From sequence record NC_048194.1: 64,000 nt of DNA. One strand, 5' to 3'. The notes below the pieces were generated by a model. That model searched no databases. It was not told where the DNA came from and saw nothing but the letters and a program-made list of their open reading frames with translations. The translations under genes were made by a program, and so were the position numbers. How positions within the stretch are numbered: position 1 is the stretch's first letter; every line of letters starts with the position of its first letter. This document shows positions 1 to 64,000 of this stretch, one piece after another. This stretch comes from Escherichia phage vB_EcoM_WFH.

Positions 1-135
1 ATTTTGAATTAATTTAAATTAATTTTTTTCTACATCCTCATACTTATACTAAACTTATATTTATACGTATTATCCGTAAGATATAAGTAAAAACAAAGAC
101 TTGCGGCAATACGGATGATACGTCATGATACGCTT
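1..135. repeat. AT-rich tract plus iteron-like ATCCGTA / TACGGATGATACG motifs; partial second copy of the element at 16040-16320
   Basis: Read directly: 1-60 is almost pure A/T; ATCCGTA at 72-78, TACGGATGATACG at 110-122, ATGATACG at 125-132; same 9-mer family as the 16-kb element. Confidence 0.5.
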
Positions 136-279
136 CAACCAGCCAGCAGCGGCTAAGTCATTGATTTGCATAACAAGCGGCGAAAGGGATGGATTTCTTT
201 TATGCGTATCAAACAGTACACCACGCACCACGGTCCGATATTCATTCAGCACTATGATTTATGTACTTTTACAGCCAAT

Positions 280-308
280 TTGAACATCAATCTGCACTTG
301 AATATAAT
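280..308 (+). promoter_or_regulatory. sigma70-like promoter upstream of CDS 361-834
   Basis: TTGAAC (280-285), 17-nt spacer, TATAAT (303-308). Confidence 0.4.
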
Positions 309-360
309 GTTCAATCATTGTATAATTCACACTATTAATTTGCACTATGGGATTTGCACT

Positions 361-834
361 ATGAGTCAAGATTATGTAGCAATGCCTGAAGACTTTGAAG
401 ACCCGCGATTTGCAGAGCATAATCAGGCATTATTCGATGAGTTCATTGACCTTGTTATTCAGGGCCATGACATGCGCGCAGCTTTTGCACTAGTATTTGG
501 CATGGAGGTTGCGACCGATAACTACACTGGCCAGCGAATCCTGTGCACTCAGCGCAACCCGTACTACAAGATGCGCTACAAAAAGCGCATGGAAGAAATG
601 CCATTGAAGGAATTGTGGAGCGTAAAAAGTTCCATCCACAATTTAGTGAAGCTTGTGCGTGATCCAGAAGTCGCGGCGTCAGCCAAGCTTAATGCCATTC
701 GTGAACTGAATATCATCTACGGCATCACGATGATTGATGAAAATGGCAATAGTAAAATGGGCCGTTCCATGGACGATTTCTACAAGGATTTTGGAGAGGC
801 AGCCAAAGAGGGTGAGCAATTCTCCCGCCACTAG
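361..834 (+). CDS. Hypothetical HTH-like DNA-binding protein, possibly small terminase-like
   Basis: ORF 166-834 trimmed to the ATG at 361, which sits inside an ATTTGCACTAT copy; segment FDEFIDLVIQGHDMRAAFALVFG resembles small-terminase N-terminal HTHs; function not established. Confidence 0.45.
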   Translation: MSQDYVAMPEDFEDPRFAEHNQALFDEFIDLVIQGHDMRAAFALVFGMEVATDNYTGQRILCTQRNPYYKMRYKKRMEEMPLKELWSVKSSIHNLVKLVRDPEVAASAKLNAIRELNIIYGITMIDENGNSKMGRSMDDFYKDFGEAAKEGEQFSRH

Positions 835-853
835 CCAATTTGCACTATAAAAC

Positions 854-887
854 GGCCCTAGAACACATTTTCTCCACTTCTAGGGCC
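854..887. terminator. Stem-loop GGCCCTAGAA / TTCTAGGGCC with 14-nt loop, candidate intrinsic terminator
   Basis: Perfect 10-bp inverted repeat; T-rich flank only when read on the minus strand. Confidence 0.35.
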
Positions 888-1262
888 GTTGGTAATACGA
901 CGGGGAAGGCTGCAACCATGAACGCGTTAGAAAGTGTATTATTATAAGTCATCTTTTAGTCACTTTACGTAACAATTTACGACCTTCCGCCGTCCAGTCG
1001 AACGACTCCACCAGCAGATTTGCACTATAACCTAAGACGATGCGCCCCTTCTCGTTATCGACCCGCCAACAAGTCTCGAATAGCATTCGATTTGCACTAT
1101 TAACTATCGCCGCAACGCGCGTTGGGTAAGCGCAATTTGCACTATGGTCGTAAAGGGATAAGGTGCGACCACTGCCGATGGACAACGTAGCGATGAGAAT
1201 AAGCGTATTCATAAGCCACCAATTTGCACTATGAAAAGCGACCCCGAAGGGCCGCCATTCGA

Positions 1263-1889
1263 TTAGATAATCTGGAAGGTGTAGGACTTGTTGCCGAACT
1301 CGAAGTTCAAGCGCCCAGCTTCCTTAAGCTTCATGCGGAAGCGAATATGTTTGCTATCCGGTAAGCCCAGCGCGGCGAACGCTACGCGGACCGATTTGAA
1401 CTCGCCTACACCCTCGACCATAACGGCGTTACGGGTGAGACGCTTTTGCGCCACTTCCTTGTTATCCCAACTTTTTGCAATACCTTCGCTATTAGAACGG
1501 CGATGGGAAGGAGTTCCATTTTGCACTACGCAATTTGCACTATCGTTTAGGCCGCTCTTAACGAAGGCTTCATACTCTTCGTCGGTCATCGCGTCGAGTT
1601 CTTCCTGAGTCGGCTCGGCCTTTTTAACGACCGCACGCGCCTTATGCGTTTTTACATCGCTGGACACTTCCTCGCGCGGCTTCGCGTCGGGGATGGGCAA
1701 TTCGTTGGACGGCTCATCGAGCGCGTTTAAGGACTCGATTAACGCGATGACGCGAGTCTCAGCGGTGCGACGGTCCACAAACTTCTTAATCGGTTTTGAG
1801 CCGGAGTTGGCATTATAGAATGCAACGAGGTCGGCGGTCTTAGTTGCGATAACGTCGCCGCTAGTAGAAAAGCGATTTAAGCTAACCAT
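1263..1889 (-). CDS. Hypothetical protein, first gene of the CG-rich island
   Basis: 208-aa ORF; consensus RBS AGGAG before the ATG at 1889; two ATTTGCACTAT copies lie inside it. Confidence 0.6.
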   Translation of the reverse strand: MVSLNRFSTSGDVIATKTADLVAFYNANSGSKPIKKFVDRRTAETRVIALIESLNALDEPSNELPIPDAKPREEVSSDVKTHKARAVVKKAEPTQEELDAMTDEEYEAFVKSGLNDSANCVVQNGTPSHRRSNSEGIAKSWDNKEVAQKRLTRNAVMVEGVGEFKSVRVAFAALGLPDSKHIRFRMKLKEAGRLNFEFGNKSYTFQII

Positions 1890-1969
1890 AATAAACTCCT
1901 ATTTGTTAGGGCGCTAGGCGCGAAAGAATTTTATTAAAGCGCCGCGCACGACGCTCTAAAAATCCTCTC

Positions 1970-2284
1970 TTACTCTTCGTCGTCTTCGATTAATTCGAAG
2001 GCGAAGGCATAAGCTTTGCTATCGTAATTAACTAAAACGGCGAGTTCGAACTCGTTAATAAACGCCGTTTTACCGCATAAATTTAATTCCGCATCGACTT
2101 CGAAGAATCCGTTTTCGTCGCGCTCTAAGCGAGAAGCAGCGAGTTGCTCGATTACCGTCGCGTCGTTAATTTCTTCGCCTAAGCGAACGCCGGAGAATTT
2201 CGCGAGAATTTCGCCGTAAGTAAGCGTAACACCCTGGACTTCGGCGGTTGCGTTTTCGAGGGTGAAGCGGGTAACGATAGCCAT
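1970..2284 (-). CDS. Small strongly acidic protein (paralog family member A)
   Basis: 104 aa, net charge about -15, ends ELIEDDEE; RBS AGGAG; driven by the minus-strand promoter cassette at 2353-2380. Confidence 0.65.
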   Translation of the reverse strand: MAIVTRFTLENATAEVQGVTLTYGEILAKFSGVRLGEEINDATVIEQLAASRLERDENGFFEVDAELNLCGKTAFINEFELAVLVNYDSKAYAFAFELIEDDEE

Positions 2285-2352
2285 TTTAAACTCCTAGTTG
2301 GGAGAGGCGTTAACGACCTATTCGTTAACTCATCCCGTCCCGATATGAGTAC

Positions 2353-2380
2353 ATTATAATATAGTGTAGAAAAAAGTAAA
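2353..2380 (-). promoter_or_regulatory. sigma70-type promoter cassette, copy 1 (leftward)
   Basis: On the minus strand TTTACT, 16-nt spacer containing CTACACT, TATAAT; leader hairpin GAGTTAACGAATAGGTCGTTAAC matches the leader of copy 3. Confidence 0.6.
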
Positions 2381-2424
2381 GCACTTTTTCGATAAAAATG
2401 CGATAAATTATTTTATCTTTTTTC

Positions 2425-2452
2425 TTTACTTCTTCGTACACTCGCGTATACT
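2425..2452 (+). promoter_or_regulatory. sigma70-type promoter cassette, copy 2
   Basis: TTTACT (2425-2430), 16-nt spacer TCTTCGTACACTCGCG, TATACT (2447-2452). Confidence 0.6.
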
Positions 2453-2508
2453 TGTTTATATCGAGACGGGCGATGGCCCTTTCTTCTACTAGCATCGGGA
2501 GCTTTATT

Positions 2509-2811
2509 ATGACTACTTTAATCTCTTCCATCCTTACTTACGACGAAGACCGCTTAACCGTTCGCTCTCTTATCGCCGCCGTTAACGCGGAACTAGAATC
2601 TAGCGCCATCAAGGTCCGTGCCGTTGCCTTCGTCGGCCTTTCCTTCGACGATATTAAGTATGCAGAGTATAGCGCCATTCGCGTTGTTACTACCGACGAT
2701 AACGCCGTTACCCTTATCGAGACGGTTACGCCGCGCGGCGAAGCGTTAATTATCGTCGAGTATATCGACGTAGAAGGCGATAAAGCTTATAAATATTTTA
2801 TCGCAGAATAA
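2509..2811 (+). CDS. Small acidic protein (paralog family member B)
   Basis: ORF 2452-2811 trimmed to the ATG at 2509 after GGGAG; about 100 aa, net charge about -8; C-terminal DKAYKYF resembles SKAYAFAF of member A. Confidence 0.6.
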   Translation: MTTLISSILTYDEDRLTVRSLIAAVNAELESSAIKVRAVAFVGLSFDDIKYAEYSAIRVVTTDDNAVTLIETVTPRGEALIIVEYIDVEGDKAYKYFIAE

Positions 2812-2821
2812 CGAAAAGTGC

Positions 2822-2850
2822 TTTACTTCTTCGTACACTAAGACTATAAT
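2822..2850 (+). promoter_or_regulatory. sigma70-type promoter cassette, copy 3
   Basis: TTTACT (2822-2827), 17-nt spacer TCTTCGTACACTAAGAC, TATAAT (2845-2850); followed by leader hairpin GGTAGCG-AATAGGT-CGCTACC and RBS AGGAGA. Confidence 0.65.
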
Positions 2851-2917
2851 GTTTTATATCGAGAGGGGATGAGGTAGCGAATAGGTCGCTACCCTCCCGA
2901 CTAACTAGGAGAATATT

Positions 2918-3208
2918 ATGATTACTTTAGCCGCTATCCGTTCCGCTCGCGTCGAAACTTCCGAAAACTCTAACGTATTTGGCGAAAAACTTAAAAACGT
3001 TTATCTCTTTAACGTAGATGCGACTATCGAAGAGCTTCATAGTCCTATCGATTTTAGCGAATTTACGGAACTCGAAGAGGAAGATATTACTACCTTCCGC
3101 GTTACTATCGAAGGTAAGGTTTATTTTGCTACGGAGTTCGGCGGCGAATATCTCGCGGTATCCGAAGGCGAAGGCCGTTACTCTTTCTTTAAAATCGTCT
3201 CCTTATAA
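2918..3208 (+). CDS. Small acidic protein (paralog family member C)
   Basis: 96 aa, net charge about -10 (ELEEEDITT); RBS AGGAGA. Confidence 0.65.
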   Translation: MITLAAIRSARVETSENSNVFGEKLKNVYLFNVDATIEELHSPIDFSEFTELEEEDITTFRVTIEGKVYFATEFGGEYLAVSEGEGRYSFFKIVSL

Positions 3209-3228
3209 TACCCTTCCGTTACTAATAG

Positions 3229-3254
3229 GCCGCGCTTAGTCGCGGCTTTTCTTC
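3229..3254 (+). terminator. Rho-independent terminator
   Basis: GCCGCG-CTTAGT-CGCGGC followed by TTTTCTTCG, immediately after the CDS ending at 3208. Confidence 0.6.
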
Positions 3255-3372
3255 GTCCCTATCTCGATGCGCTTCTCCGCGAAAACTCCTTTATCCTTCC
3301 CTTCGTCGTCGCATAATCTTCGTCGAGATGCGCCTTAGTTCGCATAACAGGTATTACGTTAAATGGAGAACA

Positions 3373-3448
3373 TCGCGTAAGTCCTTGTTTTATATAGACA
3401 CCTATATCGGACCGTTAGGGAGGGTCGCGCAAGTCGTTGTTTTATAAA
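3373..3448 (+). repeat. Imperfect 24-bp direct repeat pair in a non-coding region
   Basis: TCGCGTAAGTCCTTGTTTTATATA (3373-3396) and TCGCGCAAGTCGTTGTTTTATAAA (3425-3448). Confidence 0.55.
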
Positions 3449-3571
3449 GGCGCAAAACTTTCCCTTCGTTCCGAACTAAAACGAGAAATATGCCGACCCT
3501 TCGCCCGAAAATAGTACGCATGCGAAATTACATGTATCTAGAATAATCCCCACCGATATTATCCTACACGC

Positions 3572-3629
3572 AATCATTAGCTTTCGAATCATTATGCTTC
3601 ATACTATTATGCGTCGAATCATTCGCTTT
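3572..3629 (+). repeat. Three direct copies of a 14-mer, GAATCATT(A/C)NGCTT
   Basis: Copies at about 3572, 3586 and 3616. Confidence 0.55.
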
Positions 3630-3723
3630 CTAATTGTAACGCTGGAAACTGTAACGGCGATTGATTATTGCGTTCGTGTGGTTTTTAGGGCATGGGTCTT
3701 TTGGTGCGTTTTGGTACTTGATG

Positions 3724-3836
3724 AAATTTGCAGTACACTAATCAAAATACGACACATTTGGTCCACTAACTTTTCAAAGAAAAAGTCCTAGACAGTACCG
3801 TACTATTTTGTACCCACAGTAAATTTGCAGTACACT
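3724..3836 (+). repeat. Two identical 16-mers AAATTTGCAGTACACT, 97 bp apart
   Basis: 3724-3739 and 3821-3836; the GTACACT core also sits in the spacers of promoter cassettes 2 and 3. Confidence 0.6.
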
Positions 3837-3905
3837 CCTGCGCGGCAGGCAAAAGAAAGGGCCGCCACAGCGACCCACGATTCACGGTTAAATCAGCAAC
3901 ACCCA

Positions 3906-4286
3906 CTATTCACTCTTATGGGCATCACCAAAGCCATCCGCAATCTGGCTGATCAATGATTCAATGGACACAGTTTTACCAATTGATCGAGCGGTAATAG
4001 CAAGCATATTATCAATCAAACCATGATTGGATGCATATGGTCCAGGTTTTGAATCATCTTCATGACAACCAAAAAGCTGATCGCGAAGACTTTCAAGAGA
4101 ACGCTCAATATTTTCCAGCTTCTCTTCTAAATCGGATTGGCGACGTAAAACCCATGTTAAGTCGCGGTTGCCGACTTCCAATCCATCATAATCGCAAGAT
4201 GGAACGTTAATTTTGATACTTCCACCAAAGGCCATTCCGCTGCCTTTAGCACATGTGCCGTGAATGGAATCATTCTTATTTGACAT
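3906..4286 (-). CDS. Hypothetical protein with a coiled-coil segment
   Basis: ORF 3906-4316 trimmed to the ATG preceded by AAAGGT; segment DLEEKLENIERSLESLRDQL. Confidence 0.5.
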   Translation of the reverse strand: MSNKNDSIHGTCAKGSGMAFGGSIKINVPSCDYDGLEVGNRDLTWVLRRQSDLEEKLENIERSLESLRDQLFGCHEDDSKPGPYASNHGLIDNMLAITARSIGKTVSIESLISQIADGFGDAHKSE

Positions 4287-4320
4287 ATCATTACCTTTCA
4301 TGAGGGTGATTAACAATAAC

Positions 4321-4344
4321 TATAATAAAGCCGCGTAGCGCGGC
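4321..4344 (-). terminator. Candidate intrinsic terminator
   Basis: GCCGCG-TAG-CGCGGC; on the minus strand it is followed by TTTATTATA. Confidence 0.45.
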
Positions 4345-4395
4345 ATTCAAATCGGTTTATTAATTGTAACGATTGGATTCATCAATCGATACCAA

Positions 4396-4615
4396 CTATG
4401 CTGGGTCGCCGGATACGGTCGAGCCAATGATGCCCATCTGCTGAAAGAACTCTGAATAAACTTCCTTCCAGTATTTACGGGCTGCTTTCTGTGCTTGGCC
4501 TTTGCGCTTGAAGCTTTTACCTTTTACCTTGAAATATGAAACGGTCTTTTGGCGCGGAATACTCCACCACACCTTCCAGCCATTGTAAGAATGCTACTGA
4601 TTCATTTTGATTCAT
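4396..4615 (-). CDS. Small ORF split across two frames; possible frameshifted or recoded gene
   Basis: ATG at 4615 with RBS GAGGT gives a 32-codon frame ending at 4517; an overlapping frame continues protein-like (KGQAQKAARKYWKEVYSEFFQQMG) to 4396; A-runs at the junction. Confidence 0.25.
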
Positions 4616-4622
4616 GTTAACC

Positions 4623-5018
4623 TCAACATTTTAATAAGAAAGCACCCAACCAACTTTCCTCAACCTCGCGGCCAGTAGCCACACGGTCTGTCTTTGCTAT
4701 GGGTCTGGATTCGCCGCAAGGCAATCCGTCTTGTAGTTGTGTACTATTGCCAATTCTCACCAGAACCTTTCCATCAGGGTCGATATAAGCGCGGCAACCC
4801 ATGATTTCGAGTCGTTGTAGACACTGGCGAATCGTTTTCAGCCTTTCACCGGACCGGATAGAGCGCGGTCGCGACCGTTGACCATTCTTATTCACTGTCC
4901 GCTTCACAACCGGAATCTCATTGGTGCGCTGCGCTTTCGGTCGGTAGTAGGCTTCTTCGCCAGGAGTCGCACCTGGCGTCAATTCGCGCTTGAGAGCCTT
5001 TTCAATATCGATGATCAT
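4623..5018 (-). CDS. Hypothetical basic protein
   Basis: ORF 4623-5090 trimmed to MIIDIEK; the Cys-rich N-terminal extension of the long ORF looks non-coding. Confidence 0.45.
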   Translation of the reverse strand: MIIDIEKALKRELTPGATPGEEAYYRPKAQRTNEIPVVKRTVNKNGQRSRPRSIRSGERLKTIRQCLQRLEIMGCRAYIDPDGKVLVRIGNSTQLQDGLPCGESRPIAKTDRVATGREVEESWLGAFLLKC

Positions 5019-5111
5019 AATTATGCCGCTGCAGCGTAAACAATTGCATAAGCAATTCCAAACAGCGCAGCAATACATACCGTGCCCCAAAATGCAAAGC
5101 GTCGTGACTCT

Positions 5112-5321
5112 TTATCCATTGTCCACCGCTCCAATATCCTTCAAGAACTTGTGCAAGTCGCCTTTCTTATTAAGCTTTTGCATAGTTTTGATATCATCAA
5201 GTGATATGCCTTGATCGCTTTGTTGTTTGTCAATGCAGACAATGCCGCCTTTCTTAGCCTTGATTGTCATGCCTTTGGCTTCAATACTTTTTACGAAATC
5301 GGACAATAATTTAATTTCCAT
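5112..5321 (-). CDS. Hypothetical small protein
   Basis: ATG overlaps the upstream stop (TAATG coupling) at 5321. Confidence 0.5.
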   Translation of the reverse strand: MEIKLLSDFVKSIEAKGMTIKAKKGGIVCIDKQQSDQGISLDDIKTMQKLNKKGDLHKFLKDIGAVDNG

Positions 5322-5611
5322 TAGAATCTTCTCCCACATCCATAAAAATTAAACACTAATTTTGCCATGTCATCTTGTGAAACGACACCGTAGTGTTTAG
5401 GCAAATTGCTTTCTGACAATGCCTTCTGGGCTTCTTCTTCTGTCTCAAACAAAGGGATGCACCAATTAGCTGCGTCGCCAGAATCATTGCTATCAACTTG
5501 TTTCAAGAAAACCAAGCGGTTGTCTTCAGGATCAATTCCGCAAATCACATATTTAGGCAACGCTTTTGCTTTTTGGGCCTTATCGATGTCTTCAAATTTC
5601 ATTTCATCCAC
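5321..5611 (-). CDS. Hypothetical protein
   Basis: 96-aa ORF with an acidic centre; no recognisable motif. Confidence 0.5.
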   Translation of the reverse strand: MDEMKFEDIDKAQKAKALPKYVICGIDPEDNRLVFLKQVDSNDSGDAANWCIPLFETEEEAQKALSESNLPKHYGVVSQDDMAKLVFNFYGCGRRF

Positions 5612-5684
5612 CTCACTTGTTAACGTATAATGAGTATAACTTAATAGTGCATAAAGTAAAGGCGCTGAAAGCGCCTTGAGTGAA

Positions 5685-8009
5685 TTATTTCGCTTCCTTT
5701 AGCGCGGCTATCTCTGCCTCTAGTGACTCGACCTTCTTCATCAACTCCTGCACCACGTGCATCGTATCCAAAAGCATAGGTGTTGTGTCAAGTTCTTTTT
5801 GTTCAACAATTTCTCCTGGATTGCTCCCAACATATTTGCGCGTCTTAACATATAAAGGCTCAACACCCTCTGCTTGCTGTGCAATCACGCCGTGCCGAAC
5901 TCGATTTTGTTCGTCATTGTCATAAATGAACTCTACAAATTCCAGTCCTTTAATATTAGAGTATGATTTGTCAACTCCAACAGGGGCGATGCCATGTTTT
6001 ACACGTGAGTCAGAAGTGCCATTTTTTGTATAACTGAAGTTACCGTAATCGGTTGAACCATATATTTGACCATCAATGTCAAAAAAGTAACGGCAAAATT
6101 TTCCGTTATCTCCACCGATTACCACACAAGCTATGCCGAATGCAGCATTACCTGGTAAATACATATGGTATCCAACCTTGGTTGGGTATCCATTAGGTTT
6201 GGTGGCACCGATAGAATAGCCGCGCACCAGAGTATCTGATCCACTCGCGATGGCCACTCTGTCCATTCCGTTAGTGGTCAAGTTAGATACAGCGGCATCC
6301 GTTATTCCATTCCATGTGCCTAAAGGCGTATACATGCGGAATGGGTTGGTCTTCCCTGACTGTCGAAAGTCAACGGTGCCATCTTCATAGAATTTATAAG
6401 CGTGCTTGGAAGAACCCTCCGCCTCTACGACTGCATAACTAGAAGAACCCCATGAAGAACTTGAGTACAGGCGTGCAAACTGTGATGAACTAGGATTGCT
6501 ATATTTTGACTCTACTTTGCCGCCGACAACCAGTGCGCCTGCCACTGGTGCGCTTGAGTCTGCATTGATTACGCTCCAAGACGTATTCGCAGCAACAAAT
6601 CCACCCGATGCACGAATCACCCAAACGCCAACGAAGTTACGGCCCATGATTTCACTGTTTGAACGGCCATAAACTGGGCTTGATCGACTGGCGTCAAAGC
6701 TTACACGTTGAATACCAGACCCCATGTCGTAGTTCTGTACAGGAGCCTCTGACTGGAAATACAGGAAAGGACCAGTAGCACCGTACTGAATGACGCCACC
6801 GATATTACCGATGATGTTAGGCGCAGCAGAATCAAACACAACACCATCAGCATTGGCGTTTGCCGTTCCATTCCCTGCACCATCACCTCGCCCATAGAGA
6901 GCGGCTAATGAACCAACTTGAACGCCGTTTCGGTCAGGCACGCGGAAAGTCGTTGTACCATTACCAAGTGAATACTTTCCGCGTTTTGTAGGGTCTGCAA
7001 GCCAGTCAGCATCAGCAATAGGAGTCAACATCTGCGCATAAGCCCAAAGCTCAGGCCAGTCTGCACGGTTAAGCAATTGCCCGTCTGCCACAACTTCATA
7101 CGGCTGGATGTATGCGCGACTATCACGTAAGTGAAAATCACCAACACCATAGTTCATTACACCGTTCATGTTCGGTCCAACGGTGCCAGTGTTTATAAGG
7201 TTTTGAACCCAACGTTTAGTCGCAGCATCATAATCATTCACAGGGTCACCAGCAAGCGGAGTTGGGCCTGTCGGTCGAATATTCAACCAAGCCTGCGCAT
7301 TATCCCCTGATCCTGTGCCACCCATGGAAGTGGGAACGATATTTTGATCAGCGACTTGTCCGAATCCAAAAGCAGATTTCATGCCCTGAATGGTAGTCTG
7401 GCCTGTACCACCATTTGTGACTGGGATTACATCTTTGTCGGTGTATATTCGCACCCAATTAGACCAAGCCGATGATGCAGCGGTGTATCTTCTTTGGTGC
7501 AGCGTGTTATTGGAATAAGTTGTATATCTTTGGATGCAACTTTCTGTGGCAACGCCTGTTTGTAGCACCTCAAGAACTCCCGCTTGTTCCACAGGGTAGT
7601 TAAGGGGTGCCGATGCGCCAGCATTTGCTGATTGGTGATATTGACCAAACCATGAACCAGTCAACGCATTAAGGTTGATGCCTGAGGGAATCTCTCCAAA
7701 GTTTCGGACAGTACCCGTCAAAGTCGCAGCAGTTGTTCGAATGGAAAGTAAATCACCAGCCGCCCATGCACGCGCTGCAGTACCTTCCTGTGCACGCTGC
7801 ACGGTCAGGACGTTTCCAACCACGGCTGTTACTGTGACTATTTCAAATTGTAGGCCTGTTGCAGCGTCGACGATTGTCGCCACTACACGCTCGTTTGCGC
7901 CCAAGGTCGGAAAGTCTGACCCTGAGCGAATTGTGATTGTGGTGTCTGAAGTTGTCGTTGGTTGAGCCAGCGCGACCTCAAAGTTGTTTTTGAATATTAG
8001 CCTTGGCAT
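5685..8009 (-). CDS. Tail fibre / tailspike with C-terminal intramolecular chaperone (peptidase S74-like) domain
   Basis: 774 aa; fibre-type N-terminal domain; Gly/Ser/Thr-rich shaft; C-terminal GTSDSRVKHG cleavage-type motif followed by a coiled coil (ESLEAEIAALKEAK); RBS GAGGA. Confidence 0.7.
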   Translation of the reverse strand: MPRLIFKNNFEVALAQPTTTSDTTITIRSGSDFPTLGANERVVATIVDAATGLQFEIVTVTAVVGNVLTVQRAQEGTAARAWAAGDLLSIRTTAATLTGTVRNFGEIPSGINLNALTGSWFGQYHQSANAGASAPLNYPVEQAGVLEVLQTGVATESCIQRYTTYSNNTLHQRRYTAASSAWSNWVRIYTDKDVIPVTNGGTGQTTIQGMKSAFGFGQVADQNIVPTSMGGTGSGDNAQAWLNIRPTGPTPLAGDPVNDYDAATKRWVQNLINTGTVGPNMNGVMNYGVGDFHLRDSRAYIQPYEVVADGQLLNRADWPELWAYAQMLTPIADADWLADPTKRGKYSLGNGTTTFRVPDRNGVQVGSLAALYGRGDGAGNGTANANADGVVFDSAAPNIIGNIGGVIQYGATGPFLYFQSEAPVQNYDMGSGIQRVSFDASRSSPVYGRSNSEIMGRNFVGVWVIRASGGFVAANTSWSVINADSSAPVAGALVVGGKVESKYSNPSSSQFARLYSSSSWGSSSYAVVEAEGSSKHAYKFYEDGTVDFRQSGKTNPFRMYTPLGTWNGITDAAVSNLTTNGMDRVAIASGSDTLVRGYSIGATKPNGYPTKVGYHMYLPGNAAFGIACVVIGGDNGKFCRYFFDIDGQIYGSTDYGNFSYTKNGTSDSRVKHGIAPVGVDKSYSNIKGLEFVEFIYDNDEQNRVRHGVIAQQAEGVEPLYVKTRKYVGSNPGEIVEQKELDTTPMLLDTMHVVQELMKKVESLEAEIAALKEAK

Positions 8010-8047
8010 TTTACGGTCCTCGTTTTGTCGACAACCGTATTATAGCC

Positions 8048-8389
8048 TTAATTTCTTTTGAGAGGAATATGACGGTTGCTGTCATTATTTGGTTTAATAA
8101 TGAGCATAAAAACGATTAGAAAGATGATGGCTGATATACTTAATTCAATCAGCGCGGCCTGAGATATGGATTGATCTTCATGATACTGCTTTTGCATTTC
8201 TGCTTTCTTCTGAGCGCAAACTTCAGGCGATATATAATCACCTTTTGAGTTGCCATAATAAATCTCGCCATTTTCAGAAATAAGTCTGCCGCAAATATCC
8301 GTATCGGCCTTTGCACTCGACATCATAATAACGGTGCCGATGATAGCAGCAATTGTCCAGATTAGCAGTTGTGATAAAGTATTGTTCAT
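8048..8389 (-). CDS. Small membrane protein with two predicted transmembrane segments
   Basis: ORF trimmed to MNNTL after RBS AAGAGG; hydrophobic N- and C-terminal stretches. Confidence 0.5.
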   Translation of the reverse strand: MNNTLSQLLIWTIAAIIGTVIMMSSAKADTDICGRLISENGEIYYGNSKGDYISPEVCAQKKAEMQKQYHEDQSISQAALIELSISAIIFLIVFMLIIKPNNDSNRHIPLKRN

Positions 8390-8585
8390 GATAACCTCTT
8401 TAAATTCCCTTCCCATATCGGGAAGGGCGAATGTTATTTTAAGCGAAAGAATAGGCGAGTGCCACACAGAGAGTCCCAACGGCCTTCGCCGTCCCATATC
8501 GACCCAACACCAGCGGTGATTGGGCCAGCAGAATTGGCGGCATTGGCCCAGGCGAGACGTTTTAATTTCCAACTGCACCAACGAT

Positions 8586-8819
8586 TCACAGTTCATCTCC
8601 AGACTTCAAAATTAATCCCGCATAGATTATTGCCAAAGCTAAAGGCGCACCGCCGCCAGCCTCTCTATTCTCTTTGATTTGAAGAGTATCTTTTAGGAAT
8701 TGAAGCTGAACGTTGAATTCATTTTCAATTCCAAGCACTCCAGCTAATTCTTTTACAGAATCTGCATATGCCTTGTCTATCACTTCTTTTGGCACCGTTA
8801 AGGTTAATTCATTTGCCAT
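8586..8819 (-). CDS. Hypothetical protein
   Basis: Start chosen at MANELT with upstream GGAGTGGAAAG. Confidence 0.45.
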   Translation of the reverse strand: MANELTLTVPKEVIDKAYADSVKELAGVLGIENEFNVQLQFLKDTLQIKENREAGGGAPLALAIIYAGLILKSGDEL

Positions 8820-9030
8820 TTTCTTTCCACTCCACAAATGTACTGCTACTTGTTTCTCTATTTAGCAGGTATCTGCCGCGCATTCCACGAAGGCTGAACT
8901 CAACCGTCGATGGATTAGATTTTGAAAGCCACATCACTTGACCGTCGAACGGTCCGCCAACGCATGTGTATTTGGCCTTTGGCTCACTCCTTTTGGGCCT
9001 CTTTGCCCGCTCTTTGATTGATAGTCTCAT
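8809..9030 (-). CDS. Hypothetical basic protein
   Basis: 73-aa ORF in operon-like packing with neighbours. Confidence 0.4.
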   Translation of the reverse strand: MRLSIKERAKRPKRSEPKAKYTCVGGPFDGQVMWLSKSNPSTVEFSLRGMRGRYLLNRETSSSTFVEWKENGK

Positions 9031-9245
9031 CAGTCTTCACCTTGAGATTCAAGACAAGTAAGAACAAGCCACGTCATCGGAAGAATCAAAACCAGAGAAA
9101 TAAGTGACCAAATGGACCAACACAAGATGACAGACTTGAATGTATGAACGTCGCCAAACACAGCAGTGAAACAAAATCCCATCACGAAAGCAAGCGCGGT
9201 GGAGTGGTTGTCAATGGCTTTGATGGCACGGTCGATGAGTTTCAT
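9030..9245 (-). CDS. Small membrane protein
   Basis: 71 aa with two hydrophobic helices. Confidence 0.5.
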   Translation of the reverse strand: MKLIDRAIKAIDNHSTALAFVMGFCFTAVFGDVHTFKSVILCWSIWSLISLVLILPMTWLVLTCLESQGED

Positions 9246-9319
9246 ATTACCTCCGGTTTTGAGTTAATATGATTATAACGCAGAGTTTCAGAAAGGCAAA
9301 CTTTTTGTGAATTTAAATT

Positions 9320-9350
9320 AAAAAAATGGCCAGATTATTTCTGGCCAAAA
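9320..9350 (-). terminator. Hairpin with flanking A7/T7 tract; terminator-like on the minus strand
   Basis: AAAAAAA-TGGCCAGA-TTATT-TCTGGCCA-AAAG. Confidence 0.4.
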
Positions 9351-9422
9351 GATCACCCTTTATCCACTACTAAGCTGGAATCACAATTTTACTTGATATA
9401 GCTGTCGCAAGCAAACTATAAT

Positions 9423-10883
9423 ATGAATAAAATATTAACACATAATTGGAAAGTCATGTACCAGTTGAATCCTGCTTTAAGAGAAGTCTGGAAGACGAAA
9501 GCGCGATACAAAGTCATATACGGCGGTCGTGCATCTTCCAAATCGCACGATGCCGCTGGTTTTGCTATTTATTTGGCGGCAAACTTCAAATTAAAATTCC
9601 TTTGCGTTCGACAATTCCAGAACAAGATTTCTGAATCAGTATATACGCTATTAAAAGATAAAATAGAGATTTCTGATTTTAAAGACGAGTTCAACTTATT
9701 AAAAAACTCTATTGAACACAAAAGAACAAAATCTGAATTTTTATTTTACGGTATCGCACGCAACGTTGACGAAATCAAATCAACAGAAGGTGTTGATGTT
9801 CTTTGGCTTGAAGAAGCGCATGCACTGACTGAAGAGCAATGGGACATTATTGAGCCGACAATTCGTAAGGAAGGGTCCGAAATATGGATCATATTTAACC
9901 CTGATGAAGAGGCTGATTTCGTCTACCAGAACTTTGTTATGCGACCGCCGAAAAATGCCATCGTTAAGAAGATTAACTGGCAGGACAATCCATTCTTGTC
10001 GCAAACAATGCTGGATGTTATCGCTGGCATGTATGAGCGCGACCCGAAAAAGGCAGAACACGTTTATGGCGGAGTGCCGAAGACAGGTGGCGATAAGTCG
10101 GTCATCAACCGTGCATTCGTCAAAGCCGCGCTAAACCTCCACAAACACCCTACGCTGGGATGGAGCTTGTCAGGGTCTAACCGTATAGGCTTCGACGTGG
10201 CGGACGACGGCGACGACTTAAACGCCACAGCGTTTGTCACAGGCAACGTATTACGTGGCATCAAGACATGGGAAGGTCTGGAAGATGAATTGCTTAAGTC
10301 CGCAAGCGGAGTCTGGAAAGACGCATTGACATTCGGCGCATCAATCACCTATGACGCCATCGGTGTTGGTGCATTTGCTGGTTCAAAATTTGATGAGCTT
10401 AATGAGTATGCAATCCATGAAAATCCAACATTCCCAAGAATCGAATTTAATGCGTTCAACGCGCAAGGTGCTGTTGATGATCCTGATGACGTCTTCCTTG
10501 AGTTACCACACGTTGAAATACTCAATAAAGACCATTTCGCAAACATAAAAGCGCAAAAATGGACTGAGATTGCCGAACGATTCAGAAAGACATATGAGTA
10601 TGCGACAGGGCAAGCCGTATATCCGACCGATGAGTTGATTTCCATCGACACAGACGGCATCCCAGAACTTGGTATTCCCGCTTGGTCTGCGGAAGAAATT
10701 GAGACGTTTCTTTTTGAGATGTCAGCACCGCGCAAAGACACGTCTGTACTTGGCAAGTTCAAAGTTGAATCGAAAAAGGATATGGCAAAGCGTGGAGTCA
10801 AATCGCCTAACAAAGCGGACGCAGCAATCATGGCATTGATGAAACCAATTGTTGCAGCATCCGGCTTCTTCTCTAACCTTTAA
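9423..10883 (+). CDS. terL: Terminase large subunit
   Basis: Walker A GGRASSKSH near the N-terminus, Walker B-like VLWLEEAH, nuclease-type C-terminal half; 486 aa; portal follows. Confidence 0.9.
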   Translation: MNKILTHNWKVMYQLNPALREVWKTKARYKVIYGGRASSKSHDAAGFAIYLAANFKLKFLCVRQFQNKISESVYTLLKDKIEISDFKDEFNLLKNSIEHKRTKSEFLFYGIARNVDEIKSTEGVDVLWLEEAHALTEEQWDIIEPTIRKEGSEIWIIFNPDEEADFVYQNFVMRPPKNAIVKKINWQDNPFLSQTMLDVIAGMYERDPKKAEHVYGGVPKTGGDKSVINRAFVKAALNLHKHPTLGWSLSGSNRIGFDVADDGDDLNATAFVTGNVLRGIKTWEGLEDELLKSASGVWKDALTFGASITYDAIGVGAFAGSKFDELNEYAIHENPTFPRIEFNAFNAQGAVDDPDDVFLELPHVEILNKDHFANIKAQKWTEIAERFRKTYEYATGQAVYPTDELISIDTDGIPELGIPAWSAEEIETFLFEMSAPRKDTSVLGKFKVESKKDMAKRGVKSPNKADAAIMALMKPIVAASGFFSNL

Positions 10884-10886
10884 CAA

Positions 10887-11126
10887 TTAAAGCATTCCGT
10901 GCTGAAGGTCGAGCTTTCTTGCGGCAAACGACCTGGCACGGAATCGCTTACCCGCCCTTACTGCCTGTCGAATTTTCTTTTGCAAACACTTACGGTCAAA
11001 ATCGTTGCGGTCGACGGCTTCGAGTAAATCGCGACGCAGTGCACCCAGTGTCGACTTTTCGGAGACTTCAACGCCCAGCGCGGCTGCAACATCTTTCAAA
11101 ACATCGAGTTCGGTTAAAGTTCTCAT
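10887..11126 (-). CDS. Hypothetical protein
   Basis: 79-aa ORF with RBS AAGGGG. Confidence 0.45.
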   Translation of the reverse strand: MRTLTELDVLKDVAAALGVEVSEKSTLGALRRDLLEAVDRNDFDRKCLQKKIRQAVRAGKRFRARSFAARKLDLQHGML

Positions 11127-11539
11127 TTGATAATCCCCTTGATGTCTGATTCTGCCATAAAGATTGGAGTGCCGCCGCCAGGAACAATCGAGCGCGTGAC
11201 CTTGTCAAACATATCGTTTTCTTCAACTTGAATACGATAAAATTTATTTTTGGATGAAGATGGGCACAATCCCATAAATTTGCCGATGCCGCGAACGCAT
11301 TCATCTTCAAAGTATACTGTTTCACCTTGAATGGAGTCGATGTCGTCTACTGGATAGACCTTGCGACCCAATAGCCACTCATCCAAAGTCGCCTGCAAGA
11401 CGTTGCGCGCATCTAAAATCCACGGGTCAATAGTAGCACCTTCATATCGCGCAGCAGTGGCCTTTGCCAGTTCTTCATATTCGCATACGTTAACGACTTC
11501 GCCGTTGTGCAAGACGACAAATACAATTGTTGTGCTCAT
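11123..11539 (-). CDS. Hypothetical protein
   Basis: 138-aa ORF, stop/start overlap with the downstream gene. Confidence 0.5.
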   Translation of the reverse strand: MSTTIVFVVLHNGEVVNVCEYEELAKATAARYEGATIDPWILDARNVLQATLDEWLLGRKVYPVDDIDSIQGETVYFEDECVRGIGKFMGLCPSSSKNKFYRIQVEENDMFDKVTRSIVPGGGTPIFMAESDIKGIIK

Positions 11540-11634
11540 TTCAATCTCCTTTCGTTTGGTTAACTAAAATATAACTCAAAATGATACAAAAGCAAAATAT
11601 TTTATGAACTATTTATGATCACCATACATATCAT

Positions 11635-11663
11635 TTGCTTACAAACACATGAATATTTATAAT
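11635..11663 (+). promoter_or_regulatory. sigma70-like promoter for the portal operon
   Basis: TTGCTT, 17-nt spacer, TATAAT; about 40 nt upstream of the ATG at 11702. Confidence 0.5.
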
Positions 11664-11701
11664 ATAGATTGATTCCCTTTCACTGTCAGGTGGCGTTAAC
11701 A

Positions 11702-14077
11702 ATGAAAATTCTTGGCATAAAACTCTGGGAGAAGACGCAACCAGAAGCCGAACCAGCGGAGATGCCGCCAGGCGACCCATTGGCACCGTTTGAACGCCTT
11801 GAAAGGCGCGGCAGCGGTCAACGCTGGGAAAAGACTGAAAGCAATCGACCGACCTTTAAAACGGTTGATGACTTCCCTTTATATGAGCCTGATATTAATG
11901 GCGATGGTGTTGCAATCATAAAAGGTCGTTCAGTCGATTCCGCAACAGTATCCAAAAAGGTTATGGATAATGCCTTAAAGAACATCAGTTCAGAAGGGCA
12001 AGTCAACCCATACACAGTACCTATTCAACTTCAAAACTGGTATTTGTCACAGTCATTCATCGGCTATCAAGCTTGTGCCATCATCGCACAGCATTGGCTG
12101 GTGAACAAGGCATGTTCCATGGTAGGCCGCGATGCGGTCCGTAAAGGTTGGGAAGTCAAATCCAGTTCTGAGTCAGAATTGTCAGTACAGGCAAGCGAAC
12201 GCCTAAAGCAAATTGATAAAGAATTTAATATCAAAGAGCACTTAGTTGAAGCCGAACGATTCAAAAATATTTTTGGTATCCGCGTCATCATATTTGATGT
12301 GCGTAGCGATGACCCAGAATATTACAGCAAGCCTTTTAACATTGATGGCGTGACAAAGGGGTCTTATAAGGGAATCATTCAGGTTGACCCTTATTGGATG
12401 ATGCCGTTTCTGACGTCTGAAAACACCGCCGACCCTGCATCACAGCACTTCTATGATCCAGAATACTGGGTGATCAGCGGACAACGTTATCATCGCAGCC
12501 ACCTAATCATCTTGCGCAATGATGAGCCAGCTGATATTCTCAAGCCAACTTATATTTACGGCGGCATTCCTCTGACTCAGCAGATTTATGAACGCATCTA
12601 TGCCGCTGAACGTACCGCTAACGAAGCGCCATTGCTGGCAATGTCCAAGCGTACAACCACGCTGCGGACAGACGTTGACAAGGCGATTGCCAATGAGCGG
12701 TCTTTTGCAGAACGTCTGATGATGTGGATCAAGTACCGCGACAACTATGCAGTCAAAGTGCTTGGCCAAAAAGAAGAGATGGACCAGTTTGACATTAACT
12801 TGTCAGACTTCGACAGCATCATCATGAACCAGTACCAGCTTGTGGCCGCAATCGCAAAAGTTCCGTCGACCAAACTGCTTGGGACTTCGCCAAAAGGCTT
12901 TAACGCCACTGGTGAATTCGAGATGGTCAGCTATCACGAAGAGTTGGAAACGTGCCAGCAGCATGACCTGACAAAAATTCTCGACCGCCATTACAAAATC
13001 CTTCTCAAATCAGAAGGGGTGGATGTCGATGTTAAGGTTGCATGGGAACCAGTTGGCTCACTTACTGCTACTCAACTTGCAGAAATCAATGATAAGCGAG
13101 CCAACACTGGCAAAACTCTTATTGATGCTGGCGTCATTTCTCCTGATGAAGAGCGCGACCGCATCAAAGACGACAAAAACAGCGGCTACAACCGTCTGCC
13201 GGAAGACGCAGCAGAAGAAACCCCAGGGATGTCTCCAGAGAATATGGCATTGCTTGGCAAGTCTGCTGGTGAAGTCCTGCAAGGTAAGGCCGATATTGAA
13301 CAGGCGAAAGCTGATGTCGTTAAGATGGGCGGCCAGTTCTATAGCGAAACAGGTATTATGCCAGAGGGTGCCGCGCGTGGTGAGTTGGCGGAAAACCCTG
13401 ACAAAGCGCCTGTCGAAATCAACATGGACGATACCGATGATGAATCAAGCCATCAGGTTGATGTCCTAACGCAGTTGAAAGAAGGGCTGGAGGGTATTGC
13501 GGATTACTACCTGAAAGAAGGTCAGGATGTGGATTTTGACCCTCAAAAAGATTCACGGTCGGTGCAACCGTCTACCCTTCCAAGCGTTAAAGGACACGTC
13601 GTCAACTTACGCCACAACGTGGGTAAAATGGACGCAGCATCATTACCTAAGATGAAGTTGCACGGAATGATTCTTGGCATTGAGAATCCGCGAAACAGCA
13701 TTCGTAGAGGAAACAGCCTTGACGGTGAATGGGCCGTGAAGATGCCGCACCACTACGGATTCATCAAGGGCACCAAGGGCGCAGACGGTGATGAAGTCGA
13801 CTGCTTTGTGGGTCCAAATCTGAAGTCGCCGAAAGTCTTTATCGTGAACCAAAACGATAACTACTCTGGCGAGTTTGATGAACACAAGTGTATGCTTGGA
13901 TTCGATTCAGCAGAAGAAGCGAAAGAAGCTTATCAAGCATCATTTGGTAACGGTTGGAACGGATTCGACTCAATCCACGAATTAGATGTGAACTCATTCA
14001 AGGAGTGGTTGAAGGGTGATTGCTCTCAAGCATACGGAGCACTCAATAATCCTACTAATTCACCGAAGCAAGGTTGA
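11702..14077 (+). CDS. Portal protein with a C-terminal extension carrying an inorganic-pyrophosphatase-type signature
   Basis: Position between terL and MuF; ORF 11669-14077 trimmed to the ATG after AGGTGG; C-terminal about 150 aa contains YGFIKGTKGADGDEVDCFV (D-x-D-x-x-D pattern) and AEEAKEAYQASF. Confidence 0.7.
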   Translation: MKILGIKLWEKTQPEAEPAEMPPGDPLAPFERLERRGSGQRWEKTESNRPTFKTVDDFPLYEPDINGDGVAIIKGRSVDSATVSKKVMDNALKNISSEGQVNPYTVPIQLQNWYLSQSFIGYQACAIIAQHWLVNKACSMVGRDAVRKGWEVKSSSESELSVQASERLKQIDKEFNIKEHLVEAERFKNIFGIRVIIFDVRSDDPEYYSKPFNIDGVTKGSYKGIIQVDPYWMMPFLTSENTADPASQHFYDPEYWVISGQRYHRSHLIILRNDEPADILKPTYIYGGIPLTQQIYERIYAAERTANEAPLLAMSKRTTTLRTDVDKAIANERSFAERLMMWIKYRDNYAVKVLGQKEEMDQFDINLSDFDSIIMNQYQLVAAIAKVPSTKLLGTSPKGFNATGEFEMVSYHEELETCQQHDLTKILDRHYKILLKSEGVDVDVKVAWEPVGSLTATQLAEINDKRANTGKTLIDAGVISPDEERDRIKDDKNSGYNRLPEDAAEETPGMSPENMALLGKSAGEVLQGKADIEQAKADVVKMGGQFYSETGIMPEGAARGELAENPDKAPVEINMDDTDDESSHQVDVLTQLKEGLEGIADYYLKEGQDVDFDPQKDSRSVQPSTLPSVKGHVVNLRHNVGKMDAASLPKMKLHGMILGIENPRNSIRRGNSLDGEWAVKMPHHYGFIKGTKGADGDEVDCFVGPNLKSPKVFIVNQNDNYSGEFDEHKCMLGFDSAEEAKEAYQASFGNGWNGFDSIHELDVNSFKEWLKGDCSQAYGALNNPTNSPKQG

Positions 14078-14078
14078 T

Positions 14079-14930
14079 ATGGCTTTTAAAGCTTCGAAAA
14101 AACGTGAACGCCGCTCACCCGATAGAATCGGGCGCGGCAGTCCGATAATCCCATCAAACGCTATTGCGATGGCCTACCGTCGTGAGATGAAAGGTCTTTG
14201 CTATGCGATGATTGATGACTATCAGGCAGGAATTTCAGAGTGGCTTGAAAAGAAGCAGGTGCAGAAGTTCTTTGCGCAAGACTCTGCTGATTCAACATTC
14301 CAAACTCTTATGAAACGTCTGCAGCTGAAATGGGCAAAGGCGTTTGCTCGTGTTGGGTCGAAGATTGCCGCTGATTTTATCAAGTCGGTTGAAAAGGGTG
14401 CTACTTCTGCTACATTCGCCAGCCTTAAGTCCGCAGGCATAGAAGCGCCAAAGGCCACATATAACAAATTCGTTGAGAACACTCTTAGAACAAGCGAGAC
14501 GTTTAACACGACTCTAGTGACTAAGGTCGGCGAGGATATTCACAACAGAGTGTACGAAGCAGTCATGCTTTCGCTGACTTCGCCCGACCCAGCCCAGCAA
14601 GGCACGTCAGGCATTCAGGCGGCGCTGCGAAACGTAAAACACTTCTCTGCAAAGAGAGTCGACTTAATCGCTAAAGACCAGACAAGCAAATTGTATTGCG
14701 TTCTAAGCGATGAAAGGATGCGCCAGAATGGAGTTGAAGAATTTGAATGGGCGCACTCAGGAGCAGGAAAGGAGCCGCGAATCTCTCATGAACATGTCGA
14801 CGGAATGAGATTCAAACTTGATGACAAGCGTCTATGGGAAGTGGGCGGAGAGTTGAAGTTCAAAAAGGGTGACATCGGTCCTCCTGGATGGGCGATACAC
14901 TGCAAGTGCAGAAAAATACCAATCATTTGA
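14079..14930 (+). CDS. Head morphogenesis protein (Mu F / SPP1 gp7-like)
   Basis: Follows portal; C-terminal HEHVDGMRF ... PPGWAIHCKCR typical of this family. Confidence 0.75.
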   Translation: MAFKASKKRERRSPDRIGRGSPIIPSNAIAMAYRREMKGLCYAMIDDYQAGISEWLEKKQVQKFFAQDSADSTFQTLMKRLQLKWAKAFARVGSKIAADFIKSVEKGATSATFASLKSAGIEAPKATYNKFVENTLRTSETFNTTLVTKVGEDIHNRVYEAVMLSLTSPDPAQQGTSGIQAALRNVKHFSAKRVDLIAKDQTSKLYCVLSDERMRQNGVEEFEWAHSGAGKEPRISHEHVDGMRFKLDDKRLWEVGGELKFKKGDIGPPGWAIHCKCRKIPII

Positions 14931-14937
14931 GGTCATT

Positions 14938-15858
14938 ATGACGATACCAATCAGCACGTTTCCTCTATCTGGACAAACGCCAGTATTGCCTGCTGTATAT
15001 GCTAACGGTTTGGCGATTGTTTCGGAATTCACATCCGATAAAAACCTGATTGTTCCATTGAGTCCGCCATTGGCGTCTGGATACAATTCAGTTGGCCAGT
15101 TCTTTATGATCGGTAATGATGGCGATTCTACCAGCAAGCCGAATCTGACACTTTCAGTTCCCAAAATGAACATAACAGACGTGCAGACTGGTTTAACTGC
15201 ATCTACGATCACCATCGCTTTTGGAGAAGCAGTGATTATAGGCATGGAGTCTGGAGGGTCCAATAATGCTGTCGCCGTTAAGGTAGTCAAATCCAGCAGC
15301 AACCAATACACACTACCAGCGGCAACGGCTTCTATTCTCGGCGGCGTCAAAATAGGAAGTGGCATAAGCGTTGCAGGTGACGGTACAATTAGTGTGACTC
15401 AATACTCATTACCGATTGCATCAGCATCAACCTTGGGTGGCATAAAGGTAGGAACGACACTATCAATTGATGGTTCTGGCGTCCTTAATGCTGCTGCAAG
15501 TACTGTGCAGAACGCAAGCAACAGCGTAAGCAATCCTCCGACAACTCTGGTGAATCTGGCAACCTTAAACCTGCCTGCAGGGAAATGGCTTGTGACAGCA
15601 AGTCAGTTGACTGTCGCGACAGCAGGAGTTCAAGCGAATACCGGAATTACAGTCAAACTGTCAACAAGTAATTCAGATATTACGGATGATGCATTTACAA
15701 TGTCAGCTGGAATTCGGGCTGCAGGTCGTTTCGGCGGCAATATTCCAACAAAGATAATTACCCTTGCCGCGCCTGGCAACGTGTATCTAAACTATCAATG
15801 CACAGACGCATTGACATCTACCGTTTACGGACAGATCACCGCAATTAAGTTGAACTAA
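14938..15858 (+). CDS. Fibre-repeat protein inside the head module (candidate head fibre or decoration)
   Basis: Two copies of a fibre-like repeat (YTLPAATASILGGVKIGSGISVAGDGTISV and YSLPIASASTLGGIKVGTTLSIDGSGVLN); ORF trimmed to the ATG after GAGGT. Confidence 0.5.
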   Translation: MTIPISTFPLSGQTPVLPAVYANGLAIVSEFTSDKNLIVPLSPPLASGYNSVGQFFMIGNDGDSTSKPNLTLSVPKMNITDVQTGLTASTITIAFGEAVIIGMESGGSNNAVAVKVVKSSSNQYTLPAATASILGGVKIGSGISVAGDGTISVTQYSLPIASASTLGGIKVGTTLSIDGSGVLNAAASTVQNASNSVSNPPTTLVNLATLNLPAGKWLVTASQLTVATAGVQANTGITVKLSTSNSDITDDAFTMSAGIRAAGRFGGNIPTKIITLAAPGNVYLNYQCTDALTSTVYGQITAIKLN

Positions 15859-15868
15859 AGAGGAAGTT

Positions 15869-16006
15869 ATGCAAAAGATTATTCAGTCACGTTACGTTAA
15901 AGTGCGAAATATTAATTGCAACTCTTTGCTTTCTTGGAAATGGGCTGTTTACGACTCGATGCTGATTGGCGTTTTAGTTGCTGGAGTGCTTTTTAATATT
16001 CACTGA
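15869..16006 (+). CDS. Small membrane protein (45 aa), not in the supplied ORF track
   Basis: Strong RBS AAGAGGAAG 6 nt before the ATG; hydrophobic AVYDSMLIGVLVAGVLF. Confidence 0.4.
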   Translation: MQKIIQSRYVKVRNINCNSLLSWKWAVYDSMLIGVLVAGVLFNIH

Positions 16007-16039
16007 ATCGCCTGGCAATGGATTGCCGCAGGATTTTAC

Positions 16040-16320
16040 GCGTATAATGACGTATCATCCGTATCAAGTAAGTAGTTGTTTTCAAAAGAATCTTACGGAT
16101 GATACGGATGATACGCGTTGCCGCGATACTTTATAGGAATTCAAATAAATTAATTTAAAATTATATATCTAATTTAATTTTATTTTTTTATAAACTCTTA
16201 TATATGAAAAGTATCCGTATCATCCGTATCATCCGTAGCACACCAGTGATAGCGCGGCTTATACACCGATACGGATAAAAATACGCCTCATTTTATCCGT
16301 ATCATCCGTATCACACTAAT
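16040..16320. repeat. Origin-like element: inverted arrays of the 9-mer ATCCGTATC flanking a 70-bp AT-rich core
   Basis: CGTATCATCCGTATCA (16051-16066), inverted TACGGATGATACGGATGATACG (16094-16115), AT tract 16141-16210, GTATCCGTATCATCCGTATCATCCGTAGC (16211-16239), CGATACGGATA (16268-16278), TTATCCGTATCATCCGTATCAC (16293-16314). Confidence 0.65.
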
Positions 16321-16370
16321 TAAGGCGCGACTATATCGGTTGTTATACATATTCAAACCATAATTATTGT

Positions 16371-16399
16371 TTGCCTAAGTTTTTTTCATTAGATATAAT
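16371..16399 (+). promoter_or_regulatory. sigma70-like promoter for the head-gene operon
   Basis: TTGCCT, 17-nt spacer, TATAAT, about 30 nt upstream of the ATG at 16429. Confidence 0.5.
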
Positions 16400-16428
16400 A
16401 CACAATACTTATTTGAGGGTGGATGCGA

Positions 16429-17841
16429 ATGCAAACGGCACGCGAAATTGACAAAAATGGATTCTTGACGATTGTGGGTTGTCCCATTTCGTCATTTGGC
16501 ATTTTTGATTATTCTGCAGGTCAGGTTGGACTTGATGGTGATCCGAATCGCATCGTAAAAGTTTATCGCCCAGAGTCAGCGGTGAAAGACCCCGAAGCGA
16601 TAGATTCATTCAAAAATATCCCTTTCATCGACAATCACGAAATGCTTTCTGGATTCGAAGGTGATGAGGATAACACAGCACCCGAAGAGTATGGCGTTGA
16701 TGGCGTTCTAACTGGCAATGTTTATTATGACAAGCCATGGATGCGCGGCGACCTTAAAGTTTTTAGCCGTCGTCTGAAGAAGGCCATCGATTCTGGAAAG
16801 GTTGACTTGTCTTTGGGCTATGACTGTGAATTCATCATACAGTCTGGAGAGTTTGACGGGCAGCCGTATGAAGTGGTACAGACAACTCTTCGCGGCAACC
16901 ACATTGCTCTCGTGGACGTTGGTCGAGTACCAGGTGCACGGGTGCTGGATGGTCGTTGCTTTGACCATCTTTGTTTGACGACTGTAACACCATCCAACGA
17001 GGATTTAGACATGCCAAAACCGTTAAAAGGTAAAGCGCGTGATAATGCTGTTGAACAGCTGAAATCACTGATCCCTGCGCTCGAACAATTTCTGAATGAA
17101 GAGAGCACCGAAGCTGCTCATCAGGACGAAGTTGAAGTGAAAGCAGAAGAGAAGGATTCAACCGAAGAACGTGAAGAAGTGATGGTTGATCCAGAAGTCA
17201 AAGCAGAAGCTGAAGAGACTCCAGAAGGTGAAGAGAAGTTTGAAGTTGAAACTGAATCTCACGCTGGCGGCGAGCTTCCGCAACTGATCAGCCAAATCGA
17301 AGCACTTATTGCAAAACTGAAAGGTGGCGCGGTAGGTGATGAAGAAGAAGTTGAAGCCGAAGTCAAAGACGAAGAAGTTGAAGTCAAGGCTGAAGATGTA
17401 TCACCTTGCGACAAAGCTGAAGATGTGGTTAGCGGCCTGCAAAACAGCAACGTAAAGGGGGCTTCGGTCGAAAAAGATGACAAACCGACAAAAGCGGCGA
17501 AAGCGTCGCCAGGTCCAGCAAAAGGGGAACACTCAATGGCATCTGATTCAGCAGTTGCTGCTTTCTACGCTGATTCTGCTCGTAAGAATAGCCTCTACCA
17601 GCGCCTGTCTAAAGTTGTTGGTGCCTTTGATCATGCAACTATGGACTCCAAGTCCGTAGCGAAATATGGCGCTAAAAAGTTAGGCTTGAAGTGCGTTGAT
17701 GGTGCTGAGTTTGACGTGGTGGATAATTATCTGCGCGGCGTTGAACACGGTCAAAAACAGCGTGTAGTCGCAAAACAAAAGGCCGCTGCGGATTCTGCAG
17801 CAACTGACGAAGCATTTGAAGCTTGGTTGAAAGGGGAATAA
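16429..17841 (+). CDS. Prohead protease / scaffolding-like protein
   Basis: Conserved-looking N-terminal domain (RGNHIALVDVGR), then a long acidic Glu/Lys/Ala-rich coiled coil typical of scaffolds; directly upstream of the capsid genes. Confidence 0.55.
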   Translation: MQTAREIDKNGFLTIVGCPISSFGIFDYSAGQVGLDGDPNRIVKVYRPESAVKDPEAIDSFKNIPFIDNHEMLSGFEGDEDNTAPEEYGVDGVLTGNVYYDKPWMRGDLKVFSRRLKKAIDSGKVDLSLGYDCEFIIQSGEFDGQPYEVVQTTLRGNHIALVDVGRVPGARVLDGRCFDHLCLTTVTPSNEDLDMPKPLKGKARDNAVEQLKSLIPALEQFLNEESTEAAHQDEVEVKAEEKDSTEEREEVMVDPEVKAEAEETPEGEEKFEVETESHAGGELPQLISQIEALIAKLKGGAVGDEEEVEAEVKDEEVEVKAEDVSPCDKAEDVVSGLQNSNVKGASVEKDDKPTKAAKASPGPAKGEHSMASDSAVAAFYADSARKNSLYQRLSKVVGAFDHATMDSKSVAKYGAKKLGLKCVDGAEFDVVDNYLRGVEHGQKQRVVAKQKAAADSAATDEAFEAWLKGE

Positions 17842-17843
17842 AT

Positions 17844-18461
17844 ATGACTTTCCAAACTAGTGTAGGCCGTCAATATACAACTGGCTTTCCTGGCGACATC
17901 GTTCGCGACGGCCCACAGCGTGGGAAGCCAGGCCGAATTGCCAACGCTAACGAAGGCGCAAACGTAAACGCCATCAGCCGTGTGTTCGGTTTTAAGACTG
18001 ACGTATCCTTAATGGGTACTGGTCAAACCAAAACTTTGGGCGCGCAGGACTTTGAAGTTGAGCTGGGCGGCACCAACTACTACGGCATCCTCGGCAATAG
18101 CAAGCGTTACGCGCTGTATGGCAACTCTACTGGTCCTTTGGGTGCCAGCATGGTTCTGCCTCAATATAGCGAAGGCGAGTTCTATGATATGTGCACGGGC
18201 CTCGTAGTTGAAGTATTCAACCCAAGCACCAGTCCGCAGACGCTTAACTATGGCGACCTGCTTGCTTATGTACCTAAAGGCATTTCCAGCGGTAACAACC
18301 CGAACAACTTGCCTATTGGTGCAATTATCGCCTATACTGGCTCATTGCCAACTGGCATGGTTGCCATCCCAGGCGGTATTGTGATTGACCCGACGACTAT
18401 TGCCCTTTCCGGCCCAAGCGTCCAGTCTTCCACTTATACCATTGTACAATTGACTCGTTAA
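17844..18461 (+). CDS. Capsid-associated structural protein (decoration or minor capsid, uncertain)
   Basis: Lies between scaffold and major capsid genes; Gly/Ser/Thr-rich; RBS AAGGGG. Confidence 0.45.
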   Translation: MTFQTSVGRQYTTGFPGDIVRDGPQRGKPGRIANANEGANVNAISRVFGFKTDVSLMGTGQTKTLGAQDFEVELGGTNYYGILGNSKRYALYGNSTGPLGASMVLPQYSEGEFYDMCTGLVVEVFNPSTSPQTLNYGDLLAYVPKGISSGNNPNNLPIGAIIAYTGSLPTGMVAIPGGIVIDPTTIALSGPSVQSSTYTIVQLTR

Positions 18462-18475
18462 TAGGCAGGTGAATA

Positions 18476-19615
18476 ATGACTCGCATTAGCCAAACACACT
18501 CTCGCCTCCCAGCGAGCAAGGTGCGCCCTTTTGATATGCAATCCGTGACCGACGCGGCTGTTTCCCAGCTTGCGCGTATCGGTATTGTGTTTGATTCCGC
18601 GATTGTGCGTGATCAGATTGAGCACTTAAACCGTGCAGGTGCTTTCCGCGTAGGTGACGCCGCATTTACTGCGCCGCAAACCACGCCATCAATCCCGACC
18701 CCGCTGCAGTTCCTGCAACAGTGGCTGCCTGGCTTCGTCAAAATCATGACCGCTGCCCGTAAAATTGACGAGCTGGTTGGTATTGACACCGTTGGTCAGT
18801 GGGAAGATGCAGAAATCGTTCAGGGCATCGTTGAACCAGCTGGCACCGCAGTTGAATATGGTGATTTCACCTCTATTCCTCTGGCAAGCTGGAACGTGAA
18901 CTTTGAACGCCGTTCCATCGTTCGCGGTGAAATGGGCATGGCAGTCGGCATGCTGGAAGAAGGCCGCGCGTCTGCGATGCGTCTGAACTCTGCAGAGACC
19001 AAGCGCCAGCAGGCTGCTGTATCTCTGGAAATCATGCGTAACGCAATCGGCTTCTATGGTTGGTATAACGGGAACAACCGCACGTTCGGCTTCCTGAATG
19101 ATCCAAACCTGCCAGCGGCAATGACTTCAAACACCACTTCCGGCTGGGCTACTGCGACCTTCCAACAGGTGACTGCAGACATCCGTTTGATGGTTCGTCA
19201 AATCCGTGTCAACTCTCAGGACCAGATTGATCCAGAGAAGGTTGATATGACTCTGGCGCTGCCGACCAACTCTATTGATTGGCTGTCAAACACCACCGAC
19301 TTCGGTATTTCTGTACGTGACTGGATCACCCAGACTTATCCGAAGATGAAGATCAAATCTGCACCGGAACTCAACGGCGCACTTGGCAGTGACCCGACTT
19401 TCCTGAACGTGGCATATCTGTACGCTGATCACATCGATTCCTCAATTGATGGCTCAAGCGATGATGGTTCCGTATTCAGTCAGCTGGTCCAGACTAAGTT
19501 TATGACTCTGGGCGTTGAGAAACGCGCTAAGAGCTACGTTGAAGACTACGCAAACGCAACAGCAGGCGTTCTGCTCAAGCGTCCTTTCGCAGTCGTCCGT
19601 ATGACTGGTATCTAA
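18476..19615 (+). CDS. Major capsid protein
   Basis: 379 aa directly after the scaffold genes, RBS AGGTGA, followed by a hairpin; assigned by position and size. Confidence 0.65.
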
Positions 19616-19640
19616 TTGCTGTGATTACACAGTAAAACAC

Positions 19641-19670
19641 ATGGGGCGTGGTCGAAAGGCTTCGCCCCAT
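19641..19670 (+). terminator. Post-capsid hairpin, candidate terminator or RNA-stability element
   Basis: ATGGGGCG-loop-CGCCCCAT; no clear T-tract. Confidence 0.35.
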
Positions 19671-19730
19671 ATCAATAGACCTCAAGGGCTGTAGGGGCTT
19701 ATCTGAGGCTTATATAAATAGGACTACAAA

Positions 19731-20195
19731 ATGCCAAAATACATCGTTTCAACTATGTCTATGTCAGTCAACTACACTTTCTATACGGAAGTGAAAGAAA
19801 ACCCGAATGCAAAAGCTGGTTCAGGCGCTCTTCCAAATATTCGCAAACAGATTCTGATCAAGGGCGGTGCTGGTCTTACTTCGGCAACTTCCGGCTTTGG
19901 TGAAATGGCAAAAGGCGCTGATGGTGCACCTTTGTGGACTCCTGAAGGAATCGTCACCGTTGTAAGCGATGCTGATTTTGAACATTTAAAAGATCATCAC
20001 GTATTCAAGCAGCACCTTGAAAAAGGTCTGGTTAAAGTGGTTAACCACGACATCGTTGGCAATCATAAAGCTGTCGCCAAAGAAGTGCGCGGCATGTCAG
20101 ATGACCCGTTCGCACCTATGACGCGTGAGACGGCTGACAAGCGCATCAAGGTTAAATTGAGCGGCGAACAAGAAGATGATTTGTTCCGCGTTTAA
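19731..20195 (+). CDS. Hypothetical structural protein
   Basis: 154-aa ORF in the head-tail joining region. Confidence 0.5.
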   Translation: MPKYIVSTMSMSVNYTFYTEVKENPNAKAGSGALPNIRKQILIKGGAGLTSATSGFGEMAKGADGAPLWTPEGIVTVVSDADFEHLKDHHVFKQHLEKGLVKVVNHDIVGNHKAVAKEVRGMSDDPFAPMTRETADKRIKVKLSGEQEDDLFRV

Positions 20196-20209
20196 ATAAG
20201 GTGAATGCC

Positions 20210-20665
20210 ATGTCATTAGATTACGAAAAGTTCAGAATAAAATTTCCACAGTTTGCTGATCAGGTAAAATTCCCTGACACAACGCTTCAAGTATTCTATG
20301 ACATGGCATGTGAATTTATTGAATCACAAGACAGTCCTTGTCGTGTTTTAAATGGCAGTAAATTGGAGCTGGCATTGGAATATATGACGGCTCATCTTTT
20401 ATGCATAGCCACAGACCAACAGGTGTCTGTGTCTTCTGGTGACGGAGTTGAACAAGGCGGCTTCGTGACTGGTGCAACAATCGGTGACATCACCGTGAAT
20501 AAGGTAGCGCCGCCTGCAAGTGATGGTTGGGAATACTGGCTTTCAAGCACTCCTTATGGCATGGCGCTTTGGGCGCTTCTGCAAGCACTGGCTGTCGGCG
20601 GCTTGTCGTTTGGCGGTCTTCCAGAGCGCGAAGGATTTCGTAAAATTGGTGGGGTATTCTGGTGA
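20210..20665 (+). CDS. Head-tail connector / adaptor-like protein
   Basis: Position and size; RBS AAGGTGA before the ATG at 20210. Confidence 0.4.
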   Translation: MSLDYEKFRIKFPQFADQVKFPDTTLQVFYDMACEFIESQDSPCRVLNGSKLELALEYMTAHLLCIATDQQVSVSSGDGVEQGGFVTGATIGDITVNKVAPPASDGWEYWLSSTPYGMALWALLQALAVGGLSFGGLPEREGFRKIGGVFW

Positions 20666-21021
20666 GGATTCCTGGCGTAAACTTATATCGAGTTGCGACA
20701 AAGGTCATCGGTCGCCAACCGATTCAATATTACATGTACAAGGGGCGCACTCTTGATAAAATGCGCAACTACGTTACCACTTATGAAGAACCAATCACGC
20801 TACTTGCTTCGGTGCAGGCTGTTCTTCGAAATCAATACGTCGAGCTTGGATTGGAGCTTCAAAAGAACTATGTCAAAATCTGGGTAGACAAAGACATTGT
20901 TGACCTTGACCGCGACGCTTCCGGCGACTATTTGTGTTTGGTGGGAAAACGTATAAAATGGAAGATGAAACGACATGGTTTGACCAAGATGGTTGGACGA
21001 CTTGCCTTGCCGTGGAAATAA
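20662..21021 (+). CDS. Hypothetical structural protein
   Basis: GTG start overlapping the upstream stop. Confidence 0.4.
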   Translation: MRIPGVNLYRVATKVIGRQPIQYYMYKGRTLDKMRNYVTTYEEPITLLASVQAVLRNQYVELGLELQKNYVKIWVDKDIVDLDRDASGDYLCLVGKRIKWKMKRHGLTKMVGRLALPWK

Positions 21022-21239
21022 AACAAAGCTTTCCAGTGTCTACTTGAGGTGTATATGACAGATGTCGACCTGATTGAACATGCTGGCAACGCGAATTGAA
21101 GAAGGTCTGGCGGCGTATAGTCGTGCAGACCTTTCTGCTGTTCCGGTCCAGAAAAAGTATCAACCGACTCAACAGGGTATTCCGACTGGTGACCAAATTT
21201 GGTTTAACCTTTTATTCTCAGTTCCGTTTTGGATGGTCC

Positions 21240-21632
21240 ATGAGGAAAAGTGAATTTGTCAATGATGAGTCTCAATTTGTAAACGGAAAATTCAGAGATA
21301 TTGAAGATCAAATATACGCTACACGTTTTCAAATCAGCGGCTTATTTCCAGAAGTTCCTGGCAATCCAGAAAAGCCTACTGCTAATGACGTATTGACTTA
21401 TTTGGCAAGATTCATAACTCATAAAGCGAATTTGAGGGATTGGTTCAAAAAGCATCAGGCATCAGTATATCGAATCGACATGAATAATAATGAAAAGTTT
21501 TATGATGACATGTCGCAATTTGAATCATTCCCTTCTTTTGATTTGGTAATACTTCACAGAAACGCAATTTCAATTGATACTCCTGCTGTTGCAAGAGCTG
21601 TTAATAATGATTTGGGTGATATTCCGGTGTAA
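21240..21632 (+). CDS. Hypothetical structural protein (start uncertain; possible frameshift with a 58-codon upstream frame at 21080-21255)
   Basis: ORF 21096-21632 has a TTG start; a protein-like frame 21080-21255 overlaps it. Confidence 0.35.
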   Translation: MRKSEFVNDESQFVNGKFRDIEDQIYATRFQISGLFPEVPGNPEKPTANDVLTYLARFITHKANLRDWFKKHQASVYRIDMNNNEKFYDDMSQFESFPSFDLVILHRNAISIDTPAVARAVNNDLGDIPV

Positions 21633-21633
21633 T

Positions 21634-21783
21634 ATGACAAAATCAAAAATGATAGAAAAACAGATTAAGGCGCTTCAGTCTATGAAGGGGCTTACTGTTG
21701 AGGCAGGATGGTTTGATTCTACCAGATACCCTTCAGAAACTGGTGGAGAAGGAAATACTGGTGTCAGAAGTCGCGCGGCTTAA
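21634..21783 (+). CDS. Small hypothetical protein
   Basis: ATG overlaps the upstream stop. Confidence 0.35.
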   Translation: MTKSKMIEKQIKALQSMKGLTVEAGWFDSTRYPSETGGEGNTGVRSRAA

Positions 21784-21857
21784 CGAGTTTGGTCACATAG
21801 CCGTTTTGAAACTTTGGACAAGGACCAGTCAGGGTAGAAGTGCCACCCAGACCATTC

Positions 21858-22082
21858 ATGAGATATGCCTATGAATTATTCGTTAGTGAGCGCAGTGAAA
21901 TAGAGAATAAAATTGCTAAAAAGATTTTTTCCGGTAAAATAGACGCTAGACAGGCATTGGGTCAAATTGGGCTTGCGATGGAAGCAAAGATTGTCGAATC
22001 AATTAAAAACGGACCGTGGCAACCAAATGCCAGATATACTGTACGTGTGAAGGGGATTCGACAAGCCTTTGATTCACACTAG
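21858..22082 (+). CDS. Hypothetical neck / tail-completion protein
   Basis: ORF 21840-22082; immediately upstream of the sheath gene. Confidence 0.4.
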   Translation: MRYAYELFVSERSEIENKIAKKIFSGKIDARQALGQIGLAMEAKIVESIKNGPWQPNARYTVRVKGIRQAFDSH

Positions 22083-22134
22083 CCTCATGTGGCAATCTGT
22101 CAGCAGCCAAGTCATTAAATAAGAGGACACCGAC

Positions 22135-23673
22135 GTGATCAGTCAATCTCGTTATATTAAAATTGTATCAGGGGTCGGAGCAGGCGCGGCTGTTGCAGTT
22201 CGCAAACTGTCGCTTCGCGTCATGACTTCTAATACAGTTCTGCCGCCGGGCATTGTAGCAGAATTTTCAACGGCTGATGCTGTTGGATCATATTTCGGTT
22301 ATTCTTCCGAAGAATATAAGCGCGCAGCATTATATTTTGGATTCATCAGCAAGCAAATTAACTCGCCTGATTCAATCAGCTTCTCGCGTATTGTTTCAAC
22401 TGCGATTCCAGCAATGGTCATCGGTGATACTGAGCCTAAAGTGCTTGCTACGTTTCAAGCATTCACTGGCGCTATTTTAAGCATCACTTATGATGGCACA
22501 GACTACCTGACTGACGCAATTAACCTTTCAGCGGCAACAAGTCTGGCGAATGTGGCTGAACTTCTGGAAACGGCAATCAATACTAAATTTGCAGCAGAAG
22601 GGGGCACGTCGGTGCCTGCACTTGCTGATGCAGAAGTGTATTGGAACGCTAATACTCAGCAGTTCACGCTGGAAGCAGCGCCGTCGACCGCTGGCGCAGG
22701 CAATCTGTCTATCAACGTCACAGGCCAACCGACCGACCCGTCTCAAGCATTAGGTTGGACCACCACTGGCACCGTAACCGTTGCAGGCCAGGGCGTTTCA
22801 AGTCCGGTAGAAGCCATCGCGGCATCTGTGGAAATCTCCAACAACTTTGGCTCATTCCTTTTTGCTGGGGCTGACCGAACTCTGGAAGAAATTACCGCTG
22901 TGGCAGCGTGGACTCATTCGCAGAATAATATGTACATGTATTTATTCTCGACTTCGTTCGCTAATATCGGGTCATACTACACCGCTCTGAAAGGGTACTC
23001 AGGCGTTGGCATGATGATTCGCGCAACTAACCTTGCAAACGATTACATCGACCAAGCACCTGCTGAAATCCTTGCGGCGACAAACTATAATACTGTGAAT
23101 GCGACTCAAAACTACATGTATTATCAGTTTGATACTCGCAACGTGACTGTTTCAACTGACTCTCGTGCAGACACTGCTGATCAAAACCGTGCTAACTACA
23201 TCGGTGCAACTCAGCAGGCCGGACAAACCTTGGCATTCTTCCAGCGCGGCGTATTGATGGGCGGGTCTACCGCAGCAGTTGACATGAATACTTATGCCAA
23301 CGAGATGTGGCTTAAATCTGCTATCACTTCTCAGCTGTTCAGCATGTTCTTGAATCTTGGTCGCGTGCCTGCAAACGAAGAAGGTAAAGCGACTGTACAA
23401 GCCATGATTCAAGTTGCTGTTGACAATGCGAAGGTTAACGGCACCATCTCTGTTGGTAAGGCGCTGACTGAGATTCAGAAACAATACATCACGCAAACTT
23501 CCGGTGACAACACTGCTTGGCGGCAGGTTGAAACTATCGGTTACTGGCTGACTGTAGATTTTGATACTGAAACCACTTCAGATGGGCGCACCGAATACTA
23601 TGCAACATACACGCTAATCTACTCTAAAGATGATGCTGTGCGTCGCGTTGAAGGTCGTGACGTCCTTATCTAA
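22135..23673 (+). CDS. Tail sheath protein
   Basis: 512 aa, GTG start after AAGAGGA; followed by tube paralogs and tape measure. Confidence 0.6.
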   Translation: MISQSRYIKIVSGVGAGAAVAVRKLSLRVMTSNTVLPPGIVAEFSTADAVGSYFGYSSEEYKRAALYFGFISKQINSPDSISFSRIVSTAIPAMVIGDTEPKVLATFQAFTGAILSITYDGTDYLTDAINLSAATSLANVAELLETAINTKFAAEGGTSVPALADAEVYWNANTQQFTLEAAPSTAGAGNLSINVTGQPTDPSQALGWTTTGTVTVAGQGVSSPVEAIAASVEISNNFGSFLFAGADRTLEEITAVAAWTHSQNNMYMYLFSTSFANIGSYYTALKGYSGVGMMIRATNLANDYIDQAPAEILAATNYNTVNATQNYMYYQFDTRNVTVSTDSRADTADQNRANYIGATQQAGQTLAFFQRGVLMGGSTAAVDMNTYANEMWLKSAITSQLFSMFLNLGRVPANEEGKATVQAMIQVAVDNAKVNGTISVGKALTEIQKQYITQTSGDNTAWRQVETIGYWLTVDFDTETTSDGRTEYYATYTLIYSKDDAVRRVEGRDVLI

Positions 23674-23720
23674 ATAATTGCCGCCGTAACTGGCGGCCAT
23701 CTCTCTGAGAGGAATCTGTA

Positions 23721-24188
23721 ATGATTAACGTTTCCGGTTTTGGCGCTTCGATTCGTTTAGTGGCATCAAACACTTTTCCAAATGGTGTAACTCTTTCTGA
23801 TTTCGCAGATGATGCTGATCCGATTGACGCGCCTGATCTTCAAATCTCTGAAGCGGCAATGGGATTGAACGGTGACTTGGTAGTCTGGAACCGTGCCAAC
23901 CCTCTTGAAGTAGGCGTCAACATCATCCCTACTTCTGAAAGCGATGTAAACTTAGATGTTCTGGCAGCGGCTAACCGTGTAGGCAAGCGCAAGAACTCTG
24001 CGAAAGACGTGATCACCCTTATTCTGACCTACCCTTCTGGCATGGTCATCACACTGAACAAGGGAACTTTGACGACTGGTTCAGTGATTCCTGGCATCCA
24101 GTCTCAGGGTCGTGTAAAAACACGTCAATATCGCTTTAAGTTTGAGAACGTAGTCAAAACTGGCGTGAGCAACCAAGAGATTTTATAA
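23721..24188 (+). CDS. Tail tube protein (paralog 1)
   Basis: 155 aa after the sheath; N-terminus MINVSGFGASIRLVA matches the paralog at 25139. Confidence 0.55.
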   Translation: MINVSGFGASIRLVASNTFPNGVTLSDFADDADPIDAPDLQISEAAMGLNGDLVVWNRANPLEVGVNIIPTSESDVNLDVLAAANRVGKRKNSAKDVITLILTYPSGMVITLNKGTLTTGSVIPGIQSQGRVKTRQYRFKFENVVKTGVSNQEIL

Positions 24189-24517
24189 TGTATCAAATAC
24201 CACTTGACAGCGTACCTAACCAGAATATCAGCTTTAACGTTGACGGTGCTTATTGGCAGCTGCACATATTCGCCGCAATTGAGCACATGTGCGCAGATGT
24301 TTACCGCAATGGCGAATTGTTGATTCAGGGGGTACGTTGTTTTGGTGGTATACCAATGGTGCCTTATAAATATCTCATGATTGGGTACGGCAACTTTATT
24401 TTTGACAGCGTACCAGATTATGAGCATTTTAACTCTGGCGGCTGTAATTTATATTACATGTCAGAATCTGAGTTGGCTGAATTCCAGAAAACTGCTGAAG
24501 CGGAGTTTGCAATTTGA
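24188..24517 (+). CDS. Hypothetical tail protein
   Basis: 109-aa ORF, overlapping stop/start. Confidence 0.45.
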   Translation: MYQIPLDSVPNQNISFNVDGAYWQLHIFAAIEHMCADVYRNGELLIQGVRCFGGIPMVPYKYLMIGYGNFIFDSVPDYEHFNSGGCNLYYMSESELAEFQKTAEAEFAI

Positions 24518-24870
24518 CAACTCTAACGATTGAAGTTAATGATAACAATGACCTGTTTCTGCCTGATGGAAGAAATTTGAATATCCTGTCAGGAGAAAAG
24601 GCCATGGTACAAGTTATCAAGGCGGCGCATCAAATGCGACTTGGTGAAGACTTGTACGATGTTGAAAACGGAGTCGATTATTTAGGCACTGTTTTCAAAT
24701 CGCCCGTTGATGAAGACGGTGCGAGAAAGTCGATTGCAGATGCTATTCTGAAGAAAGCAGACGTTGCCGGAATCGACTCATTGACTGTCACCATCCAAAA
24801 CGGTATTCTTGGATTCACCGCTGAAGTGGTGACTATTTATGGCGAACGTATAAAGGTGAGTAATCAATAA
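24514..24870 (+). CDS. Hypothetical tail protein
   Basis: TTG start, coupled to neighbours. Confidence 0.4.
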   Translation: MTTLTIEVNDNNDLFLPDGRNLNILSGEKAMVQVIKAAHQMRLGEDLYDVENGVDYLGTVFKSPVDEDGARKSIADAILKKADVAGIDSLTVTIQNGILGFTAEVVTIYGERIKVSNQ

Positions 24871-25136
24871 TGGCACAAGTAATTCATTTTGCTAATGGCG
24901 TCATGAAATTTGGCGAAAAATTTGAAGACGCATCGGAATTATTCAAAAAGACTTCAAACCCTGTTGCGGAGAAGAAAGAACAGGTTGAAGAGAAGGCAGT
25001 AGAATCGAAAGTTGATTTCGATTCAATGAGCGTCTCTGAATTGAAGGCTTATGCAAAGGAACATGAGATTGACATTAAAGGTCTTTCTTATAAGGATGAA
25101 ATTCTTGCAGCAGTTAAATCTGCATCTGCGGAGTAA
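24870..25136 (+). CDS. Small protein with a Rho-N / HeH-like motif
   Basis: SMSVSELKAYAKEHEIDIKGLSYKDEILAAVKSA. Confidence 0.45.
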   Translation: MAQVIHFANGVMKFGEKFEDASELFKKTSNPVAEKKEQVEEKAVESKVDFDSMSVSELKAYAKEHEIDIKGLSYKDEILAAVKSASAE

Positions 25137-25138
25137 AC

Positions 25139-25636
25139 ATGGTCAATATTAGTGGATTTGGCACAAGCATTAGAATTGTCGCTCTCCAATCTTTTCCTGT
25201 TGGGCTGAATATCAGTTCTTTGTCTGATGACCAGGATTCGCTAATTATTGAGGAAGTTGAATCAGTAGGCTATCAACTTACTTATGACGGCGGCATTTGT
25301 ATTTATGACAAGGCCGCCGTCGTTCGCGTATCCATTGCAGTGATCCCAAACACTGAAGACGACATAAACCTAAAGCTTTTGCTTTCCGCTCGTAAAGGCG
25401 GATTCAAGTGGCTTCCTATACAGGATGTCACATCAATGCTTATTACATATCCTGATGGCGGCAGAGTAGCATTTTCGAACGGGACCATCATCAGCGGTCC
25501 GCTTGGCGACTCCATTGAGCAATCAGGTCGTCGCAAGACAAACAGATACACATTCGTGTTTGCCAGCTACGGCGGCGCACAGAGTACATCGCAAATTGCA
25601 AAAGGCGTGGTGCAGAGCATATTGGGGTCAATTTAA
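25139..25636 (+). CDS. Tail tube-like protein (paralog 2)
   Basis: N-terminus MVNISGFGTSIRIVA and shared C-terminal pattern with 23721-24188. Confidence 0.5.
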   Translation: MVNISGFGTSIRIVALQSFPVGLNISSLSDDQDSLIIEEVESVGYQLTYDGGICIYDKAAVVRVSIAVIPNTEDDINLKLLLSARKGGFKWLPIQDVTSMLITYPDGGRVAFSNGTIISGPLGDSIEQSGRRKTNRYTFVFASYGGAQSTSQIAKGVVQSILGSI

Positions 25637-26169
25637 TGGCTATCGATTTATTGTCATATAGTCTTTCAAACAGAAGCTTCAAAATAAGAAGCTTCAACCT
25701 TGGGGAAGTGTCAACGCTTGGTTGGGCTATTGTTAACGTAAAAATAAGACTCCAAGCAAAGATATTCAAAAACCAAAGGGAAGACGGAAGCTATATCGTC
25801 GATGGCAGAGTCAAAATGCCTAGAATATTGACTGTGACTGTAATAGCACAGACAAAAAGCGCGTCCGACGCAATCACAAAGATGTTGCAGAACAGGTCCA
25901 CGATATACACAATAAATTCTCGTGGGCTAATCTTTGAACGTATGGTGCTGCAAAATAACAATTTCAGCCAAGATGCTGACAATATAACCTCACAACCCAT
26001 ACAACTGGTCTTCCATGAGATATTAACACAGCAGGATGTGTCTATTCAAACAGCGCAAGCAGCCGACTCCACTGTCATTGAGCGCGGCATCGCTTATATA
26101 AAAGAGACTACTGCCAGCGTCACTGGCGTTGCAACAAAGGTGATGAATGGCATCAAGGGGATGTTCTGA
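25636..26169 (+). CDS. Hypothetical tail protein
   Basis: 177-aa ORF, ATGA overlap. Confidence 0.45.
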   Translation: MAIDLLSYSLSNRSFKIRSFNLGEVSTLGWAIVNVKIRLQAKIFKNQREDGSYIVDGRVKMPRILTVTVIAQTKSASDAITKMLQNRSTIYTINSRGLIFERMVLQNNNFSQDADNITSQPIQLVFHEILTQQDVSIQTAQAADSTVIERGIAYIKETTASVTGVATKVMNGIKGMF

Positions 26170-26729
26170 TGGACTTTGTTTCGATTCTGCTCTCTGGTCA
26201 ATCTCTGACCATAACGAATGAGTCAACAGGGATTCCTGTATGGGCAAAGCTTTCTCCAGTGTCTGCAGAAATAACATCACCAGCAGAAACTACTCAATTT
26301 CCACTTGCTGGAACGGCGATGCAGGTTGTGGAAGTATCAAGCACATCCTCAGTAAGCAATTTACAGGCGGCAAAAGTAATAATGCCAGCGCACATGGCGC
26401 TAAACGTAATTTGCAATGACCAATCGACTATTGAAAACATAATTAATACATTCGACAATGATGAAGTTACATTTTCAATAACTTCTCGAAGCATAATTGC
26501 AAGCAAAATGTCGATGTCTGATGTCGAAATAACTCAGTCAGAAGAAAACCTGAATGGAGTCTCAATTGTAATAACATTTGAACAGACGTCATTTAGTATT
26601 CAGGGAAGCTTTGACCCTAAACAGTCCGCAGATGAATCGTCAAATGGCGTGGCTATTAAAGAGCCAGTCAGTTTGACTACAACTGTGAGTTCGTTATATA
26701 ATAAAATAAAATCAACAGTAGGAATATAA
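26169..26729 (+). CDS. Hypothetical tail protein
   Basis: 186-aa ORF, RBS AAGGGGA. Confidence 0.45.
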   Translation: MDFVSILLSGQSLTITNESTGIPVWAKLSPVSAEITSPAETTQFPLAGTAMQVVEVSSTSSVSNLQAAKVIMPAHMALNVICNDQSTIENIINTFDNDEVTFSITSRSIIASKMSMSDVEITQSEENLNGVSIVITFEQTSFSIQGSFDPKQSADESSNGVAIKEPVSLTTTVSSLYNKIKSTVGI

Positions 26730-26730
26730 A

Positions 26731-27147
26731 ATGAAGATCACCAATAAACAAACTGGTCGCAAAGTAGAAATTAAAATCAGCAAAATGACTGCGATGGAAG
26801 GTTGGAACATACAGCGCCGATTCATCGAATTTGCAATGTCAAAAGACCCTGCATTTCGTTCAGAATATACAATGGAAGTATTAAGCTTTGCAAAGGTTGA
26901 ACTTGATGTAGGGCAAGAAATTCCTCTGAGCACTGGCGCACTTATTGACAACCATCTTGGCGACTGGGAAAACTTGAAATTGGTTTTCGAAGCGGTGTTG
27001 ATGGAAAACGGAATAAACCCAGAGACTCACGCTGAACGTGAAGGATACTGGGAACAGGCTGGCGGCGAAATGGCTGCAGCATTTATTGGCGAATCGATGC
27101 GATTAATCGCGCCATTCCTCAGCGGCGAGACTCCAAACAAGGGGTAA
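26731..27147 (+). CDS. Tail assembly chaperone-like protein
   Basis: 138 aa immediately upstream of the tape measure. Confidence 0.4.
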   Translation: MKITNKQTGRKVEIKISKMTAMEGWNIQRRFIEFAMSKDPAFRSEYTMEVLSFAKVELDVGQEIPLSTGALIDNHLGDWENLKLVFEAVLMENGINPETHAEREGYWEQAGGEMAAAFIGESMRLIAPFLSGETPNKG

Positions 27148-27150
27148 ACT

Positions 27151-29331
27151 GTGTCTGACTCATTAGAAAAATTTGTTCTTCAATATACGGTGGACTTGAA
27201 AGAGTCCATCAATCGTCTTGAGCAATTGCAAGATAAGGTTGATCAGACAAACAAAAAGGCAAAGTCAGCTGGCAAAGACTTCACTGGAGCATTCAAGGAT
27301 GTGTTTGGGGAGTTGAAGCCTCTCACAGCTGAACTGGGGTCTATTGACGGAATCCTTGCGCGGCTTACTTATCGCTTTGCCGCGCTCGTCCCTGTTGTCG
27401 CAGGATTGGCTGTCGTAGTCAAATCTATCGTTGATGTTCGAAAAGAATACGAAGCGCAAAGGAAGCTTGGATTTGAAGCAGGTCTTTCACCAATTGGCGT
27501 AGAGCAATTACAGCGACAATTGAATGAAAGTTCAGGCGGAGTTCTTGGTGCGCAAGGGTCAAGGGATTTAATCAGCAAGGCTTCTAATCTCGCATTCAAC
27601 GCATACACCAACCCCGATGTGATGAACAAGGATAACTTGCTGCTGAACAAGATGGGGACCAGTCCTTTCAACAGTAACGGCGGCATCAAAGACACAAACC
27701 AGCTGCTTGATGAAATTGGCACAAAGCTGAGAAGTGTGAATGAGCAAACCGCTCGTGCTATTGGTGCTCTGGCAGGTTTTACCGCCGATGAAGTCCGTGC
27801 GCTTCGTGAGCGAAATCAATCAGTCAAAGAAAGCACCCGTATAAGCGACGAAGAAACGGCGAAGCTGCAAAGACAGCAGGCTGCGCTTGAAACGATACGA
27901 AACAGCATGGGCCAAATTCAAGAAGACTGGCGACGCATTGAACTGGTAATCGGTGAGAACGTGATGCCTGCATTCTCGACGCTTGTCAGCAAGACTGCCG
28001 ATACAGTCGAAGGATTCCAGATGATGTTCCAAAGGATGTCTGATGGATGGTCTGAATTTGTCGACAATTTCATCGCTGATTTGAAACACCCGTTCGATAA
28101 ACAGGCAGCTGTTAACGAGCGTCACGAGCGTGCCGTTGATAGATGGATCACTCAGATGGCTGACGGCGATGTGAAACGCCAGAGGAACCAGGAGCAAAAC
28201 GCGGCTGAGCAACGTTCTGCTCAAGCACTTTTCACTCGCGATATAAACCTGTTTTCAAGCGCCGTTTCAACCTTTGCTGGTGTTATTGATGAGCGACAAG
28301 CGTGGGCTGCATGGGCTGGTGAGATAGGACGAAGCGCAGGCCAATCCGCAATGCCTGGCACGCCAGCACTAAGCACTGGCGCGACCGTAGGCAACAACTT
28401 GGGGTCAGGAAATCCGACTGCATATGACTCAATCTATGAGGAAGCCTCCAAGCGTTATGGAATCCCTGTTGCGATGATGAAGGCCGTCACAGAAGTCGAA
28501 TCTGGATTCAACCCTAATGCCGTAAGCGGAGCAGGCGCGACCGGATTGATGCAAATAATGCCTTCCAACTTCAAGGGACTTGGCATCACAGACGGTAACG
28601 ACCCAAGACAAAACATTATGGGCGGCGCTCAACTTCTCAAGGAATATTTAACTGCTGCCAATGGCGATTGGAATCTTGCGCTGACTATGTATCACGGCGG
28701 ATATGACCGCAGCGGATGGGGAAAGAACACCCGCGCATACCCTGGCAAGGTGATGGCCGCTCTCGAACGACAGGCGAATGGAGAATACGCCACGGGAGCG
28801 CCGCAAGGTGCACCAGTTACTCCAGTGCTTAGCGGTAGCGGAGCAGAAGCGCCGAAAGGAAGCTATGCACCAGTACAAGGCCAATCCCGCCAAACGGTGC
28901 AATACAGACAGTTGCAAGAAGCCATTGCAGGATACCTAAACGTGCCAGTTGAGCAGCTGATGCAAGGGCAAGTTAACAAAGGTGATATTGACTTTGCTCA
29001 AACTTACCTTAAACTTGGAACGCAAAGGGATTATATTAAAAACATGCAGCTGGCTTCAACTCCAGGCGTAAGACCGAACATTCAGGCCGAAGCGATGAAG
29101 AATGCTCGTCTTGCGGCATTCCAGCTTGAGGCGTTCCAGAAATACGGCGGCGACCTCTCCGCGAATAGTCGACCTGGTGGGCGTGATATTACTGTGGGTC
29201 AGAAAAACGTTGTCATCAACGTCAACGGCGCTCAAGACCCACGAAGCACGGCTATTGAGACTAAGCGCGTGCTTGAACAAGATGATATCAACGACATAAA
29301 CAACCTTACTGCTACACCTTTGAAGTGGTGA
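27151..29331 (+). CDS. Tape measure protein with lytic transglycosylase (SLT) domain
   Basis: 726 aa, coiled-coil N-terminal half; SLT motif EVESGFNPNAVSGAGATGLMQIM; GTG start after AAGGGG. Confidence 0.8.
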   Translation: MSDSLEKFVLQYTVDLKESINRLEQLQDKVDQTNKKAKSAGKDFTGAFKDVFGELKPLTAELGSIDGILARLTYRFAALVPVVAGLAVVVKSIVDVRKEYEAQRKLGFEAGLSPIGVEQLQRQLNESSGGVLGAQGSRDLISKASNLAFNAYTNPDVMNKDNLLLNKMGTSPFNSNGGIKDTNQLLDEIGTKLRSVNEQTARAIGALAGFTADEVRALRERNQSVKESTRISDEETAKLQRQQAALETIRNSMGQIQEDWRRIELVIGENVMPAFSTLVSKTADTVEGFQMMFQRMSDGWSEFVDNFIADLKHPFDKQAAVNERHERAVDRWITQMADGDVKRQRNQEQNAAEQRSAQALFTRDINLFSSAVSTFAGVIDERQAWAAWAGEIGRSAGQSAMPGTPALSTGATVGNNLGSGNPTAYDSIYEEASKRYGIPVAMMKAVTEVESGFNPNAVSGAGATGLMQIMPSNFKGLGITDGNDPRQNIMGGAQLLKEYLTAANGDWNLALTMYHGGYDRSGWGKNTRAYPGKVMAALERQANGEYATGAPQGAPVTPVLSGSGAEAPKGSYAPVQGQSRQTVQYRQLQEAIAGYLNVPVEQLMQGQVNKGDIDFAQTYLKLGTQRDYIKNMQLASTPGVRPNIQAEAMKNARLAAFQLEAFQKYGGDLSANSRPGGRDITVGQKNVVINVNGAQDPRSTAIETKRVLEQDDINDINNLTATPLKW

Positions 29332-29335
29332 TCAT

Positions 29336-30208
29336 TTGAAAAAGAGAATCCTTAAAGTCACCTTATCCATGCCGGATGGCACAAGCCAAGTGCTTGACGA
29401 AGGATTGATGCTTAGATGCCGAATCAAAAAGGCAGCACTTTCCGTTCAGAATAAGGCCACGATTGAAGTCGCAGGATTAACAGGGTACTTGAGAGAGTAC
29501 CTGCTTTCCAACTTCACGGCATTCAACAAACGTCTGCGTGATCAAGGCCAGCTGGCGGCGAACTACGTCAACGTGACTATTGAAGCTGGATACAGAGAAG
29601 GGAATGTAATCAGCAGCAACTTGGTATACAAGGGACAGGTGACGACAGTTGAGATAACAGCGCCGCCGCCGAATATTGTCATCAGAATCACTTGCTACAC
29701 CAACCAAATAAACAGAACTAAGTTCATCACTCAAGCTGCGCCATCCAACCCGACTTTCAAAGAGTTTGTGGAATGGTCTGCAAAACAAATGGACATCGAT
29801 ACTGTTATTTGTGATACGTCGATTAACAATCAGCGACTTGTGAATCCAGGAAGGACGACATATGTTGCTGCTGCGCTGCTGCTTGAGATCCAGAACTATC
29901 AACGCAACTCCATCGCGGCATACATTGATGACGATACGTTAATTGTCAAGGATAAAGACAAAATTCTAAATCCAGACCAGATTACGGTCATTGAGGAATT
30001 TGTCGGAATACCGATGTGGAATGAGTGGGGTGCAGACTTCACTTGTATGTATAACGCAGATTTGAAGCTTGCACAAGGTGTTAAATTCAAATCAGTCTTA
30101 AACCCAAGCTTGAACGACACTACATTTGTCATCATGCAACTTGAATATGATTTAGCAAGTCGTGATGATATATTTACGGTGACGGGCGGCGTTGCACCAT
30201 CGGCATAA
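29336..30208 (+). CDS. Baseplate / tail hub protein
   Basis: 290 aa directly after the tape measure; start (TTG 29336 or ATG 29369) uncertain. Confidence 0.4.
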   Translation: MKKRILKVTLSMPDGTSQVLDEGLMLRCRIKKAALSVQNKATIEVAGLTGYLREYLLSNFTAFNKRLRDQGQLAANYVNVTIEAGYREGNVISSNLVYKGQVTTVEITAPPPNIVIRITCYTNQINRTKFITQAAPSNPTFKEFVEWSAKQMDIDTVICDTSINNQRLVNPGRTTYVAAALLLEIQNYQRNSIAAYIDDDTLIVKDKDKILNPDQITVIEEFVGIPMWNEWGADFTCMYNADLKLAQGVKFKSVLNPSLNDTTFVIMQLEYDLASRDDIFTVTGGVAPSA

Positions 30209-30210
30209 AT

Positions 30211-30732
30211 ATGAGAAAGAATAAAGTAATTGACTTGTTTGGCGTTACTTATGAAATTCATCAATTCAGCGCAATAGATGCATTCGAAATGGTGGACGAC
30301 ATAAGCATATTAACTCCACTTGAATTATTGAGTGAATGTTATGTCATCAAATATGACGGGTCCAAAGTAAGGCTTAATTCTGAAAAAGTAATTAGTGAGG
30401 AAGTGAAAAGCATACCTAATCACTTGCCGCCTAATCTTGTGTTGAAAGTATTAATGGAAGCCGTTAAAAAGCACAACTTTGGATTCCTTAGCGATTGGAA
30501 AGGCACCAAGATTCCAAATAGATTCTTGGCGGATGCACCGACAGTAGAGCCTAATTATCTTGAGCCAATGGTTGCAAGTCTAATAAATAACGGCCTTGCC
30601 TCTTTAAAGGAGTTGGAAGAATACTATTCATTGCGTGATGCATTTGCCATGTTTGATGGTTTAATAGCAAAATCACTTAATGAAGCCTACTCAAACGAAG
30701 CTGCCATTAAAGAATCAAAGTCAAATCGCTAA
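30211..30732 (+). CDS. Hypothetical baseplate protein
   Basis: 173-aa ORF in baseplate block. Confidence 0.4.
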   Translation: MRKNKVIDLFGVTYEIHQFSAIDAFEMVDDISILTPLELLSECYVIKYDGSKVRLNSEKVISEEVKSIPNHLPPNLVLKVLMEAVKKHNFGFLSDWKGTKIPNRFLADAPTVEPNYLEPMVASLINNGLASLKELEEYYSLRDAFAMFDGLIAKSLNEAYSNEAAIKESKSNR

Positions 30733-30789
30733 AATATTGCTTATAGACTCCTTATAGATTATAATTTGTTGATCAGATATAAGGAGTCT

Positions 30790-31518
30790 ATGATGGCAGA
30801 AAAGTTAACCCAACTTACAAGCCCCAACCAAACTGACAAATCAAGTATGTTTGCCGCGCTTCAGGGAATGCTGGACCGTGGCAAGTATACCACTGATGGC
30901 ATGATTCCTGCGCAAGTAATATCTTATGACCGCAAGAAAAATTTAGCAGTCATAAAACCTGTTATTCATTTCGTAAGTCTTGATGATAAGCCAGTGGAGC
31001 GTCAACCTTTGGTGTCAATTCCGGTACTGGCAATCGGCGGCGGCGGATTCGTGATCAACTTCCCTTTGAAGGAAGGCGACTTGGGCTGGATATTCGCTGG
31101 CGACCGCGAGTTGTCGACATTCCTTGAAGAATTGAAGCCGACCGCGCCTACCAATGGCCGTGTAAAAACTTTCGCTGATGGACTGTTCATACCGGATGTA
31201 TTCCGAAAATACACCATAAGCGGAGAGGATGCAGGGTCAATGGTAATTCAATCCCTCAGCGGCGCTGTGAGAATTGCACTAAGCGATGACTCAATAAACA
31301 TAACTGCGTCTGCTGGAGTAAACGTCAAGACCCCGATAACCACTATCGATCAACAATTGATAGTAAATGGAAAGGCAACATTCAATGGTGGGATAGAAGG
31401 CAAAGAAGGAACGACGGCAACGCTTCCGACTGGCACAACGGTCGGCGGCATTGATGTATCCACTCACGGGCATATCGGTAACGGGCCTGGAAACAGAACT
31501 GGGAATATGATAGAATGA
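30790..31518 (+). CDS. Baseplate spike / gpV-like protein
   Basis: RBS AAGGAG; Gly-rich C-terminus (GGIDVSTHGHIGNGPGN); assigned by position. Confidence 0.4.
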   Translation: MMAEKLTQLTSPNQTDKSSMFAALQGMLDRGKYTTDGMIPAQVISYDRKKNLAVIKPVIHFVSLDDKPVERQPLVSIPVLAIGGGGFVINFPLKEGDLGWIFAGDRELSTFLEELKPTAPTNGRVKTFADGLFIPDVFRKYTISGEDAGSMVIQSLSGAVRIALSDDSINITASAGVNVKTPITTIDQQLIVNGKATFNGGIEGKEGTTATLPTGTTVGGIDVSTHGHIGNGPGNRTGNMIE

Positions 31519-32786
31519 GTGCACAATATTCTTACATAGTAAGCACTGGTGTGATCACCATTGACACGGCAGATTTATTGGCTGATGTTCAAGATGAATG
31601 GATTGAGTCTTTAGGGGTCGGGCTTGATGTTGATGCTTCGACGCCGCAAGGCACGCTAATCGCAACAGAAACGTTGGCAAGAACTTCAGTGATGAAGAAC
31701 AATGCCGAATTGGGAAGTCTCATCAACCCTAACTACTCATATGGAGTATATCTTGATGCAATCGCGGCGCTTCTTGGTATCGAGCGCACAAAGAACGTAA
31801 GCACGATGTTGAAAGGTGTGACTGCAGAGGGAGTGCCGCTGCTGGAAATTCCTGCTGGAAGTCTTCTTACTGATTCAAATGGTACATACTGGTATGTTCT
31901 GGAAGACGTTCAAATCACTTCGACTGGCAAGACAAGCAATATGACTCTTGCGTCAAAAGATTATGGATCATTCACTGTTGCGCCTGATGAAGAGTTTACA
32001 GTGGTGCAAGGTTATGATGTCATCGGATGGTCAAGAACTTATTCAACGTCGGCAACAACGACCGTGCCAGGAACACAATACATGAGCGACGGAGCATTAA
32101 AGGCCGCTCGTGTTAAGCGTCTTTACCAGCAGGGCATTGCATCGCTTGGTGCCATTCGCGCTCGCGCCATGTCGGTCGACGGTGTAGAATCTGTGATGGT
32201 CGTTGAGAACGACACAGGAGCGCCTGGAACGGTGCGCGGCATCACCTTCTCAACGCCTAACGGTGTTTGGGTGTGCGCAAGCGGAACATTTGACAAGCAA
32301 GTGTTTGCGGAGACGATATTCAAGGCGAAGATGGGCGGTCAACCTTGGGACTTTGGCGCTGCTAATCAAGGTGATCCGGTAAACTCGCCTGATGGAATCG
32401 AAGTGGTCGATGCAGAATCACAACTGTCTTATTTCGTCAAATTCAACACTGCAGTGATATATGATTTGTATGTTGATATAACCGTTTCAAGAGGAACGGC
32501 TACCGCTGATGCTGAGTCTATTATTGCCGCTGTACTGAATTACGGCAATGGCAATTTTAACGGTGAGCAGGGGTATACAGTAGGGCAATCTCAATCTTCT
32601 TTTGAAATTGCTTCAGCAGTATCCTGCGAATATCCAGGACTTTACATCAAAGATTGCAAAATTGCAGCAGTCAAAAGCGGACAGGCAGCGCCAACTTATC
32701 CTTCCGATTATGGCAGCGAGTGGATTGCCAATCCATGGGATAAGGCCAATACCATGCGCGGCTTCATCAACGTTAAATTTGTGTGA
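31515..32786 (+). CDS. Baseplate J-like protein
   Basis: 423 aa between spike and fibre genes; assigned by position and size only. Confidence 0.4.
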   Translation: MSAQYSYIVSTGVITIDTADLLADVQDEWIESLGVGLDVDASTPQGTLIATETLARTSVMKNNAELGSLINPNYSYGVYLDAIAALLGIERTKNVSTMLKGVTAEGVPLLEIPAGSLLTDSNGTYWYVLEDVQITSTGKTSNMTLASKDYGSFTVAPDEEFTVVQGYDVIGWSRTYSTSATTTVPGTQYMSDGALKAARVKRLYQQGIASLGAIRARAMSVDGVESVMVVENDTGAPGTVRGITFSTPNGVWVCASGTFDKQVFAETIFKAKMGGQPWDFGAANQGDPVNSPDGIEVVDAESQLSYFVKFNTAVIYDLYVDITVSRGTATADAESIIAAVLNYGNGNFNGEQGYTVGQSQSSFEIASAVSCEYPGLYIKDCKIAAVKSGQAAPTYPSDYGSEWIANPWDKANTMRGFINVKFV

Positions 32787-32792
32787 GGAACT

Positions 32793-35531
32793 ATGCAAAA
32801 GTTTGACACAAACCTGTTGCAAAACCTTAAGTGGATGCAGAACAACGCGCCAAACATCACATCTTTGGTTCAGAAGAAGAGCGACTGGTATGAGCGATAT
32901 CAAGATCAGTTTTGGATTGACTGGTACAAGAACATATTCAACATTGATACTTGTGATGCAATGGGCATCTATATTTGGTGTGACATCCTATGCATACCAA
33001 GGGATTTTGTTGACTTAAGCAACTATGAGCACAACTGGGCGTTTGGACCCACACGCGACAACTTCGAAGGGCCGGACAATATCGGCGGCAACTTCTTTGG
33101 TGCTGGCGGAAAGGTTGTGAAAAACATCGAAGAAGCCCGCATCCTTCTGAAGCTTCGTTATCTGACGCTTACAAGTGATGGCCGCATAGAAAGCATCAAC
33201 CGTATGCTTAAGTGGATTTTCAACCGTGGAGAAGATTGGGATTACTCTTCATCGCGCTACGCATATGTGACAGATAATACTCAAGGCGCGGTGTCTTCTT
33301 CTGAAGCCACAAACGGCTCATTCCTTCTGTACGACTGGCAGGGGTCAACTGAGATTCAGCACGATTATAAACAAGTTCTTTTGAGCCACGGCAACAACGC
33401 AGGACTTACCATAAGTGGGGTGGCAGGGACCGTTTCGCGAATGGCACACCCAGACTGGTATTCATGGGGCAATGGTTCCGGCGCTGGTATTGTCGGCGGC
33501 GATACACGACAATATGGCGGCCCTGACTATTACGGCCAACTGTGCGGTGACTACCCAGGAGAGGCCATAGAGAATTTCGCCAACGCAGTACGGGTCATCA
33601 AGACCGCTTCCAGCGGCGAGCCTGTGTATTCTTTGGCCAATAATCCAAGCGCCCAATCTATTGCGCTTCCTTCTCAGGCTGGTGTCAACGTTTGCTATAG
33701 CTTCTACATAAAAGTGCTTTCTGAAAACGTGGCTTCTGTTTCCGTAACAGAGAACAGTGATGCATCGAGTAATGGAAAACTTTTCGACCCAGTGACTGGG
33801 CAGTTCAATCTTGACTCTTCTTTGAGTTATTTCATCACAGGCAAGTTCGACGGTGTGAGAAGGGAATCAAACCGTGGTGGCATCAAGGCAATCGGCGGCG
33901 ATTGGTACAGAATCTGGATTGTAGAGCAAACTGCAAACGCGACGGCTGGGGTGAAAACAAGCTTTTCAATTGAGTTGAAAGCAACTGCCGCTGGATCAAC
34001 CCAGACTCGCGAATTGCCTGAAGGGTCTGATGCGCTTCTTTTTGGATACTCCATTTGTGTTTGCGACCCTGTTCAAAATCCTAATGGGCCTGAGCCTTAT
34101 TTCTATGGGACTCAAAATCCTCCTGCAGATGGAACGGCAATCCTGTCTGTTACGGCAGGAACGCTCAACAACATATCTTGCGCAAACGGTCCGTTGACCA
34201 CAAGGGATGGCGTGGTAGGTGAATCATTCATGCAGCCTGGTTCATCGCTTGCATACTCTGGTTCAATCGGCGGCTACCCGTACCCAGGAAACGCAACATT
34301 GATTGCAGAGACAGATGGAATCAGACGCTCATGGAACGTTAGCCGACTGGACGGCGTACCGCCGCCGCCGACCGCTGACTATTACATGGAATATGTCATC
34401 GGGCCTTATTTCGCCAACAACTTATCCGACAACTTTAAGACGCTAGTTGGCGACAGGAATGAAGGATTCTTGCCAGCAAATGCCGGAATACGTTGGCAGC
34501 TTTACCAAGAAGTCGCAGACTTATCTGATATTGATTTGACCGTCAGCAACATAACAGACACGCGAGTAGGATTCGAAACGGAAGGTGTCGCATGGATTAA
34601 CACTGACGGCATCATCAGAGTTGGCGGCATAAACGAGTGGCCGTTAAACAACTTCAAAGGTGTTATACGACAGCTTGAATCTTTGAAAGGTGTGAACCAA
34701 GTTATCGACGGCGCACTTGTCAACGACTATTCAATCTCAAAAGCATCAAGAGATGACTTTGGTCGTGAAATCCCACGTGCTGCGATCACAAACTACTGGC
34801 GATACACACAGCCCAATGACGGCACATCTTTTGGAAATATCGTCAAGGACGGAGATAACACGGTAACGGCGACGCCAATCAGCGGTGTGCCCAACCAGTT
34901 CCCATCATTCAAGCTTTCCGCTACAATAGGGACTGTGCCAGCGTCCGGCTATGCACGTGCTGTACTTGCTACTAAATACACTGGCAACCTGACTGGTCCT
35001 TTGTCATTTATCGCAATAGTTAAAAACAACACGGTAAACGGTCAAAAACTTTTCGTAACCGTACCGGATGGTATGGGCGGCTATATCCCTAAATTCTACA
35101 GCATAGGCGCAGGTGATTTGCAACGCATCGAAATTGACCTTGCCGCTGAGATTGTTGCAGGAACGACTTGGGATGGTTCGACAGGTGGAATCAGCATTGG
35201 TTTGATATCAGGGAAAGACTTGCCGACCGAAGTCGGTACGACTCTTGAACTTGATATTTTAAGCTTGATGCTTGTTTCTGGTAATACGATGAATGCGCTT
35301 GCGATTTCAACAAGCGAAGACTTTGCAAAGAAAACTGCAACTTCTATATACATCAAAAACCCAGGGTCACTGGCGACTGGAGTTCAATTGATAGCTTCGA
35401 ATGGGGATGTTGTAGCGACAGTAAACTTTCCAAGAAGTGCTGCTGGCGGTTATGTCTCAAGCATGAATATAACTGACTTAACTGGTGATTGGGCATCAAC
35501 CCTTTTATCAAAAATTAAATACATCGTGTAG
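32793..35531 (+). CDS. Large tail fibre / baseplate wedge protein
   Basis: 912 aa, Gly/Ser/Thr/Asn-rich repetitive shaft; RBS GAGGAA. Confidence 0.55.
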   Translation: MQKFDTNLLQNLKWMQNNAPNITSLVQKKSDWYERYQDQFWIDWYKNIFNIDTCDAMGIYIWCDILCIPRDFVDLSNYEHNWAFGPTRDNFEGPDNIGGNFFGAGGKVVKNIEEARILLKLRYLTLTSDGRIESINRMLKWIFNRGEDWDYSSSRYAYVTDNTQGAVSSSEATNGSFLLYDWQGSTEIQHDYKQVLLSHGNNAGLTISGVAGTVSRMAHPDWYSWGNGSGAGIVGGDTRQYGGPDYYGQLCGDYPGEAIENFANAVRVIKTASSGEPVYSLANNPSAQSIALPSQAGVNVCYSFYIKVLSENVASVSVTENSDASSNGKLFDPVTGQFNLDSSLSYFITGKFDGVRRESNRGGIKAIGGDWYRIWIVEQTANATAGVKTSFSIELKATAAGSTQTRELPEGSDALLFGYSICVCDPVQNPNGPEPYFYGTQNPPADGTAILSVTAGTLNNISCANGPLTTRDGVVGESFMQPGSSLAYSGSIGGYPYPGNATLIAETDGIRRSWNVSRLDGVPPPPTADYYMEYVIGPYFANNLSDNFKTLVGDRNEGFLPANAGIRWQLYQEVADLSDIDLTVSNITDTRVGFETEGVAWINTDGIIRVGGINEWPLNNFKGVIRQLESLKGVNQVIDGALVNDYSISKASRDDFGREIPRAAITNYWRYTQPNDGTSFGNIVKDGDNTVTATPISGVPNQFPSFKLSATIGTVPASGYARAVLATKYTGNLTGPLSFIAIVKNNTVNGQKLFVTVPDGMGGYIPKFYSIGAGDLQRIEIDLAAEIVAGTTWDGSTGGISIGLISGKDLPTEVGTTLELDILSLMLVSGNTMNALAISTSEDFAKKTATSIYIKNPGSLATGVQLIASNGDVVATVNFPRSAAGGYVSSMNITDLTGDWASTLLSKIKYIV

Positions 35532-35541
35532 AGGAACGGCA

Positions 35542-37326
35542 ATGCCAACACTTATTAACAGACCTTTCGCGCAAAGCGGTGATGTATCCGTGGTGCCGGA
35601 TGCAAGCCCAAGCGGTTATGTGAACTTCCAGCGCGGCTACACACCTGACTATGCGCTTGCCCTGGAGGCTGGAAACGTCGCCGCGAAAGCTGTTGAGCGC
35701 GAATCCATGAACTGGTTGCTGAATTTGATTACAGACAACCTTATGTTTATTCAAGATCATGGCGCTCAACAATATTTCTCTTCTGACTTGAAGCCGGATG
35801 GATACCCGAAAAACGCCATCGTAGTAAGCAACTCTGGAACGCCTTCAGCGCCTGAGTGGCGCATCTTTCAAAGCGTGGTCGACGGCAACACAAGCGCCGT
35901 ACCAGCCAACGGAGAAACGGAATCTTGGCAGGAATTAACGCTGCCCAGCGAAGCGCGAAAATACATTCCGATGCCTGCTGGCGGCGATGCGCAAAACCCG
36001 TACTTTGTTCGTGGATTGATTTCAAGTTTTGTGGACTTCGATAATATCACGACTTCCACAACTATCGTGATTCAATCCGATTCCGTCGCCGCTCTGTGCT
36101 CTAACATCCCGAATGCGGTTGGCGCAACGAAGGTTGCAGGTCGGCTGCAGGTCTGCGCTTGGCAGGTCGATGCGCAGACCTTTGCCTTGCAGCAATATAC
36201 ATCAATGAATGGCTATTTGTTTACTCGCTCTTATGCTTCTGGTGCTTGGAGTGCTTGGATTCAAAATGCCACTGTTCAAGACGTGCAAATTGGAACGCCG
36301 AATCTTGCATCAGGTAAAGGAGCGCAAGACATAATCCTTACCGTCCCAGCAGGTTATTCATGGCCTCCGTCAGCAGGTAGTCGCCTGACAATCGTCAATG
36401 ATGTAACGACTACCGGACCTGTCACAGTGACCATTGGTGTAAACAAAGTTGCCGTTCTTGGATTCGACGGCAGCGAGTTGCCAGCTGGCGCTATCGTAGG
36501 CCTGTTGCCATTCACCATCATCTATGACGGCACTGTTTGGCGTCTTCTTCAGGCATTCGGCGCGGCGCAAATCGGCGTTGATGCTACGGAGCCGCAGCAG
36601 TTTGTTACCAAAAGGCAACTTGACGCGCTTGCCGCGAAGTTGATTACCATGGGCGACGTATTCGAAGTTGGTGAGACTCGATTCCTTACCAACGGTACTA
36701 ACCCAAACACTAAACTGGGCGCTTACGGTCAGGTATGGACAAGGTTGCCTGATAACATGGTGATTCGCACGTCTGGCACGGCGCGAAACGGTCTTGATAC
36801 AGGCGGTGCAGACTCTGTTACTCTTACCGCTGCAATGCTTCCACTCCACAATCACAGTGTGAACATTACCACGCGACAAAGTGGTCCATGGTCAAATACC
36901 ACTGGAGACGCAGGCAACCATAACCATATAGGTGATACAAGCCAAAACGGTGCTCACTCTCACGGTATGGATGCGGCTGGCAACCACCATCACGACAGTG
37001 GATGGGGCGAGGCGTTTGCCGACCAAGCTCGATACGGAGTTTATGATGGAACAAACAACAACATTGGAAGCAGAAAGACGGATTATGATAACTACAAGTT
37101 CAACACTTCAACTAACGGCAACCATGTCCACAATATTCAATCTTCTGGTTCACACACCCATGGCTTGAATATTCAATTTTCCGGCAATCACAGCCACAGC
37201 TATACACTTCCCGCTCACACTCACGATGTGGTCGGTAACACTGGCGATGCAGGACAGTCCGTGCCGACGGCTGTTGCTACTTTGCCGCGATACGTTGTTT
37301 TGAATGGCTGGTACAGAAGCGCATAA
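35542..37326 (+). CDS. Tail fibre with His-rich receptor-binding tip
   Basis: Fibre-type N-terminus; C-terminal HxH boxes (NHNHIGD, GAHSHG, GNHHHD, HVHNIQ, SHTHG, NHSHS, HTHD) as in metal-binding fibre tips. Confidence 0.65.
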   Translation: MPTLINRPFAQSGDVSVVPDASPSGYVNFQRGYTPDYALALEAGNVAAKAVERESMNWLLNLITDNLMFIQDHGAQQYFSSDLKPDGYPKNAIVVSNSGTPSAPEWRIFQSVVDGNTSAVPANGETESWQELTLPSEARKYIPMPAGGDAQNPYFVRGLISSFVDFDNITTSTTIVIQSDSVAALCSNIPNAVGATKVAGRLQVCAWQVDAQTFALQQYTSMNGYLFTRSYASGAWSAWIQNATVQDVQIGTPNLASGKGAQDIILTVPAGYSWPPSAGSRLTIVNDVTTTGPVTVTIGVNKVAVLGFDGSELPAGAIVGLLPFTIIYDGTVWRLLQAFGAAQIGVDATEPQQFVTKRQLDALAAKLITMGDVFEVGETRFLTNGTNPNTKLGAYGQVWTRLPDNMVIRTSGTARNGLDTGGADSVTLTAAMLPLHNHSVNITTRQSGPWSNTTGDAGNHNHIGDTSQNGAHSHGMDAAGNHHHDSGWGEAFADQARYGVYDGTNNNIGSRKTDYDNYKFNTSTNGNHVHNIQSSGSHTHGLNIQFSGNHSHSYTLPAHTHDVVGNTGDAGQSVPTAVATLPRYVVLNGWYRSA

Positions 37327-37334
37327 GGTGATTT

Positions 37335-37979
37335 ATGATTAATGCAAACGTAATATCTAAAGGGACCGGATGCAGCATGGATGTTGCAGAGAAATGGGTG
37401 GACCATTTCAAGCAGGCTTGTGAGCACTACGGAATCAAAAGCAAGAATGCCATCGCGGCATTCCTTGCAAACGTAGGAGTAGAGACGGGCAGCTTGAAGA
37501 CCTTTGTGGAAAATCTCAACTACTCTGCTCAAGGTCTTGCCAATACATGGCCTAGTCGTTACAGCGTCAACGGTCGCTCTGGAAGTGCCCCGAACTCATT
37601 GGCCCTGTCGATTGCCCGTAAACATGTGGAAATCGCCAATAATACATATGCAAACCGCATGGGCAACGGTTCAGTAGCATCTGGCGACGGTTGGAAGTAC
37701 CGTGGCCGTGGTGCCATTCAGCTGACTGGAAAGGCCAACTATGCGGAATATACGCGTCAATCAGGCTATGATGCATTGAACAATCCTGATATTCTGACTG
37801 AACCAAAATACATTGCTGACAGCGCGGCATGGTTCTTTAAGAATAGCGGCTGTATTCCTCTTGCGGATGCAGGAAATTTTGATTCAACCGTTAAGCGGAT
37901 TAACGGGGCCGCGCCGAACGCAGCAAACCACGGCGAGTTGCGAAGAAAGCGTTACAAGGATGCATTAGCAGTTATGTAA
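37335..37979 (+). CDS. Endolysin, glycoside hydrolase family 19-like
   Basis: GH19-type motifs FLANVGVETG and KYRGRGAIQLTGKANY; RBS AAGGTGA. Confidence 0.8.
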   Translation: MINANVISKGTGCSMDVAEKWVDHFKQACEHYGIKSKNAIAAFLANVGVETGSLKTFVENLNYSAQGLANTWPSRYSVNGRSGSAPNSLALSIARKHVEIANNTYANRMGNGSVASGDGWKYRGRGAIQLTGKANYAEYTRQSGYDALNNPDILTEPKYIADSAAWFFKNSGCIPLADAGNFDSTVKRINGAAPNAANHGELRRKRYKDALAVM

Positions 37980-37984
37980 GAAAA

Positions 37985-38010
37985 AGGCCCATATGGGCCT
38001 TTGTTTATTT
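37985..38010. terminator. Bidirectional intrinsic terminator
   Basis: AAAAA-GGCCCATATGGGCC-TTTGTTTATTTT between convergent genes. Confidence 0.6.
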
Positions 38011-38235
38011 TACGGCTTCAACTTGGACGGGCGGAGCGGAACTTGTATCAATGTCTGGCAAGTCGAAGTAATACCCCGCCATACCAATTGCACCCACAAT
38101 CGCGGCCCGTGCCACCTTGTTGCTAATTGACTCCCCAATAAGCTTTACCAACAGGGATAAGATTTGAGACGTCAAAGCCTTTTTCAGCCTTTTGTTTTCT
38201 TCCAAATCTTTCTGCATAACTACCACCCATGTCAA
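38005..38235 (-). CDS. Small membrane-associated protein (holin or antiholin candidate, unverified)
   Basis: 76 aa, charged amphipathic N-terminus and one hydrophobic segment; adjacent to endolysin on the opposite strand. Confidence 0.4.
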   Translation of the reverse strand: MTWVVVMQKDLEENKRLKKALTSQILSLLVKLIGESISNKVARAAIVGAIGMAGYYFDLPDIDTSSAPPVQVEAVK

Positions 38236-38774
38236 CGCACTTCCTGTGTCTTAACATTACCTGAAGCATCTCTCAAGGGCAGTGGATAGTAGGCCATTTG
38301 GTAGTCTGATACGCCTTCAATGTGATAAAACACGATTACGTCTTTGCTGTTGATGAGCATGTTAACGACATCTGATTTATCTTCTGGAGTGAGTATTAGT
38401 GCGCCGCCTGTCCTGCTGTCTACTGCAACAGGGTATGTCTTGTCGACAAGGCCGCTGTCCAATGTATTATACCTGACAACGATTTCAGGGGCATCAACTT
38501 TTGCCATTGACATTCCGAACACAAACGACACGACCTGCCGACCGCGATCATTCATTACGCACATCTTTTCTTTGTCAAATCTTTCTTTTATTACGTCGTA
38601 TTTATTCCAGCAAAACTCAAATGACTGCCCATTGTTAAAATATCTTGTCAAAACTTTTGCACTTCCATTCGGCGGCGTAAACATATTTTCAGCCGATGCA
38701 GTCTTGGTGAAGAATATAACTGTCAGCATAGCCATGATGATGATCAAAACAATCTTTAATTTGTTCGCTTTCAT
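38232..38774 (-). CDS. Secreted / periplasmic protein of unknown function
   Basis: Signal peptide with ASA-EN cleavage-like site; no lipobox. Confidence 0.5.
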   Translation of the reverse strand: MKANKLKIVLIIIMAMLTVIFFTKTASAENMFTPPNGSAKVLTRYFNNGQSFEFCWNKYDVIKERFDKEKMCVMNDRGRQVVSFVFGMSMAKVDAPEIVVRYNTLDSGLVDKTYPVAVDSRTGGALILTPEDKSDVVNMLINSKDVIVFYHIEGVSDYQMAYYPLPLRDASGNVKTQEVR

Positions 38775-38858
38775 TATAATTCACCTTTTGATTATGAATA
38801 TTAATAGTATAGGCTTAAGGTTTTGAAAGTAAATACGCCGAAAGTAAATAAAAGAAAA

Positions 38859-38874
38859 GCCGGAAATTTCCGGC
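38859..38874 (-). terminator. Intrinsic terminator after the ligase operon
   Basis: Palindrome GCCGGAAATTTCCGGC; on the minus strand followed by TTTTCTTTTATTT. Confidence 0.55.
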
Positions 38875-38949
38875 TTTATGTATACACTGTATATTAAATT
38901 CTAGAAAACGGCGCGATAGATTATACGCAACAATTATTTATCCAGTGTG

Positions 38950-39927
38950 TTAAAAATACTCCATATCGGTAATATCACGGAAGCACTTATACAAGGCAGA
39001 GCGCGGCACGTCAACTATGCCAAAGTTAAAGAATTTATATGTCAAATACTTGTTTCGATAATTCTCGCGATTCTCCCAAAGCATTTTTCTCTCTGCCATA
39101 GGCATTGAACCAGCGGAGACGCGGAAGGGAATCATTTCACCTTTCTCATCAACATATTTTGGATTGACAACCACAAATGATCCAAGGTATCCTTTTGCAA
39201 CTAAGCCTTCAGCCTCTTTCGAACGCTTAGTGCGACCCAACTCATCAATGAATGCTTCGTTGTTATTCTCCATCATCTCAACGAAGTCTATGATCAGTCC
39301 TTCTTCATCGGTCCACGGCTTGTCCTTCCACACATCACGTGACTTTGGCGTCGCGCGGCCATGCTTGTATTTGCCCGTCCAAGACTTGCCATACAAGCCT
39401 TCATAGCCAAGCTGGTCTGCTTCGATTTGCATCGCCGCGTACTGTTCCATATTTTCGATGTTTCGATATTCGAGAGCGCGAAGGAATGGGCGTCGACCAT
39501 GGTTGATGAGGTGCTGATTGACTTCAGCAACTCTAGCGCGATAGTTTGCATAACGCTTTTCAAAAGGCAAATCAGGGTCGCTGAAGTCATCAAACACCCA
39601 CCATGTAAAGTTAGTGATTGCATCAGTGTTCATGCATGCAGTATAGGCCTGTTGCATGACGTTCTTGTCATTCGGATTACCGTCAATTAGCTCTCCATCA
39701 AGTCCGTGAATCAATTCACCCAAGAATAGGAACTCTTTTTTGATTTGAATGTTGCGCAGTGCCATGCCGGATGTGCCCATTGGCAAGTTGTCATACGCCA
39801 TCGCGCGTATTCCATCGACCTTGAAGGATAATCCGCAAGGCAGCGGCACATCTTCGCCGCGCTCGATGATTTGTTTACGCTGGCAACCTTTCATTGGTTT
39901 TAATGCTTTGATTTCTCCTGCCATCAC
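38950..39927 (-). CDS. ATP-dependent DNA ligase
   Basis: Motif I KVDGIR, motif III DGEL, motif IV VFDDF, motif V EGLI. Confidence 0.8.
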   Translation of the reverse strand: MMAGEIKALKPMKGCQRKQIIERGEDVPLPCGLSFKVDGIRAMAYDNLPMGTSGMALRNIQIKKEFLFLGELIHGLDGELIDGNPNDKNVMQQAYTACMNTDAITNFTWWVFDDFSDPDLPFEKRYANYRARVAEVNQHLINHGRRPFLRALEYRNIENMEQYAAMQIEADQLGYEGLYGKSWTGKYKHGRATPKSRDVWKDKPWTDEEGLIIDFVEMMENNNEAFIDELGRTKRSKEAEGLVAKGYLGSFVVVNPKYVDEKGEMIPFRVSAGSMPMAERKMLWENRENYRNKYLTYKFFNFGIVDVPRSALYKCFRDITDMEYF

Positions 39928-40517
39928 TCAAACTCCTTATTCATCACTTGTTCCAGCGCATAGGCATAAGCCTGATCAGTCGATTTAATAAACGTTCCGT
40001 TGTACATCACACCTTTACGGTCCTTGATGTCTTCATAGGCGGCTTGAGCGCAATCAGACAGTCGAAGTCCATAATCATGCGCTACGCCGGAAAGATAATC
40101 GACTGCGGCCATGATAGTGACATCAATATCCATGCTTTGATTTTTAGCAATGGCGTCACCAAGCCGTCCGAGAGTCTTCGCCAAGCGAAGGATAAAGGAA
40201 TGAGGGTGAGCGCCTTTGTCAGCGCAACCGCCTCCGTTGATGTCTTCGATTTTTGCACCATTTTGCGCGGCAAGAATAGTTAACACAACAAGGCAATCAC
40301 CGATGTCGTCCTTGATTGCGGCTTGCAAATCACAAATGGCCTGCTCTGTATATCCGATTTCAGGGTCAAAGAACACAAGGTCATGGAGTTGATCCACGTG
40401 GTCGGTCAACTCCCCAAACTCGCTAATAAGCTTCGGGTATTGGTCTTTAAGGCCGCAACCTTTGATGATGTTACGGTCAGAAGCCCATTGGCGAATGTTT
40501 GCATAAATCTGGTTCAT
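39924..40517 (-). CDS. mazG: MazG-like nucleoside triphosphate pyrophosphohydrolase
   Basis: All-alpha NTP-PPase pattern: EFGELTDHV and DDIGDCLVVLTILAAQNGAKIED. Confidence 0.65.
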   Translation of the reverse strand: MNQIYANIRQWASDRNIIKGCGLKDQYPKLISEFGELTDHVDQLHDLVFFDPEIGYTEQAICDLQAAIKDDIGDCLVVLTILAAQNGAKIEDINGGGCADKGAHPHSFILRLAKTLGRLGDAIAKNQSMDIDVTIMAAVDYLSGVAHDYGLRLSDCAQAAYEDIKDRKGVMYNGTFIKSTDQAYAYALEQVMNKEFE

Positions 40518-41032
40518 TTATTTTCCTTTGATGCGTTGAATTGGTCGATTTTAATTTTAGCCTGATTATAAGTATCAATCAAGCTATTAACTTTCTCTTT
40601 TAATCGGTTCGTTTCTGCGGCGAACTGAACAAGAAATCGGACATCCTCTTCTGATAGTCCACAGTTTCCTTCTGGGATAGAGAGGCGTCCAGTGGTCGCA
40701 GAGTAGGGCACACTCCTGAGTAATTCACGGGAACAGCTGAGTTGCTCGCGCAGCTTGATATTCCCAGACTTGTAACGAGCAATAGTGTCATCAGCAACCA
40801 GTTGCGCTTCCTGGCGACCCTTCTCATATGCCGATGCCGATTCAACCTGTAAAGATGCAATTTGCTCTTCGAGTGCATTTATCTTGTCCTTACGCTCATT
40901 AAGCGATGTCAGATATTGATTGTCCTTGGCCAGTGATGCGTTGGTTTGCTGAAGGTCTTCAACGTATGATCCAGCGGCGAACGCGCCAACAAGGGCCAGA
41001 ATCTTCAGTAGCGGTACAATTCTTTCTATCAT
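40514..41032 (-). CDS. Rz: i-spanin (Rz-like)
   Basis: N-terminal transmembrane segment then long periplasmic coiled coil; contains the embedded lipoprotein ORF. Confidence 0.6.
   Translation of the reverse strand: MIERIVPLLKILALVGAFAAGSYVEDLQQTNASLAKDNQYLTSLNERKDKINALEEQIASLQVESASAYEKGRQEAQLVADDTIARYKSGNIKLREQLSCSRELLRSVPYSATTGRLSIPEGNCGLSEEDVRFLVQFAAETNRLKEKVNSLIDTYNQAKIKIDQFNASKENK
40600..40827 (-). CDS. Rz1: o-spanin (Rz1-like) embedded in an alternative frame of the i-spanin gene
   Basis: MRRVARKRNWLLMTLLLVTSLGISSC: basic n-region, hydrophobic core, lipobox Cys, then Pro-rich segment; start could also be the downstream Met. Confidence 0.55.
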   Translation of the reverse strand: MRRVARKRNWLLMTLLLVTSLGISSCASNSAVPVNYSGVCPTLRPLDASLSQKETVDYQKRMSDFLFSSPQKRTD

Positions 41033-41089
41033 GATGCACCAGATAAATAAAAGGCCGCCAATCGGCAGCCTTGTTGATTTGATTGTCGA

Positions 41090-41950
41090 TTAAAACTCTT
41101 CTGCGTCGGTCGGAGTTTCATTGACAGGACCAGCGGCACCACTTGCTTCTTCCTGCTTGCTGCGGTCAATGTTAACGTTGCCGCCAACCACGTCGTTGTG
41201 GAATGCTTTGGCGACTTCGTACAGGCCTTTGTCCTGCACCAGACCTTCCAGCTCAAACTTCAGGACGGACCAGGTGTTGCCGTCTTTGGACTGAGACGCA
41301 GTACCCATGCGAACGATGTTCATGAAGGTCGGCGGCGTTTTCAGGCCCTGCGGAGTCTGAACTTTCTTCTGCTGCAGAGCGGTCATCAGCATGCGAGACG
41401 GCTTGATCATGGAAGAAGTCAGAGACAGCATTGCACTACCAAATTCACCAGTTTCTTCGTTCAACAGAATCACGAAGTGGTTACGTGTATCTGCGTAGTA
41501 AGGTGATTTCTTCTCGTGCACCTTGCCGTTTTCGTCTGGCACAAACACCTTACCGTTGATCTCAACAGCGCGGCCTGCCGCGACTTCTGCATCAACGTGC
41601 TCTTTGGTGAATTCACCTTTAAAGCCTTTATCGTCGGACTCGCGACCGCCCCAAAGGATGAAGGTGCGTTTGAATGCGCAAGGGATGATCTGCACGCCCT
41701 TCTTGCCGTCATACAATTCACCAGTAACGGTGTTGTACAGCATACCAGCTTTTGCGCCAGGAACGTGTTTTGGATCATCTTCGTCGACCATCGGAGACAT
41801 CTTTTGCAGTACGACGATAAAAGGAATGGCATAAGCGTCGGCATCGGCACCTTCAAAACCAGCGCCAAAATCGGTCATATCGACAAAATCAGCCATAGCG
41901 GACATCTGGGTGTTTTTTGCTGCAACTTCGGTAGTTTCTTTCTTAGACAT
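41090..41950 (-). CDS. Putative single-stranded DNA-binding / recombination protein
   Basis: 286 aa ending in an acidic tail that terminates in Phe (TDAEEF), a hallmark of phage SSBs; fold not verified. Confidence 0.4.
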   Translation of the reverse strand: MSKKETTEVAAKNTQMSAMADFVDMTDFGAGFEGADADAYAIPFIVVLQKMSPMVDEDDPKHVPGAKAGMLYNTVTGELYDGKKGVQIIPCAFKRTFILWGGRESDDKGFKGEFTKEHVDAEVAAGRAVEINGKVFVPDENGKVHEKKSPYYADTRNHFVILLNEETGEFGSAMLSLTSSMIKPSRMLMTALQQKKVQTPQGLKTPPTFMNIVRMGTASQSKDGNTWSVLKFELEGLVQDKGLYEVAKAFHNDVVGGNVNIDRSKQEEASGAAGPVNETPTDAEEF

Positions 41951-42009
41951 TTGGTGTTTTCCTATAGTATCAAGTTTCGTGGCAACCTGATTTCAAGATA
42001 AAGGTTAAA

Positions 42010-42567
42010 TTACTTTTTGCTTTTAGGCAAGGTTATTTTAGCTTCTTTATACTCAAAAACGCTAATATCTTCACTAACTGGATTACCCGCTTCCAGCTGT
42101 TCTTTAACAAATGACTTCAGTGTAGCAGAATGAACGCCTTGTTTCAACGTGGCTTCAACACCGTCTTCACGCAGCGCGGCAACAATCTCTTGCGCTTGCT
42201 CGATTTCTTCGCGACCGAACTCAGCCGTGACGCTGGACTTGATCAAGCCGCCGTAACCGTTGTTGACGAGCCAATCGAATACCTTCAATTCATTTTCTTT
42301 CTTGATTGAAGCATTTACTTTTGACTCGACCTTGATTTTGGTCTTGTCTTCAAGCTTGATTTCGGACACGCCAAGCTCATCCATGACGCCAGGAAGCAGA
42401 ACAGTTTTGATTTCACTGATGCGCTGCTTTTGCATATCAGCTTCATCTTCAAGCTCTGTCAAAGCTTCTTGGCGTTCTGCCAATTCCGATACTAAGCGCG
42501 CAAGGCGCTCTTGAATGCTCTCAGGAGCGACCTGCGGCAAATCATCTTCCCAATTAATATTGCTCAT
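42010..42567 (-). CDS. Hypothetical protein with N-terminal coiled coil
   Basis: 185-aa ORF in the replication module. Confidence 0.45.
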   Translation of the reverse strand: MSNINWEDDLPQVAPESIQERLARLVSELAERQEALTELEDEADMQKQRISEIKTVLLPGVMDELGVSEIKLEDKTKIKVESKVNASIKKENELKVFDWLVNNGYGGLIKSSVTAEFGREEIEQAQEIVAALREDGVEATLKQGVHSATLKSFVKEQLEAGNPVSEDISVFEYKEAKITLPKSKK

Positions 42568-42827
42568 ATTTTACCTTCTTGCATTAGCCCTTCAACACGG
42601 GTCATTTGATAACGTTCAGGTTTCCAAGCCGCCAAAGCCTTCTCAGCGCCTTTTAAAGTCTTATATGCCTTGATGCCAGGCATAATTACGGTATTCACCC
42701 CAGCACCGTTGCCATAATCAAACTCTTTTACAACGCGGAACATGCCGTCAATTTCTTTGACCAAAAGACGTTTGAACGCGATTGCGCCAGTAGCTTCATT
42801 TTTGTAACGTTCAAGGATGCGTACCAT
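42564..42827 (-). CDS. Hypothetical protein
   Basis: 87-aa ORF coupled to neighbours. Confidence 0.45.
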   Translation of the reverse strand: MVRILERYKNEATGAIAFKRLLVKEIDGMFRVVKEFDYGNGAGVNTVIMPGIKAYKTLKGAEKALAAWKPERYQMTRVEGLMQEGKI

Positions 42828-42901
42828 TTTGTATTCCTCTATTTCGTTTCGATGAAGTAATTATGACTCATCTTCCGTGACAAGTCAAATTATTTTTGAT
42901 A

Positions 42902-44425
42902 TTAATTCATCTTTTTGCCGTCGAGGATGTGATCAGCAAGCATTGACTTCATACTGAGTGAACGCTGAATTTCTTCGTCGATGGTATCAACACCAATAAA
43001 ATCAACATACAACACGCTTGATTTGGTGCCGATGCGGTGATTTCGGTCTTCGGATTGTTTGCGCAGCTCGTTGTCGTAGTTGCAAGAATAATAAATTGCC
43101 AAGTCAGCGGCGGTAAGCGTGATGCCGATGCCTGCCGCTGCAGCGTGGCAAACCAATACCTGTGTTCCACCATTCGCGACTGTGTTCTTCTGGAAGTCAT
43201 CAATTAAGAACTCGCGCTGCTCTTTGGACGTTTCACCGTTGTATACACCAGTGACCACGCCTTCAGACTCAAGCCAGTCCTTAATCTGGTTCATCTCTTC
43301 CTTAAAGATGGCCCAAACGATGAATTTGCGCTCTGGGTCGTCTTCCAGCACCCCTTCCACATAATCCTTAAAGGCCGTGAATCGTGGGTTGTCTTCCATG
43401 TAGACCATCTCATCATACACCTTAACAAAACCGGATGTCACCTGCTTCATCTTAGTGCGCGACGCGATCATCTCAAACTTGACGTTTTCTTCTTCGCCCT
43501 TGTATTCCATCAAATAGTTGTACTCATTCTTGAGTTCATCGTAAACATCGCGTTGTTTAGGCGACAACTCGAAGTCAATAAACTTGTACACCTTCTCTGG
43601 AAGGTCAGGCAAGTATTCTGCTTTTGTTGCACGAAAATAGTGCGGTTCCATCAGCCGGATAAGCTTGTCAAGGTTCTTGTACATCGGTCGGCCAAACTGG
43701 TCTTTGCGCGGCACTTGCGGAATCCCATAGCCATTGCCGCCGATTTTCTTGAGGATGGCTTGCATCTCTGGGTCGTGCGCTTCAAGCAGCACAGTGAATT
43801 CAGAGTTAAAGGCACGGAATGATTTGGTGCCGAGCAATCCTGCTTCAAGGAAGTGGTATTGCATGTAAATATCCGCAGGCGAGCGCGGCAACGGCGTGCC
43901 AGAAAGGATTCGACGGGCCTTTGCCAGCCGTCCCAATTCCACAACCTTGATGGAGCGTTTGGCTGTGTTATTCTTGATGCGCGTTGATTCGTCGATGATC
44001 ATCAGGCAGCGGTACTTCTTCAAGACCGACTCGATGTGTTGATAACCGACTGGTGTGTTGACAGTATCGATGTTGAATGAGAAGATGCGCGCAGGCACTT
44101 CGCCTTCGGGGTAGTGATCAGCAAACATCTTCTCCCAAAGCGCCTTGCCCTTTTTAGTTTTCATCTTGTCGTTGCCGCGCCAGTAGTGCCCAATCCACTT
44201 GATGGAAAGGTGCTCTGGCGCTTCACGACGAATCCAGTTTGAGTGGACACCGTTTGGAGCGATGACTACCATGGCATCGAACGCGCCAGCGTTGAAGTGC
44301 TTTTCAAACTCTGCCAAAGCGGTCCAAGTTTTACCAAGACCCTGTTCCATGAAATAGGCAAAGTATTTTCTGCGGCCTGCTTTATCAAGCGCCAGAAGCT
44401 GGTGGCGCATCCCTTGTGTTTTCAT
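42902..44425 (-). CDS. SNF2-family DNA helicase
   Basis: Walker A GLGKT, DEST box in MIIDESTRIKN, SGTPLPRS, C-terminal helicase motifs (EDRNHRIG). Confidence 0.85.
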   Translation of the reverse strand: MKTQGMRHQLLALDKAGRRKYFAYFMEQGLGKTWTALAEFEKHFNAGAFDAMVVIAPNGVHSNWIRREAPEHLSIKWIGHYWRGNDKMKTKKGKALWEKMFADHYPEGEVPARIFSFNIDTVNTPVGYQHIESVLKKYRCLMIIDESTRIKNNTAKRSIKVVELGRLAKARRILSGTPLPRSPADIYMQYHFLEAGLLGTKSFRAFNSEFTVLLEAHDPEMQAILKKIGGNGYGIPQVPRKDQFGRPMYKNLDKLIRLMEPHYFRATKAEYLPDLPEKVYKFIDFELSPKQRDVYDELKNEYNYLMEYKGEEENVKFEMIASRTKMKQVTSGFVKVYDEMVYMEDNPRFTAFKDYVEGVLEDDPERKFIVWAIFKEEMNQIKDWLESEGVVTGVYNGETSKEQREFLIDDFQKNTVANGGTQVLVCHAAAAGIGITLTAADLAIYYSCNYDNELRKQSEDRNHRIGTKSSVLYVDFIGVDTIDEEIQRSLSMKSMLADHILDGKKMN

Positions 44426-44844
44426 GACAATTCCTCTAAATACTTGATGATGTGATGAATAGTGCCCTTCACGATTATCTCACGTTGAACGTCTGCAATA
44501 TTATAACGCTTTAATTCAATCGAAGGGTGGACTAAATAAAACATCTTCTCAGAATCGACTTTAAGCAAAACAAATGATGGGTATTTCCAATCATTCCACG
44601 AAGAAAGAAAGCTGCACTGACCTTTCTCAAATGCATTTCTGAAAGGTGCAGTGGTGGCCCTTGCAGGCCACGATTCAAAGAACTTCATTTCAAGCCAAAA
44701 GCCGCGCCCTTTCCGGTTGGTGCCGATTACGTCCGGCACACCATCACCCGTCATTGATTCGATTCTTTGAAGCTTCAAGATTGATTCTGAATGCTTCTTC
44801 AAAGGCACGAATATGTATTTCTGTTCACGGTTATTTGTTGCCAT
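44422..44844 (-). CDS. VRR-NUC domain nuclease
   Basis: PD-(D/E)xK signature GVPDVIG ... FWLEMK; usual partner of SNF2 helicases in phages. Confidence 0.7.
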   Translation of the reverse strand: MATNNREQKYIFVPLKKHSESILKLQRIESMTGDGVPDVIGTNRKGRGFWLEMKFFESWPARATTAPFRNAFEKGQCSFLSSWNDWKYPSFVLLKVDSEKMFYLVHPSIELKRYNIADVQREIIVKGTIHHIIKYLEELS

Positions 44845-47728
44845 CTGGATACACCTGTTTGATCACGTCGACGATAAACATGTCAATACCTTCAAGCTTG
44901 CGGCCTTTCATCAGAAAGAATGCGCCGTTCCCGACGTTCTCTGCAATGTACTTACCGTATTTCTGGAACTTCTCTGGGCGAATCCTGAAGCGCATTGGCG
45001 AGTCGGTCGAATCGTCCTTGCACATAAGGTCAATGAACTGAGTCTCAAGCTTGTTTCCATACTGGTCAAACTCTGCGTAGCGGCCATCAGCTTGAAGACC
45101 CTTTTTAAGTTTGCCGTGCTTTGTATAAATGCCGCGCTCAAGACGTTTACGGATGCGTGTCGCTTCGTTCTCGTCAGCCAGCACTTTCTTGGTCAACTTG
45201 CCGATTACTATTGCACGCTCGTCATCGCCGACTTCCTTCATCTGGCGTATTGAAGCACCGGAAGTAACGCCAATCAGATAGGGGTCATTATACGCCCAGC
45301 CAAACTTGGTGTGCATCTCTGTAAGGTCGCCGTATTTGACTTCAGCATTGGCCAATGCATCCTTTTGTTTTTGCGTTAAGGTTCCGGCTTCACGCGCTTC
45401 GATGTACTTCATCGCCTTCACCATTCCGTACCCTTTGGCGTTCATTATGCCGCCGATTAGCTTTCCGTTAGCGATGGTCCAGTTCATTGAAGAGTGATCA
45501 GGGTCGATTGGCACATAATCCACGCCTTCCTTTGCAAGTTCACGTAATATCGCAATCGTCTGGTCTTCGTCCTTAGCAGCGCGTAAGCAAGCAGCGGCAA
45601 ATTCCAACGGGTAGTGTCGTTTAAGCCACAAGGTCCAGTAAGTCACGACCGCGTATGACACGGAGTGTGACTTGTTAAAGCCCCATGACCCGAACGTCGC
45701 CATCGCCTGCCAAAGCTTTCTTGCATCCGCTTCCGGTACGCCGTTATTTATTGCGCCTGCAACGAAGTCTTCGCCAAGCTTGTTAAAGTATTCCTCACCC
45801 TTACGACCTGACATCGCCTTACGCACAGCTGACGTTTTCGCCCAGTCGAATGAACCAATCTCTTTAACCACGGCCATGATTTGCTCTTGGTAAAGAAACA
45901 CGCCATAAGTCTCTTTTAAGTACGGCTCAAGCTGCGGCACGTCGTACTCAATCGGCGCACGTCCTGCCGCGCGTTCAATGTATTTCTGGGCCATACCGGA
46001 CGACAACGGGCCAGGTCGGCCAAGTGCTGTCAGGTTATCGATTTTGTTAAAGTTATCAACGTGCACAAAGTTGGTCACTGAGCGTACAGCGTCGCCTTCA
46101 AACTGGAAGATGCCTGACATCTTGTTTTCGTTAAGGATGTCAAGGACGCTTTGGTCATCAAGCTTGATTCCGTACAGCGTTTCAGCATCTATCACGCCAG
46201 TATCAGAAATGATTCCGAGGGTGCGAAGACCCAATGCATCAAGCTTCAAAAGGTTAAGGTATTCGCTGTCAGGCTTATCAATTTGTGCAATCCCTTCCGC
46301 CGTTACCGTACAGTAATCAGAGATTGGGTCATTACAAACGATGATTCCCGCTGCGTGAACGCCAGTGTGGGAAGGGTGAATCTCAAGGTCACCCATGCAT
46401 CGCGCGGCATCGGGATATTTAGCCACAAACTCTTGGCCCGTGGTCGTTGTTGCAAAGGTGTCCTCCAGGCCGTGGCCATAACGGGCGTCACCGGATGAGT
46501 ATTCAAGCAATGCGTTTTTAATGTTGGCCGTTTCGTGATATCCAATGTTGAATTTCTTACCAACCTGAGCCATTACTGAGTTGGCCTTAAGCGTGTTGAT
46601 GTTGCCAAGTTTTGCAACGTTCATTTCGCCGTATTTTTCTTTAAGGTAATCAAAAACCATATAGCGTTTGGTATCCTCAAAGTCAATATCAATATCAGGA
46701 AGGTCTGCGCGGCTTACGTCAATGAATCGGGCAAACAGTAGCTTATACGGGATTGGGTCAACCTCCGTGATGCCGAGGCAATAACAAACCAGTGAACCAG
46801 CCGATGAGCCGCGAGCGGGTCCGACGAGCATTTTTGTTTTTGCGAATCGTACAAGGTCCGCTACCACCAGAAAGTATGAGTCGAAATCTTTCAGCTGAAT
46901 CTGGTGAATCTCTTCGTTGAATCGGTCCTCATATTCCTGAGTCCATTCTTTGATGTGACCTGCCTTAAGGCGGTACTCCATCCCCTCACGAGCAAGCTTT
47001 ACCATGTCACCAGCAAGGTGGATAATCGGTGCCTTGCGCAGCTTCAGGTCAAGCCCAACGATTCCATTTGCAATATCAACCGCATTGGCCGTTGCTTGAT
47101 TCAACTCGTCTTCGGTCAGGATTCCTTTAAGCTGTTTGCGCAAGTCTTCCGCGTCAACGATGCAGTGCGGCTTAACCGTGTCTCGAACTTCCCATGCATA
47201 AGCAAAGTCAACGTGCTCAGGTGAAGGCATGTGGTTGTATCCGGTTAAAACCAGCGGCCTTCCGTTGCTGCGGTGAGCCAATACCTGGCGCTTGGCCAAA
47301 AGGAACGATGATGGGTTGACGTCTATATAATCATAGTCCTCTGGCCGCAGCAGCTCCACGGCCCCGCCACAGAATTTAACGACGCCATCGAGCGCCCCGA
47401 ACTCTGCACGGGTCAGTCCGCCGCGCTGTGTTGCAAGCGTGGTCGCGTTGTAAAAGGATTTCAGGTCAAGCGCCAATATCCAAGCCTTCGGTTTGAATCC
47501 CTTTTTCGGGTCCGCATCAGGGTCAATGATTGGAATCTCCATACCGAACATAGGCTTGATATCATTCTTCTGACATTCCTTTTCCCATCGAACGTGACCC
47601 CATGTATTGTTATCAACTAATGCCGCGACTTCGCAGCCCAACTCTTTGAGCCGTGCTATAATTTCAGGATGCCGTCCATATACTTCTTTGAACGTGTAAC
47701 CGCTGCGAACTCTCAATTGTGGAAACAT
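44831..47728 (-). CDS. dnaE: DNA polymerase III alpha-type (DnaE-like) replicase
   Basis: N-terminal PHP domain; polymerase signature GPARGSSAGSLVCYCLGITEVDP; 965 aa. Confidence 0.9.
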   Translation of the reverse strand: MFPQLRVRSGYTFKEVYGRHPEIIARLKELGCEVAALVDNNTWGHVRWEKECQKNDIKPMFGMEIPIIDPDADPKKGFKPKAWILALDLKSFYNATTLATQRGGLTRAEFGALDGVVKFCGGAVELLRPEDYDYIDVNPSSFLLAKRQVLAHRSNGRPLVLTGYNHMPSPEHVDFAYAWEVRDTVKPHCIVDAEDLRKQLKGILTEDELNQATANAVDIANGIVGLDLKLRKAPIIHLAGDMVKLAREGMEYRLKAGHIKEWTQEYEDRFNEEIHQIQLKDFDSYFLVVADLVRFAKTKMLVGPARGSSAGSLVCYCLGITEVDPIPYKLLFARFIDVSRADLPDIDIDFEDTKRYMVFDYLKEKYGEMNVAKLGNINTLKANSVMAQVGKKFNIGYHETANIKNALLEYSSGDARYGHGLEDTFATTTTGQEFVAKYPDAARCMGDLEIHPSHTGVHAAGIIVCNDPISDYCTVTAEGIAQIDKPDSEYLNLLKLDALGLRTLGIISDTGVIDAETLYGIKLDDQSVLDILNENKMSGIFQFEGDAVRSVTNFVHVDNFNKIDNLTALGRPGPLSSGMAQKYIERAAGRAPIEYDVPQLEPYLKETYGVFLYQEQIMAVVKEIGSFDWAKTSAVRKAMSGRKGEEYFNKLGEDFVAGAINNGVPEADARKLWQAMATFGSWGFNKSHSVSYAVVTYWTLWLKRHYPLEFAAACLRAAKDEDQTIAILRELAKEGVDYVPIDPDHSSMNWTIANGKLIGGIMNAKGYGMVKAMKYIEAREAGTLTQKQKDALANAEVKYGDLTEMHTKFGWAYNDPYLIGVTSGASIRQMKEVGDDERAIVIGKLTKKVLADENEATRIRKRLERGIYTKHGKLKKGLQADGRYAEFDQYGNKLETQFIDLMCKDDSTDSPMRFRIRPEKFQKYGKYIAENVGNGAFFLMKGRKLEGIDMFIVDVIKQVYPDGNK

Positions 47729-48270
47729 TATTTACTCCAGATGTCATATACGCCAATTTGTTGGCAGACTTTGTGCAGTAATATTACGTCGTCTAATGCA
47801 CGGTGTTTCTGTTCATATTTTCCGAAATATAATTCATACAGCTCTTGAAGCTTAACTCTTCGGCCAAAAATAGGCAAGGTTTGCTCGACTGTACAAATGT
47901 TTATTTCTGGAAAATTAACATCACCAAGTGTAAGACCTTCGCGCTGTAGTGCATAATCAAGAATGTTCTTATCGAACGCATGGTTGTGCGCGATAGTTGC
48001 ATCAGTCTTCTTGAAGATTTCTTTTAGCTGCGGAACGAAATTGATGAATGGTGGATTGCACTCAAGGTCTTCATTTGTTAATCCGGTAATCTTTGTGATG
48101 ATTTCTTCAATCACAATTTCAGGATTAATTATGAACTCGAAAGTTTCAAGAATCTCTTTTCCATCCGTCAACAGGCCTGCAAATTCAATAGGGCGCGGCT
48201 GCATCCCAAGCGGCGCTTTCGGGTGCACGGTTAATCCGGTTGTTTCGAAGTCATAAGGGAGAAATAACAC
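47728..48270 (-). CDS. dnaQ: DnaQ-like 3'-5' proofreading exonuclease (DEDDh)
   Basis: Exo I YDFETTGL, Exo II HNHAFDKNIL, Exo III HRALDDV; stop overlaps the dnaE start (TAATG). Confidence 0.85.
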   Translation of the reverse strand: MLFLPYDFETTGLTVHPKAPLGMQPRPIEFAGLLTDGKEILETFEFIINPEIVIEEIITKITGLTNEDLECNPPFINFVPQLKEIFKKTDATIAHNHAFDKNILDYALQREGLTLGDVNFPEINICTVEQTLPIFGRRVKLQELYELYFGKYEQKHRALDDVILLHKVCQQIGVYDIWSK

Positions 48271-48324
48271 ATTAGCCTCCTACAAAAAGGCCGCCCATTA
48301 GGACGGCCACAGATTCACGATTCG

Positions 48325-48876
48325 TTATACAGTGTACGGAGTACCGTCTTGATTCAACCGCACGATGAACTTAAGGTCGACACCAATGATTTCACGCGTA
48401 TCAAAGATCACATAGTTGTAACGACGCTGACCAGCAATGTTTGGGTTGGTGTGAGAGTCGGTCACAACTTCCTGCGCAACCTGAATGCCTTCTTCTTTAA
48501 AGAACTTGCGCCATTCAGCAAGTTCAGCGGCAGTCACGTGCATACCAAGATGGCTAACCTGATTGTCGTGCGCATCGATGTATTCGATGTTTTCGTGAAT
48601 CCAGTTGCAACCTTTTGTATAGTCAAGAATTTCAAGCTCAAGAGGCTTACCAGCTCCGCCATCGGTGCCGTTGCCAGCCTGATAGTTGAAGCGCAAGTCA
48701 GCTTCGTTGGTGCAATCGCCGCGCTGACCCTTAAAGACATCAGCTTCAAATACGCGACCAGTAGCAACAACGTGATCATGGAACCATTCTGTCAGGCCGA
48801 TTTTAGCCAGGAAATTCTGTGCGCGCTGAGCACCTGGAATTGACAGGGCGATTTGTTCAATTTTAAAATGTGGCAT
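48325..48876 (-). CDS. VOC / glyoxalase-fold protein (tentative)
   Basis: N-terminal FKIEQIALSIPGAQRAQNFLAKIGL and second-half HLGMHV pattern. Confidence 0.35.
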   Translation of the reverse strand: MPHFKIEQIALSIPGAQRAQNFLAKIGLTEWFHDHVVATGRVFEADVFKGQRGDCTNEADLRFNYQAGNGTDGGAGKPLELEILDYTKGCNWIHENIEYIDAHDNQVSHLGMHVTAAELAEWRKFFKEEGIQVAQEVVTDSHTNPNIAGQRRYNYVIFDTREIIGVDLKFIVRLNQDGTPYTV

Positions 48877-48966
48877 TTTGTTTCCTTAATTAAATATTAT
48901 TGATTAATTACTGTGTTGTCTTCGTCCTGTTTTTCAGGAGCAGCGACAACTTCAAATGTTCTTGAT

Positions 48967-49650
48967 TTATTTACCAAATGGAATATCAGTACCAGACATA
49001 AAGCGCCATGCGCCCGTAATTAAGATATGGCGAATGAAGTCAGCAATTACTTGCGGCTCAGTCTCCAATCCATTCATCAGCGCCTTTTTCTGGTATTCAG
49101 CAGCATACTCAGGAGTCCAGCCGCGAGTCGCGCAAACAGCATCTTCAATCTGTTTGGACATGCCAGTACCACGTAGCTTGTTAGGACTAATAGAGAATAC
49201 CGTGATCCCGTATTTAGGCGTAAGCTCGTGAGCCATCTGCTTGCTAATCATGAGCGCAGCAGCCTTGGAAGCATTATAACACAAGCTGGACGTCATAGGA
49301 ATATGCGCAGCGTTGGAAACGATGTTGATCACAAAACCTTTGTTGTCAATAAGACTTTTCAGCGCGGCCTGAGTCGTGTTGACGAAAGAGAAGGCGTTGG
49401 TGTGCATAACGCGATTGAACTCTTCGTAGTTAACATCTTCGAACCAGTTGTTGGAGTTGACGCCAGCGCAGTTGATCAAGCCTTCTACGTCGTATTGAGA
49501 GAGAAGCTCTTTCATCTGTTTCGCGTTACGGATGTCATAGCCGTTCTCCAAATCAATACCGACAACTTCATGACCGTAAGCGCCAAGGGTGTCAAAAATG
49601 GATTTACCAAGACCGGAATTGCAGCCAGTTACAACAATTACTTTTTTCAT
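48967..49650 (-). CDS. Short-chain dehydrogenase/reductase (SDR)
   Basis: Cofactor motif VTGCNSGLGKS, NCAG, catalytic Ser ... YNASK. Confidence 0.8.
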   Translation of the reverse strand: MKKVIVVTGCNSGLGKSIFDTLGAYGHEVVGIDLENGYDIRNAKQMKELLSQYDVEGLINCAGVNSNNWFEDVNYEEFNRVMHTNAFSFVNTTQAALKSLIDNKGFVINIVSNAAHIPMTSSLCYNASKAAALMISKQMAHELTPKYGITVFSISPNKLRGTGMSKQIEDAVCATRGWTPEYAAEYQKKALMNGLETEPQVIADFIRHILITGAWRFMSGTDIPFGK

Positions 49651-49715
49651 TTATTTATCCTTTTTGGACTTCGTTTCGATGAGATAAATATAACTCATCG
49701 AAACGCACAAGTAAA

Positions 49716-50588
49716 CTATTTATTGAAATTAATATTATGGGTGTTGACAAGACGTTCACACATGGCGCTGTAAACACCATCATCGTGTATTGAGTCTTCG
49801 TGCTTCAGGCCGCTGATTGCGAAGCGTGTAAGCTTGACAATCTTAAGCTCGAACAGATGCCACATGTGGTAGTCTTCCGGCGTTTTCAACGTCACGCCAT
49901 TAGGGAAAAGCACCTGCATAACCTGACCTACCATCACAGCGTTATCGCCATAGACAGCGTTGCGCTCACGGAAGGTTGCTGCCATCGCATCAAGAATATC
50001 GGCGGCAGTTGCCGGAGATTGTTCAACTTCCACAGCCTTAGTCTCTTCTTGCCCTGTTGCACTTGGATCAATTGCTAATTGTTGCACCACTTCACCTGCC
50101 TTGCAAAGATTAAATGTAAAAGCGATTTTATTTTGAGCAACGGAATTATAATACAATGCTTCATCTTGCATCCGCGCGAGTACGTCTTGTCGGTCGTCGA
50201 ATACATTGATGATTCGATAATCGCCGTGCCGCAATGCGTGCGACAGCCATGCAGATTTCATAATAGTTGATGGACGTTTGTCGCCATAGTCTCTCATCTT
50301 GATTGTAAATTCATCAAAAGGGAAAACATTGTCCAGACGTTCAAAAGTCACTTGTCTGTATTTTTCTGGCCTTGCAGTCCAATATTCAACCGCCTCACCG
50401 CGAAGAGATGCCGACTCTACTGCTGATGCAATGTGAGGATAGAACTGATCATAACCAATACCGCTGTGATAATCATCATAGTCTGACAACGGACCTGCCA
50501 CCTTGATGCGGTCTAAGCGCCAACGGTCATCAAACAGCGTTCCGTCAAGGTCGAATACGTTTAAGATTTCGCTGTTTTTAATGCTCAT
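49716..50588 (-). CDS. HAD-superfamily phosphatase domain fused to an uncharacterised C-terminal domain
   Basis: Motif I FDLDGTL, motif II WTARP, later Lys and FDDRQD; C-terminal about 140 aa unassigned. Confidence 0.6.
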   Translation of the reverse strand: MSIKNSEILNVFDLDGTLFDDRWRLDRIKVAGPLSDYDDYHSGIGYDQFYPHIASAVESASLRGEAVEYWTARPEKYRQVTFERLDNVFPFDEFTIKMRDYGDKRPSTIMKSAWLSHALRHGDYRIINVFDDRQDVLARMQDEALYYNSVAQNKIAFTFNLCKAGEVVQQLAIDPSATGQEETKAVEVEQSPATAADILDAMAATFRERNAVYGDNAVMVGQVMQVLFPNGVTLKTPEDYHMWHLFELKIVKLTRFAISGLKHEDSIHDDGVYSAMCERLVNTHNINFNK

Positions 50589-51388
50589 CCTTTTGATACT
50601 CCATCTTTAGCAACTGGATTGTTGGTGATTGGCATCGCACTCCAAAACTGGATGCGCAACTCTTCTTGCTGTGCCGTGGTATCCATCCAATCACGATACC
50701 AAGGGCAATGGGCTTTACCGTGACGAGGAAATGCGCACTTACCCATACCAATGCATTGCGGCTGCAGTAATGGATTCGCCCAAGGGTGCACCTTGAGGAC
50801 TTCCGCAACCATTGCGCGGAATACTTCTTGATACTCTCCTTGCGTGCGCGTGCACAAGCGGTTTGACGCCATCTGCTGCAGCGTGCGCAAGTTGAACTTT
50901 GCCATGATATGCGTTTGCATATTAGAAGGCAACACGGCACGTGCATCTTGAATCTCTGCGCCAGCCGCGCGAAGCTCTTGATACAAAGCGTCGATAGTCG
51001 CCATCGCATCATCCCACTTCTCTGCCAGTTCAGCTGCCTTCTCGTCATGGCGAGTCCATCCCTTTGGATCATCCTCTGGGTAAGTGAATTTAGCAGGACG
51101 AATCGCATCAAATGCAGACGACTCCTGAGCGCGGCTGGTGCGTTCTTGATATGCGCCTGTGCGTGTGCGTACCATCTGATGGGTCATGTTCTTTGATACA
51201 GCTGTGATATCAAAGATATAGTCCACAAAGTCAAAAGGCGACTTGATTGTATCAAGCATGTAGCGCCAATGCTCTTGCTTCTCTGATTCCGTCATCTCAG
51301 AGACAGGCTTACCAGTCATGCGCGTGTTCTTTGTTTCCAGCAAAAGGTCAAGTGCATCTTGGGTGTATCGAATTAATTCAACTTTCAT
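50585..51388 (-). CDS. ThyX-family (flavin-dependent thymidylate synthase-like) protein with divergent active-site motif and Cys-rich C-terminal extension
   Basis: ThyX-like N-terminus MKVELIRYT; HQMVRTRTGAYQERTSR where canonical ThyX has RHR-x7-S; C-terminal CIGMGKCAFPRHGKAHC. Confidence 0.6.
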   Translation of the reverse strand: MKVELIRYTQDALDLLLETKNTRMTGKPVSEMTESEKQEHWRYMLDTIKSPFDFVDYIFDITAVSKNMTHQMVRTRTGAYQERTSRAQESSAFDAIRPAKFTYPEDDPKGWTRHDEKAAELAEKWDDAMATIDALYQELRAAGAEIQDARAVLPSNMQTHIMAKFNLRTLQQMASNRLCTRTQGEYQEVFRAMVAEVLKVHPWANPLLQPQCIGMGKCAFPRHGKAHCPWYRDWMDTTAQQEELRIQFWSAMPITNNPVAKDGVSKG

Positions 51389-51401
51389 TTTAATTGTCCT
51401 A

Positions 51402-51848
51402 TTAACGGTAATTCACTAGTTGCTGATCACCAGAGAAGGTGCAATGATAAACGAATTGTGCGTTATAAAGCAACTGAAAACTTTTCTTTGGTTCATTATT
51501 AGAACTCATTGATGTAAAGATTTCTGCACCAGAACGGTTTTCACCAATCAGATTGATAAAGCCGCCAGTTGAACGAGGTTGAACGAAAGTGAAACGTTGC
51601 ATCCACGGAGTCCGGTTGACACCTTTTCCGGTGAATCCTTGAATCTGAATATTCAGACCTTCTTGCTCATTCACACCGATGTAAGTGGTAATCTTCGCAC
51701 CAGTCGTTGCTGCGGTCTTACCGTCCATCGCTTCGCAATCGTAAACAGCGATTGAATCGGAAGTACGGATGGCGGCTTCAGTCGCTTCCATATACATGGT
51801 GCCGAGAATAGCAGTTGCGGCAAGCGCGATTCCAGTGATTCGTTTCAT
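51402..51848 (-). CDS. Secreted protein of unknown function
   Basis: N-terminal signal peptide MKRITGIALAATAILGTMYMEA; 148 aa. Confidence 0.5.
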   Translation of the reverse strand: MKRITGIALAATAILGTMYMEATEAAIRTSDSIAVYDCEAMDGKTAATTGAKITTYIGVNEQEGLNIQIQGFTGKGVNRTPWMQRFTFVQPRSTGGFINLIGENRSGAEIFTSMSSNNEPKKSFQLLYNAQFVYHCTFSGDQQLVNYR

Positions 51849-51913
51849 TTTCGTTTCCTCTATGAGTTCTGCTTCAATGATTAAAGTATACGCCCATTGA
51901 AGCAGAAAGCAAA

Positions 51914-52909
51914 TTATTTATTAGCAATATAAGCAAATTTTTGATAGTTATTTGCTTTGATGAGTTTTTCGACTTCAACAAGGTCATGAGCGACGTCATC
52001 AAGCAAGATATTGCGCCAGGTCGCGAATCGACCGACACTAAACACGTTTAAATCCATAGTCAGCTGCAGGAGTAGGGCGTGTCGCAAGTCTTTCGGAATG
52101 TCGACAATCTTGCCATATTTCTGGTCGACCTTTTCAACTTCTTCAAGAGCAATGTCACTCCATGAAAGGCCAAAGGCCGTCAACACTTCGTCGACTTCTG
52201 CGCGCAGCTTCATGTCACGGTAACGAGTGATGCCGCCTGCGGCTTCAACTGCAGCTTCACTCACGCTGACCAAAGGAATTGTTTCAATGATAAGCGTGTC
52301 ACCAGTAATTGATGCGCGGTAAGTTCTGACGGAGTAGTCAGGGAAGTAAATTGTCTGATACAAATCACACTTACGTTTAATCTTAAAGCGGTAAACGCGA
52401 ATGTTTGCTTTATCAAATGAGAAATCAAGCTTTTGATCAATTCCAGCAAGCTTCATCATGACTGGCAGCGGCGACGTGTTGATGATTGGCGTCTCGCTAT
52501 AGCCGCAAAGAGTATCAACCGGAGTATTAAAGAATATGCGGTCACCCAGTTTGTCGACAAGCTGATCATAAAAGTCATCAGGCGCAATATAACGCGTTGC
52601 AGTCTTAAGCTTCATGATTGAACGGCTGCCAAATTGATTGGTGACCTTCATGGAATACATATTGGCAAGGTTGATTGGGCAATGGTCGTGATAGTAGTTG
52701 CCGCGAAAATACACAGCCTTGTCAACTGTCACGGCCTTAAAAGGGATTCCGGTAATACGGCTTACTTCTTCGCCGCGAAAGCGTAGCAGCGCCTTGTGCT
52801 GTTGCGCTCGTTCCCCTGCTTCGTACACAATAGAGTTCGGGAAGTGACACGCGGTGATAAGTCCTGCCAATCCGCCGCCGATAATCATTACAGGTTGTTT
52901 CATGTTCAT
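51914..52909 (-). CDS. FAD/NAD(P)-binding Rossmann-fold flavoprotein (UDP-galactopyranose-mutase-like or GidA/TrmFO-like, unresolved)
   Basis: N-terminal IIGGGLAGL with acidic residue about 20 aa later; C-terminal GRFATWRN resembles a mutase-type motif. Confidence 0.55.
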   Translation of the reverse strand: MNMKQPVMIIGGGLAGLITACHFPNSIVYEAGERAQQHKALLRFRGEEVSRITGIPFKAVTVDKAVYFRGNYYHDHCPINLANMYSMKVTNQFGSRSIMKLKTATRYIAPDDFYDQLVDKLGDRIFFNTPVDTLCGYSETPIINTSPLPVMMKLAGIDQKLDFSFDKANIRVYRFKIKRKCDLYQTIYFPDYSVRTYRASITGDTLIIETIPLVSVSEAAVEAAGGITRYRDMKLRAEVDEVLTAFGLSWSDIALEEVEKVDQKYGKIVDIPKDLRHALLLQLTMDLNVFSVGRFATWRNILLDDVAHDLVEVEKLIKANNYQKFAYIANK

Positions 52910-53042
52910 TTGTCCTTTGTGGGTGATATGAGAAGTATAATAGCTAAATTATTTTACAGCAACAAGTCATTTTATTTAGTACAGATGAAAAAAAGACCCA
53001 CAACAAGTGTGGGTCAATTACCGCTGCATAACCGTCCTAAGG

Positions 53043-53888
53043 TTATTCCGCTTGATCACCGTCTTCGGCATCTTCGTTGGGTTCAACATCGACAAACTCG
53101 ATGTGGCCCATCTCTTCCAGCTTGCTCAGGTAGGAGCGAACGGAAGCGCCAAACAGTTGATCTTTAACTTTTTCGCCCAGCTCATCGATAGACTGCGCCA
53201 CGCCAACTTCGCCTTCTTTGATCGCCGCCAGAACGCGTCCACGGGTGGAATGCTCTTGCGGCTGGCTCAGGCCATTGCCAGTGTAGATGAAGTGAGTAGC
53301 TTTTGCACGACGTTGACCGTTTGCCTTTTTAGCGGCCTTACGTTCTGCGATGGCTTTGCGACGTTCTTCAGCTTCTTTCTTACGCTGTTCTTTCTGTTGT
53401 TCTGCAGCTTCTTTCGCCGCAATCTTAGCAGCTTCACGCTCTGCCTTGCGTTTCGCTTTAGCTTCTTCTTTGGCCTTCTCTTTTTCGGCCTTCGCTGCAG
53501 CACGGGCTTGATCACGCTCTGCTTTCTTAGCAGCAGCTTGTTCAGCTTTCAGGCGCTTGGCTTCTTCTTTAGCCTTTGCCTTTTCGATTTCTTTTGCTGC
53601 TTTAGCGGCTTCACGCTCTGCTTTCTTAGCAGCAGCCTTTTCTGCACGCTCTTTAGCTTTCTTAGCTGCTTCTTCAGCACGCTTCTGAGCCTTCTCATCA
53701 GCAGCCTGCTTGCGTTTCAGGGCAGCTTCTTCACGCTTGGCTTGTTTTTCCTGCTCACGCTTCTGGCGTTTTTCTTCGGCTTCTTTCTTTTTAGCCAGAC
53801 GTTTTTCTTCAGCCACGCGACGGCGTTCTGCTGCAGCTGCTTGCTTTTCTTCTTTAGATAATACTTTGATTGCTTCGGCCATATTCAC
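53043..53888 (-). CDS. ER/K-rich single-alpha-helix protein with C-terminal winged-helix-like domain
   Basis: About 170 aa of Lys/Glu/Ala/Arg repeats then a globular C-terminus (RVLAAIKEGEVGVAQSIDELGEKV ... YLSKLEEMGHIEF). Confidence 0.6.
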   Translation of the reverse strand: MNMAEAIKVLSKEEKQAAAAERRRVAEEKRLAKKKEAEEKRQKREQEKQAKREEAALKRKQAADEKAQKRAEEAAKKAKERAEKAAAKKAEREAAKAAKEIEKAKAKEEAKRLKAEQAAAKKAERDQARAAAKAEKEKAKEEAKAKRKAEREAAKIAAKEAAEQQKEQRKKEAEERRKAIAERKAAKKANGQRRAKATHFIYTGNGLSQPQEHSTRGRVLAAIKEGEVGVAQSIDELGEKVKDQLFGASVRSYLSKLEEMGHIEFVDVEPNEDAEDGDQAE

Positions 53889-54041
53889 AGTCCTTAAATA
53901 AATTAGTTTATTTTATATTCCCCTTTTGGGATAACTTAATTATGCCTTCAGTCGCCGCCAGTAGCAACTAAAAACTCTGGCGGCAATGCCACTTTAATTA
54001 AACTGATTTTCAGTTTTATTTTTCGTAAATTTACGTCAACA

Positions 54042-55226
54042 TTAACGCGCTTTCAAATCACGGTACACGGTCAGATTCTTCTTAGCGCGGGTGATGGCTG
54101 TGTACATCATCTTGGCATACGGAACGCCGCGCAAGATTTCTTCTAGCACGCACACATTGTCCCACTCGCTGCCTTGCGATTTGTGCACCGTTATGACATA
54201 GCCATAGTCCATGCCTCCAACAGCGCGTTGAGCCTCTTTGCGCACTTCCTGATCAGTAGAGAAGGAAAGAGGATTTATCTTCACCTTTATATCTTTGCCA
54301 TCGGTAAGCGAGCGCAAATTGACATACATGATTTCATTAGACTCGTCTTCATCCCTTTCAAAGTCCGGTACTGGCTCATAACTAATAACAATCCCTTGCT
54401 CGCCATTACAGAATCCTGGACCGTGTTGATTGAATGTGCAAATAACTTTCTCGCCGATTCCTGGCATTGGCGTTATACGTCCGCTCACTTGGCGCAATAA
54501 TGAATTCCATTTATCTTTGGTGCTATTATAAGAGCAAATAATTTGATCATCTTCGCCCATGAATTTCTTCAGTGCGGTAACGCGCGGCGATTCAGCCAAC
54601 ACCTTTACGTCATCGTATTCACGCGGAGGAAGTCGGTTGCCCTGTCGCACGAAGAAGGAAGCGCGGATTATGTTTGACTCTTTCCCCTGCCGCATGATTT
54701 CGGTTAACAGTACGTCAACGGCATCTTCAGTGAAGTAGGCGGCGGCTTTTACCGGAGGGACTTGTCCAATGTCGCCTAATGCCAGGACAGGGATGCGGTG
54801 ATCAAGAAGGCGCTCTGTGTCCCACTCACCGACCATTGAAGCTTCATCAAGGACGACAAGGTGCGGCCTTTCATCAAGCGTTGACTTTCTTGCGAAGATT
54901 GGTTCATTGTCATCGTTAACGCCGCGCACGTTATAGATGAACTGGTGAAGGGTCTTAGCGCCACGACAACCTTTTTGCTTTAATCGGCTGGCGGCCTTTC
55001 CGGTCGGCGCAATATAAATGGCACCGTACTCACCGACACAACGGCGCACAATCTCACGCGCAATAGAGGTTTTACCTGTTCCTGCATAGCCAGCGATGAA
55101 AAACACGCGCTTCGTCGTTTTACCGTCCTGCAATCGCTTGTACCATGCAACGGCCTTTTCGATGGCATCAATCTGTTGCGCGTTGAACTGAATCACTGGC
55201 TCATTATTAAATTCTGGAATGTTCAT
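54042..55226 (-). CDS. dda: Dda / RecD-like SF1B DNA helicase
   Basis: Walker A GYAGTGKTS, Walker B VVLDEASMV, motif V/VI ITVHKSQGSEWDNV. Confidence 0.8.
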   Translation of the reverse strand: MNIPEFNNEPVIQFNAQQIDAIEKAVAWYKRLQDGKTTKRVFFIAGYAGTGKTSIAREIVRRCVGEYGAIYIAPTGKAASRLKQKGCRGAKTLHQFIYNVRGVNDDNEPIFARKSTLDERPHLVVLDEASMVGEWDTERLLDHRIPVLALGDIGQVPPVKAAAYFTEDAVDVLLTEIMRQGKESNIIRASFFVRQGNRLPPREYDDVKVLAESPRVTALKKFMGEDDQIICSYNSTKDKWNSLLRQVSGRITPMPGIGEKVICTFNQHGPGFCNGEQGIVISYEPVPDFERDEDESNEIMYVNLRSLTDGKDIKVKINPLSFSTDQEVRKEAQRAVGGMDYGYVITVHKSQGSEWDNVCVLEEILRGVPYAKMMYTAITRAKKNLTVYRDLKAR

Positions 55227-55552
55227 TATAACTCCACTACGCTTTCAAGGTCCAGATATACTGGAATAAAATGGCAATCTTCTTTTCGTTCAAACATCTC
55301 ACCGTCAACGTGACTGAAGAAAACAGTCGTGTTTGGTATCTTCCACCCTTTCTCGTCGCGCACCAGGTACGCCATGGATTCAACAGGGATGTAAAGCGAT
55401 ACCGGATTTGCGGCAAAGATGAATTTGATTCTGTCTGGTTGACCCAGGAATCGCATAATTGTAAGACTTGAATTCAGTCTTGTATTAAGAAAGGACTCAA
55501 CGATTCCGACGTGTGTCGCACGTTCGCGTTGCTTCGTATCTTTTTCGTTCAT
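55226..55552 (-). CDS. Hypothetical protein
   Basis: 108-aa ORF, stop/start overlap with the helicase. Confidence 0.45.
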   Translation of the reverse strand: MNEKDTKQRERATHVGIVESFLNTRLNSSLTIMRFLGQPDRIKFIFAANPVSLYIPVESMAYLVRDEKGWKIPNTTVFFSHVDGEMFERKEDCHFIPVYLDLESVVEL

Positions 55553-55655
55553 TTCAGGCGACCTTTGTTAGTGCGGAAATATTTTCTGATAGTATAATTG
55601 CAGATATAGTATAAAGCAAAGTAAATCGAAATTGTGAACTAAATGGTAAATATTG

Positions 55656-55683
55656 TTGACTTTGTATCACTCAATATTATACT
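55656..55683 (+). promoter_or_regulatory. sigma70-like promoter for the primase operon
   Basis: TTGACT, 16-nt spacer, TATACT, about 30 nt upstream of RBS AAGGAAAG. Confidence 0.55.
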
Positions 55684-55712
55684 GCAGGTATTGATCACCG
55701 AAGGAAAGAAAG

Positions 55713-56795
55713 ATGGCTAGTTTAAGAGAAGAAGCAAAAATAATCGAAGAGTTTTTGACGGAACTCCAAAGAGGCATTCCAGAAGATGAACGCGTCATGA
55801 CCGTGTTTGCTCCTGAAGCAACAGTGCAGACTGACGAGCGCGGCAAAAAGATTAACAGCAGCTTCTGGCCTAAGCCTTGGAAGCTTGGCAAGCCGCTGAT
55901 GCAACATCAGAACGGTTACGCCTGCATAAGTTCAATGCGTAAGTCTCCCAACCCAAAGACAGGCGAGATGCGATACTGGCGCACGGAATCGGCTTTCGGT
56001 CATGGCATGGCGATGATGGTCGACGACATCGGACACGGTAAAGGGTCCAAAGGCGATTTGGATTTGGAGTTCTTTTTCGAGCGCCTAAAACCAACCGTCA
56101 TTGTCGAGACTTCGCCGAACAACCACCAGCTGTGGTACTTCTTTAAAGACCCGATTGACCATCTTATCCAGTTCAAGGCATTTCTTGGGTCTTTCGTAAA
56201 CATGGTACTCAAGAAGGGCGGCGACAACACGATTAAAGATGTGACGCGCGTTGGCCGTGTTCCTGGGTGTATCAACAACAAACGTGTGACTCACGACGGA
56301 CCTTACAAATATGTCGATGAGAACGGCGACCCGTTCCGCTGCCGACTTGTTCATGCAGACTACTCTTTGCGCTACACAATCGAAGAGATTTGCCAAGCCT
56401 TCGGTTTCCACGTCGTTATGCCGCAAAAGCGTGAAATTCAAATCGACGTTGACGAATACAAATATGACGCTGTTTGGTATAAGATAGCCCAGCAAATCCT
56501 TGCGCGCAATAAGATGGGCGAAGGGTCCGATGGCGATGTGGTTGAAAACATGTCAGGTAAATGCCGCATCATCTGTCCTTGGGGTGAAGAGCACACCAAC
56601 GGCGACCCATACGGCGCTTATTTTCGCGGCCCAATCCCTGGCGCTGAACATGAATTCGTTTTCGGTTGCGCTCACGACTGCCACCGGAAAGGGGAAGGCA
56701 AGAAAGGATGGACCGCTTTTGTTGAAGCAGTAGTTATGCCTTATATTGAGAATCAACTTGATATGATAAATCGTCGCGCAGGTGGCATAAAATAG
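55713..56795 (+). CDS. DNA primase, RepB-prime / primase-polymerase-like, with C-terminal zinc-binding region
   Basis: MMVDDIGHGKG, ETSPNNHQLWYFF, RVGRVPGCINNK; C-terminal CRIICPWGEEH ... FGCAHDCH. Confidence 0.6.
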   Translation: MASLREEAKIIEEFLTELQRGIPEDERVMTVFAPEATVQTDERGKKINSSFWPKPWKLGKPLMQHQNGYACISSMRKSPNPKTGEMRYWRTESAFGHGMAMMVDDIGHGKGSKGDLDLEFFFERLKPTVIVETSPNNHQLWYFFKDPIDHLIQFKAFLGSFVNMVLKKGGDNTIKDVTRVGRVPGCINNKRVTHDGPYKYVDENGDPFRCRLVHADYSLRYTIEEICQAFGFHVVMPQKREIQIDVDEYKYDAVWYKIAQQILARNKMGEGSDGDVVENMSGKCRIICPWGEEHTNGDPYGAYFRGPIPGAEHEFVFGCAHDCHRKGEGKKGWTAFVEAVVMPYIENQLDMINRRAGGIK

Positions 56796-56853
56796 TTTGC
56801 TTTTATTTTTCTAGCAACTATAATCATTTTATGAACTGAAGCAGAGGTGATTT

Positions 56854-57000
56854 ATGCAAAGCGAAGAATTGAACATCGAGCTTGAAGGTCTGTTAAATTC
56901 GTTAGAACCTAAGCACGTAGAGCTTCCCACCCTTGAAGGTGTCATGGCTCACCACCAATCGGCTGCGGCCAAACACTACTCTGAATTTGTTAAGGAATAA
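56854..57000 (+). CDS. Small hypothetical protein (48 aa), not in the ORF track
   Basis: RBS AGAGGTG 6 nt before the ATG. Confidence 0.35.
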   Translation: MQSEELNIELEGLLNSLEPKHVELPTLEGVMAHHQSAAAKHYSEFVKE

Positions 57001-57001
57001 A

Positions 57002-57292
57002 ATGAACGAACCAAAAATGATGACCACTGAAGAAGCACAAAAACTTCGCGTGGAGAACGAGCTGAAGCTTGTCAATGAAATTCTTCCTCTGTTTAAAGGC
57101 TATGCGGTTGAAGAAGTCGTTGGCGCAATCCTTAATGTGTCGACTCACGTGGCGATGAATCTGAATGCAGAGCGTTTCAATACTTTGCTGACGATCAACA
57201 ACTTTACTGTCAGTGCGACATTTACCGTTGAGCCAGTCAATTTTGAAGAGGCTGCAGCCGCGATTCAACAACAGAGAAATCAAGAGGTGTAG
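57002..57292 (+). CDS. Hypothetical protein
   Basis: ORF 56933-57292 trimmed to the ATG after AAGGAA. Confidence 0.5.
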   Translation: MNEPKMMTTEEAQKLRVENELKLVNEILPLFKGYAVEEVVGAILNVSTHVAMNLNAERFNTLLTINNFTVSATFTVEPVNFEEAAAAIQQQRNQEV

Positions 57293-57293
57293 C

Positions 57294-57557
57294 ATTGGCG
57301 CTTTCCGCAACGAGTTCATTTGGAACGTTACAAGCAGTCTTTCGACTTGTCCTAACTGTACGAGCGATGTTATCAAGGTGCGGCAGCATCGCAATGCAGA
57401 GGAAGGTGCCTGGGAGGACGGCGACCTTGTAGAGTGCCAGTGCTGCTCTCACGAAGGCGTGGTGGAGCTTTACGCCGGAGAAGGTTGCCCACCAGCAGAC
57501 CGTTCAGCACGCGTTGAATGGGATGCGACAGACTCCATCGGTGATACTCAACAGTAA
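57294..57557 (+). CDS. Cys-rich small protein, putative zinc finger; start uncertain
   Basis: CPNC ... CQCC; no canonical start adjacent to the RBS. Confidence 0.3.
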   Translation: MGAFRNEFIWNVTSSLSTCPNCTSDVIKVRQHRNAEEGAWEDGDLVECQCCSHEGVVELYAGEGCPPADRSARVEWDATDSIGDTQQ

Positions 57558-57676
57558 ATTTAGGTATAGATACATATGAAAGCCGTAAAGAAATACACAT
57601 TAATCATTTCCCTTGTAATCATCCTGGGGCTATTATATGTATTGGATATGGCATATTATTTGGCAGGGGTGAGTAA

Positions 57677-57967
57677 ATGAATATTGTAATTCTTTATGGT
57701 GAGAATATCAGCGATGACGACATCGAAGTTGCCGTTGATGTTTACGGTATCGATGAGGTGAAACGTGTTGAAGAAATTAATGGCTCAAATCTTAATGAGA
57801 TTGCCAAAGAAGCTGGTTGCCCTTCTGAAGAGATTCTGGTGGTTACTAACGATGACCTGTCTTCTATGGATTGTTTGCGCCGCATCTTCACCGATTGCCA
57901 ATACCTTCATTCTGTTCAGTCAGTAAACAAATTGAGAAAGGCATACGCTGACCAATTTCCTTGCTGA
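57677..57967 (+). CDS. Hypothetical acidic protein
   Basis: 96-aa ORF followed by a terminator. Confidence 0.5.
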   Translation: MNIVILYGENISDDDIEVAVDVYGIDEVKRVEEINGSNLNEIAKEAGCPSEEILVVTNDDLSSMDCLRRIFTDCQYLHSVQSVNKLRKAYADQFPC

Positions 57968-58018
57968 TAGTTCACCAGTTATATTGCTTTAAACTGAGTT
58001 TTACTATATTAATATACA

Positions 58019-58045
58019 ACGCCAGATTTCTGGCGTTTATTTACC
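58019..58045 (+). terminator. Rho-independent terminator
   Basis: ACGCCAGA-TT-TCTGGCGT followed by TTATTT. Confidence 0.65.
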
Positions 58046-58103
58046 GCACCCTGAAAGGATATATCCATGCAACAATATAACAAAGCCGTATCAGGAGGAT
58101 TAA

Positions 58104-59774
58104 ATGTCAATTGAACATGACAATCTTCCAGAGGATACAGGTGATGAATTTGGTGCAATCTTTGACGAAATTCAAGACGCTGGTGTTTCAGAAGAAATGC
58201 AAGCGGCAGAGCAGCAAGGCACCAGAGCTAAAATCAGCCTACAGCACAAGGCTGTTGAGAAAGATGCAGAGCGCATGGAATGCTACGGTGAAGAAGACTT
58301 GGTTGAAAGAGCACGTTTGCTCGCCTCACTTCAGGTAATCAAGTTCCCTCATTATAAACCGACGAAAGATGATTTTGTTCTTCAGGCGGACCGGACGAGT
58401 GACATGAACCGTTATGCGGTTTTCGACGCGTTGTTTGATAAGGGAAGCGGCATCGTCCCATTCCCTCACAAAGATACTTTTCGTGGACGCTTAGTCGACC
58501 ATCGCGGCGAAACATTCACCGACCGGACGTTGGAAGTCACAGAGATAGTTGCCGCTGTCGATGCAGCAGGCCTGTCCAACCCAAACTCACGTCAGGTCGC
58601 TCAATCCTATAAGGAATGGGCCATGCGTTATCAGCGCGACGACCTGATGGACTTCTTCTACAAGAAGCTTCCTGAATGGGACGGTACTGCGCGCATTGAG
58701 AAATACCTTATCGAGCTATTCCGACCGTTCGATACAGAGTTAAACCGACAAATCGGTGTGTATTTTTGGCTATCGCTCTATAACCGCCTGACCAACCCTG
58801 GCTGTCAAGCGCCAATCTCCATCGCGCTCATCGGCGGCCAGAACGCAGGGAAGAGTTATTTTAGTAAGCTGCTTTGCGAAGCTATTATGAACGACCGCCA
58901 CGCAACACCGATTCCGTTGAACTTGGCCGCGCAGAACTTCAACCCGTTCTTGCGAGCTATTACGGGTCGCTCAATTATCGCGAACGTTGGCGAGATGACG
59001 GGCTTTAAAAAGGCCGACATCGAAAACATGAAGGCATTCCTGACTAAGACGGAAGATGACCTGGACTTCAAATTTGAAGACACGCAGGTCAAACCACGCC
59101 AGTGGATTGCTATCATGGACGGCAACGAATACGCAGGCATGCAGCGTGACGATACGGGCAACCGTCGTGTGTATCCTATCTTTGTTGGCCAACTCGCCGA
59201 CAAGGACGGGCAACCGAACTGGTCAAAAGACTTCCAAGCTGACCTTTCCACTTTGAAAGAAGACGTTTGGCAACTGATGGCTGAGTGTGCTGCGTGGATG
59301 GAGAAGCACGGCGAAGCAGGTTACAACGCGTTTGTCGGTGAAACGTCTCGCATGCTTACTGAGTTCAGTAAGAACGAAATGGAACGCGCTCGCGGCGTTA
59401 TCCGTGATGAGATGGTCGACAACGACCTTGTTGAAGTCGTCATTACCGCGCCTTATGACCGACATCACAGCGGACGCTGGCACATCACCAGTGGTGCAAT
59501 CGCTATGGGATTCAGAGCTAAGTGCGGCAAGTCGCCTTTCTCACGTACCCTTGCGCCGCACATGTCGAAGCTTGGATTTGAGCCTGCAACCTATCGCAAC
59601 CAGCGCGGCTACTTTACGCCGCTGATTAAGAATGAAGCAGGGGAATACATTTCTGACTTGATGACTATCTTAGCGTATCTTATTCGCGACGAGTCTGACC
59701 CTGAAGATATTGAATTCTTGAAGAAGGTTATTGAACGCAAACGTTCTTTAGGAAGAGATAAGGATGAATTCTGA
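58104..59774 (+). CDS. VirE / D5-like P-loop NTPase (putative replicative helicase or primase partner)
   Basis: Walker A IGGQNAGKS; strong RBS CAGGAGGA. Confidence 0.5.
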   Translation: MSIEHDNLPEDTGDEFGAIFDEIQDAGVSEEMQAAEQQGTRAKISLQHKAVEKDAERMECYGEEDLVERARLLASLQVIKFPHYKPTKDDFVLQADRTSDMNRYAVFDALFDKGSGIVPFPHKDTFRGRLVDHRGETFTDRTLEVTEIVAAVDAAGLSNPNSRQVAQSYKEWAMRYQRDDLMDFFYKKLPEWDGTARIEKYLIELFRPFDTELNRQIGVYFWLSLYNRLTNPGCQAPISIALIGGQNAGKSYFSKLLCEAIMNDRHATPIPLNLAAQNFNPFLRAITGRSIIANVGEMTGFKKADIENMKAFLTKTEDDLDFKFEDTQVKPRQWIAIMDGNEYAGMQRDDTGNRRVYPIFVGQLADKDGQPNWSKDFQADLSTLKEDVWQLMAECAAWMEKHGEAGYNAFVGETSRMLTEFSKNEMERARGVIRDEMVDNDLVEVVITAPYDRHHSGRWHITSGAIAMGFRAKCGKSPFSRTLAPHMSKLGFEPATYRNQRGYFTPLIKNEAGEYISDLMTILAYLIRDESDPEDIEFLKKVIERKRSLGRDKDEF

Positions 59775-60421
59775 TGAATAAAGCAATCAACATCGCTAAA
59801 TTCTTTCAACATCTCGGTGAACTGAACAAAGAGAGTGACGTTCACGGAGAAGAAATGAACCGGATGATTTCAACCGTGTTGCGTGGTTTTGGTTACGATA
59901 AGGACTCAATCACCTGTAAGCGCACGAAGCTTGTCGATGAGACATACCTTTACTACGTTGAATTGCGCGTAGGCAAAGATTTGATGATCATCGACCCTAA
60001 ATTGGAAGGGGCGCACTGTTTTGGCGCTCACCCTCGTGCGAGTGAATTCAAGGGTCGCGGTCGCAACCGACTCCAGAAGCTTGATGATGCAGGCGACCTG
60101 AACATCTCGATGTTCCTCAAAGAGTTCCTTGCTCTGCCGAAGGTTGCATCTTCAACGGGCCGTGATGACCTGTGCAAGATTGGATTCAGAACTAAAGATT
60201 TGCGCAATGCGCTACGCAAGAAGGGATTTGTGCCTTCTTATGATAACGTCGCCGCGCTGATGGCTTCCATGGAGGAAGCTGAAGCAATGGACAAGGTGCG
60301 CGGCTATTTCCTGAATACAGGCTACACAATGTATGAGTGGCACACCAAAGGATTGACGGTCGCCGACTTCATCTATTCATTAGAGCAGAAGTATGTACGC
60401 AATATGCAGGCCACAGGATAA
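59774..60421 (+). CDS. Hypothetical protein
   Basis: 215-aa ORF, ATGA overlap. Confidence 0.5.
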   Translation: MNKAINIAKFFQHLGELNKESDVHGEEMNRMISTVLRGFGYDKDSITCKRTKLVDETYLYYVELRVGKDLMIIDPKLEGAHCFGAHPRASEFKGRGRNRLQKLDDAGDLNISMFLKEFLALPKVASSTGRDDLCKIGFRTKDLRNALRKKGFVPSYDNVAALMASMEEAEAMDKVRGYFLNTGYTMYEWHTKGLTVADFIYSLEQKYVRNMQATG

Positions 60422-60460
60422 TTATCATCAAAATATTTGCTTTTCTGACGAGGTGATATT

Positions 60461-60685
60461 ATGATTAATTTAGACAGGATTGAGTTAGCACTTAGTACCT
60501 TAATCAAATATTACCAGTTTGCTTTTAAGGCTAGTTTATTTGGCTTGTTCAATCCTCATCAAGCAGCAAAGGCGCGAAGCAATGCCAACCGCCTGCGCTG
60601 CACTGGTATAGTCATCCACGACCGGATATTGACAGAGGGTAGATTCAGCCATGAATACACAAGGGAGAATAACAAAGCAACGTAG
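60461..60685 (+). CDS. Hypothetical small protein
   Basis: RBS GAGGTGA. Confidence 0.45.
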   Translation: MINLDRIELALSTLIKYYQFAFKASLFGLFNPHQAAKARSNANRLRCTGIVIHDRILTEGRFSHEYTRENNKAT

Positions 60686-60860
60686 GGCTTTACAAGTCCT
60701 CACCCACTACCTGACACGCCTTTATCCTACGGCGCACGAGCAGAATCCATCAACTGGTCACCTGTTTAAGCGCCGTAACCTTTCGTTGAAAACATTCGCT
60801 TTAATCCAATACGACCGATACCTGGACGGGCGCTACTGCGGCCCGAAGGACTCACTATGA
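60651..60860 (+). CDS. Hypothetical small basic protein
   Basis: Overlaps the 3' end of the previous gene. Confidence 0.35.
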   Translation: MNTQGRITKQRRALQVLTHYLTRLYPTAHEQNPSTGHLFKRRNLSLKTFALIQYDRYLDGRYCGPKDSL

Positions 60861-61135
60861 TTTCTACATACAAAGTGTTCTTTGTCAAGTGCACGTCATC
60901 GATTGATGACCAGTTTACTGCTGGAAAGAATTATCCCGTGATTTCTGAGTCAAGACTAGATATAATCTTGAACGATCATGAAATCTATGAGCCGATGCCG
61001 GCAACTGCGTTTGATGTTATCGGTCACGTTCGGATTAAGACGAATGTTGGAACGATGCATGACCCGTTGTTCAAGAAGCAAATTAAGAATGCCATGCAAG
61101 ACTTTTGCTCGGCTATGTTTAAATACTATAAGTGA
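60857..61135 (+). CDS. Hypothetical protein
   Basis: ATGA overlap. Confidence 0.45.
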   Translation: MISTYKVFFVKCTSSIDDQFTAGKNYPVISESRLDIILNDHEIYEPMPATAFDVIGHVRIKTNVGTMHDPLFKKQIKNAMQDFCSAMFKYYK

Positions 61136-61142
61136 GTTGAAG

Positions 61143-61364
61143 ATGAGAAAGAAAACTCTTAAGGCTGGGGACCGCATCCGTTGGATGTCAGGACAGAATA
61201 TGCGAGCAGGCACCATCCTTGAGCTGGATCAATACCTTACTGATTCGCGTGGTCGCAATCACTATCGCGTTCGAATCGATACGGTAAAAGAAGATGACAA
61301 GTCACTGGTTGGTGAAGTGGTCATCGTTACTCCACGTCAAATTAAGGCGGCTTGTGAAGCATGA
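61143..61364 (+). CDS. Hypothetical small protein
   Basis: ORF 60978-61364 trimmed to MRKKTLK. Confidence 0.45.
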   Translation: MRKKTLKAGDRIRWMSGQNMRAGTILELDQYLTDSRGRNHYRVRIDTVKEDDKSLVGEVVIVTPRQIKAACEA

Positions 61365-61516
61365 ATAAATTTCAGTTTAACGATAACAAAATCAATAAGG
61401 CAGATGCAATCAAGCAGCTTCGGCGCGTACTTGAAGCCAGCGGCCACACGAAAGAGCGTGCACGCGTCTTAGCCAAAGAACATTATAAACGTTTTGTGTC
61501 ACAAATCAGAGGTTGA
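61361..61516 (+). CDS. Small hypothetical protein (51 aa), not in the ORF track
   Basis: ATGA overlap with the upstream gene; basic, helical-looking. Confidence 0.35.
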   Translation: MNKFQFNDNKINKADAIKQLRRVLEASGHTKERARVLAKEHYKRFVSQIRG

Positions 61517-61518
61517 CC

Positions 61519-61866
61519 ATGGCTCATGTTAAAGACGAAGTGTTGTTTGGCGCAGAGATTAAGAAGCGTGTCAGAGAAATGGCAGGAGAAGAAAGAATGA
61601 AACCGCTGCGAAAAGGTTTTGATCACATCAATGGCGTATCCGGCACGAAGGAGATGGGCGTGTTGGTAAAAGACATTCGCATTGGGGATGTCATGGTCAT
61701 CGACCGACAAGCGCGAGTTGTTATCCAGGTGCAACCGAACGATGATGAAGGATGTGTCCTATTGAAGCTGAAGAAGCTTTCATCCAGCCCAGCAAAGGCC
61801 GTCATTAAGAAGGTCTGGCCCGAAGGATTACGCAAACTCATTCGTCGACCCGTGGAGAATGTATGA
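61519..61866 (+). CDS. Hypothetical protein
   Basis: RBS AGAGGT before the ATG at 61519. Confidence 0.5.
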   Translation: MAHVKDEVLFGAEIKKRVREMAGEERMKPLRKGFDHINGVSGTKEMGVLVKDIRIGDVMVIDRQARVVIQVQPNDDEGCVLLKLKKLSSSPAKAVIKKVWPEGLRKLIRRPVENV

Positions 61867-62102
61867 TGGAAGATTATATCAACGCAATGTACATGGCATT
61901 CTATGTCGTACAACTTCCCAATGGCGCGGTATTTTATGGCGAGTATACCTTTGACGTTCAATATGACGTCTCAGAGCGTACAGTGTTAACAAGGGAGTTG
62001 ATTGCGGACCTTAAGGACGACATCAAGCGCGTCGCGCGGCAGCAGTTCAATTTGGATGACACCGTCATCGTTCGAATTACCGGAATAACAGAGGTGCAGT
62101 GA
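61863..62102 (+). CDS. Hypothetical protein
   Basis: ATGA overlap. Confidence 0.45.
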   Translation: MMEDYINAMYMAFYVVQLPNGAVFYGEYTFDVQYDVSERTVLTRELIADLKDDIKRVARQQFNLDDTVIVRITGITEVQ

Positions 62103-62431
62103 TGACCCGTGATCAGATACTCGCCGCGCATGAGCGTGGGTTGATAAAGGAAGTGTGGAAGAAGGCCAATGCCTTTGCTGATTCTTATTACTTCTTAAAG
62201 AAGTGCATCAAGCAAAACGCAAAGATGGATAACACTGTATTGACATTCAACCTTTTGTCTAACGGAGCGAAGCTTGATGCAATATGCGGTTGCAGAATTG
62301 CCAGTGTGATGTTTGAACGAGGTGCTCACAAAGACTCTTTCTTCTATCAATTCTCTCACCGGACGGGTGATACAAAGATAACAAGGACGCGTGAAGAGCT
62401 GGAGATTGACCTACTCCACTATGTAAAATGA
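62099..62431 (+). CDS. Hypothetical protein
   Basis: RBS GAGGTG; start at 62099 or 62102. Confidence 0.5.
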   Translation: MMTRDQILAAHERGLIKEVWKKANAFADSYYFLKKCIKQNAKMDNTVLTFNLLSNGAKLDAICGCRIASVMFERGAHKDSFFYQFSHRTGDTKITRTREELEIDLLHYVK

Positions 62432-62434
62432 ATA

Positions 62435-62484
62435 TCAAAAAGGTGAGCTAAATGCTTGCCTTTTCTTTTATCAATACTTATACT
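62435..62484 (+). promoter_or_regulatory. sigma70-like promoter with a 26-bp upstream block repeated at the window end (63975-64000)
   Basis: CAAAAAGGTGAGCTAAATGCTTGCCT occurs at 62435-62461 and 63975-64000; here TTGCCT, 17-nt spacer, TATACT (62479-62484). Confidence 0.5.
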
Positions 62485-62516
62485 CTTTTCATCAAGACTA
62501 ACAAGTGAGGTGAATT

Positions 62517-62834
62517 ATGATTTACTTAGGCATCGACAAGGAACAAGACGAGCGGTTAGGAAGCGTGTTAAACGTAGACTTGAACACAGCTGTACATATC
62601 AAGCCTTGGCCAGATGGCCACCCCGACGTAGTTGTACCCGTTGCACCTTGGACGCGTTACGTGGCCATTGACGATGATGGCCTTGTCCATTGTTATTCAG
62701 AAAGGCCAACGTATTTCGAGCTTCACCGCGAATGGCTGATGACTGGATGGGCAAAGGTGCGCTGTTGCGGCGAAGTCGGTCTGGAATGCTGGGGATTCAA
62801 GGCTAGTGAATCGTGTGTCGAGGTGCAATTATGA
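62517..62834 (+). CDS. Hypothetical protein
   Basis: RBS GAGGTG. Confidence 0.5.
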   Translation: MIYLGIDKEQDERLGSVLNVDLNTAVHIKPWPDGHPDVVVPVAPWTRYVAIDDDGLVHCYSERPTYFELHREWLMTGWAKVRCCGEVGLECWGFKASESCVEVQL

Positions 62835-63049
62835 ATGCCGCGCTGGGTAAGCTGTCTTTCAACAAGCGCAATGAGCTGCGCATGGTGTCGCGCTTTCAAC
62901 AAACGTATTCATCACTAATAAAGATTGCAAATAAGGCCGACTCTAGAGCTTGCCATAAAGAAGAATGGGAAGCATTGAACGAGCGTCGTAAACAATTACA
63001 ACATGCTGCATTCAAGCTGCAGCAATATGCTATGGAGTATGCAAAATGA
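62831..63049 (+). CDS. Hypothetical small protein
   Basis: ORF 62813-63049 trimmed to the ATGA-overlap start. Confidence 0.45.
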   Translation: MNAALGKLSFNKRNELRMVSRFQQTYSSLIKIANKADSRACHKEEWEALNERRKQLQHAAFKLQQYAMEYAK

Positions 63050-63330
63050 AGGTGCAACGCTGCCCACATTGCTTGTCAACTATGCGACTTCCTGTTGAAG
63101 AATATTTACATCACGTTAACGTTTGTGAAGCTAATCCTGAAAATTCGACGCGTTACTATTATCACTATCACGCAGAAGCGGAAGATGGATCAGGCGCAAC
63201 AGGAATCGTTACCACGAAAGAAATGGTGATCACCAAAAAGGCGTATGAAAGCCTGCTGGATACAATAAAGGAAGTATCTGGAAAAGAAATAATCTGCATT
63301 AAATCTTTGTCTTTCTTACACGAGGTGTAA
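63046..63330 (+). CDS. Zinc-ribbon-like small protein (tandem paralog 1)
   Basis: RCPHCLSTMRLPVEEYLHHVNVCEANP; ATGA overlap. Confidence 0.5.
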   Translation: MKVQRCPHCLSTMRLPVEEYLHHVNVCEANPENSTRYYYHYHAEAEDGSGATGIVTTKEMVITKKAYESLLDTIKEVSGKEIICIKSLSFLHEV

Positions 63331-63331
63331 A

Positions 63332-63715
63332 ATGAGAATGAAACGTTGTCCGTATTGCCACGATGTGATGCATCTTCCACATGAAGAGTTTGTGCAGCAC
63401 ATGACTAACTGTGATAAGAATCCTAATAGCGAAAGCCAACTTGAAGAAAGAATGTTCTTGGTGTCATTCAAAGCTTCTGCTTATGAAGTGCAACGTTCTT
63501 ACGGCGCACCAAGTACGATTTACTGTCCAACGACATTGAGAAGCGACATCGACTCAATTCAGCTTGCGGCCTGGATTAACGTTAAGGAAGGAATCACGCC
63601 GCACTTTATCGCGCGCATCCAATCCCAGATTCTACAAATCAAGCGCGAATACAACCGTGACATCACTGAAGTGAAGGTGTTGTCTATCACACCGATGAAT
63701 AAGGAGTTGCCGTGA
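63332..63715 (+). CDS. Zinc-ribbon-like small protein (tandem paralog 2)
   Basis: KRCPYCHDVMHLPHEEFVQHMTNCDKNP, same C-x2-C ... H ... C spacing as paralog 1. Confidence 0.5.
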   Translation: MRMKRCPYCHDVMHLPHEEFVQHMTNCDKNPNSESQLEERMFLVSFKASAYEVQRSYGAPSTIYCPTTLRSDIDSIQLAAWINVKEGITPHFIARIQSQILQIKREYNRDITEVKVLSITPMNKELP

Positions 63716-63972
63716 ACAAGGGTCCGATGACTAAGTTAGCCGTTGCCGCGCGGAAGCTTCGACAAGCCGTTAATGGGTCGCGGCCCGTGGTGTTAACACT
63801 CGACGATGCAAAGGCACTGGTAGAGCTACTCGACGAGCACAACCGACGCAAGAATCTGGAGAACACATTACGCTGGCGCGTTACTCCGAAAGGGCGGGAG
63901 AGCGAGAAGAAAGCTTACTTGCGACGCAAACTAAGGTCAGTCGGCCTCCACGAAGAGGCGAAGAATATTTAA
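63712..63972 (+). CDS. Hypothetical basic protein
   Basis: GTG start overlapping the upstream stop; followed by the repeated promoter block. Confidence 0.4.
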   Translation: MNKGPMTKLAVAARKLRQAVNGSRPVVLTLDDAKALVELLDEHNRRKNLENTLRWRVTPKGRESEKKAYLRRKLRSVGLHEEAKNI

Positions 63973-64000
63973 TTCAAAAAGGTGAGCTAAATGCTTGCCT

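Follow-up and report, generated by a model that had tools for sequence, protein, structure and literature searches.

The six minus-strand genes g1 to g6 of the Wifcevirus genome stretch analysed here (the window, 64,000 nucleotides of Escherichia phage vB_EcoM_WFH, NC_048194.1, with 100% identity to Shigella phage CWP003) contain a candidate DNA-hypermodification module, whose core would consist of a flavoprotein (g6), a ThyX-family enzyme (g4) and a HAD phosphatase fusion (g3). We give this reading a probability of roughly 0.55, and the sequence comparisons below make the module the best candidate for the machinery that adds sugar-like groups to TG thymine in phage DNA. The initial annotation had offered two interpretations, thymidylate synthesis in an unusual guise or a modified-pyrimidine pathway. 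The former is weakened by the histidines lost from g4, while the dUMP-binding residues are kept; the latter is favoured by the orthologues in Pbunavirus and by a TG sequence signature, except that five genes rather than six are concerned and that the SDR and VOC genes among them are accessory.

The six consecutive ORFs were confirmed at 48325-52909 between their DnaQ and ER/K-rich flanks and are genuine genes, and relatives of the cluster proteins are found at 35-70% identity in hundreds of phage genomes. The features of the locus are as follows.

44831-47728, minus strand, Pol III alpha-type polymerase, next after DnaQ
47728-48270, minus strand, DnaQ-like exonuclease, flank downstream of g1
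48289-48308, minus strand, intrinsic terminator before DnaQ, 8-bp stem with 7 GC pairs and then T5, -20.2 kcal/mol
48325-48876, minus strand, g1, VOC protein, 183 aa
48877-48966, minus strand, g2-g1 spacer containing an imperfect hairpin, fold -17.6 kcal/mol, z = -3.6
48967-49650, minus strand, g2, classical SDR, 227 aa
49651-49715, minus strand, g3-g2 intergenic hairpin, fold -22.1 kcal/mol, z = -5.8, 0/200 shuffles as stable
49716-50588, minus strand, g3, HAD phosphatase and DUF6378-like fusion, 290 aa
50585-51388, minus strand, g4, ThyX-family flavoenzyme of a distinct subfamily, 267 aa, 4-nt overlap with g3
51402-51848, minus strand, g5, ORFan with a signal-peptide-like N-terminus, 148 aa
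51849-51913, minus strand, g6-g5 intergenic hairpin, 14-bp and perfect, RNA fold -19.1 kcal/mol, z = -3.4
51914-52909, minus strand, g6, FAD-type flavoprotein, phrog_4828, 331 aa, first gene of the conserved module
52995-53015, minus strand, intrinsic terminator of the upstream ER/K-rich gene, 8-bp GC-rich stem followed by T7
53043-53888, ER/K-rich protein, upstream flank, 281 residues with 76 K+R and 59 D+E

The terminator at 52995-53015, for which the RNA fold was computed and which has a terminator annotated at the matching place in phage Mansfield, delimits the six-gene unit on its 5' side, and the one at 48289-48308, which closes the unit, is also annotated as a terminator in Mansfield. 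The six genes form one unit between strong intrinsic terminators.

The conserved module comprises only five of these genes. In hundreds of viral contigs the order is flavoprotein, ThyX-like protein, HAD plus DUF6378-like protein, SDR, VOC, DnaQ and Pol III alpha. Among 80 related loci the N-terminal HAD half of g3 was found in 69, its C-domain in 67, the SDR in 47 and the VOC protein in 44, without any change in order, and DnaQ and Pol III alpha always lie directly downstream of the module, with the order conserved in 56 of the 80. Within these 56 DnaQ-bounded modules the SDR and VOC genes occur together in 37 and are both missing from 17, and they are best regarded as accessory 'long-form' genes which travel together. 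The remaining gene, g5, was seen in 3/80 loci (Wifcevirus only), gives just one cluster at 90% identity in a set of 5.8 billion proteins and gave no family match in profile searches, and it is a genus-specific ORFan inserted into the module; the signal peptide proposed for it is matched by a basic n-region and a hydrophobic h-region of the kind seen in signal peptides or anchors. The linkage between g6 and the g4-type ThyX subfamily is obligate: g6 was paired with a same-strand ThyX within 3 kb in 62/62 related viral loci, these being the loci with enough downstream sequence, and the two ORFs often overlap by 4 nt.

The flavoprotein/ThyX/HAD trio was found in three unrelated lineages, represented by Pbunavirus F8, the 42-kb podophage Ss1 and a 206-kb Rhizobium phage. 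Pbunavirus carries orthologues of g6 (~40% identity), g4 (~49%) and g3, arranged as here and adjoining DnaQ and Pol III alpha, and the gene-neighbourhood comparison found no SDR, VOC or g5 there, so that the basic modification does not require SDR or VOC. By BLAST, the Ss1-like podophages, which carry the sequence signature described below, share only g6, g4, DnaQ and Pol III alpha with the window phage, and this narrows the range of candidate genes; Ss1 additionally shares a 135-aa tail-protein fragment, and its ThyX is adjoined by a weak HAD plus DUF3310 protein.

The importance of the Pbunavirus orthologues lies in the DNA of these phages. The same arrangement thus exists in a well-studied genus, whose DNA is non-canonical: about a quarter of the T in F8 and 14-1 DNA is modified, in TG context, with modified species of 362 and 390 Da that are tetritol-like and cyclic pentose-like (Yee et al. 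2025 preprint, PMC12191111). Every TG-containing restriction site tested in F8 was blocked, while EcoRI cut F8 DNA and some canonical T is retained in Pbunavirus DNA (PMC12191111). Native nanopore sequencing of Pbunavirus fails. Yee et al. found no known modification genes in these phages and assigned no genes (PMC12191111), so the connection between genes and modification is one that we infer. Our literature search found no paper tying this gene set to a modification, in agreement with the earlier remark that the combination is undescribed as a module.

The window carries the sequence signature expected of TG-context protection. It has 105 GATC sites where 247 were expected, and 104 of the 105 lie in a TGATC and/or GATCA context (chance 47%), leaving a single site with neither a TG nor a CA flank (chance 53%; P = 2e-33). 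GATC sites with neither flank numbered 0/61 in Bas99, 0/28 in Kyle, 0/51 in Ss1 and 3/61 in VA-RY-3, in comparison to 56/116 in lambda, where the signature is absent. Palindromic hexamers gave the same picture, as none of the 16 containing TG/CA was strongly depleted in the window in comparison to 20 of the 48 others (Fisher 0.0009); the corresponding figures were 0/16 and 12/41 for Ss1 (0.011), and 7/16 and 14/33 for the N4 control. The TG-context protection signature is genome-wide here and is also present in unrelated trio-bearing podophages. The GATC signature could in principle come from some other TG-dependent process, and because the module is inherited together with Pol III alpha and DnaQ, the comparative argument cannot tie the signature to the enzymes alone.

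The description of g4 as a divergent ThyX was supported by a Pfam Thy1 match of 2.9e-30, and its score against the NCBIfam equivalog TIGR02170 was 81.8, below the cutoff of 87.9. When g4 was aligned to Thermotoga (T. maritima) ThyX, R78, R80, R90, R147, R174 and Q75 were retained, while H53 was replaced by Ile, H59 by Phe, H79 by Thr and S88 by Thr. His53 of T. maritima ThyX stacks on folate, and 4GTF is the H53A variant. The replacements hold for 78/78 g6-linked ThyX proteins, which have Ile, Phe and Thr/Ser/Asn at H53, H59 and H79 and Thr at S88, so that the RHR motif of canonical ThyX reads R[T/S/N]R in the subfamily and RTR in g4; the dUMP-contact arginines and the glutamine are kept across the subfamily despite these losses. 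For comparison, the Clostridium and Bacillus phage proteins have all three histidines and the serine, and STSV1 ThyX retains H59, H79 and the serine but has Tyr in place of H53. The C-terminus of g4 also bears a Cys-rich extension, whose CxnCAFP motif occurs in 35/78 g6-linked ThyX proteins. In the phage collection, which has 360 records with g6, the per-genus counts of ThyX proteins at least 38% identical to g4 match those of g6 (292 Pseudomonas, 25 Escherichia, 9 Serratia), and among the ThyX proteins listed from hosts without g6 matches all were at most 33% identical to g4. In general, g4 resembles canonical ThyX (T. maritima TM0449; PF02511, TIGR02170) in fold family and dUMP-binding residues and differs from it in the three missing histidines, the sub-cutoff score, the Cys-rich extension and the constant pairing with g6; it belongs to a distinct ThyX subfamily.

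The Rossmann flavoprotein call for g6 was confirmed and could be narrowed to the UDP-galactopyranose mutase (UGM)/protoporphyrinogen oxidase (PPO)/amine-oxidase fold class, with a single dinucleotide domain as in UGM, PPO and MAO enzymes. The nearest known flavoproteins are UGM (Glf) and this wider class, and UGM was the top structural match by a small margin over PPO or MAO. The family profile search gave no sequence-level GLF membership, the hhalign alignment to E. coli Glf was limited to the dinucleotide-binding motif, and the fold comparison found no resemblance to NAD(P)H:flavin reductase.

For g3, the proposed HAD phosphatase with an extra domain was resolved into two parts, residues ~1-178 being a T4-Pnkp-type HAD phosphatase and residues ~192-290 a separate C-terminal four-helix domain, which is conserved and DUF6378-like. 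The evidence includes a Pfam HAD_PNKP match (5.4e-8; 33.5 bits, cutoff 27.6), PDB profile matches to Pnkp1 and to the phosphatase domain of T4 Pnk, an AF2 model with pLDDT 88.8, and a Foldseek match to the T4 Pnkp 3'-phosphatase (2e-5). The catalytic residues of the Asp/Thr/Lys motifs, D13, D15, T71, K111, D131 and D132, are invariant in the alignment, and the HAD active site is intact. Unlike T4 Pnkp, g3 has no P-loop kinase domain, which makes database names like 'polynucleotide kinase/phosphorylase' misleading, and it has instead the four-helix domain, which elsewhere stands alone; this C-domain family has 1613 representatives, Pfam DUF6378 was matched by 21/45, and the two halves of g3 are encoded as two ORFs in 22/65 loci. 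The SDR assignment of g2 also held (adh_short 1e-31, with TGxxxGxG, NCAG and YxxxK; phrog_3142, 5.7e-47; nearest PDB sequence FabG, 6e-13). The VOC fold of g1 was upheld weakly by g1 itself (Glyoxalase_4, E=0.09) and more through its homologues, 18 of 30 of which match that family (best 9e-6), with Q8, E82, H109 and D167 invariant; the Mansfield annotators gave IPR029068 for its counterpart.

Under the hypermodification reading, the g6/g4/g3 core would produce, at T before G, a modified thymidine whose C5 methyl carbon bears a sugar- or polyol-like group. A flavoenzyme of the g4/g6 pair would form an electrophilic 5-methylene-uracil species, which could arise during ThyX-type chemistry in g4, or by g6 taking a hydride from the thymine methyl in the manner of PPO/MAO/VAO-like chemistry on activated CH groups. 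In place of hydride, a hydroxyl group of a sugar or sugar phosphate, or else a carbon of the sugar, would then trap this species, the Pnkp-type HAD domain would strip phosphate from the appended group or the nucleotide, and in the long form the SDR and VOC proteins may tailor the side chain by oxidation, reduction or epimerisation. If true, sites containing TG/CA would be protected by the modification against restriction and GATC-directed enzymes. It counts against this scheme that TG specificity calls for some step which reads DNA sequence, and family searches found no recognisable DNA-binding domain in the module proteins.

ThyX genes are common in phages, and g4, with all its dUMP-binding arginines and its strong Thy1 match, could simply make dTMP. 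We consider it unlikely, though deserving serious weight, that the genes form a housekeeping thymidylate or nucleotide-pool module and that any TG modification is encoded elsewhere, for example by uncharacterised genes, of which Pbunavirus and Wifcevirus share many, or by the special replicase. Here g6 would be an accessory flavin reductase or oxidase offsetting the lost histidines in a two-component ThyX, an arrangement that the obligate coupling and translational overlap fit equally well, although its fold is UGM/PPO/MAO-like and unlike NAD(P)H:flavin reductase. As a nucleotidase or 3'-phosphatase, g3 would serve pool balance or end repair, consistent with a HAD domain whose nearest matches are the T4 Pnkp phosphatase and AphA-type nucleotidases. 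The genes lie in the replication block, next to DnaQ and Pol III alpha, and this position suits the explanation too, as does the equal co-inheritance of these two proteins with the signature. Against it stand the loss of all three histidines in every subfamily member, the sub-cutoff equivalog score and the scan of ten larger non-structural ORFs, which revealed no other enzyme-like modification candidate (no glycosyltransferase, kinase, aGPT-Pplase or TET/JBP); and by treating SDR and VOC as unrelated auxiliary metabolic genes, it leaves their fixed order in 37/56 modules unexplained.

It is improbable that the modified base is instead made before replication, with g4 and g6 joining dUMP to a sugar or sugar phosphate to give a C5-substituted dUMP, g3 trimming this product, host kinases supplying the triphosphate, and Pol III alpha/DnaQ incorporating it with a TG bias from incorporation or proofreading. 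The mononucleotide-binding arginines of g4, the lack of a recognisable sequence-reading DNA enzyme in the module, and its contiguity and co-inheritance with a dedicated Pol III alpha/DnaQ, even in unrelated podophages, agree with such a route. However, the blocking of all F8 TG sites and the 104/105 GATC sites point to near-complete, context-defined modification, which is without precedent as a polymerase choice between dTTP and an analogue, and the replicase contiguity may only mean whole-block transfer. A glycan-metabolism module (UGM-like mutase, SDR, VOC epimerase, sugar-phosphate phosphatase and secreted protein, with ThyX merely adjacent) altering host nucleotide-sugars or O-antigen/LPS, e.g. 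for superinfection exclusion, is very improbable, for although UGM tops the structural matches of g6, the Mansfield annotation names the g6 homologue UDP-galactopyranose mutase, the phage receptor is O-antigen with glf inside the K-12 O16 antigen cluster, and g5 has a signal-peptide-like segment, g6 is tied to ThyX and the replicase rather than to glycosyltransferases in hosts from Pseudomonas to Rhizobium and Vibrio, lacks sequence-level GLF membership, and lies with its neighbours in the replication block by DnaQ and the polymerase, g5 is a genus-only ORFan, and the TG signature is left unexplained.

The TG-modified thymidine of Pbunavirus F8/14-1 is among the known systems closest to the hypermodification reading favoured here, with the same g6/g4/g3 order and an experimentally defined TG motif which the window signature fits. 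Wifcevirus phages are insensitive to tested restriction-modification (RM) systems, and Bas98-101 resist EcoRI and EcoRV in vivo. Both sites are TG-free and F8 DNA is cut by EcoRI, so that TG modification alone would be insufficient for the BASEL phenotype.

The hypermodified phages M6, ViI, PhiW-14, SP10 and PaMx11 (Lee et al. 2018; 2021, PMC8989533) attach bulky substituents to the C5-methyl carbon of thymine, and their outcome, a fraction of T altered and restriction resistance, is like that suggested for the module, as is the use of a thymidylate-synthase-superfamily enzyme first and tailoring enzymes including flavoproteins afterwards. Their pathways differ in employing a ThyA-type dUMP hydroxymethylase, in exchanging all T for 5-hmdU, and in relying on a DNA kinase for 5-hmdU and on aGPT-Pplase transferases whose donors are amino acids; these enzyme families were not found among the window ORFs scanned. 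The 5-hydroxy-dCMP synthase of RB69/DLP3 (Lee et al. 2026, PMC13326640) is likewise a thymidylate-synthase homologue with altered, flavin-using chemistry, and its gene adjoins sugar-handling genes for a glycosyl-type DNA hypermodification (arabinosylation). That system has a ThyA fold, a dCMP substrate, recognisable glycosyltransferases and NDP-sugar enzymes and full replacement of C, whereas the candidate described here has a ThyX fold, no glycosyltransferase among the ORFs scanned and T in TG context as its putative target. Thymidylate-synthase homologues, one of them flavin-using, have thus been repurposed for base hypermodification, which provides a precedent for the module proposed here.

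The window is the genome of a myophage of the genus Wifcevirus, and the six minus-strand reading frames which the initial annotation had singled out as an enzyme cluster lie exactly at the positions it gave; the family calls for the SDR, the HAD protein with its extra domain, the divergent ThyX and the signal-peptide protein also held in profile searches and motif comparisons, and that for the VOC protein held provisionally, through its homologues. The 4.6-kb cluster region is 100% identical in Shigella phage CWP003 and 93% to 98% identical in 26 further Escherichia and Shigella phage records, including FEC19, ECML-117, WFC, Mansfield and the BASEL phages Bas98-101. Because strong intrinsic terminators stand on both sides, both of them also annotated in phage Mansfield, g1 to g6 look like a single transcription unit between the gene for an ER/K-rich protein and DnaQ.

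Features of the cluster region
48289-48308: strong intrinsic terminator, directly downstream of g1
48325-48876, minus strand: g1, putative VOC protein
48877-48966, minus strand: stable hairpin in the gap between g2 and g1, without a T-run (z = -3.6)
48967-49650, minus strand: g2, SDR
49651-49715, minus strand: stable hairpin in the gap between g3 and g2, without a T-run (z = -5.8)
49716-50588, minus strand: g3, HAD protein with a DUF6378-like domain
50585-51388, minus strand: g4, ThyX-like protein
51402-51848, minus strand: g5, signal-peptide protein
51849-51913, minus strand: stable hairpin in the gap between g6 and g5, without a T-run (z = -3.4)
51914-52909, minus strand: g6, flavoprotein
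52995-53015: strong intrinsic terminator, directly upstream of g6

Two of the three intergenic hairpins have A/T-rich loops with TATAC or TATAT, and the hairpins could serve in processing, stability or regulation. The ER/K-rich gene (53043-53888) adjoins g6 upstream in every PB1-like or Wifcevirus-like locus (32 of the 80 described below) and not in remoter lineages; the terminator stands between it and the module, and the C-terminal domain of its product, about 90 residues long, is non-repetitive and conserved.

Linkage was assessed in 80 diverse IMG/VR loci retrieved with a g6 profile. A ThyX gene was found within 3 kb of g6 and on the same strand in all 62 loci with enough downstream sequence, often with a 4-nt overlap, and the HAD N-terminal domain, the DUF6378-like domain, the SDR and the VOC protein were present in 69, 67, 47 and 44 of the 80 loci, respectively, the gene order being constantly g6, ThyX, HAD, SDR, VOC, DnaQ and Pol III alpha. 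Of 56 DnaQ-bounded modules, 37 are of a long form with both SDR and VOC and 17 of a short form without either; the long form is that of Wifcevirus, Pantoea phage Kyle, Luteibacter phage Pluto, Xanthomonas XcP1 and, apparently, Serratia phage MTx (IMG/VR locus L020), and the short form that of Pbunavirus and Burkholderia WTB. The trio of g6, ThyX and HAD homologues also occurs in 200-kb Rhizobium phages, and in the unrelated 42-kb Cronobacter podophage Ss1 overlapping g6 and ThyX genes are followed by a protein with a weak HAD match and DUF3310, the latter standing where the window has the DUF6378-like domain. The g6 family comprises about 1950 to 2000 homologues, nearly all on phage-sized contigs; 360 genomes among the deposited phages have a member, and Pseudomonas accounts for 292 of these. 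Those ThyX proteins of the phage collection that are at least 38% identical to g4 have per-genus counts equal to those of g6 (292 Pseudomonas, 25 Escherichia, 9 Serratia), and the ThyX proteins of phages from other hosts, among the matches listed, are at most 33% identical to g4. Five genes of the proposed six-gene cluster are therefore retained as a conserved module and the sixth is an insertion: g5, whose N-terminus is signal-peptide-like, has homologues in the Wifcevirus cluster only and is a Wifcevirus-only ORFan. An ORF of the same length in Pantoea phage Kyle proved unrelated to it.

Several genomes that carry module genes were found to have a common sequence signature. In the window, 17 of the 64 palindromic hexamers are wholly missing, with 5 to 19 occurrences expected for each, and depletion affects 0 of the 16 palindromes with TG/CA versus 20 of the 48 others (Fisher P = 0.0009).

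Palindromic hexamers absent from the window
ACCGGT, AGATCT, AGCGCT, CCCGGG, CCGCGG, CCTAGG, CGATCG, CGGCCG, CGTACG, CTCGAG, GAGCTC, GCTAGC, GGATCC, GGCGCC, GGGCCC, GGTACC, TCCGGA

Around an inner GATC the counts are 0 for each of AGATCT, CGATCG and GGATCC and 47 for TGATCA, which is over-represented along with AAGCTT (56) and GTCGAC (29). Avoidance of GATC is a feature of enterobacterial phages, and GATC is depleted in the window (105 observed versus 247 expected); of those that survive, 104 of 105 read TGATC and/or GATCA, while one has neither flank (53% by chance; P = 2e-33), namely AGATCC at 29886. The same was seen in genomes with the module or the trio, including two from unrelated podophages.

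GATC sites without flanking TG/CA, out of all GATC sites
Window: 1/105
Bas99 (Wifcevirus): 0/61
Pantoea phage Kyle (long-form module): 0/28
Locus L020 (long-form module): 1/67
Cronobacter Ss1 (unrelated podophage, trio): 0/51
Vibrio VA-RY-3 (unrelated podophage, trio): 3/61
Lambda (control): 56/116, unbiased
N4 (control): one GATC site in total

The N4 control avoids palindromes with TG (7/16) and others (14/33) alike. Little or no flank bias was detected in F8 and in metagenomic loci without GATC depletion, which is expected if their hosts do not select against GATC, and a 15-kb Rhizobium phage fragment without GATC depletion was uninformative. The simplest reading of these counts is that a T directly 5' of G would be special in the signature genomes and would shield the overlapping site, and this is the context found chemically in Pbunavirus. 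Palindromes with TT/AA are all kept in the window, so that protection may reach beyond TG. Sites for EcoRI and EcoRV, which Bas98-101 resist in vivo, number 15 and 7 in the window. As for CCGG, 75 of 77 occurrences are RCCGGA or TCCGGY and have exactly one T/A flank, and CCCGG, CCGGG, RCCGGY and TCCGGA are nearly absent; protection by a T flank was rejected here, since avoidance of CCNGG, RCCGGY and TCCGGA accounts for the whole pattern.

DNA of the Pbunavirus phages F8 and 14-1 is uncut by every tested enzyme with TG in its site, nucleosides not seen before, with masses of 362 and 390 Da, take the place of about a quarter of the thymidines, and the absence of known hypermodified-base genes was stressed by the authors of this 2025 preprint (PMC12191111). 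In addition, a 2026 preprint describes a Pbunavirus-specific failure of native nanopore sequencing. F8 and 14-1 have orthologues of g6, g4 and g3, arranged as in the window and likewise next to DnaQ and the polymerase. In our literature search, no work was found that ties g6, ThyX or UGM-like genes to the modification in Pbunavirus, nor any data on restriction digests or base composition of Wifcevirus DNA. When the window was compared with Ss1-like podophages by tblastn (E <= 1e-4), the common proteins were g6, g4, DnaQ and Pol III alpha together with a 135-aa tail-protein fragment in Ss1, the HAD protein of these podophages being detectable by profile only, and a Pfam scan of ten more non-structural ORFs from the window identified no other small-molecule or DNA-modifying enzymes. 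Because few proteins are common to the signature phages and other such enzymes were not found in the ORFs scanned, the module, possibly with its dedicated replicase, ranks first among the candidates for the TG-context modification. The modified-pyrimidine pathway suggested in the initial annotation is thus favoured by the link of the trio to Pbunavirus and by the TG signature, although it is unproven, and our favoured, not proven, reading is that the module carries out phage thymidine hypermodification with enzyme families not implicated in it before.

F8 and 14-1 carry different modifications, and the region is otherwise more than 90% identical between them (loci L002 and L008). The divergence is greatest in ORF070 (56% identity), the small ORFs 058, 060 and 061 (78% to 82%), the HAD protein ORF057 (80%, with linker indels) and ORF066, whose ER/K-rich N-terminal half gave no BLAST alignment and whose C-terminal half is 92% identical; g6 is 97% and ThyX 94% identical. 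ORF070 was considered as a sugar-specificity determinant and rejected for the window: a homologue is absent there, and its sequence, judged by eye, resembles that of a Zn-ribbon/coiled-coil protein.

The g4 protein matches Pfam Thy1 (PF02511) with 105.9 bits over positions 2-191 of the 191-position profile (gathering cutoff 24.8) and falls below the cutoff of the NCBIfam equivalog TIGR02170 (81.8 versus 87.9 bits). When g4 is aligned to 3n0b by phmmer, the dUMP phosphate/uracil-binding residues Q75, R78, R80, R90, R147 and R174 (T. maritima numbering) are all conserved, and none of them varies in the alignment of homologues. The ThyX signature motif is RHRxxSxxxxS; it is absent from g4, in which the equivalent stretch reads RTRTGAYQERT, and R[T/S/N]R with Thr at the second Ser was found in 78 of 78 g6-linked ThyX proteins, whereas RHR...S is kept in the Clostridium, Bacillus and STSV1 controls.

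ThyX positions (T. maritima) in 78 of 78 g6-linked proteins and in the three controls
His53: Ile in g6-linked ThyX; His in Clostridium and Bacillus, Tyr in STSV1
His59: Phe in g6-linked ThyX; His in all three controls
His79 (RHR motif): Thr, Ser or Asn in g6-linked ThyX; His in all three controls
Ser88: Thr in g6-linked ThyX; Ser in all three controls

Based on these residues, g4 and the other g6-linked ThyX proteins are assigned to a distinct ThyX subfamily, and the change of three canonical His positions suggests a remodelling of the g4 active site on its folate/NADPH side. His53 of T. maritima is the residue which we take to stack on folate in FDTS-folate structures, and its H53A variant, 4GTF, is among the PDB matches of g4; our literature search found no text on the RHR motif. 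A C-terminal extension of about 70 residues (50585-50800, minus strand) carries conserved cysteines in the pattern RLC...QxxC-x5-CAFPR...HC, which might bind Zn or an Fe-S cluster; it is present in 35 of the 78 g6-linked ThyX proteins, including g4, and not in the Ss1-like or Rhizobium-phage versions. Gordonia phage Ranch and Mycobacterium phage Gumball (L091 and L092), both absent from the g6 matches, have ThyX-like proteins of 351 to 366 aa with RQR for RHR and with the other two His missing too, and may represent a second non-canonical ThyX lineage.

The conserved dUMP site, together with the location in the replication block, would also suit a housekeeping role, namely a two-component ThyX with a nucleotidase. 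We regard this as unlikely, though with a real chance of being right; it accounts neither for the g6 fold nor for the constant pairing of SDR and VOC, and it leaves unexplained the lack of other candidates for the modification in the ORFs scanned.

For g6 itself, no family was assigned by sequence in Pfam or NCBIfam at E <= 1, PDB phmmer or profile searches, the GLF and NAD_binding_8 families thus included, and its model (pLDDT 87) has a single-FAD-domain oxidoreductase fold. A true UGM was rejected: in hhalign, a 39-sequence g6 profile aligned with E. coli Glf over residues 4-23 only, i.e., the GxGxxG stretch, with a probability of 3.5%. The C-terminal GRxAxY-like motif was compared by eye. 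Since only the dinucleotide-binding motif aligns, g6 is predicted to be UGM-like by fold and not a UGM.

The HAD domain of g3 scores 33.5 bits against Pfam HAD_PNKP (cutoff 27.6), its motifs I-IV (D13, D15, T71, K111, D131 and D132) show no variation across 39 homologues, and the 3'-phosphatase of T4 Pnkp is among the best structural and sequence matches of the N-terminal half. A P-loop kinase domain is absent and no kinase family was matched, and the database name "polynucleotide kinase/phosphorylase" is therefore wrong. The C-terminal domain of g3 (49719-50015), a four-helix domain of about 100 aa, is conserved more strongly than the HAD domain to which it is fused, and is a separate ORF in one third of related loci. 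It had no match of its own in Pfam, NCBIfam, PDB phmmer or profile searches, nor was it identified in a fold search with the two-domain model, in which HAD matches dominate; its relatives, represented by 1613 sequences, include many stand-alone proteins of 100 to 180 aa, and the sole family match was DUF6378, so that the assignment is transitive, via homologues. An initial, tentative guess for this domain was a MazG/DUF1599-like NTP pyrophosphatase. Elsewhere in the window, a 197-aa ORF (39924-40517, minus strand), which goes by the name of MazG-like pyrophosphatase in the annotation of relatives and has gp049 as its counterpart in F8, had no Pfam match at E <= 0.01 and could be a further nucleotide-pool enzyme of the same pathway.

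The SDR, g2, is a classical one (adh_short, 110 bits) with the cofactor motif TGCNSGLG at residue 8, NCAG at 60, and SNAA at 112 and YNASK at 125 for the catalytic S...YxxxK. The match of g1 to Glyoxalase_4 is weak (13.5 bits, cutoff 27; E = 0.09), and NCBIfam and a PDB profile search gave nothing; 18 of 30 homologues match Glyoxalase_4, the best at 9e-6, and Q8, E82, H109 and D167, putative metal ligands, are invariant in the family, which places g1 provisionally in the VOC superfamily at the family level.

By our arithmetic, the two Pbunavirus masses correspond to thymidine - 2H + ROH, with a tetritol for 362 Da and a pentose for 390 Da, and equally to dU + aldose - H2O, with a pentose reduced by +2H for 362 Da and a cyclised hexose for 390 Da. 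Either way, the route passes via 5-methylene or 5-alkylidene uracil, and the two flavoenzymes are therefore proposed as its source; 5-methylene uracil is an intermediate of ThyX catalysis. In the proposed mechanism, g6 and g4 would generate the electrophilic 5-methylene or 5-alkylidene uracil, a sugar or sugar phosphate would capture it, the Pnkp-type HAD domain of g3 would take off a phosphate, and in the long form the SDR and VOC proteins would remodel the side chain. A more specific version, to which we give little credence, assigns flavin-N5 iminium chemistry to g4 and g6, an aldose or its phosphate standing in for methylene-tetrahydrofolate, so that C1 of the sugar becomes the 'methyl' carbon on uracil C5 and the sugar is C-C-linked, followed by dephosphorylation by HAD and remodelling by SDR and VOC. 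Both masses would then fit a single 5-alkylidene species, dU + aldose - H2O: the pentose adduct, reduced by hydride, would give 362 Da, and the hexose adduct, on ring closure, 390 Da. If true, enzymes of this kind would form a novel class among those that modify nucleic acids, and ThyX would have a branch independent of folate.

The weakest points of the proposed hypermodification mechanism are the TG-reading step and the choice between nucleotide and DNA as substrate: the conserved mononucleotide-binding Arg argues for a nucleotide, and the near-absolute context dependence for a step on DNA. A pre-replicative pathway, whose product a co-inherited replicase would incorporate selectively, is considered improbable. 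An auxiliary module acting on host glycans is very improbable, given that the linkage to ThyX and the replicase is obligate across hosts and g5 is an ORFan.

The module bears on two explicitly open questions from two 2025 studies, one of them the Pbunavirus modification without gene assignment. If the module is responsible, it would provide a thymidine-hypermodification route without a ThyA hydroxymethylase, DNA kinase, aGPT-Pplase or glycosyltransferase, a new function for a large ThyX subfamily and for an unannotated flavoprotein family, and, in the context of surviving GATC sites, a simple predictor of TG-modified genomes from sequence. This is relevant to phage therapy, through host range and through END-type nucleases directed against hypermodified DNA, to the sequencing of such phages and to enzymology.

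In comparison with known systems, g4 shares the fold family and the dUMP-binding residues with canonical ThyX but lacks the RHR motif and the equivalent of His53. The known thymidine-hypermodification clusters differ from the module in that 5-HMUDK, aGPT-Pplase, dUMP hydroxymethylase and TET/JBP were not found in the six genes or the ten non-structural ORFs. With the TG hypermodification of Pbunavirus, the window has in common the trio and, apparently, protection confined to TG/CA, seen on the window's side as a sequence signature only.

Follow-up and report, generated by a model that had tools for sequence, protein, structure and literature searches.

A gene on the minus strand of a Wifcevirus phage genome encodes a protein of the ThyX fold, and its residue pattern and gene neighbourhood make it the best candidate for the first step towards the sugar-decorated thymine found in related phage DNA. 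Our tentative proposal is that the enzyme opens a pathway of thymidine hypermodification instead of simply making dTMP. The gene lies in a window that comprises the whole 64,000-nucleotide stretch of Escherichia phage vB_EcoM_WFH (NC_048194.1) analysed here, and its relevant parts are as follows:

50585..51388, minus strand: gene for a ThyX-fold flavoprotein of a non-canonical clade (267 amino acids; Pfam Thy1)
51131..51172, minus strand: motif VRTRTGAYQERTSR, residues 73-86, aligned to T. maritima F77-R90 (phmmer, PDB 3n0b/1kq4)
51128-51130, minus strand: codon of Ala87, directly after the motif, replacing T. maritima Y91
50852..50854, minus strand: codon of Cys179 in the core segment NRLCTRTQGEYQ, aligned to T. 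maritima D176
50588..50779, minus strand: C-terminal extension, residues 204-267 (64 residues), with C212, C218, C228 and a conserved tail NNPVAKDGxS
50753-55, 50735-37 and 50705-07, minus strand: codons of C212, C218 and C228, respectively, in the C-terminal extension

A ThyX fold with altered active-site residues

The open reading frame starts with ATG and, as read from the sequence, has an AGGA ribosome-binding site 9 nt 5' of the start; a 100% identical protein is encoded by Shigella phage CWP003. The first-pass annotation had called the product ThyX-like, and both profile and structure comparisons confirm that the gene is a real gene of this fold. Pfam Thy1 (PF02511) matches residues 5-203 with E=2.9e-30 and 105.9 bits (gathering cutoff 24.8), covering profile positions 2-191 of 191. 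An AF2 model of the protein (pLDDT 88) has T. maritima ThyX (1O27) as its best Foldseek match in the PDB (E=2.6e-10, TM 0.75, ~207 residues), and the top 50 PDB matches all belong to the ThyX family, namely ThyX and its paralog PolB. Against the NCBIfam thyX equivalog TIGR02170 the protein scores 81.8 bits, below the cutoff of 87.9, and P0253, a relative with canonical motifs, scores 156.

Alignment by phmmer against the PDB paired QMVRTRTGAYQERTSRA with T. maritima QWFRHRIASYNELSGRY, placing R74-T75-R76 opposite R78-H79-R80 in the segment F77-R90, which contains R78-H79-R80 and S88-G89-R90. The earlier observation that RTR replaces RHR, with Thr in place of His, is thereby upheld, and a mis-registration of the histidine is ruled out by the agreement of phmmer, MAFFT and the Pfam profile. 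None of 120 homologs, with identity down to 53%, departs from RTR. Relative to the T. maritima enzyme, H53 is replaced by Ile48, H79 by Thr75, S88 by Thr84 and Y91 by Ala87, with Ile48, Thr75 and Ala87 invariant within the close family; further replacements are H59 to Phe, S83 to Ala and H178 to Arg. The ThyX signature RHR-x7-S (Myllykallio 2002, in the form quoted in PMC2826268), followed by xRY, here reads R-T-R-x7-T-S-R-A, so that both arginines of RxR and the later arginine are retained and the signature His, Ser and Tyr are changed (Ser to Thr, Tyr to Ala). Ile48, Thr84 and Ala87, along with a fourth invariant cysteine (C179), had been overlooked in the first-pass annotation.

Y91 and S88 are said to be critical and strictly conserved in canonical ThyX; H53 of the T. 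maritima enzyme stacks on the folate, and mutation of Y91 slows flavin oxidation ~1000-fold (PMC11940539). The RHR histidine has been described as a ligand of the FAD phosphate/ribityl (PMC6514825), and the earlier placement of the His-to-Thr change in a substrate-phosphate-binding motif must be given up. The arginines for binding and activation of dUMP are all present. T. maritima Q75, R78, R80, R90 and R147 align with Q71, R74, R76, R86 and R150, and N163, R165, R174, Q180 and E182 with N166, R168, R177, Q183 and E185, N163 and R165 being FAD-site residues. These retained dUMP/FAD-site residues are invariant or nearly so: the residues that bind and polarise dUMP (Q71, R74, R76, R86, R150 and R177) show no change in 121 sequences and hardly any in 150 distant representatives. 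At the position of the RHR histidine, Thr, Gln, Ser or Asn is common in a large clade of ThyX proteins encoded mostly on viral contigs, and RTR alone is therefore no argument for new chemistry.

A four-cysteine site shared by core and extension

The first-pass annotation had also noted about 70 extra C-terminal residues, where we count 64, with a C-x4-C-x9-C cluster that might bind a metal. The three cysteines and the second interval are as described; the first interval is five residues, giving C212-x5-C218-x9-C228. The proposed metal site is strengthened by the finding that these three cysteines are invariant and co-occur with C179 of the core, all four being invariant in close-family alignments. 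Of the 129 nearest cluster representatives, 74 carry all four cysteines (~57%), 52 carry none and only 3 are mixed. C179 is located in the active-site helix; its T. maritima counterpart by alignment, D176, lies between R174 and H178. The four cysteines thus behave like a metal site, putatively for either Zn or a [4Fe-4S] cluster.

The AF2 model has pLDDT 93-95 at residues 200-250, and the surface of the extension displays conserved basic and aromatic residues, e.g., R222, R232, W234 and W249. The extension alone gave no significant match in the PDB, and the alignment to solved ThyX structures ends by profile position ~200 of 256. We found no description of a four-cysteine metal site in solved ThyX structures or in the literature searched, and literature searches on metal or Fe-S binding by ThyX likewise gave nothing relevant. 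Compared with canonical ThyX (T. maritima TM0449, 1O26/1O27, EC 2.1.1.148), with which it has the fold and the nucleotide-binding residues in common, the phage protein differs by an extension missing from every solved ThyX, by the change of D176 to a cysteine that joins the three of the extension, and by a gene that always stands beside that of a second flavoprotein. The Thy1 of T. thermophilus (6J61) also has a C-terminal addition and gives the longest Foldseek alignment (246 columns), but its sequence alignment ends at about query residue 200 and the rmsd is 8.2 Å, and its extra domain shows no sign of homology to the extension or of metal binding.

PolB, the UMP/dUMP C5-methylase of polyoxin synthesis (PDB 4P5A/4P5B), has the same fold and is among the Foldseek matches; as a neofunctionalised ThyX paralog, it sets a precedent for an enzyme of this family that has left housekeeping dTMP synthesis (PMC5954106). 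The phage protein is not closely related to PolB in sequence, its phmmer match to 4p5a (E=0.25) being weaker than that to T. maritima ThyX. PolB also lacks the four-cysteine extension, the homolog profile aligning to it only up to position ~199, and it belongs to bacterial secondary metabolism, whereas the protein described here is from a phage.

ThyX sequences with canonical motifs (GHHS..EH, RHR, SQRY) also carry the same four cysteines, and the metal site is thus compatible with a normal-looking ThyX. RTR and the four-cysteine site are independent traits, both widespread in the large clade of mostly viral contigs, and neither is unique to this gene. We had considered the four-cysteine ThyX to occur also as a cellular protein but dropped this claim, because the 214-kb contig encoding such a protein with canonical motifs looks phage-like.

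A constant flavoprotein partner in a replication module

The following neighbouring genes, all on the minus strand, bear on the function of the ThyX-like protein:

51914..52909, minus strand: 331-aa flavoprotein with an N-terminal GxGxxG and an amine-oxidase/UDP-galactopyranose-mutase (UGM)-type fold (AF2, Foldseek)
49716..50588, minus strand: 290-aa protein with an N-terminal PNKP-type HAD phosphatase (HAD_PNKP E=5.4e-8; phrog_4889) and a C-terminal helical domain
48967..49650, minus strand: 227-aa short-chain dehydrogenase/reductase (SDR; adh_short E=1e-31; homolog in 39/98 related loci)
48325..48876, minus strand: 183-aa protein, glyoxalase/VOC family according to the annotation of phage Mansfield, which cites IPR029068
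47728-48270, minus strand: epsilon-like 3'-5' exonuclease (RNase_T E=1e-21)
44831-47728, minus strand: Pol III alpha-type DNA polymerase (DNA_pol3_alpha E=3e-63)
39924..40517, minus strand: 197-aa MazG-like nucleotide pyrophosphohydrolase, so annotated in Bas99 and Mansfield (weak Pfam MazG match, E=0.011)

The 331-aa flavoprotein has no match in Pfam or NCBIfam and belongs to phrog_4828, a family without assigned function. Its AF2 model (pLDDT 87) matches MAO-B and UGM in Foldseek with E~1e-9, and it contains a single dinucleotide-binding motif. In all 89 metagenomic viral loci that have both genes, the flavoprotein gene lies immediately upstream of the ThyX-like gene on the same strand, and the genes farther upstream differ among the loci. 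The pairing recurs in a Rhizobium phage of another family, 207 kb in size, and in a set of relatives without the four cysteines (P0149-like) the flavoprotein partner is present in 69 of 75 loci. A small oxidoreductase of mycobacteriophage Onyinye was considered as a further homolog; hhalign covers only its N-terminal GxGxxG region and we do not claim homology. Among 26 long homologs of the ThyX-like protein, the added sequence consists of inteins, a GIY-YIG-like endonuclease (by motif) or unassigned N-terminal regions; fusions with the flavoprotein or with a HAD domain were looked for and not seen, and none of the added sequence matches the flavoprotein profile.

The start codon of the HAD phosphatase gene overlaps the stop codon of the ThyX-like gene (ATGA at 50585-50588), and a homolog is found in 71 of 98 related viral loci, usually downstream of the ThyX-like gene. 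Sequence searches against the PDB gave no match for either the flavoprotein or the HAD protein, and the C-terminal domain of the latter is matched by Pfam DUF6378 alone, below threshold and in the F8 ortholog. The 183-aa protein has a sub-threshold Glyoxalase_4 match (E=0.09) and homologs in 23 of 98 related loci, and the MazG-like protein is a possible editor of the dNTP pool. The Pol III alpha and exonuclease genes lie downstream of the ThyX-like gene in the same direction of transcription. The homolog of Rhizobium phage TM30 has dUTPase and ribonucleotide reductase genes in its vicinity, as is typical of a dNTP-supply region.

The Pbunavirus protein annotated as "FAD-dependent thymidylate synthase" (F8 gp059, 14-1 gp60, JG024 gp60) is the ortholog, 49% identical over the full length, that shares RTR, the four cysteines and the conserved C-terminal tail; it is longer (~305 aa), with an insert within the cysteine region. 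F8 and 14-1 carry the same cassette in the same gene order (flavoprotein, ThyX-like protein, HAD phosphatase, exonuclease, Pol III alpha), to which the Wifcevirus cassette adds the SDR gene, the VOC-like gene and a 148-aa gene. Modified thymidine is known from Pbunavirus only.

A possible entry step to hypermodified thymidine

In the virion DNA of Pbunavirus F8 and 14-1, about a quarter of T is replaced by nucleosides of 362 and 390 Da, as shown by LC-MS, in a TG context; the 2025 preprint on END nucleases that reports these sugar- or polyol-modified thymidines proposes no biosynthetic genes and states that Pbunaviruses lack the genes of the known 5-hmdU hypermodification route (PMC12191111). 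The change of chemistry suggested in the first-pass annotation is plausible in this light, not because of RTR, which is common in the clade, but because the H53-Y91 couple is lost, the score falls below the thyX equivalog cutoff, the pairing with a second flavoprotein is constant and Pbunavirus has hypermodified thymidine without known genes.

Fold, residue pattern, co-occurrence of the cysteines and gene linkage are shown by the analysis, whereas the metal, the product and the tie to DNA modification are inferred. In the mechanism that we envisage, the protein is a functional flavoenzyme: the scaffold for binding FAD and for binding and polarising dUMP is retained, and the one-carbon unit would most likely still be added to C5 of dUMP via a flavin-N5 adduct. 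Of the canonical ThyX residues, His79 and the His53-Tyr91 couple are absent, and a Zn or [4Fe-4S] site would be assembled from one cysteine of the active-site helix and three of the extension. The gene is probably co-transcribed with that of the amine-oxidase/UGM-fold flavoprotein and translationally coupled to the HAD phosphatase gene. The product would be a C5-CH2-X deoxyuridylate, most simply 5-hydroxymethyl-dUMP if water traps the exocyclic-methylene intermediate, and would then be elaborated to sugar- or polyol-thymidine as in Pbunavirus DNA. The role proposed here is that of the ThyA-family dUMP hydroxymethylases of phages with hypermodified thymidine (ViI, M6, SP10, PhiW-14; Lee et al. 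2018, 2021), which place a functionalised one-carbon unit on C5 of dUMP at the start of their pathways; these pathways also use a later-acting FAD oxidoreductase, PaMx11 gp47, a precedent for such an enzyme in thymidine hypermodification (PMC8989533). The folds and the cofactor chemistry are unrelated, however, ThyA using a Cys nucleophile and ThyX a flavin N5 adduct, and the companion genes 5-HMUDK and aGPT-Pplase are not annotated in Wifcevirus genomes. Neither Mansfield nor Bas99 has an annotated ThyA-type hydroxymethylase, TET/JBP oxygenase, 5-HMUDK kinase or aGPT-Pplase, and no glycosyltransferase or methyltransferase is listed in annotated Wifcevirus genomes.

Wifceviruses resist restriction by a mechanism that is not established, an indirect sign of modified DNA for which a thymidine-hypermodification cassette would also account. 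A TG-only modification was considered as the cause of the BASEL restriction pattern and rejected: the EcoP1I site AGACC has no TG, in agreement with it, but the EcoRI and EcoRV sites lack TG and are still resisted, so the context of a Wifcevirus modification, if any, must differ from that in F8.

Several observations weigh against the hypermodification role. The modified base is reported in Pbunavirus and in no Wifcevirus, and the Pbunavirus restriction data suggest a TG-specific step, probably post-replication; as an enzyme acting on nucleotides cannot give TG specificity, at least one further DNA-acting enzyme would be needed. No phage dNMP kinase for an unusual dNMP is annotated in Mansfield or Bas99, and the constant pairing could reflect an inherited replication module instead of a common pathway. 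The modifications of F8 and 14-1 differ although their ThyX-like proteins are 94% identical, and the ThyX-like enzyme thus does not set the final structure.

A strong rival, though in our view a less likely one, is an ordinary flavin-dependent thymidylate synthase that makes dTMP from dUMP and boosts thymidylate for fast phage replication, with RTR, Ile48 and Ala87 as tolerated lineage-specific variants and the four cysteines as a structural zinc site pinning the extension to the core. About three quarters of Pbunavirus T is unmodified, so that a genuine dTMP supply is also of use to the phage, a point against the hypermodification role. The dUTPase and ribonucleotide reductase neighbours of the TM30 homolog, like the location of the gene in a replication module near Pol III alpha, speak for this reading and, in the case of TM30, against hypermodification. 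The strong Thy1 match, the ThyX fold, the conservation of all arginines that bind and activate dUMP, the four cysteines of canonical-motif ThyX and the public annotations, uniformly "thymidylate synthase", agree with it too. Inteins usually occupy conserved sites of nucleotide-metabolism and replication enzymes, and they interrupt several homologs shortly before the RxR motif. Yet such an enzyme would have to function without both His53 and Tyr91, the latter mutation alone costing the T. maritima enzyme the ~1000-fold in flavin oxidation cited above, and would score under the NCBI equivalog cutoff; nor does a housekeeping enzyme need a dedicated second flavoprotein of the kind that always adjoins this gene. 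E. coli and P. aeruginosa already possess ThyA, and Pbunavirus thymidine hypermodification would be left without an entry enzyme.

An improbable reading is a two-component thymidylate synthase that still makes dTMP but, having lost the His53/Tyr91 gate, requires the adjacent flavoprotein, either for reducing equivalents relayed through a Cys4 [4Fe-4S] cluster or for the one-carbon unit, e.g., an aldehyde or iminium from an amine-oxidase-type reaction. The constancy of the pairing and the absence of the folate-stacking His53 are consistent with this arrangement. One turn separates C179 from R177 and R181, the counterparts in the alignment of T. maritima R174 and H178, residues that we take to be ligands of dUMP and FAD, respectively, and the cysteine site would therefore be near the flavin pocket. 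ThyX is moreover able to accept a formaldehyde carbon via an N5-carbinolamine (PDB 7ndw, 7ndz). However, the four cysteines are missing from ~40% of the nearest relatives, which still have the flavoprotein neighbour, so an Fe-S relay cannot be the general explanation, and the lack of any fusion of the two proteins among the 26 long homologs and the single dinucleotide-binding motif of the flavoprotein also count against it.

A long shot is that the ThyX-like protein and its UGM-fold partner attach a sugar C1 directly to C5 of dUMP by flavin-N5 covalent chemistry. An aldose or aldose phosphate would replace methylene-folate as carbon donor, with the coupled HAD phosphatase later removing the phosphate; electrons would come from a [4Fe-4S] cluster at the four cysteines, and the product would be a C-linked polyol or sugar deoxyuridine. 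The masses agree: dU minus H plus C5H11O4 gives 362.3, matching the F8 nucleoside, and a C6H11O5 substituent on dU gives 390.3, matching that of 14-1. If true, the ThyX family would gain a new reaction class, and a new way of making hypermodified DNA would be known.

It is highly improbable that the enzyme acts on a polynucleotide, modifying for example TG-context uracil or thymine within phage DNA, while the four cysteines hold a [4Fe-4S] cluster of the type seen in DNA enzymes. Such clusters are common among DNA-processing enzymes, and the conserved basic and aromatic surface of the extension would suit this role. The TG-specific Pbunavirus modification (PMC12191111) does require a DNA-level enzyme, but the active site of ThyX lies buried where three subunits meet and holds the 5'-phosphate of a mononucleotide with arginines, all of which are conserved here; Pfam detected no nucleic-acid-binding domain, and the cysteine-less relatives occupy the same gene context. 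A catalytically dead ThyX fold with a structural or regulatory role, such as dUMP/FAD binding or inhibition of a host enzyme, is barely credible, for although it has lost residues regarded as critical and strictly conserved in canonical ThyX, ~80 positions do not vary among 70 sequences with identity down to 58%, including all nucleotide-binding Arg, Gln and Glu, as expected of purifying selection on an active site.

If it does open a hypermodification pathway, the enzyme described here would be the first of the ThyX family linked to DNA hypermodification, and together with its constant flavoprotein partner it provides concrete candidates for the thymidine-modification pathway of Pbunavirus. 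Both "strictly conserved" residues, Tyr91 and His53, are dispensable in a large natural clade, and as ThyX is an antibacterial drug target, such natural variation of the active site is of practical interest.

The ThyX-like gene and its active-site residues

Between positions 49000 and 53000 the window shares 99.9% identity with Shigella phage CWP003 and Wifcevirus WFH, and 94-99% with other E. coli Wifcevirus phages. The ThyX-like ORF starts at an ATG preceded, 9 nt upstream, by an AGGA ribosome-binding site, and its stop codon (TGA) overlaps the start codon (ATG) of the HAD-phosphatase gene in an ATGA at 50585-50588, which suggests that the two genes are translationally coupled.

Minus-strand gene order in the window, positions 1-10
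1. Minus strand, SF1 helicase
2. 53043-53888, minus strand, Lys/Glu/Ala-rich low-complexity protein of 281 aa (phrog_4765, unknown function)
3. 51914-52909, minus strand, flavoprotein of 331 aa (no Pfam/NCBIfam family; phrog_4828, unknown function)
4. 51402-51848, minus strand, protein of 148 aa (no family match)
5. 50585..51388, minus strand, ThyX-like protein of 267 aa
6. 49716-50588, minus strand, HAD (PNKP-type) phosphatase with an extra C-terminal domain
7. 48967-49650, minus strand, SDR
8. 48325-48876, minus strand, VOC/glyoxalase-like protein of 183 aa
9. Minus strand, epsilon-like exonuclease
10. Minus strand, Pol III alpha

Residues 5-203 of the ThyX-like protein match Pfam Thy1 (E=2.9e-30), and its PHROGs assignment is phrog_85 (thymidylate synthase). 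Its AlphaFold2 model, built from 70 sequences, has a mean pLDDT of 88 (93-95 across residues 200-250); the best 50 PDB matches are all ThyX-family proteins (T. maritima 1O27, TM 0.75), and the matches span mostly ~206-211 alignment columns.

In a phmmer search against the PDB, the segment 'QMVRTRTGAYQERTSRA' aligns with 'QWFRHRIASYNELSGRY' of T. maritima ThyX, and R74-T75-R76 therefore corresponds to R78-H79-R80. The first-pass annotation, which had read RTR in place of RHR, was thus in the correct register, and RTR is invariant across 120 homologs, down to 53% identity. Its view of the RHR histidine as a ligand of the substrate phosphate does not hold, as the histidine is a ligand of the cofactor: the motif is described as forming hydrogen bonds with the AMP phosphate, the ribityl and the FMN phosphate of FAD (PMC6514825).

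Residues of T. maritima ThyX and their ThyX-like counterparts
Retained: Q75 (Q71), R78 (R74), R80 (R76), E86 (E82; Gln in most relatives), R90 (R86), R147 (R150), N163 (N166), R165 (R168), R174 (R177), Q180 (Q183), E182 (E185)
Changed: H53 (Ile48), H59 (Phe54), H79 (Thr75), S83 (Ala79), S88 (Thr84), Y91 (Ala87), D176 (Cys179), H178 (Arg181)

Tyr91 and Ser88 of ThyX have been termed critical and strictly conserved; His53, stacked on the folate pterin, forms a hydrogen bond with Tyr91 by which the reduced flavin is held in an 'off' position, and mutation of Y91 slows flavin oxidation ~1000-fold (PMC11940539). The loss of both His53 and Tyr91 is a stronger sign of an altered mechanism than RTR, and the score of the protein against the NCBI thyX equivalog model (81.8 bits, under the 87.9 cutoff) agrees with it. 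The earlier argument for altered chemistry from RTR alone was unsound, although its conclusion is plausible on these better grounds.

A C-terminal extension and four cysteines

The C-terminal extension described at first pass is present but comprises 64 residues rather than about 70, and its three cysteines are spaced C212-x5-C218-x9-C228, the first interval being one residue longer than the C-x4-C reported. All three are invariant among the 120 homologs (down to 53% identity), and so is a fourth cysteine, C179, in the core segment NRLCTRTQGEYQ. None of the solved ThyX structures aligns past position ~200 of the 256-position profile of the Cys-bearing family, and the extension alone gave no significant match in the PDB.

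phmmer, run exhaustively against 1.84 billion cluster representatives, returned 1591 matches at E<=1e-3, the best 150 of which were aligned and the 129 spanning the cysteine region counted. All four cysteines occur in 74/129, none in 52/129 and a mixture in 3/129; the four behave as a single unit. Judged by this co-occurrence and invariance, the possible metal site proposed earlier is plausible; we found no description of a metal site in ThyX in the literature searched. At the middle position of RxR the four-cysteine group has H in 29, T in 21, Q in 15 and S in 4 sequences, and 43 of the 52 cysteine-free sequences have T; RTR and the predicted Cys4 metal site are therefore independent of each other, and each is common.

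A fully canonical appearance (GHHS..EH, RHR, SQRY) was seen in 11 four-cysteine sequences. A search seeded with one canonical-looking example recovered thousands of relatives, and among the 120 relatives listed R-[LIVM]-C...C...C...C is found in 95 and RHR...Y in at least 114. One canonical-motif Cys4 ThyX gene sits on a phage-like 214-kb contig, and many members of the non-canonical group (Ile/Leu/Val at 48, no Tyr at 87) were recovered on IMG/VR viral contigs of 30-80 kb. Several homologs (P0157, P0166, P0263) are interrupted by inteins around Thy1 profile position 65-71, just ahead of RxR, and another (P0159) carries, by motif, an N-terminal GIY-YIG-like endonuclease region.

Gene neighbourhood and the flavoprotein partner

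The 331-aa protein, a compact two-domain FAD enzyme, has a GxGxxG motif at its N-terminus. Structural comparison of its model (pLDDT 87) gave matches at E~1e-9 to monoamine oxidases, UDP-galactopyranose mutases and protoporphyrinogen oxidase. Pbunavirus JG024, F8 and 14-1 share the core gene order of the window but lack the SDR, VOC and 148-aa genes. Across 98 IMG/VR loci, collected with two distant ThyX-like seeds (one Cys4/RHR, one Cys-free/RTR), homologs were found of the flavoprotein in 90, Pol III alpha in 78, the exonuclease in 77, the HAD phosphatase in 71, the SDR in 39 and the VOC-like protein in 23. ORF clustering gave 89 loci with both flavoprotein and ThyX-like gene, and in every one of the 89 the flavoprotein gene is the next one upstream, on the same strand, with a gap of 373 bp at the median and often of 0-20 bp; the genes beyond it vary. 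In the eight loci without the flavoprotein, <4 kb of sequence lies upstream. A 207-kb phage of a different family, Rhizobium phage RHph_TM30, has the trio as well, with dUTPase and RNR genes nearby and the partner annotated as 'polysaccharide deacetylase'. A search among 26 long homologs for a fusion of flavoprotein and ThyX-like protein found none. The constant pairing could result from one replication module being inherited with its gene order intact.

The 148-aa ORF between the two genes has a hydrophobic, signal-peptide-like N-terminus and a homolog in 0/98 of the related viral loci. Opposite the 281-aa protein, a plus-strand ORF of 284 aa (53007-53861) is almost certainly an artefact of repetitive composition. 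The C-terminal helical domain of the HAD phosphatase (~100 aa) has no family match, apart from a DUF6378 hit below threshold in the ortholog of F8. Mycobacterium phage Onyinye carries a similar gene set (small GxGxxG oxidoreductase, 'polynucleotide kinase', split Pol III alpha, Cys4 ThyX-like protein with RSR, pyrophosphatase), although the alignment of its oxidoreductase with the family of the 331-aa protein extended no further than the N-terminal motif.

A possible entry point to thymidine hypermodification

Virion DNA of Pbunavirus F8 and 14-1 resists enzymes with TG in their sites, and about a quarter of its thymidines are replaced by new nucleosides (362 and 390 Da), as shown in a 2025 preprint whose authors name no biosynthetic genes and point out that such phages would escape prediction from gene content (PMC12191111). 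The later literature searched added nothing on their biosynthesis. Hypermodification of thymidine by known routes begins with 5-hmdUMP, the product of a ThyA homolog, and may also use a DNA-acting FAD oxidoreductase; in the ThyX reaction an exocyclic methylene is formed and then reduced by the flavin (PMC8989533). Annotations of Wifcevirus genomes lack a ThyA-type hydroxymethylase, hmU kinase, glycosyltransferase, methyltransferase and dNMP kinase, and the only small-molecule enzymes annotated are the ThyX-like cassette and a MazG-like pyrophosphatase.

We tentatively propose, at somewhat below even confidence, that the ThyX-like enzyme is the entry point of thymidine hypermodification, the simplest account using all of the evidence. 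The non-canonical ThyX would still place a carbon on C5 of dUMP; reduction of the intermediate to methyl would then not take place, or not be its only fate, and the product would be 5-hydroxymethyl-dUMP or a related C5-CH2-X nucleotide. The same pathway would employ the flavoprotein and HAD phosphatase and, in Wifceviruses, also the SDR and VOC enzymes. By mass arithmetic, 5-hmdU (258.2) plus erythritol (122.1) minus water gives 362.3 and 5-hmdU plus a pentose (150.1) minus water 390.3; a 1-deoxypentitol C-linked to dU likewise comes to 362.3.

Between F8 and 14-1, whose thymidine modifications differ, identity is 93.8% for the ThyX-like protein, 97.3% for the flavoprotein and 93-99% for flanking replication genes, 80% for the HAD protein (F8, L102 7772-8836; 14-1, L103 7940-8956) and 78-89% for the small ORFs 058-062. 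ORF070, which has no family match, is 56% identical (L102 15894-17090, 398 aa; L103 15997-17301, 434 aa) within a region otherwise 92-100% identical. The later, structure-determining modification steps probably lie among these diverged genes (HAD, ORFs 058-062, ORF070).

The TG specificity of the Pbunavirus modification calls for an enzyme acting on DNA, and a TG-only modification would not account for the EcoRI and EcoRV resistance of Wifceviruses. Bas99, a Wifcevirus in the BASEL collection, has 38 EcoRI, 8 EcoRV, 92 EcoCFT_II and 89 EcoP1_I sites (S2 table); we counted 15 EcoRI and 7 EcoRV sites within the window. Restriction-site counts in the window depart from those expected from its base composition (HindIII AAGCTT, 56 observed and 18 expected; XbaI TCTAGA, 3 and 18; GATC, 105 and 247), the TA dinucleotide is at 0.68 of expectation, and 26.6% of all T on both strands precede G.

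A serious alternative, though held somewhat less probable, is an ordinary ThyX acting as a plain dTMP synthase with structural zinc; in its favour are the same four cysteines in canonical-motif ThyX sequences and the position of the TM30 homolog amid dNTP-supply genes. That the protein is part of a two-component dTMP synthase we regard as improbable, and to a DNA-acting enzyme or a dead enzyme we give small remaining probabilities.

The ThyX-like observation is confirmed and extended, and the protein makes two questions directly testable: how Pbunaviruses synthesise their modified thymidines and how Wifceviruses resist restriction.

Follow-up and report, generated by a model that had tools for sequence, protein, structure and literature searches.

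Results

The gene and its transcription unit

At 51402..51848 on the minus strand, the window (the whole stretch of 64,000 nucleotides analysed here, from Escherichia phage vB_EcoM_WFH, NC_048194.1) carries a coding sequence of 148 codons. Its ATG lies at 51848-51846 and is preceded, 7 nt further 5', by the Shine-Dalgarno sequence GAGGA (51856..51860, minus strand); GAGG is found also before the homologous genes at three related loci (L002, L003 and L014). A sequence-only reading of the window had noted an ORF with a signal-peptide-like N-terminus at this place, and such a gene is indeed present, in 27 of 27 Wifcevirus records. Seven Wifcevirus alleles, when pooled, gave a pS of 0.17, a pN of 0.016 and a pN/pS of 0.094, which compares with 0.031 for the GxGxxG protein and 0.115 for ThyX encoded on its two sides. 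The gene is therefore real and under purifying selection within Wifcevirus.

The start of thyX (50585..51388, minus strand), the co-transcribed downstream gene, lies 13 nt past the stop codon, and the 148-aa gene is hence the one closest to the promoter in the thyX transcription unit. This neighbour, so far only described as ThyX-like, is ThyX (Pfam Thy1, E 2.9e-30). For the neighbour on the other side (51914-52909) the label flavoprotein is plausible in view of a GxGxxG motif, but there was no match in Pfam, NCBIfam or the PDB. Terminator prediction delimits the unit with an intrinsic terminator upstream, after the phrog_4765 gene (52995..53015, minus strand), and a second one that closes it after a 183-aa VOC-like gene (48289..48308, minus strand). 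Between them lie the phrog_4828 gene, the 148-aa gene, thyX and the genes for a phosphatase, an SDR and the VOC-like protein. We infer that the 148-aa protein is made together with replication and nucleotide-metabolism enzymes, well before lysis.

The enzymes encoded in this stretch (48289-53015, minus strand), i.e., the GxGxxG protein (phrog_4828), ThyX, a HAD/PNKP-like phosphatase, an SDR and a VOC/glyoxalase-like protein, are conserved in Wifcevirus relatives and make up a candidate nucleotide or DNA-modification pathway. Upstream of the unit, 53043-53888 (minus strand) encodes a Lys/Ala/Glu-rich protein of 281 aa (phrog_4765) that is named 'TolA protein' in several records, evidently via low-complexity similarity. 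It obtained a high score in the mass spectrometry of virion preparations (PMC7048862).

A predicted sigma-70-like promoter precedes the 148-aa gene (51885..51912, minus strand), with the hexamers TTGCTT (51912-51907) and TATACT (51890-51885) spaced by 16 nt. A generic promoter scanner made no call at 51885-51912, and promoter-like sites in the window were not enriched over shuffles; many other genes in the window have a site of this form upstream. We assign the promoter because it is conserved in the relatives: L002, L003 and L014 have both hexamers and the downstream GAAGCAGA unchanged, although the coding sequence that follows is only ~30% identical. The element GAAGCAGA also occurs downstream of a promoter-like site at 56797 on the plus strand. 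A perfect 13-bp inverted repeat with a 15-nt loop (51867..51907, not strand-specific) overlaps the -10 hexamer and the start site predicted near 51879. In read-through RNA it folds as a 14-bp hairpin (dG -19.3 kcal/mol, z -3.6), and the repeat might serve as an operator or as a site of RNA processing, or might, as a hairpin, stabilise read-through transcripts. A palindrome with other arms (GGGTTAT/ATAACCC) lies at the same spot in the related loci (L002:1666-1751, L003:9011-9101, L014:5913-6003). The region upstream of the 148-aa gene gave no match in an Rfam scan.

Distribution and relatives

By tblastn the source stretch belongs to Wifcevirus, a genus of virulent E. coli and Shigella myoviruses of 66-72 kb. 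The same search found the gene in 27 of 27 Wifcevirus records at 96-100% amino acid identity, with an identical copy in Shigella phage CWP003 and 96-99% in the other 26, where it is called 'hypothetical protein' if annotated at all. This is the case for vB_Eco4M-7 gp81, ECML-117 AFO10512 and Bas99_0051, which are the same protein. Since a search with thyX recovers the same 27 Escherichia, Shigella and Wifcevirus records, the gene is part of the genus core. The cluster of the protein at 90% identity holds 104 distinct sequences, and the 16 members that we read are all 148 aa long and without a functional name. Among 16 distinct Wifcevirus alleles there were no replacements in residues 1-26, and scattered conservative changes in the mature part.

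Outside the genus, relatives are few. A word-indexed search of 5.8 billion proteins returned the protein's own cluster only, and exhaustive HMMER over 1.84 billion representatives added a single relative, P0002 (129 aa, 32% identity). Searches with P0002 and with a family profile added P0003 and P0019 (133 aa) and P0004 (126 aa). All stem from metagenomic, phage-like contigs, represent three further lineages at 28-35% identity, and occupy the slot upstream of thyX. The gene order on these contigs is a ~320-aa protein (phrog_4828), the homologue, thyX, HAD/PNKP-like phosphatase, SDR, VOC-like protein, exonuclease and Pol III alpha. Whereas these neighbours are 42-89% identical between the lineages and the window, the 148-aa protein reaches only 28-32%. 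It thus evolves fast between lineages and is tightly held within Wifcevirus.

Further relatives were absent from IMG/VR (three scans), JGI metagenomes, GTDB genomes, complete E. coli genomes and plasmids. Neither the protein nor its family members matched an entry of Pfam, PHROGs, NCBIfam or PADLOC up to an E of 10, and PDB sequence searches with the single protein and the profile gave chance-level matches (E 0.6-0.9). Profile comparison spoke against paralogy with the second signal-peptide protein of the window, encoded at 38232-38774 (hhalign probability 1.7%), and against kinship with an ORF in the corresponding slot of a Salmonella phage (probability 0.2%). Known only from Wifcevirus and three metagenomic sister lineages, the family is an ORFan.

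A probable N-terminal export signal

The N-terminus of the 148-aa protein reads MKR, ITGIALAATAILGTMYM and then EATEA↓AIRT, with the arrow at the predicted signal peptidase I site after A25. The signal peptide would thus comprise residues 1-25 (MKRITGIALAATAILGTMYMEATEA; 51774..51848, minus strand), with a positively charged n-region, an uncharged core of 17 residues and a polar stretch that places T at -3 and A at -1. We judged this Sec-type layout by inspection, in the protein and in its relatives, and found it in all members: TEA↓A in the window, VGA↓A in P0002, VGA↓G in P0003, VNA↓G in P0019 and ATA↓G in P0004. The Ala at -1, Ala25 in the window, is invariant at one alignment column across the lineages, and -3 is T, V or A. 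P0004 has a short, canonical signal, MKRLILAVAMLSSFAATA↓GEY, with a core of ~12 residues that differs from the signals of the other lineages. The mature N-termini of P0003 and P0004 are nearly alike (GEYRGNRT...), yet their signal sequences differ. Here the feature is kept without its sequence being kept, as predicted for a cleavable targeting signal. N-termini of this kind are rare in the window, occurring in 2 of 92 non-overlapping ORFs, with 38232-38774 as the other one; the scan also caught the membrane-anchored i-spanin.

The earlier reading had considered that the N-terminus might instead be the membrane anchor of a cytoplasmic protein. This is disfavoured by the charges around the core, +2 ahead of it and no more than +1 over the 15 residues that follow, a distribution that would place the C-terminal domain outside even if the signal stayed uncleaved. 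A crude sum on the Hessa scale came to ~+4 both for the 148-aa protein and for a bona fide spanin anchor and does not separate signal from anchor. Other export routes were considered as well. A lipobox ([LVI][ASTVI][GAS]C) is absent from the family, where no lineage has a Cys before residue 38, and a lipoprotein of the Llp or Cor type was rejected for want of the lipobox Cys. A Tat substrate was rejected because the twin-arginine motif S/T-R-R-x-F-L-K is missing, with only K2-R3 present. With its tripartite signal, the invariant Ala at -1 and two invariant cysteines across four divergent lineages, the protein is very probably exported to the periplasm, as had been proposed, and signal peptidase I would cleave it after Ala25.

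The mature domain

Residues 26-148 (51405..51773, minus strand) would form a mature domain of 123 aa, 13.6 kDa and pI 8.0. It holds exactly two cysteines, both invariant across the lineages in the family alignment: Cys38 (codon 51735..51737, minus strand) in the first predicted strand and Cys136 (codon 51441..51443, minus strand) in the last. The two are probably joined in a disulfide, which would fit formation in the periplasm.

For this domain AlphaFold2 (AF2) predicts 8-9 antiparallel beta strands. The prediction from the single sequence was poor (pLDDT 42). With an alignment of five sequences, pLDDT rose to ~80 over residues 30-145 at a pTM of 0.64, and the model showed nine short strands, all antiparallel, and a single short helix inside a Wifcevirus-specific insertion. 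An independent BFVD model of the Mansfield orthologue superposes on it with a TM score of 0.78. The modelling thus predicts an all-beta fold class for the mature domain, and a small meander beta-barrel is a reasonable reading of the model. The fold search yielded no significant structural relative in the PDB or in BFVD. The best PDB matches in Foldseek were designed eight-stranded barrels (E 0.012, TM ~0.5 on the target, not significant), followed by lipocalins and LolA at TM 0.3-0.4, the lipocalins with E 0.02-0.1. In BFVD, Foldseek retrieved the protein's own orthologue and otherwise only weak lipocalin-like matches, none of them significant.

Lysis genes and virion proteins

The 148-aa gene lies ~10 kb from the endolysin and spanin genes. 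A GH19-type endolysin is encoded at 37335-37979, ~2.5 kb from the spanin genes and on the opposite strand to them. The spanins are an Rz-like i-spanin (phrog_1327, 40514-41032, minus strand) and an Rz1-like lipoprotein ORF with the lipobox ISSC (phrog_4306, 40600-40878, minus strand), embedded out-of-frame in the i-spanin gene. We identified no holin. The second signal-peptide protein of the window (38232-38774, minus strand; MKANKLKIVLIIIMAMLTVIFFTKTASA↓EN; 180 aa) has no Pfam or PHROG match, and its gene adjoins that of the GH19 endolysin, ~2 kb from the spanins.

In vB_Eco4M-7 and ECML-117 preparations, mass spectrometry found several products of neighbouring genes and did not find gp81/AFO10512 (PMC7048862). 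A role as a virion protein, of which these preparations gave no sign, was rejected.

Discussion

Comparison with known exported phage proteins

The closest functional parallel might be T4 Spackle (gp61.3), the best-documented case in a virulent coliphage: an early, signal-cleaved periplasmic protein of 75 aa with one disulfide that inhibits the tail lysozyme of superinfecting phages (PMC7677548). Both are small proteins of virulent E. coli myoviruses that carry an export signal at the N-terminus, cleaved in Spackle and presumably here, and a single disulfide once mature, inferred in our case, and both genes lie among genes of the early or replication period, outside the lysis cassette (PMC7677548). 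However, no PHROG or Pfam match links the 148-aa protein to Spackle, and Spackle is an alpha-helical bundle (PMC7677548), whereas a domain of 123 aa that is predicted to be all-beta is found here. Because the folds differ, the analogy is functional only.

Bacterial lysozyme inhibitors (MliC/PliC, PliG, PliI, Ivy) are likewise small, periplasmic and mainly beta-sheet, some with a disulfide, and inhibit via a loop between antiparallel strands (PMC7677548). The 148-aa protein has a comparable invariant hairpin, L100-x-G102-E103...G107, but these inhibitors are absent from its top 50 Foldseek PDB matches. Pfam returned no family at E up to 10 for any of the five family members, MliC/PliC (PF09864) included. 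A motif of the MliC type, SxSGAxY, is not kept across the family, with the tripeptide SGA in the Wifcevirus branch only. Lipocalin or calycin barrels such as Blc and siderocalin come closest in structure, if only weakly, and their meander antiparallel barrel topology would be shared by the fold predicted here. The 148-aa protein differs from them in being shorter and in lacking the C-terminal helix, the GxW motif and a Pfam match, and the similarity stays at TM 0.3-0.4 and E >= 0.02.

The T4 antiholin RI is likewise a small phage protein with a weakly hydrophobic N-terminal segment, a SAR domain, that sends its C-terminal part to the periplasm. In RI this part is helical and has the holin as its target. 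Unlike RI, the 148-aa family has a conserved cleavage-type site and one homologue with a short classical signal, and the gene is unlinked to lysis genes. T5 Llp and the Cor-type proteins are exported phage accessory proteins that block re-infection in the envelope (PMC9586334). These are lipoproteins, whereas the lipobox Cys is missing here, and the Wifcevirus receptor is O-antigen and not a porin or transporter. The 148-aa protein is hence best filed as an uncharacterised small exported accessory protein like Sp, Imm, RI and Llp, but with a different fold.

Small secreted ORFans are common in virulent phages and unsurprising in themselves, and the present family has no characterised relative. 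Nevertheless, superinfection exclusion or envelope takeover would be an obvious role to consider for a protein that belongs to the genus core and is exported into the host envelope, and both functions affect the joint behaviour of phages in cocktails. Wifcevirus phages have been used or proposed against E. coli O157 and became tractable on K-12 derivatives only recently (PMC11990801).

A possible role in the periplasm of the infected cell

We tentatively favour a protective or exclusion role by analogy with Spackle, while regarding it as possible rather than probable. The pre-protein would be exported by the host Sec machinery and cut by signal peptidase I after Ala25, which would leave a soluble periplasmic domain of ~13.6 kDa. 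This domain could adopt a small antiparallel beta-barrel-like fold, probably closed by the Cys38-Cys136 disulfide via DsbA. With its gene first after a host-type promoter that would also drive thyX and other nucleotide-metabolism enzymes, the protein would be available well before lysis. The mature protein might then bind and neutralise a conserved envelope component of the infected cell, the most likely target being the apparatus with which a second, incoming phage degrades peptidoglycan or penetrates the cell. As a result, the infected cell would be protected (superinfection exclusion, lysis from without).

Receptor-binding fibres vary widely in Wifcevirus (PMC11990801). As the 148-aa protein is 96-100% identical all the same, its target would be conserved and not of the O-antigen type. 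Fast divergence between lineages (28-32% compared with 42-89% for the neighbours) is as expected for a host- or phage-interacting protein, and would fit a host target equally well. Tight constraint within the genus together with fast divergence between lineages fits the profile of a binder to a conserved envelope target. Pfam, PHROGs, NCBIfam, PADLOC, PDB sequence searches and Foldseek against the PDB and BFVD revealed no sequence or fold link to a protein of known function, and no match among them favours the effector or superinfection-exclusion roles suggested earlier. An SLT-domain tail protein is encoded in the window at 27151-29331, but nothing links the 148-aa protein to the tail lysin of the phage. 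More specifically, the family might represent a beta-barrel class of phage periplasmic immunity proteins that are made early and act against incoming Wifcevirus-like phages by inhibiting their SLT-type tail lysin or another component of penetration. We consider this version unlikely. If true, it would be a beta-barrel solution to superinfection exclusion independent of T4 Spackle, and might bear on the unusually short infection cycle reported for Wifcevirus.

Following close behind the Spackle-like role, although on balance doubtful, is a takeover of the host periplasm. The barrel would bind a host protein (protease, murein hydrolase, nuclease or chaperone) or, in the manner of lipocalins, a hydrophobic ligand such as a lipid or LPS intermediate, and so condition the envelope for the phage cycle. 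The export evidence applies equally to this reading, the high conservation across Wifcevirus isolates on E. coli of different O-types (PMC11990801) fits a conserved host target, and the protein diverges fast between putative host genera. Ligand-binding barrels (lipocalins, LolA and designed barrels, TM 0.3-0.5) account for the weak Foldseek matches, but none of these is significant, with a best E of 0.012, and there is no Pfam match to lipocalins, MliC or any other family at an E of 10 and no GxW motif. Distinctly less probable is an uncleaved N-terminus, i.e., a signal anchor or a SAR domain like that of RI, which would hold the beta domain at the periplasmic face of the inner membrane, where it might regulate, for instance, lysis timing or, like Imm, DNA entry. 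Gly, Ala and Thr make up 9 of the 17 core residues, a composition reportedly typical of SAR domains, the core is fairly long (17-18 residues in three lineages), and within Wifcevirus the signal region is more conserved than the mature part, without any change in 26 residues. The classical core of P0004, however, is with ~12 residues too short for a membrane span, a -3/-1 site of small residues is kept at one alignment column in every lineage, and the endolysin and spanin genes lie ~10 kb away.

Two further readings are highly improbable. A signal peptide followed by an all-beta domain of ~8 strands would also suit an outer-membrane barrel of the Lom/Ail/OmpX type, inserted by BAM. The smallest transmembrane beta-barrels have roughly 150 aa, and the mature proteins of the family, with 101-123 aa (P0004 108, P0002 104), fall short of this. 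They end in -NYR, -NWTK or -SYRK without a terminal aromatic residue, carry conserved strand cysteines, and reach a Foldseek probability of at most 0.2 for OMP-like matches. We rejected the OmpX/Ail/Lom barrel since both the mature size and the lack of a C-terminal aromatic beta-signal argue against it. Just as little credence can be given to a product that stays in the cytoplasm as a partner of the adjacent nucleotide-metabolism enzymes, or to an ORF without function. The gene is embedded in an operon of cytoplasmic enzymes and co-transcribed with it, but Carpasina, Pbunavirus and Myosmarvirus have the same enzyme operon without the gene, from which it follows that the enzymes do not need the 148-aa protein. 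Moreover, signal features and the Cys pair are conserved, and the purifying selection rules out a dead ORF.

The slot upstream of thyX

The position upstream of thyX is occupied differently in other genera. It holds an unrelated 117-aa protein without a signal in Serratia phage Spe5P4, five small ORFs in Pbunavirus LBL3 and other ORFs in a Salmonella relative, and is empty in Carpasina; Carpasina and LBL3 also have a promoter-like element at this position. The 148-aa gene is thus an accessory gene in a promoter-proximal slot that varies between genera. To this extent the earlier suggestion of an unrelated moron has a basis. On the other hand, the gene is genus-core, syntenic in distant relatives and normal in GC, and it has no counterpart in E. 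coli, plasmids or GTDB. A recent, horizontally acquired moron was rejected, given the promoter shared with thyX, the lack of a terminator of its own, a GC content of 0.445 compared with 0.462 for the 64-kb window, and its presence in 27 of 27 Wifcevirus records.

In Salmonella phage vB_SeEM_UALMA_PCSE1 (PQ314491.1; L018:2543-3008), an unannotated gap of 466 nt before thyX contains an ORF of 109 aa that starts with TTG. It has a lipoprotein-signal-like N-terminus (MARFGFVLLIISFCSC↓AGQ) and no homologues elsewhere. If this ORF is real, the slot upstream of thyX houses an unrelated exported protein in another genus.
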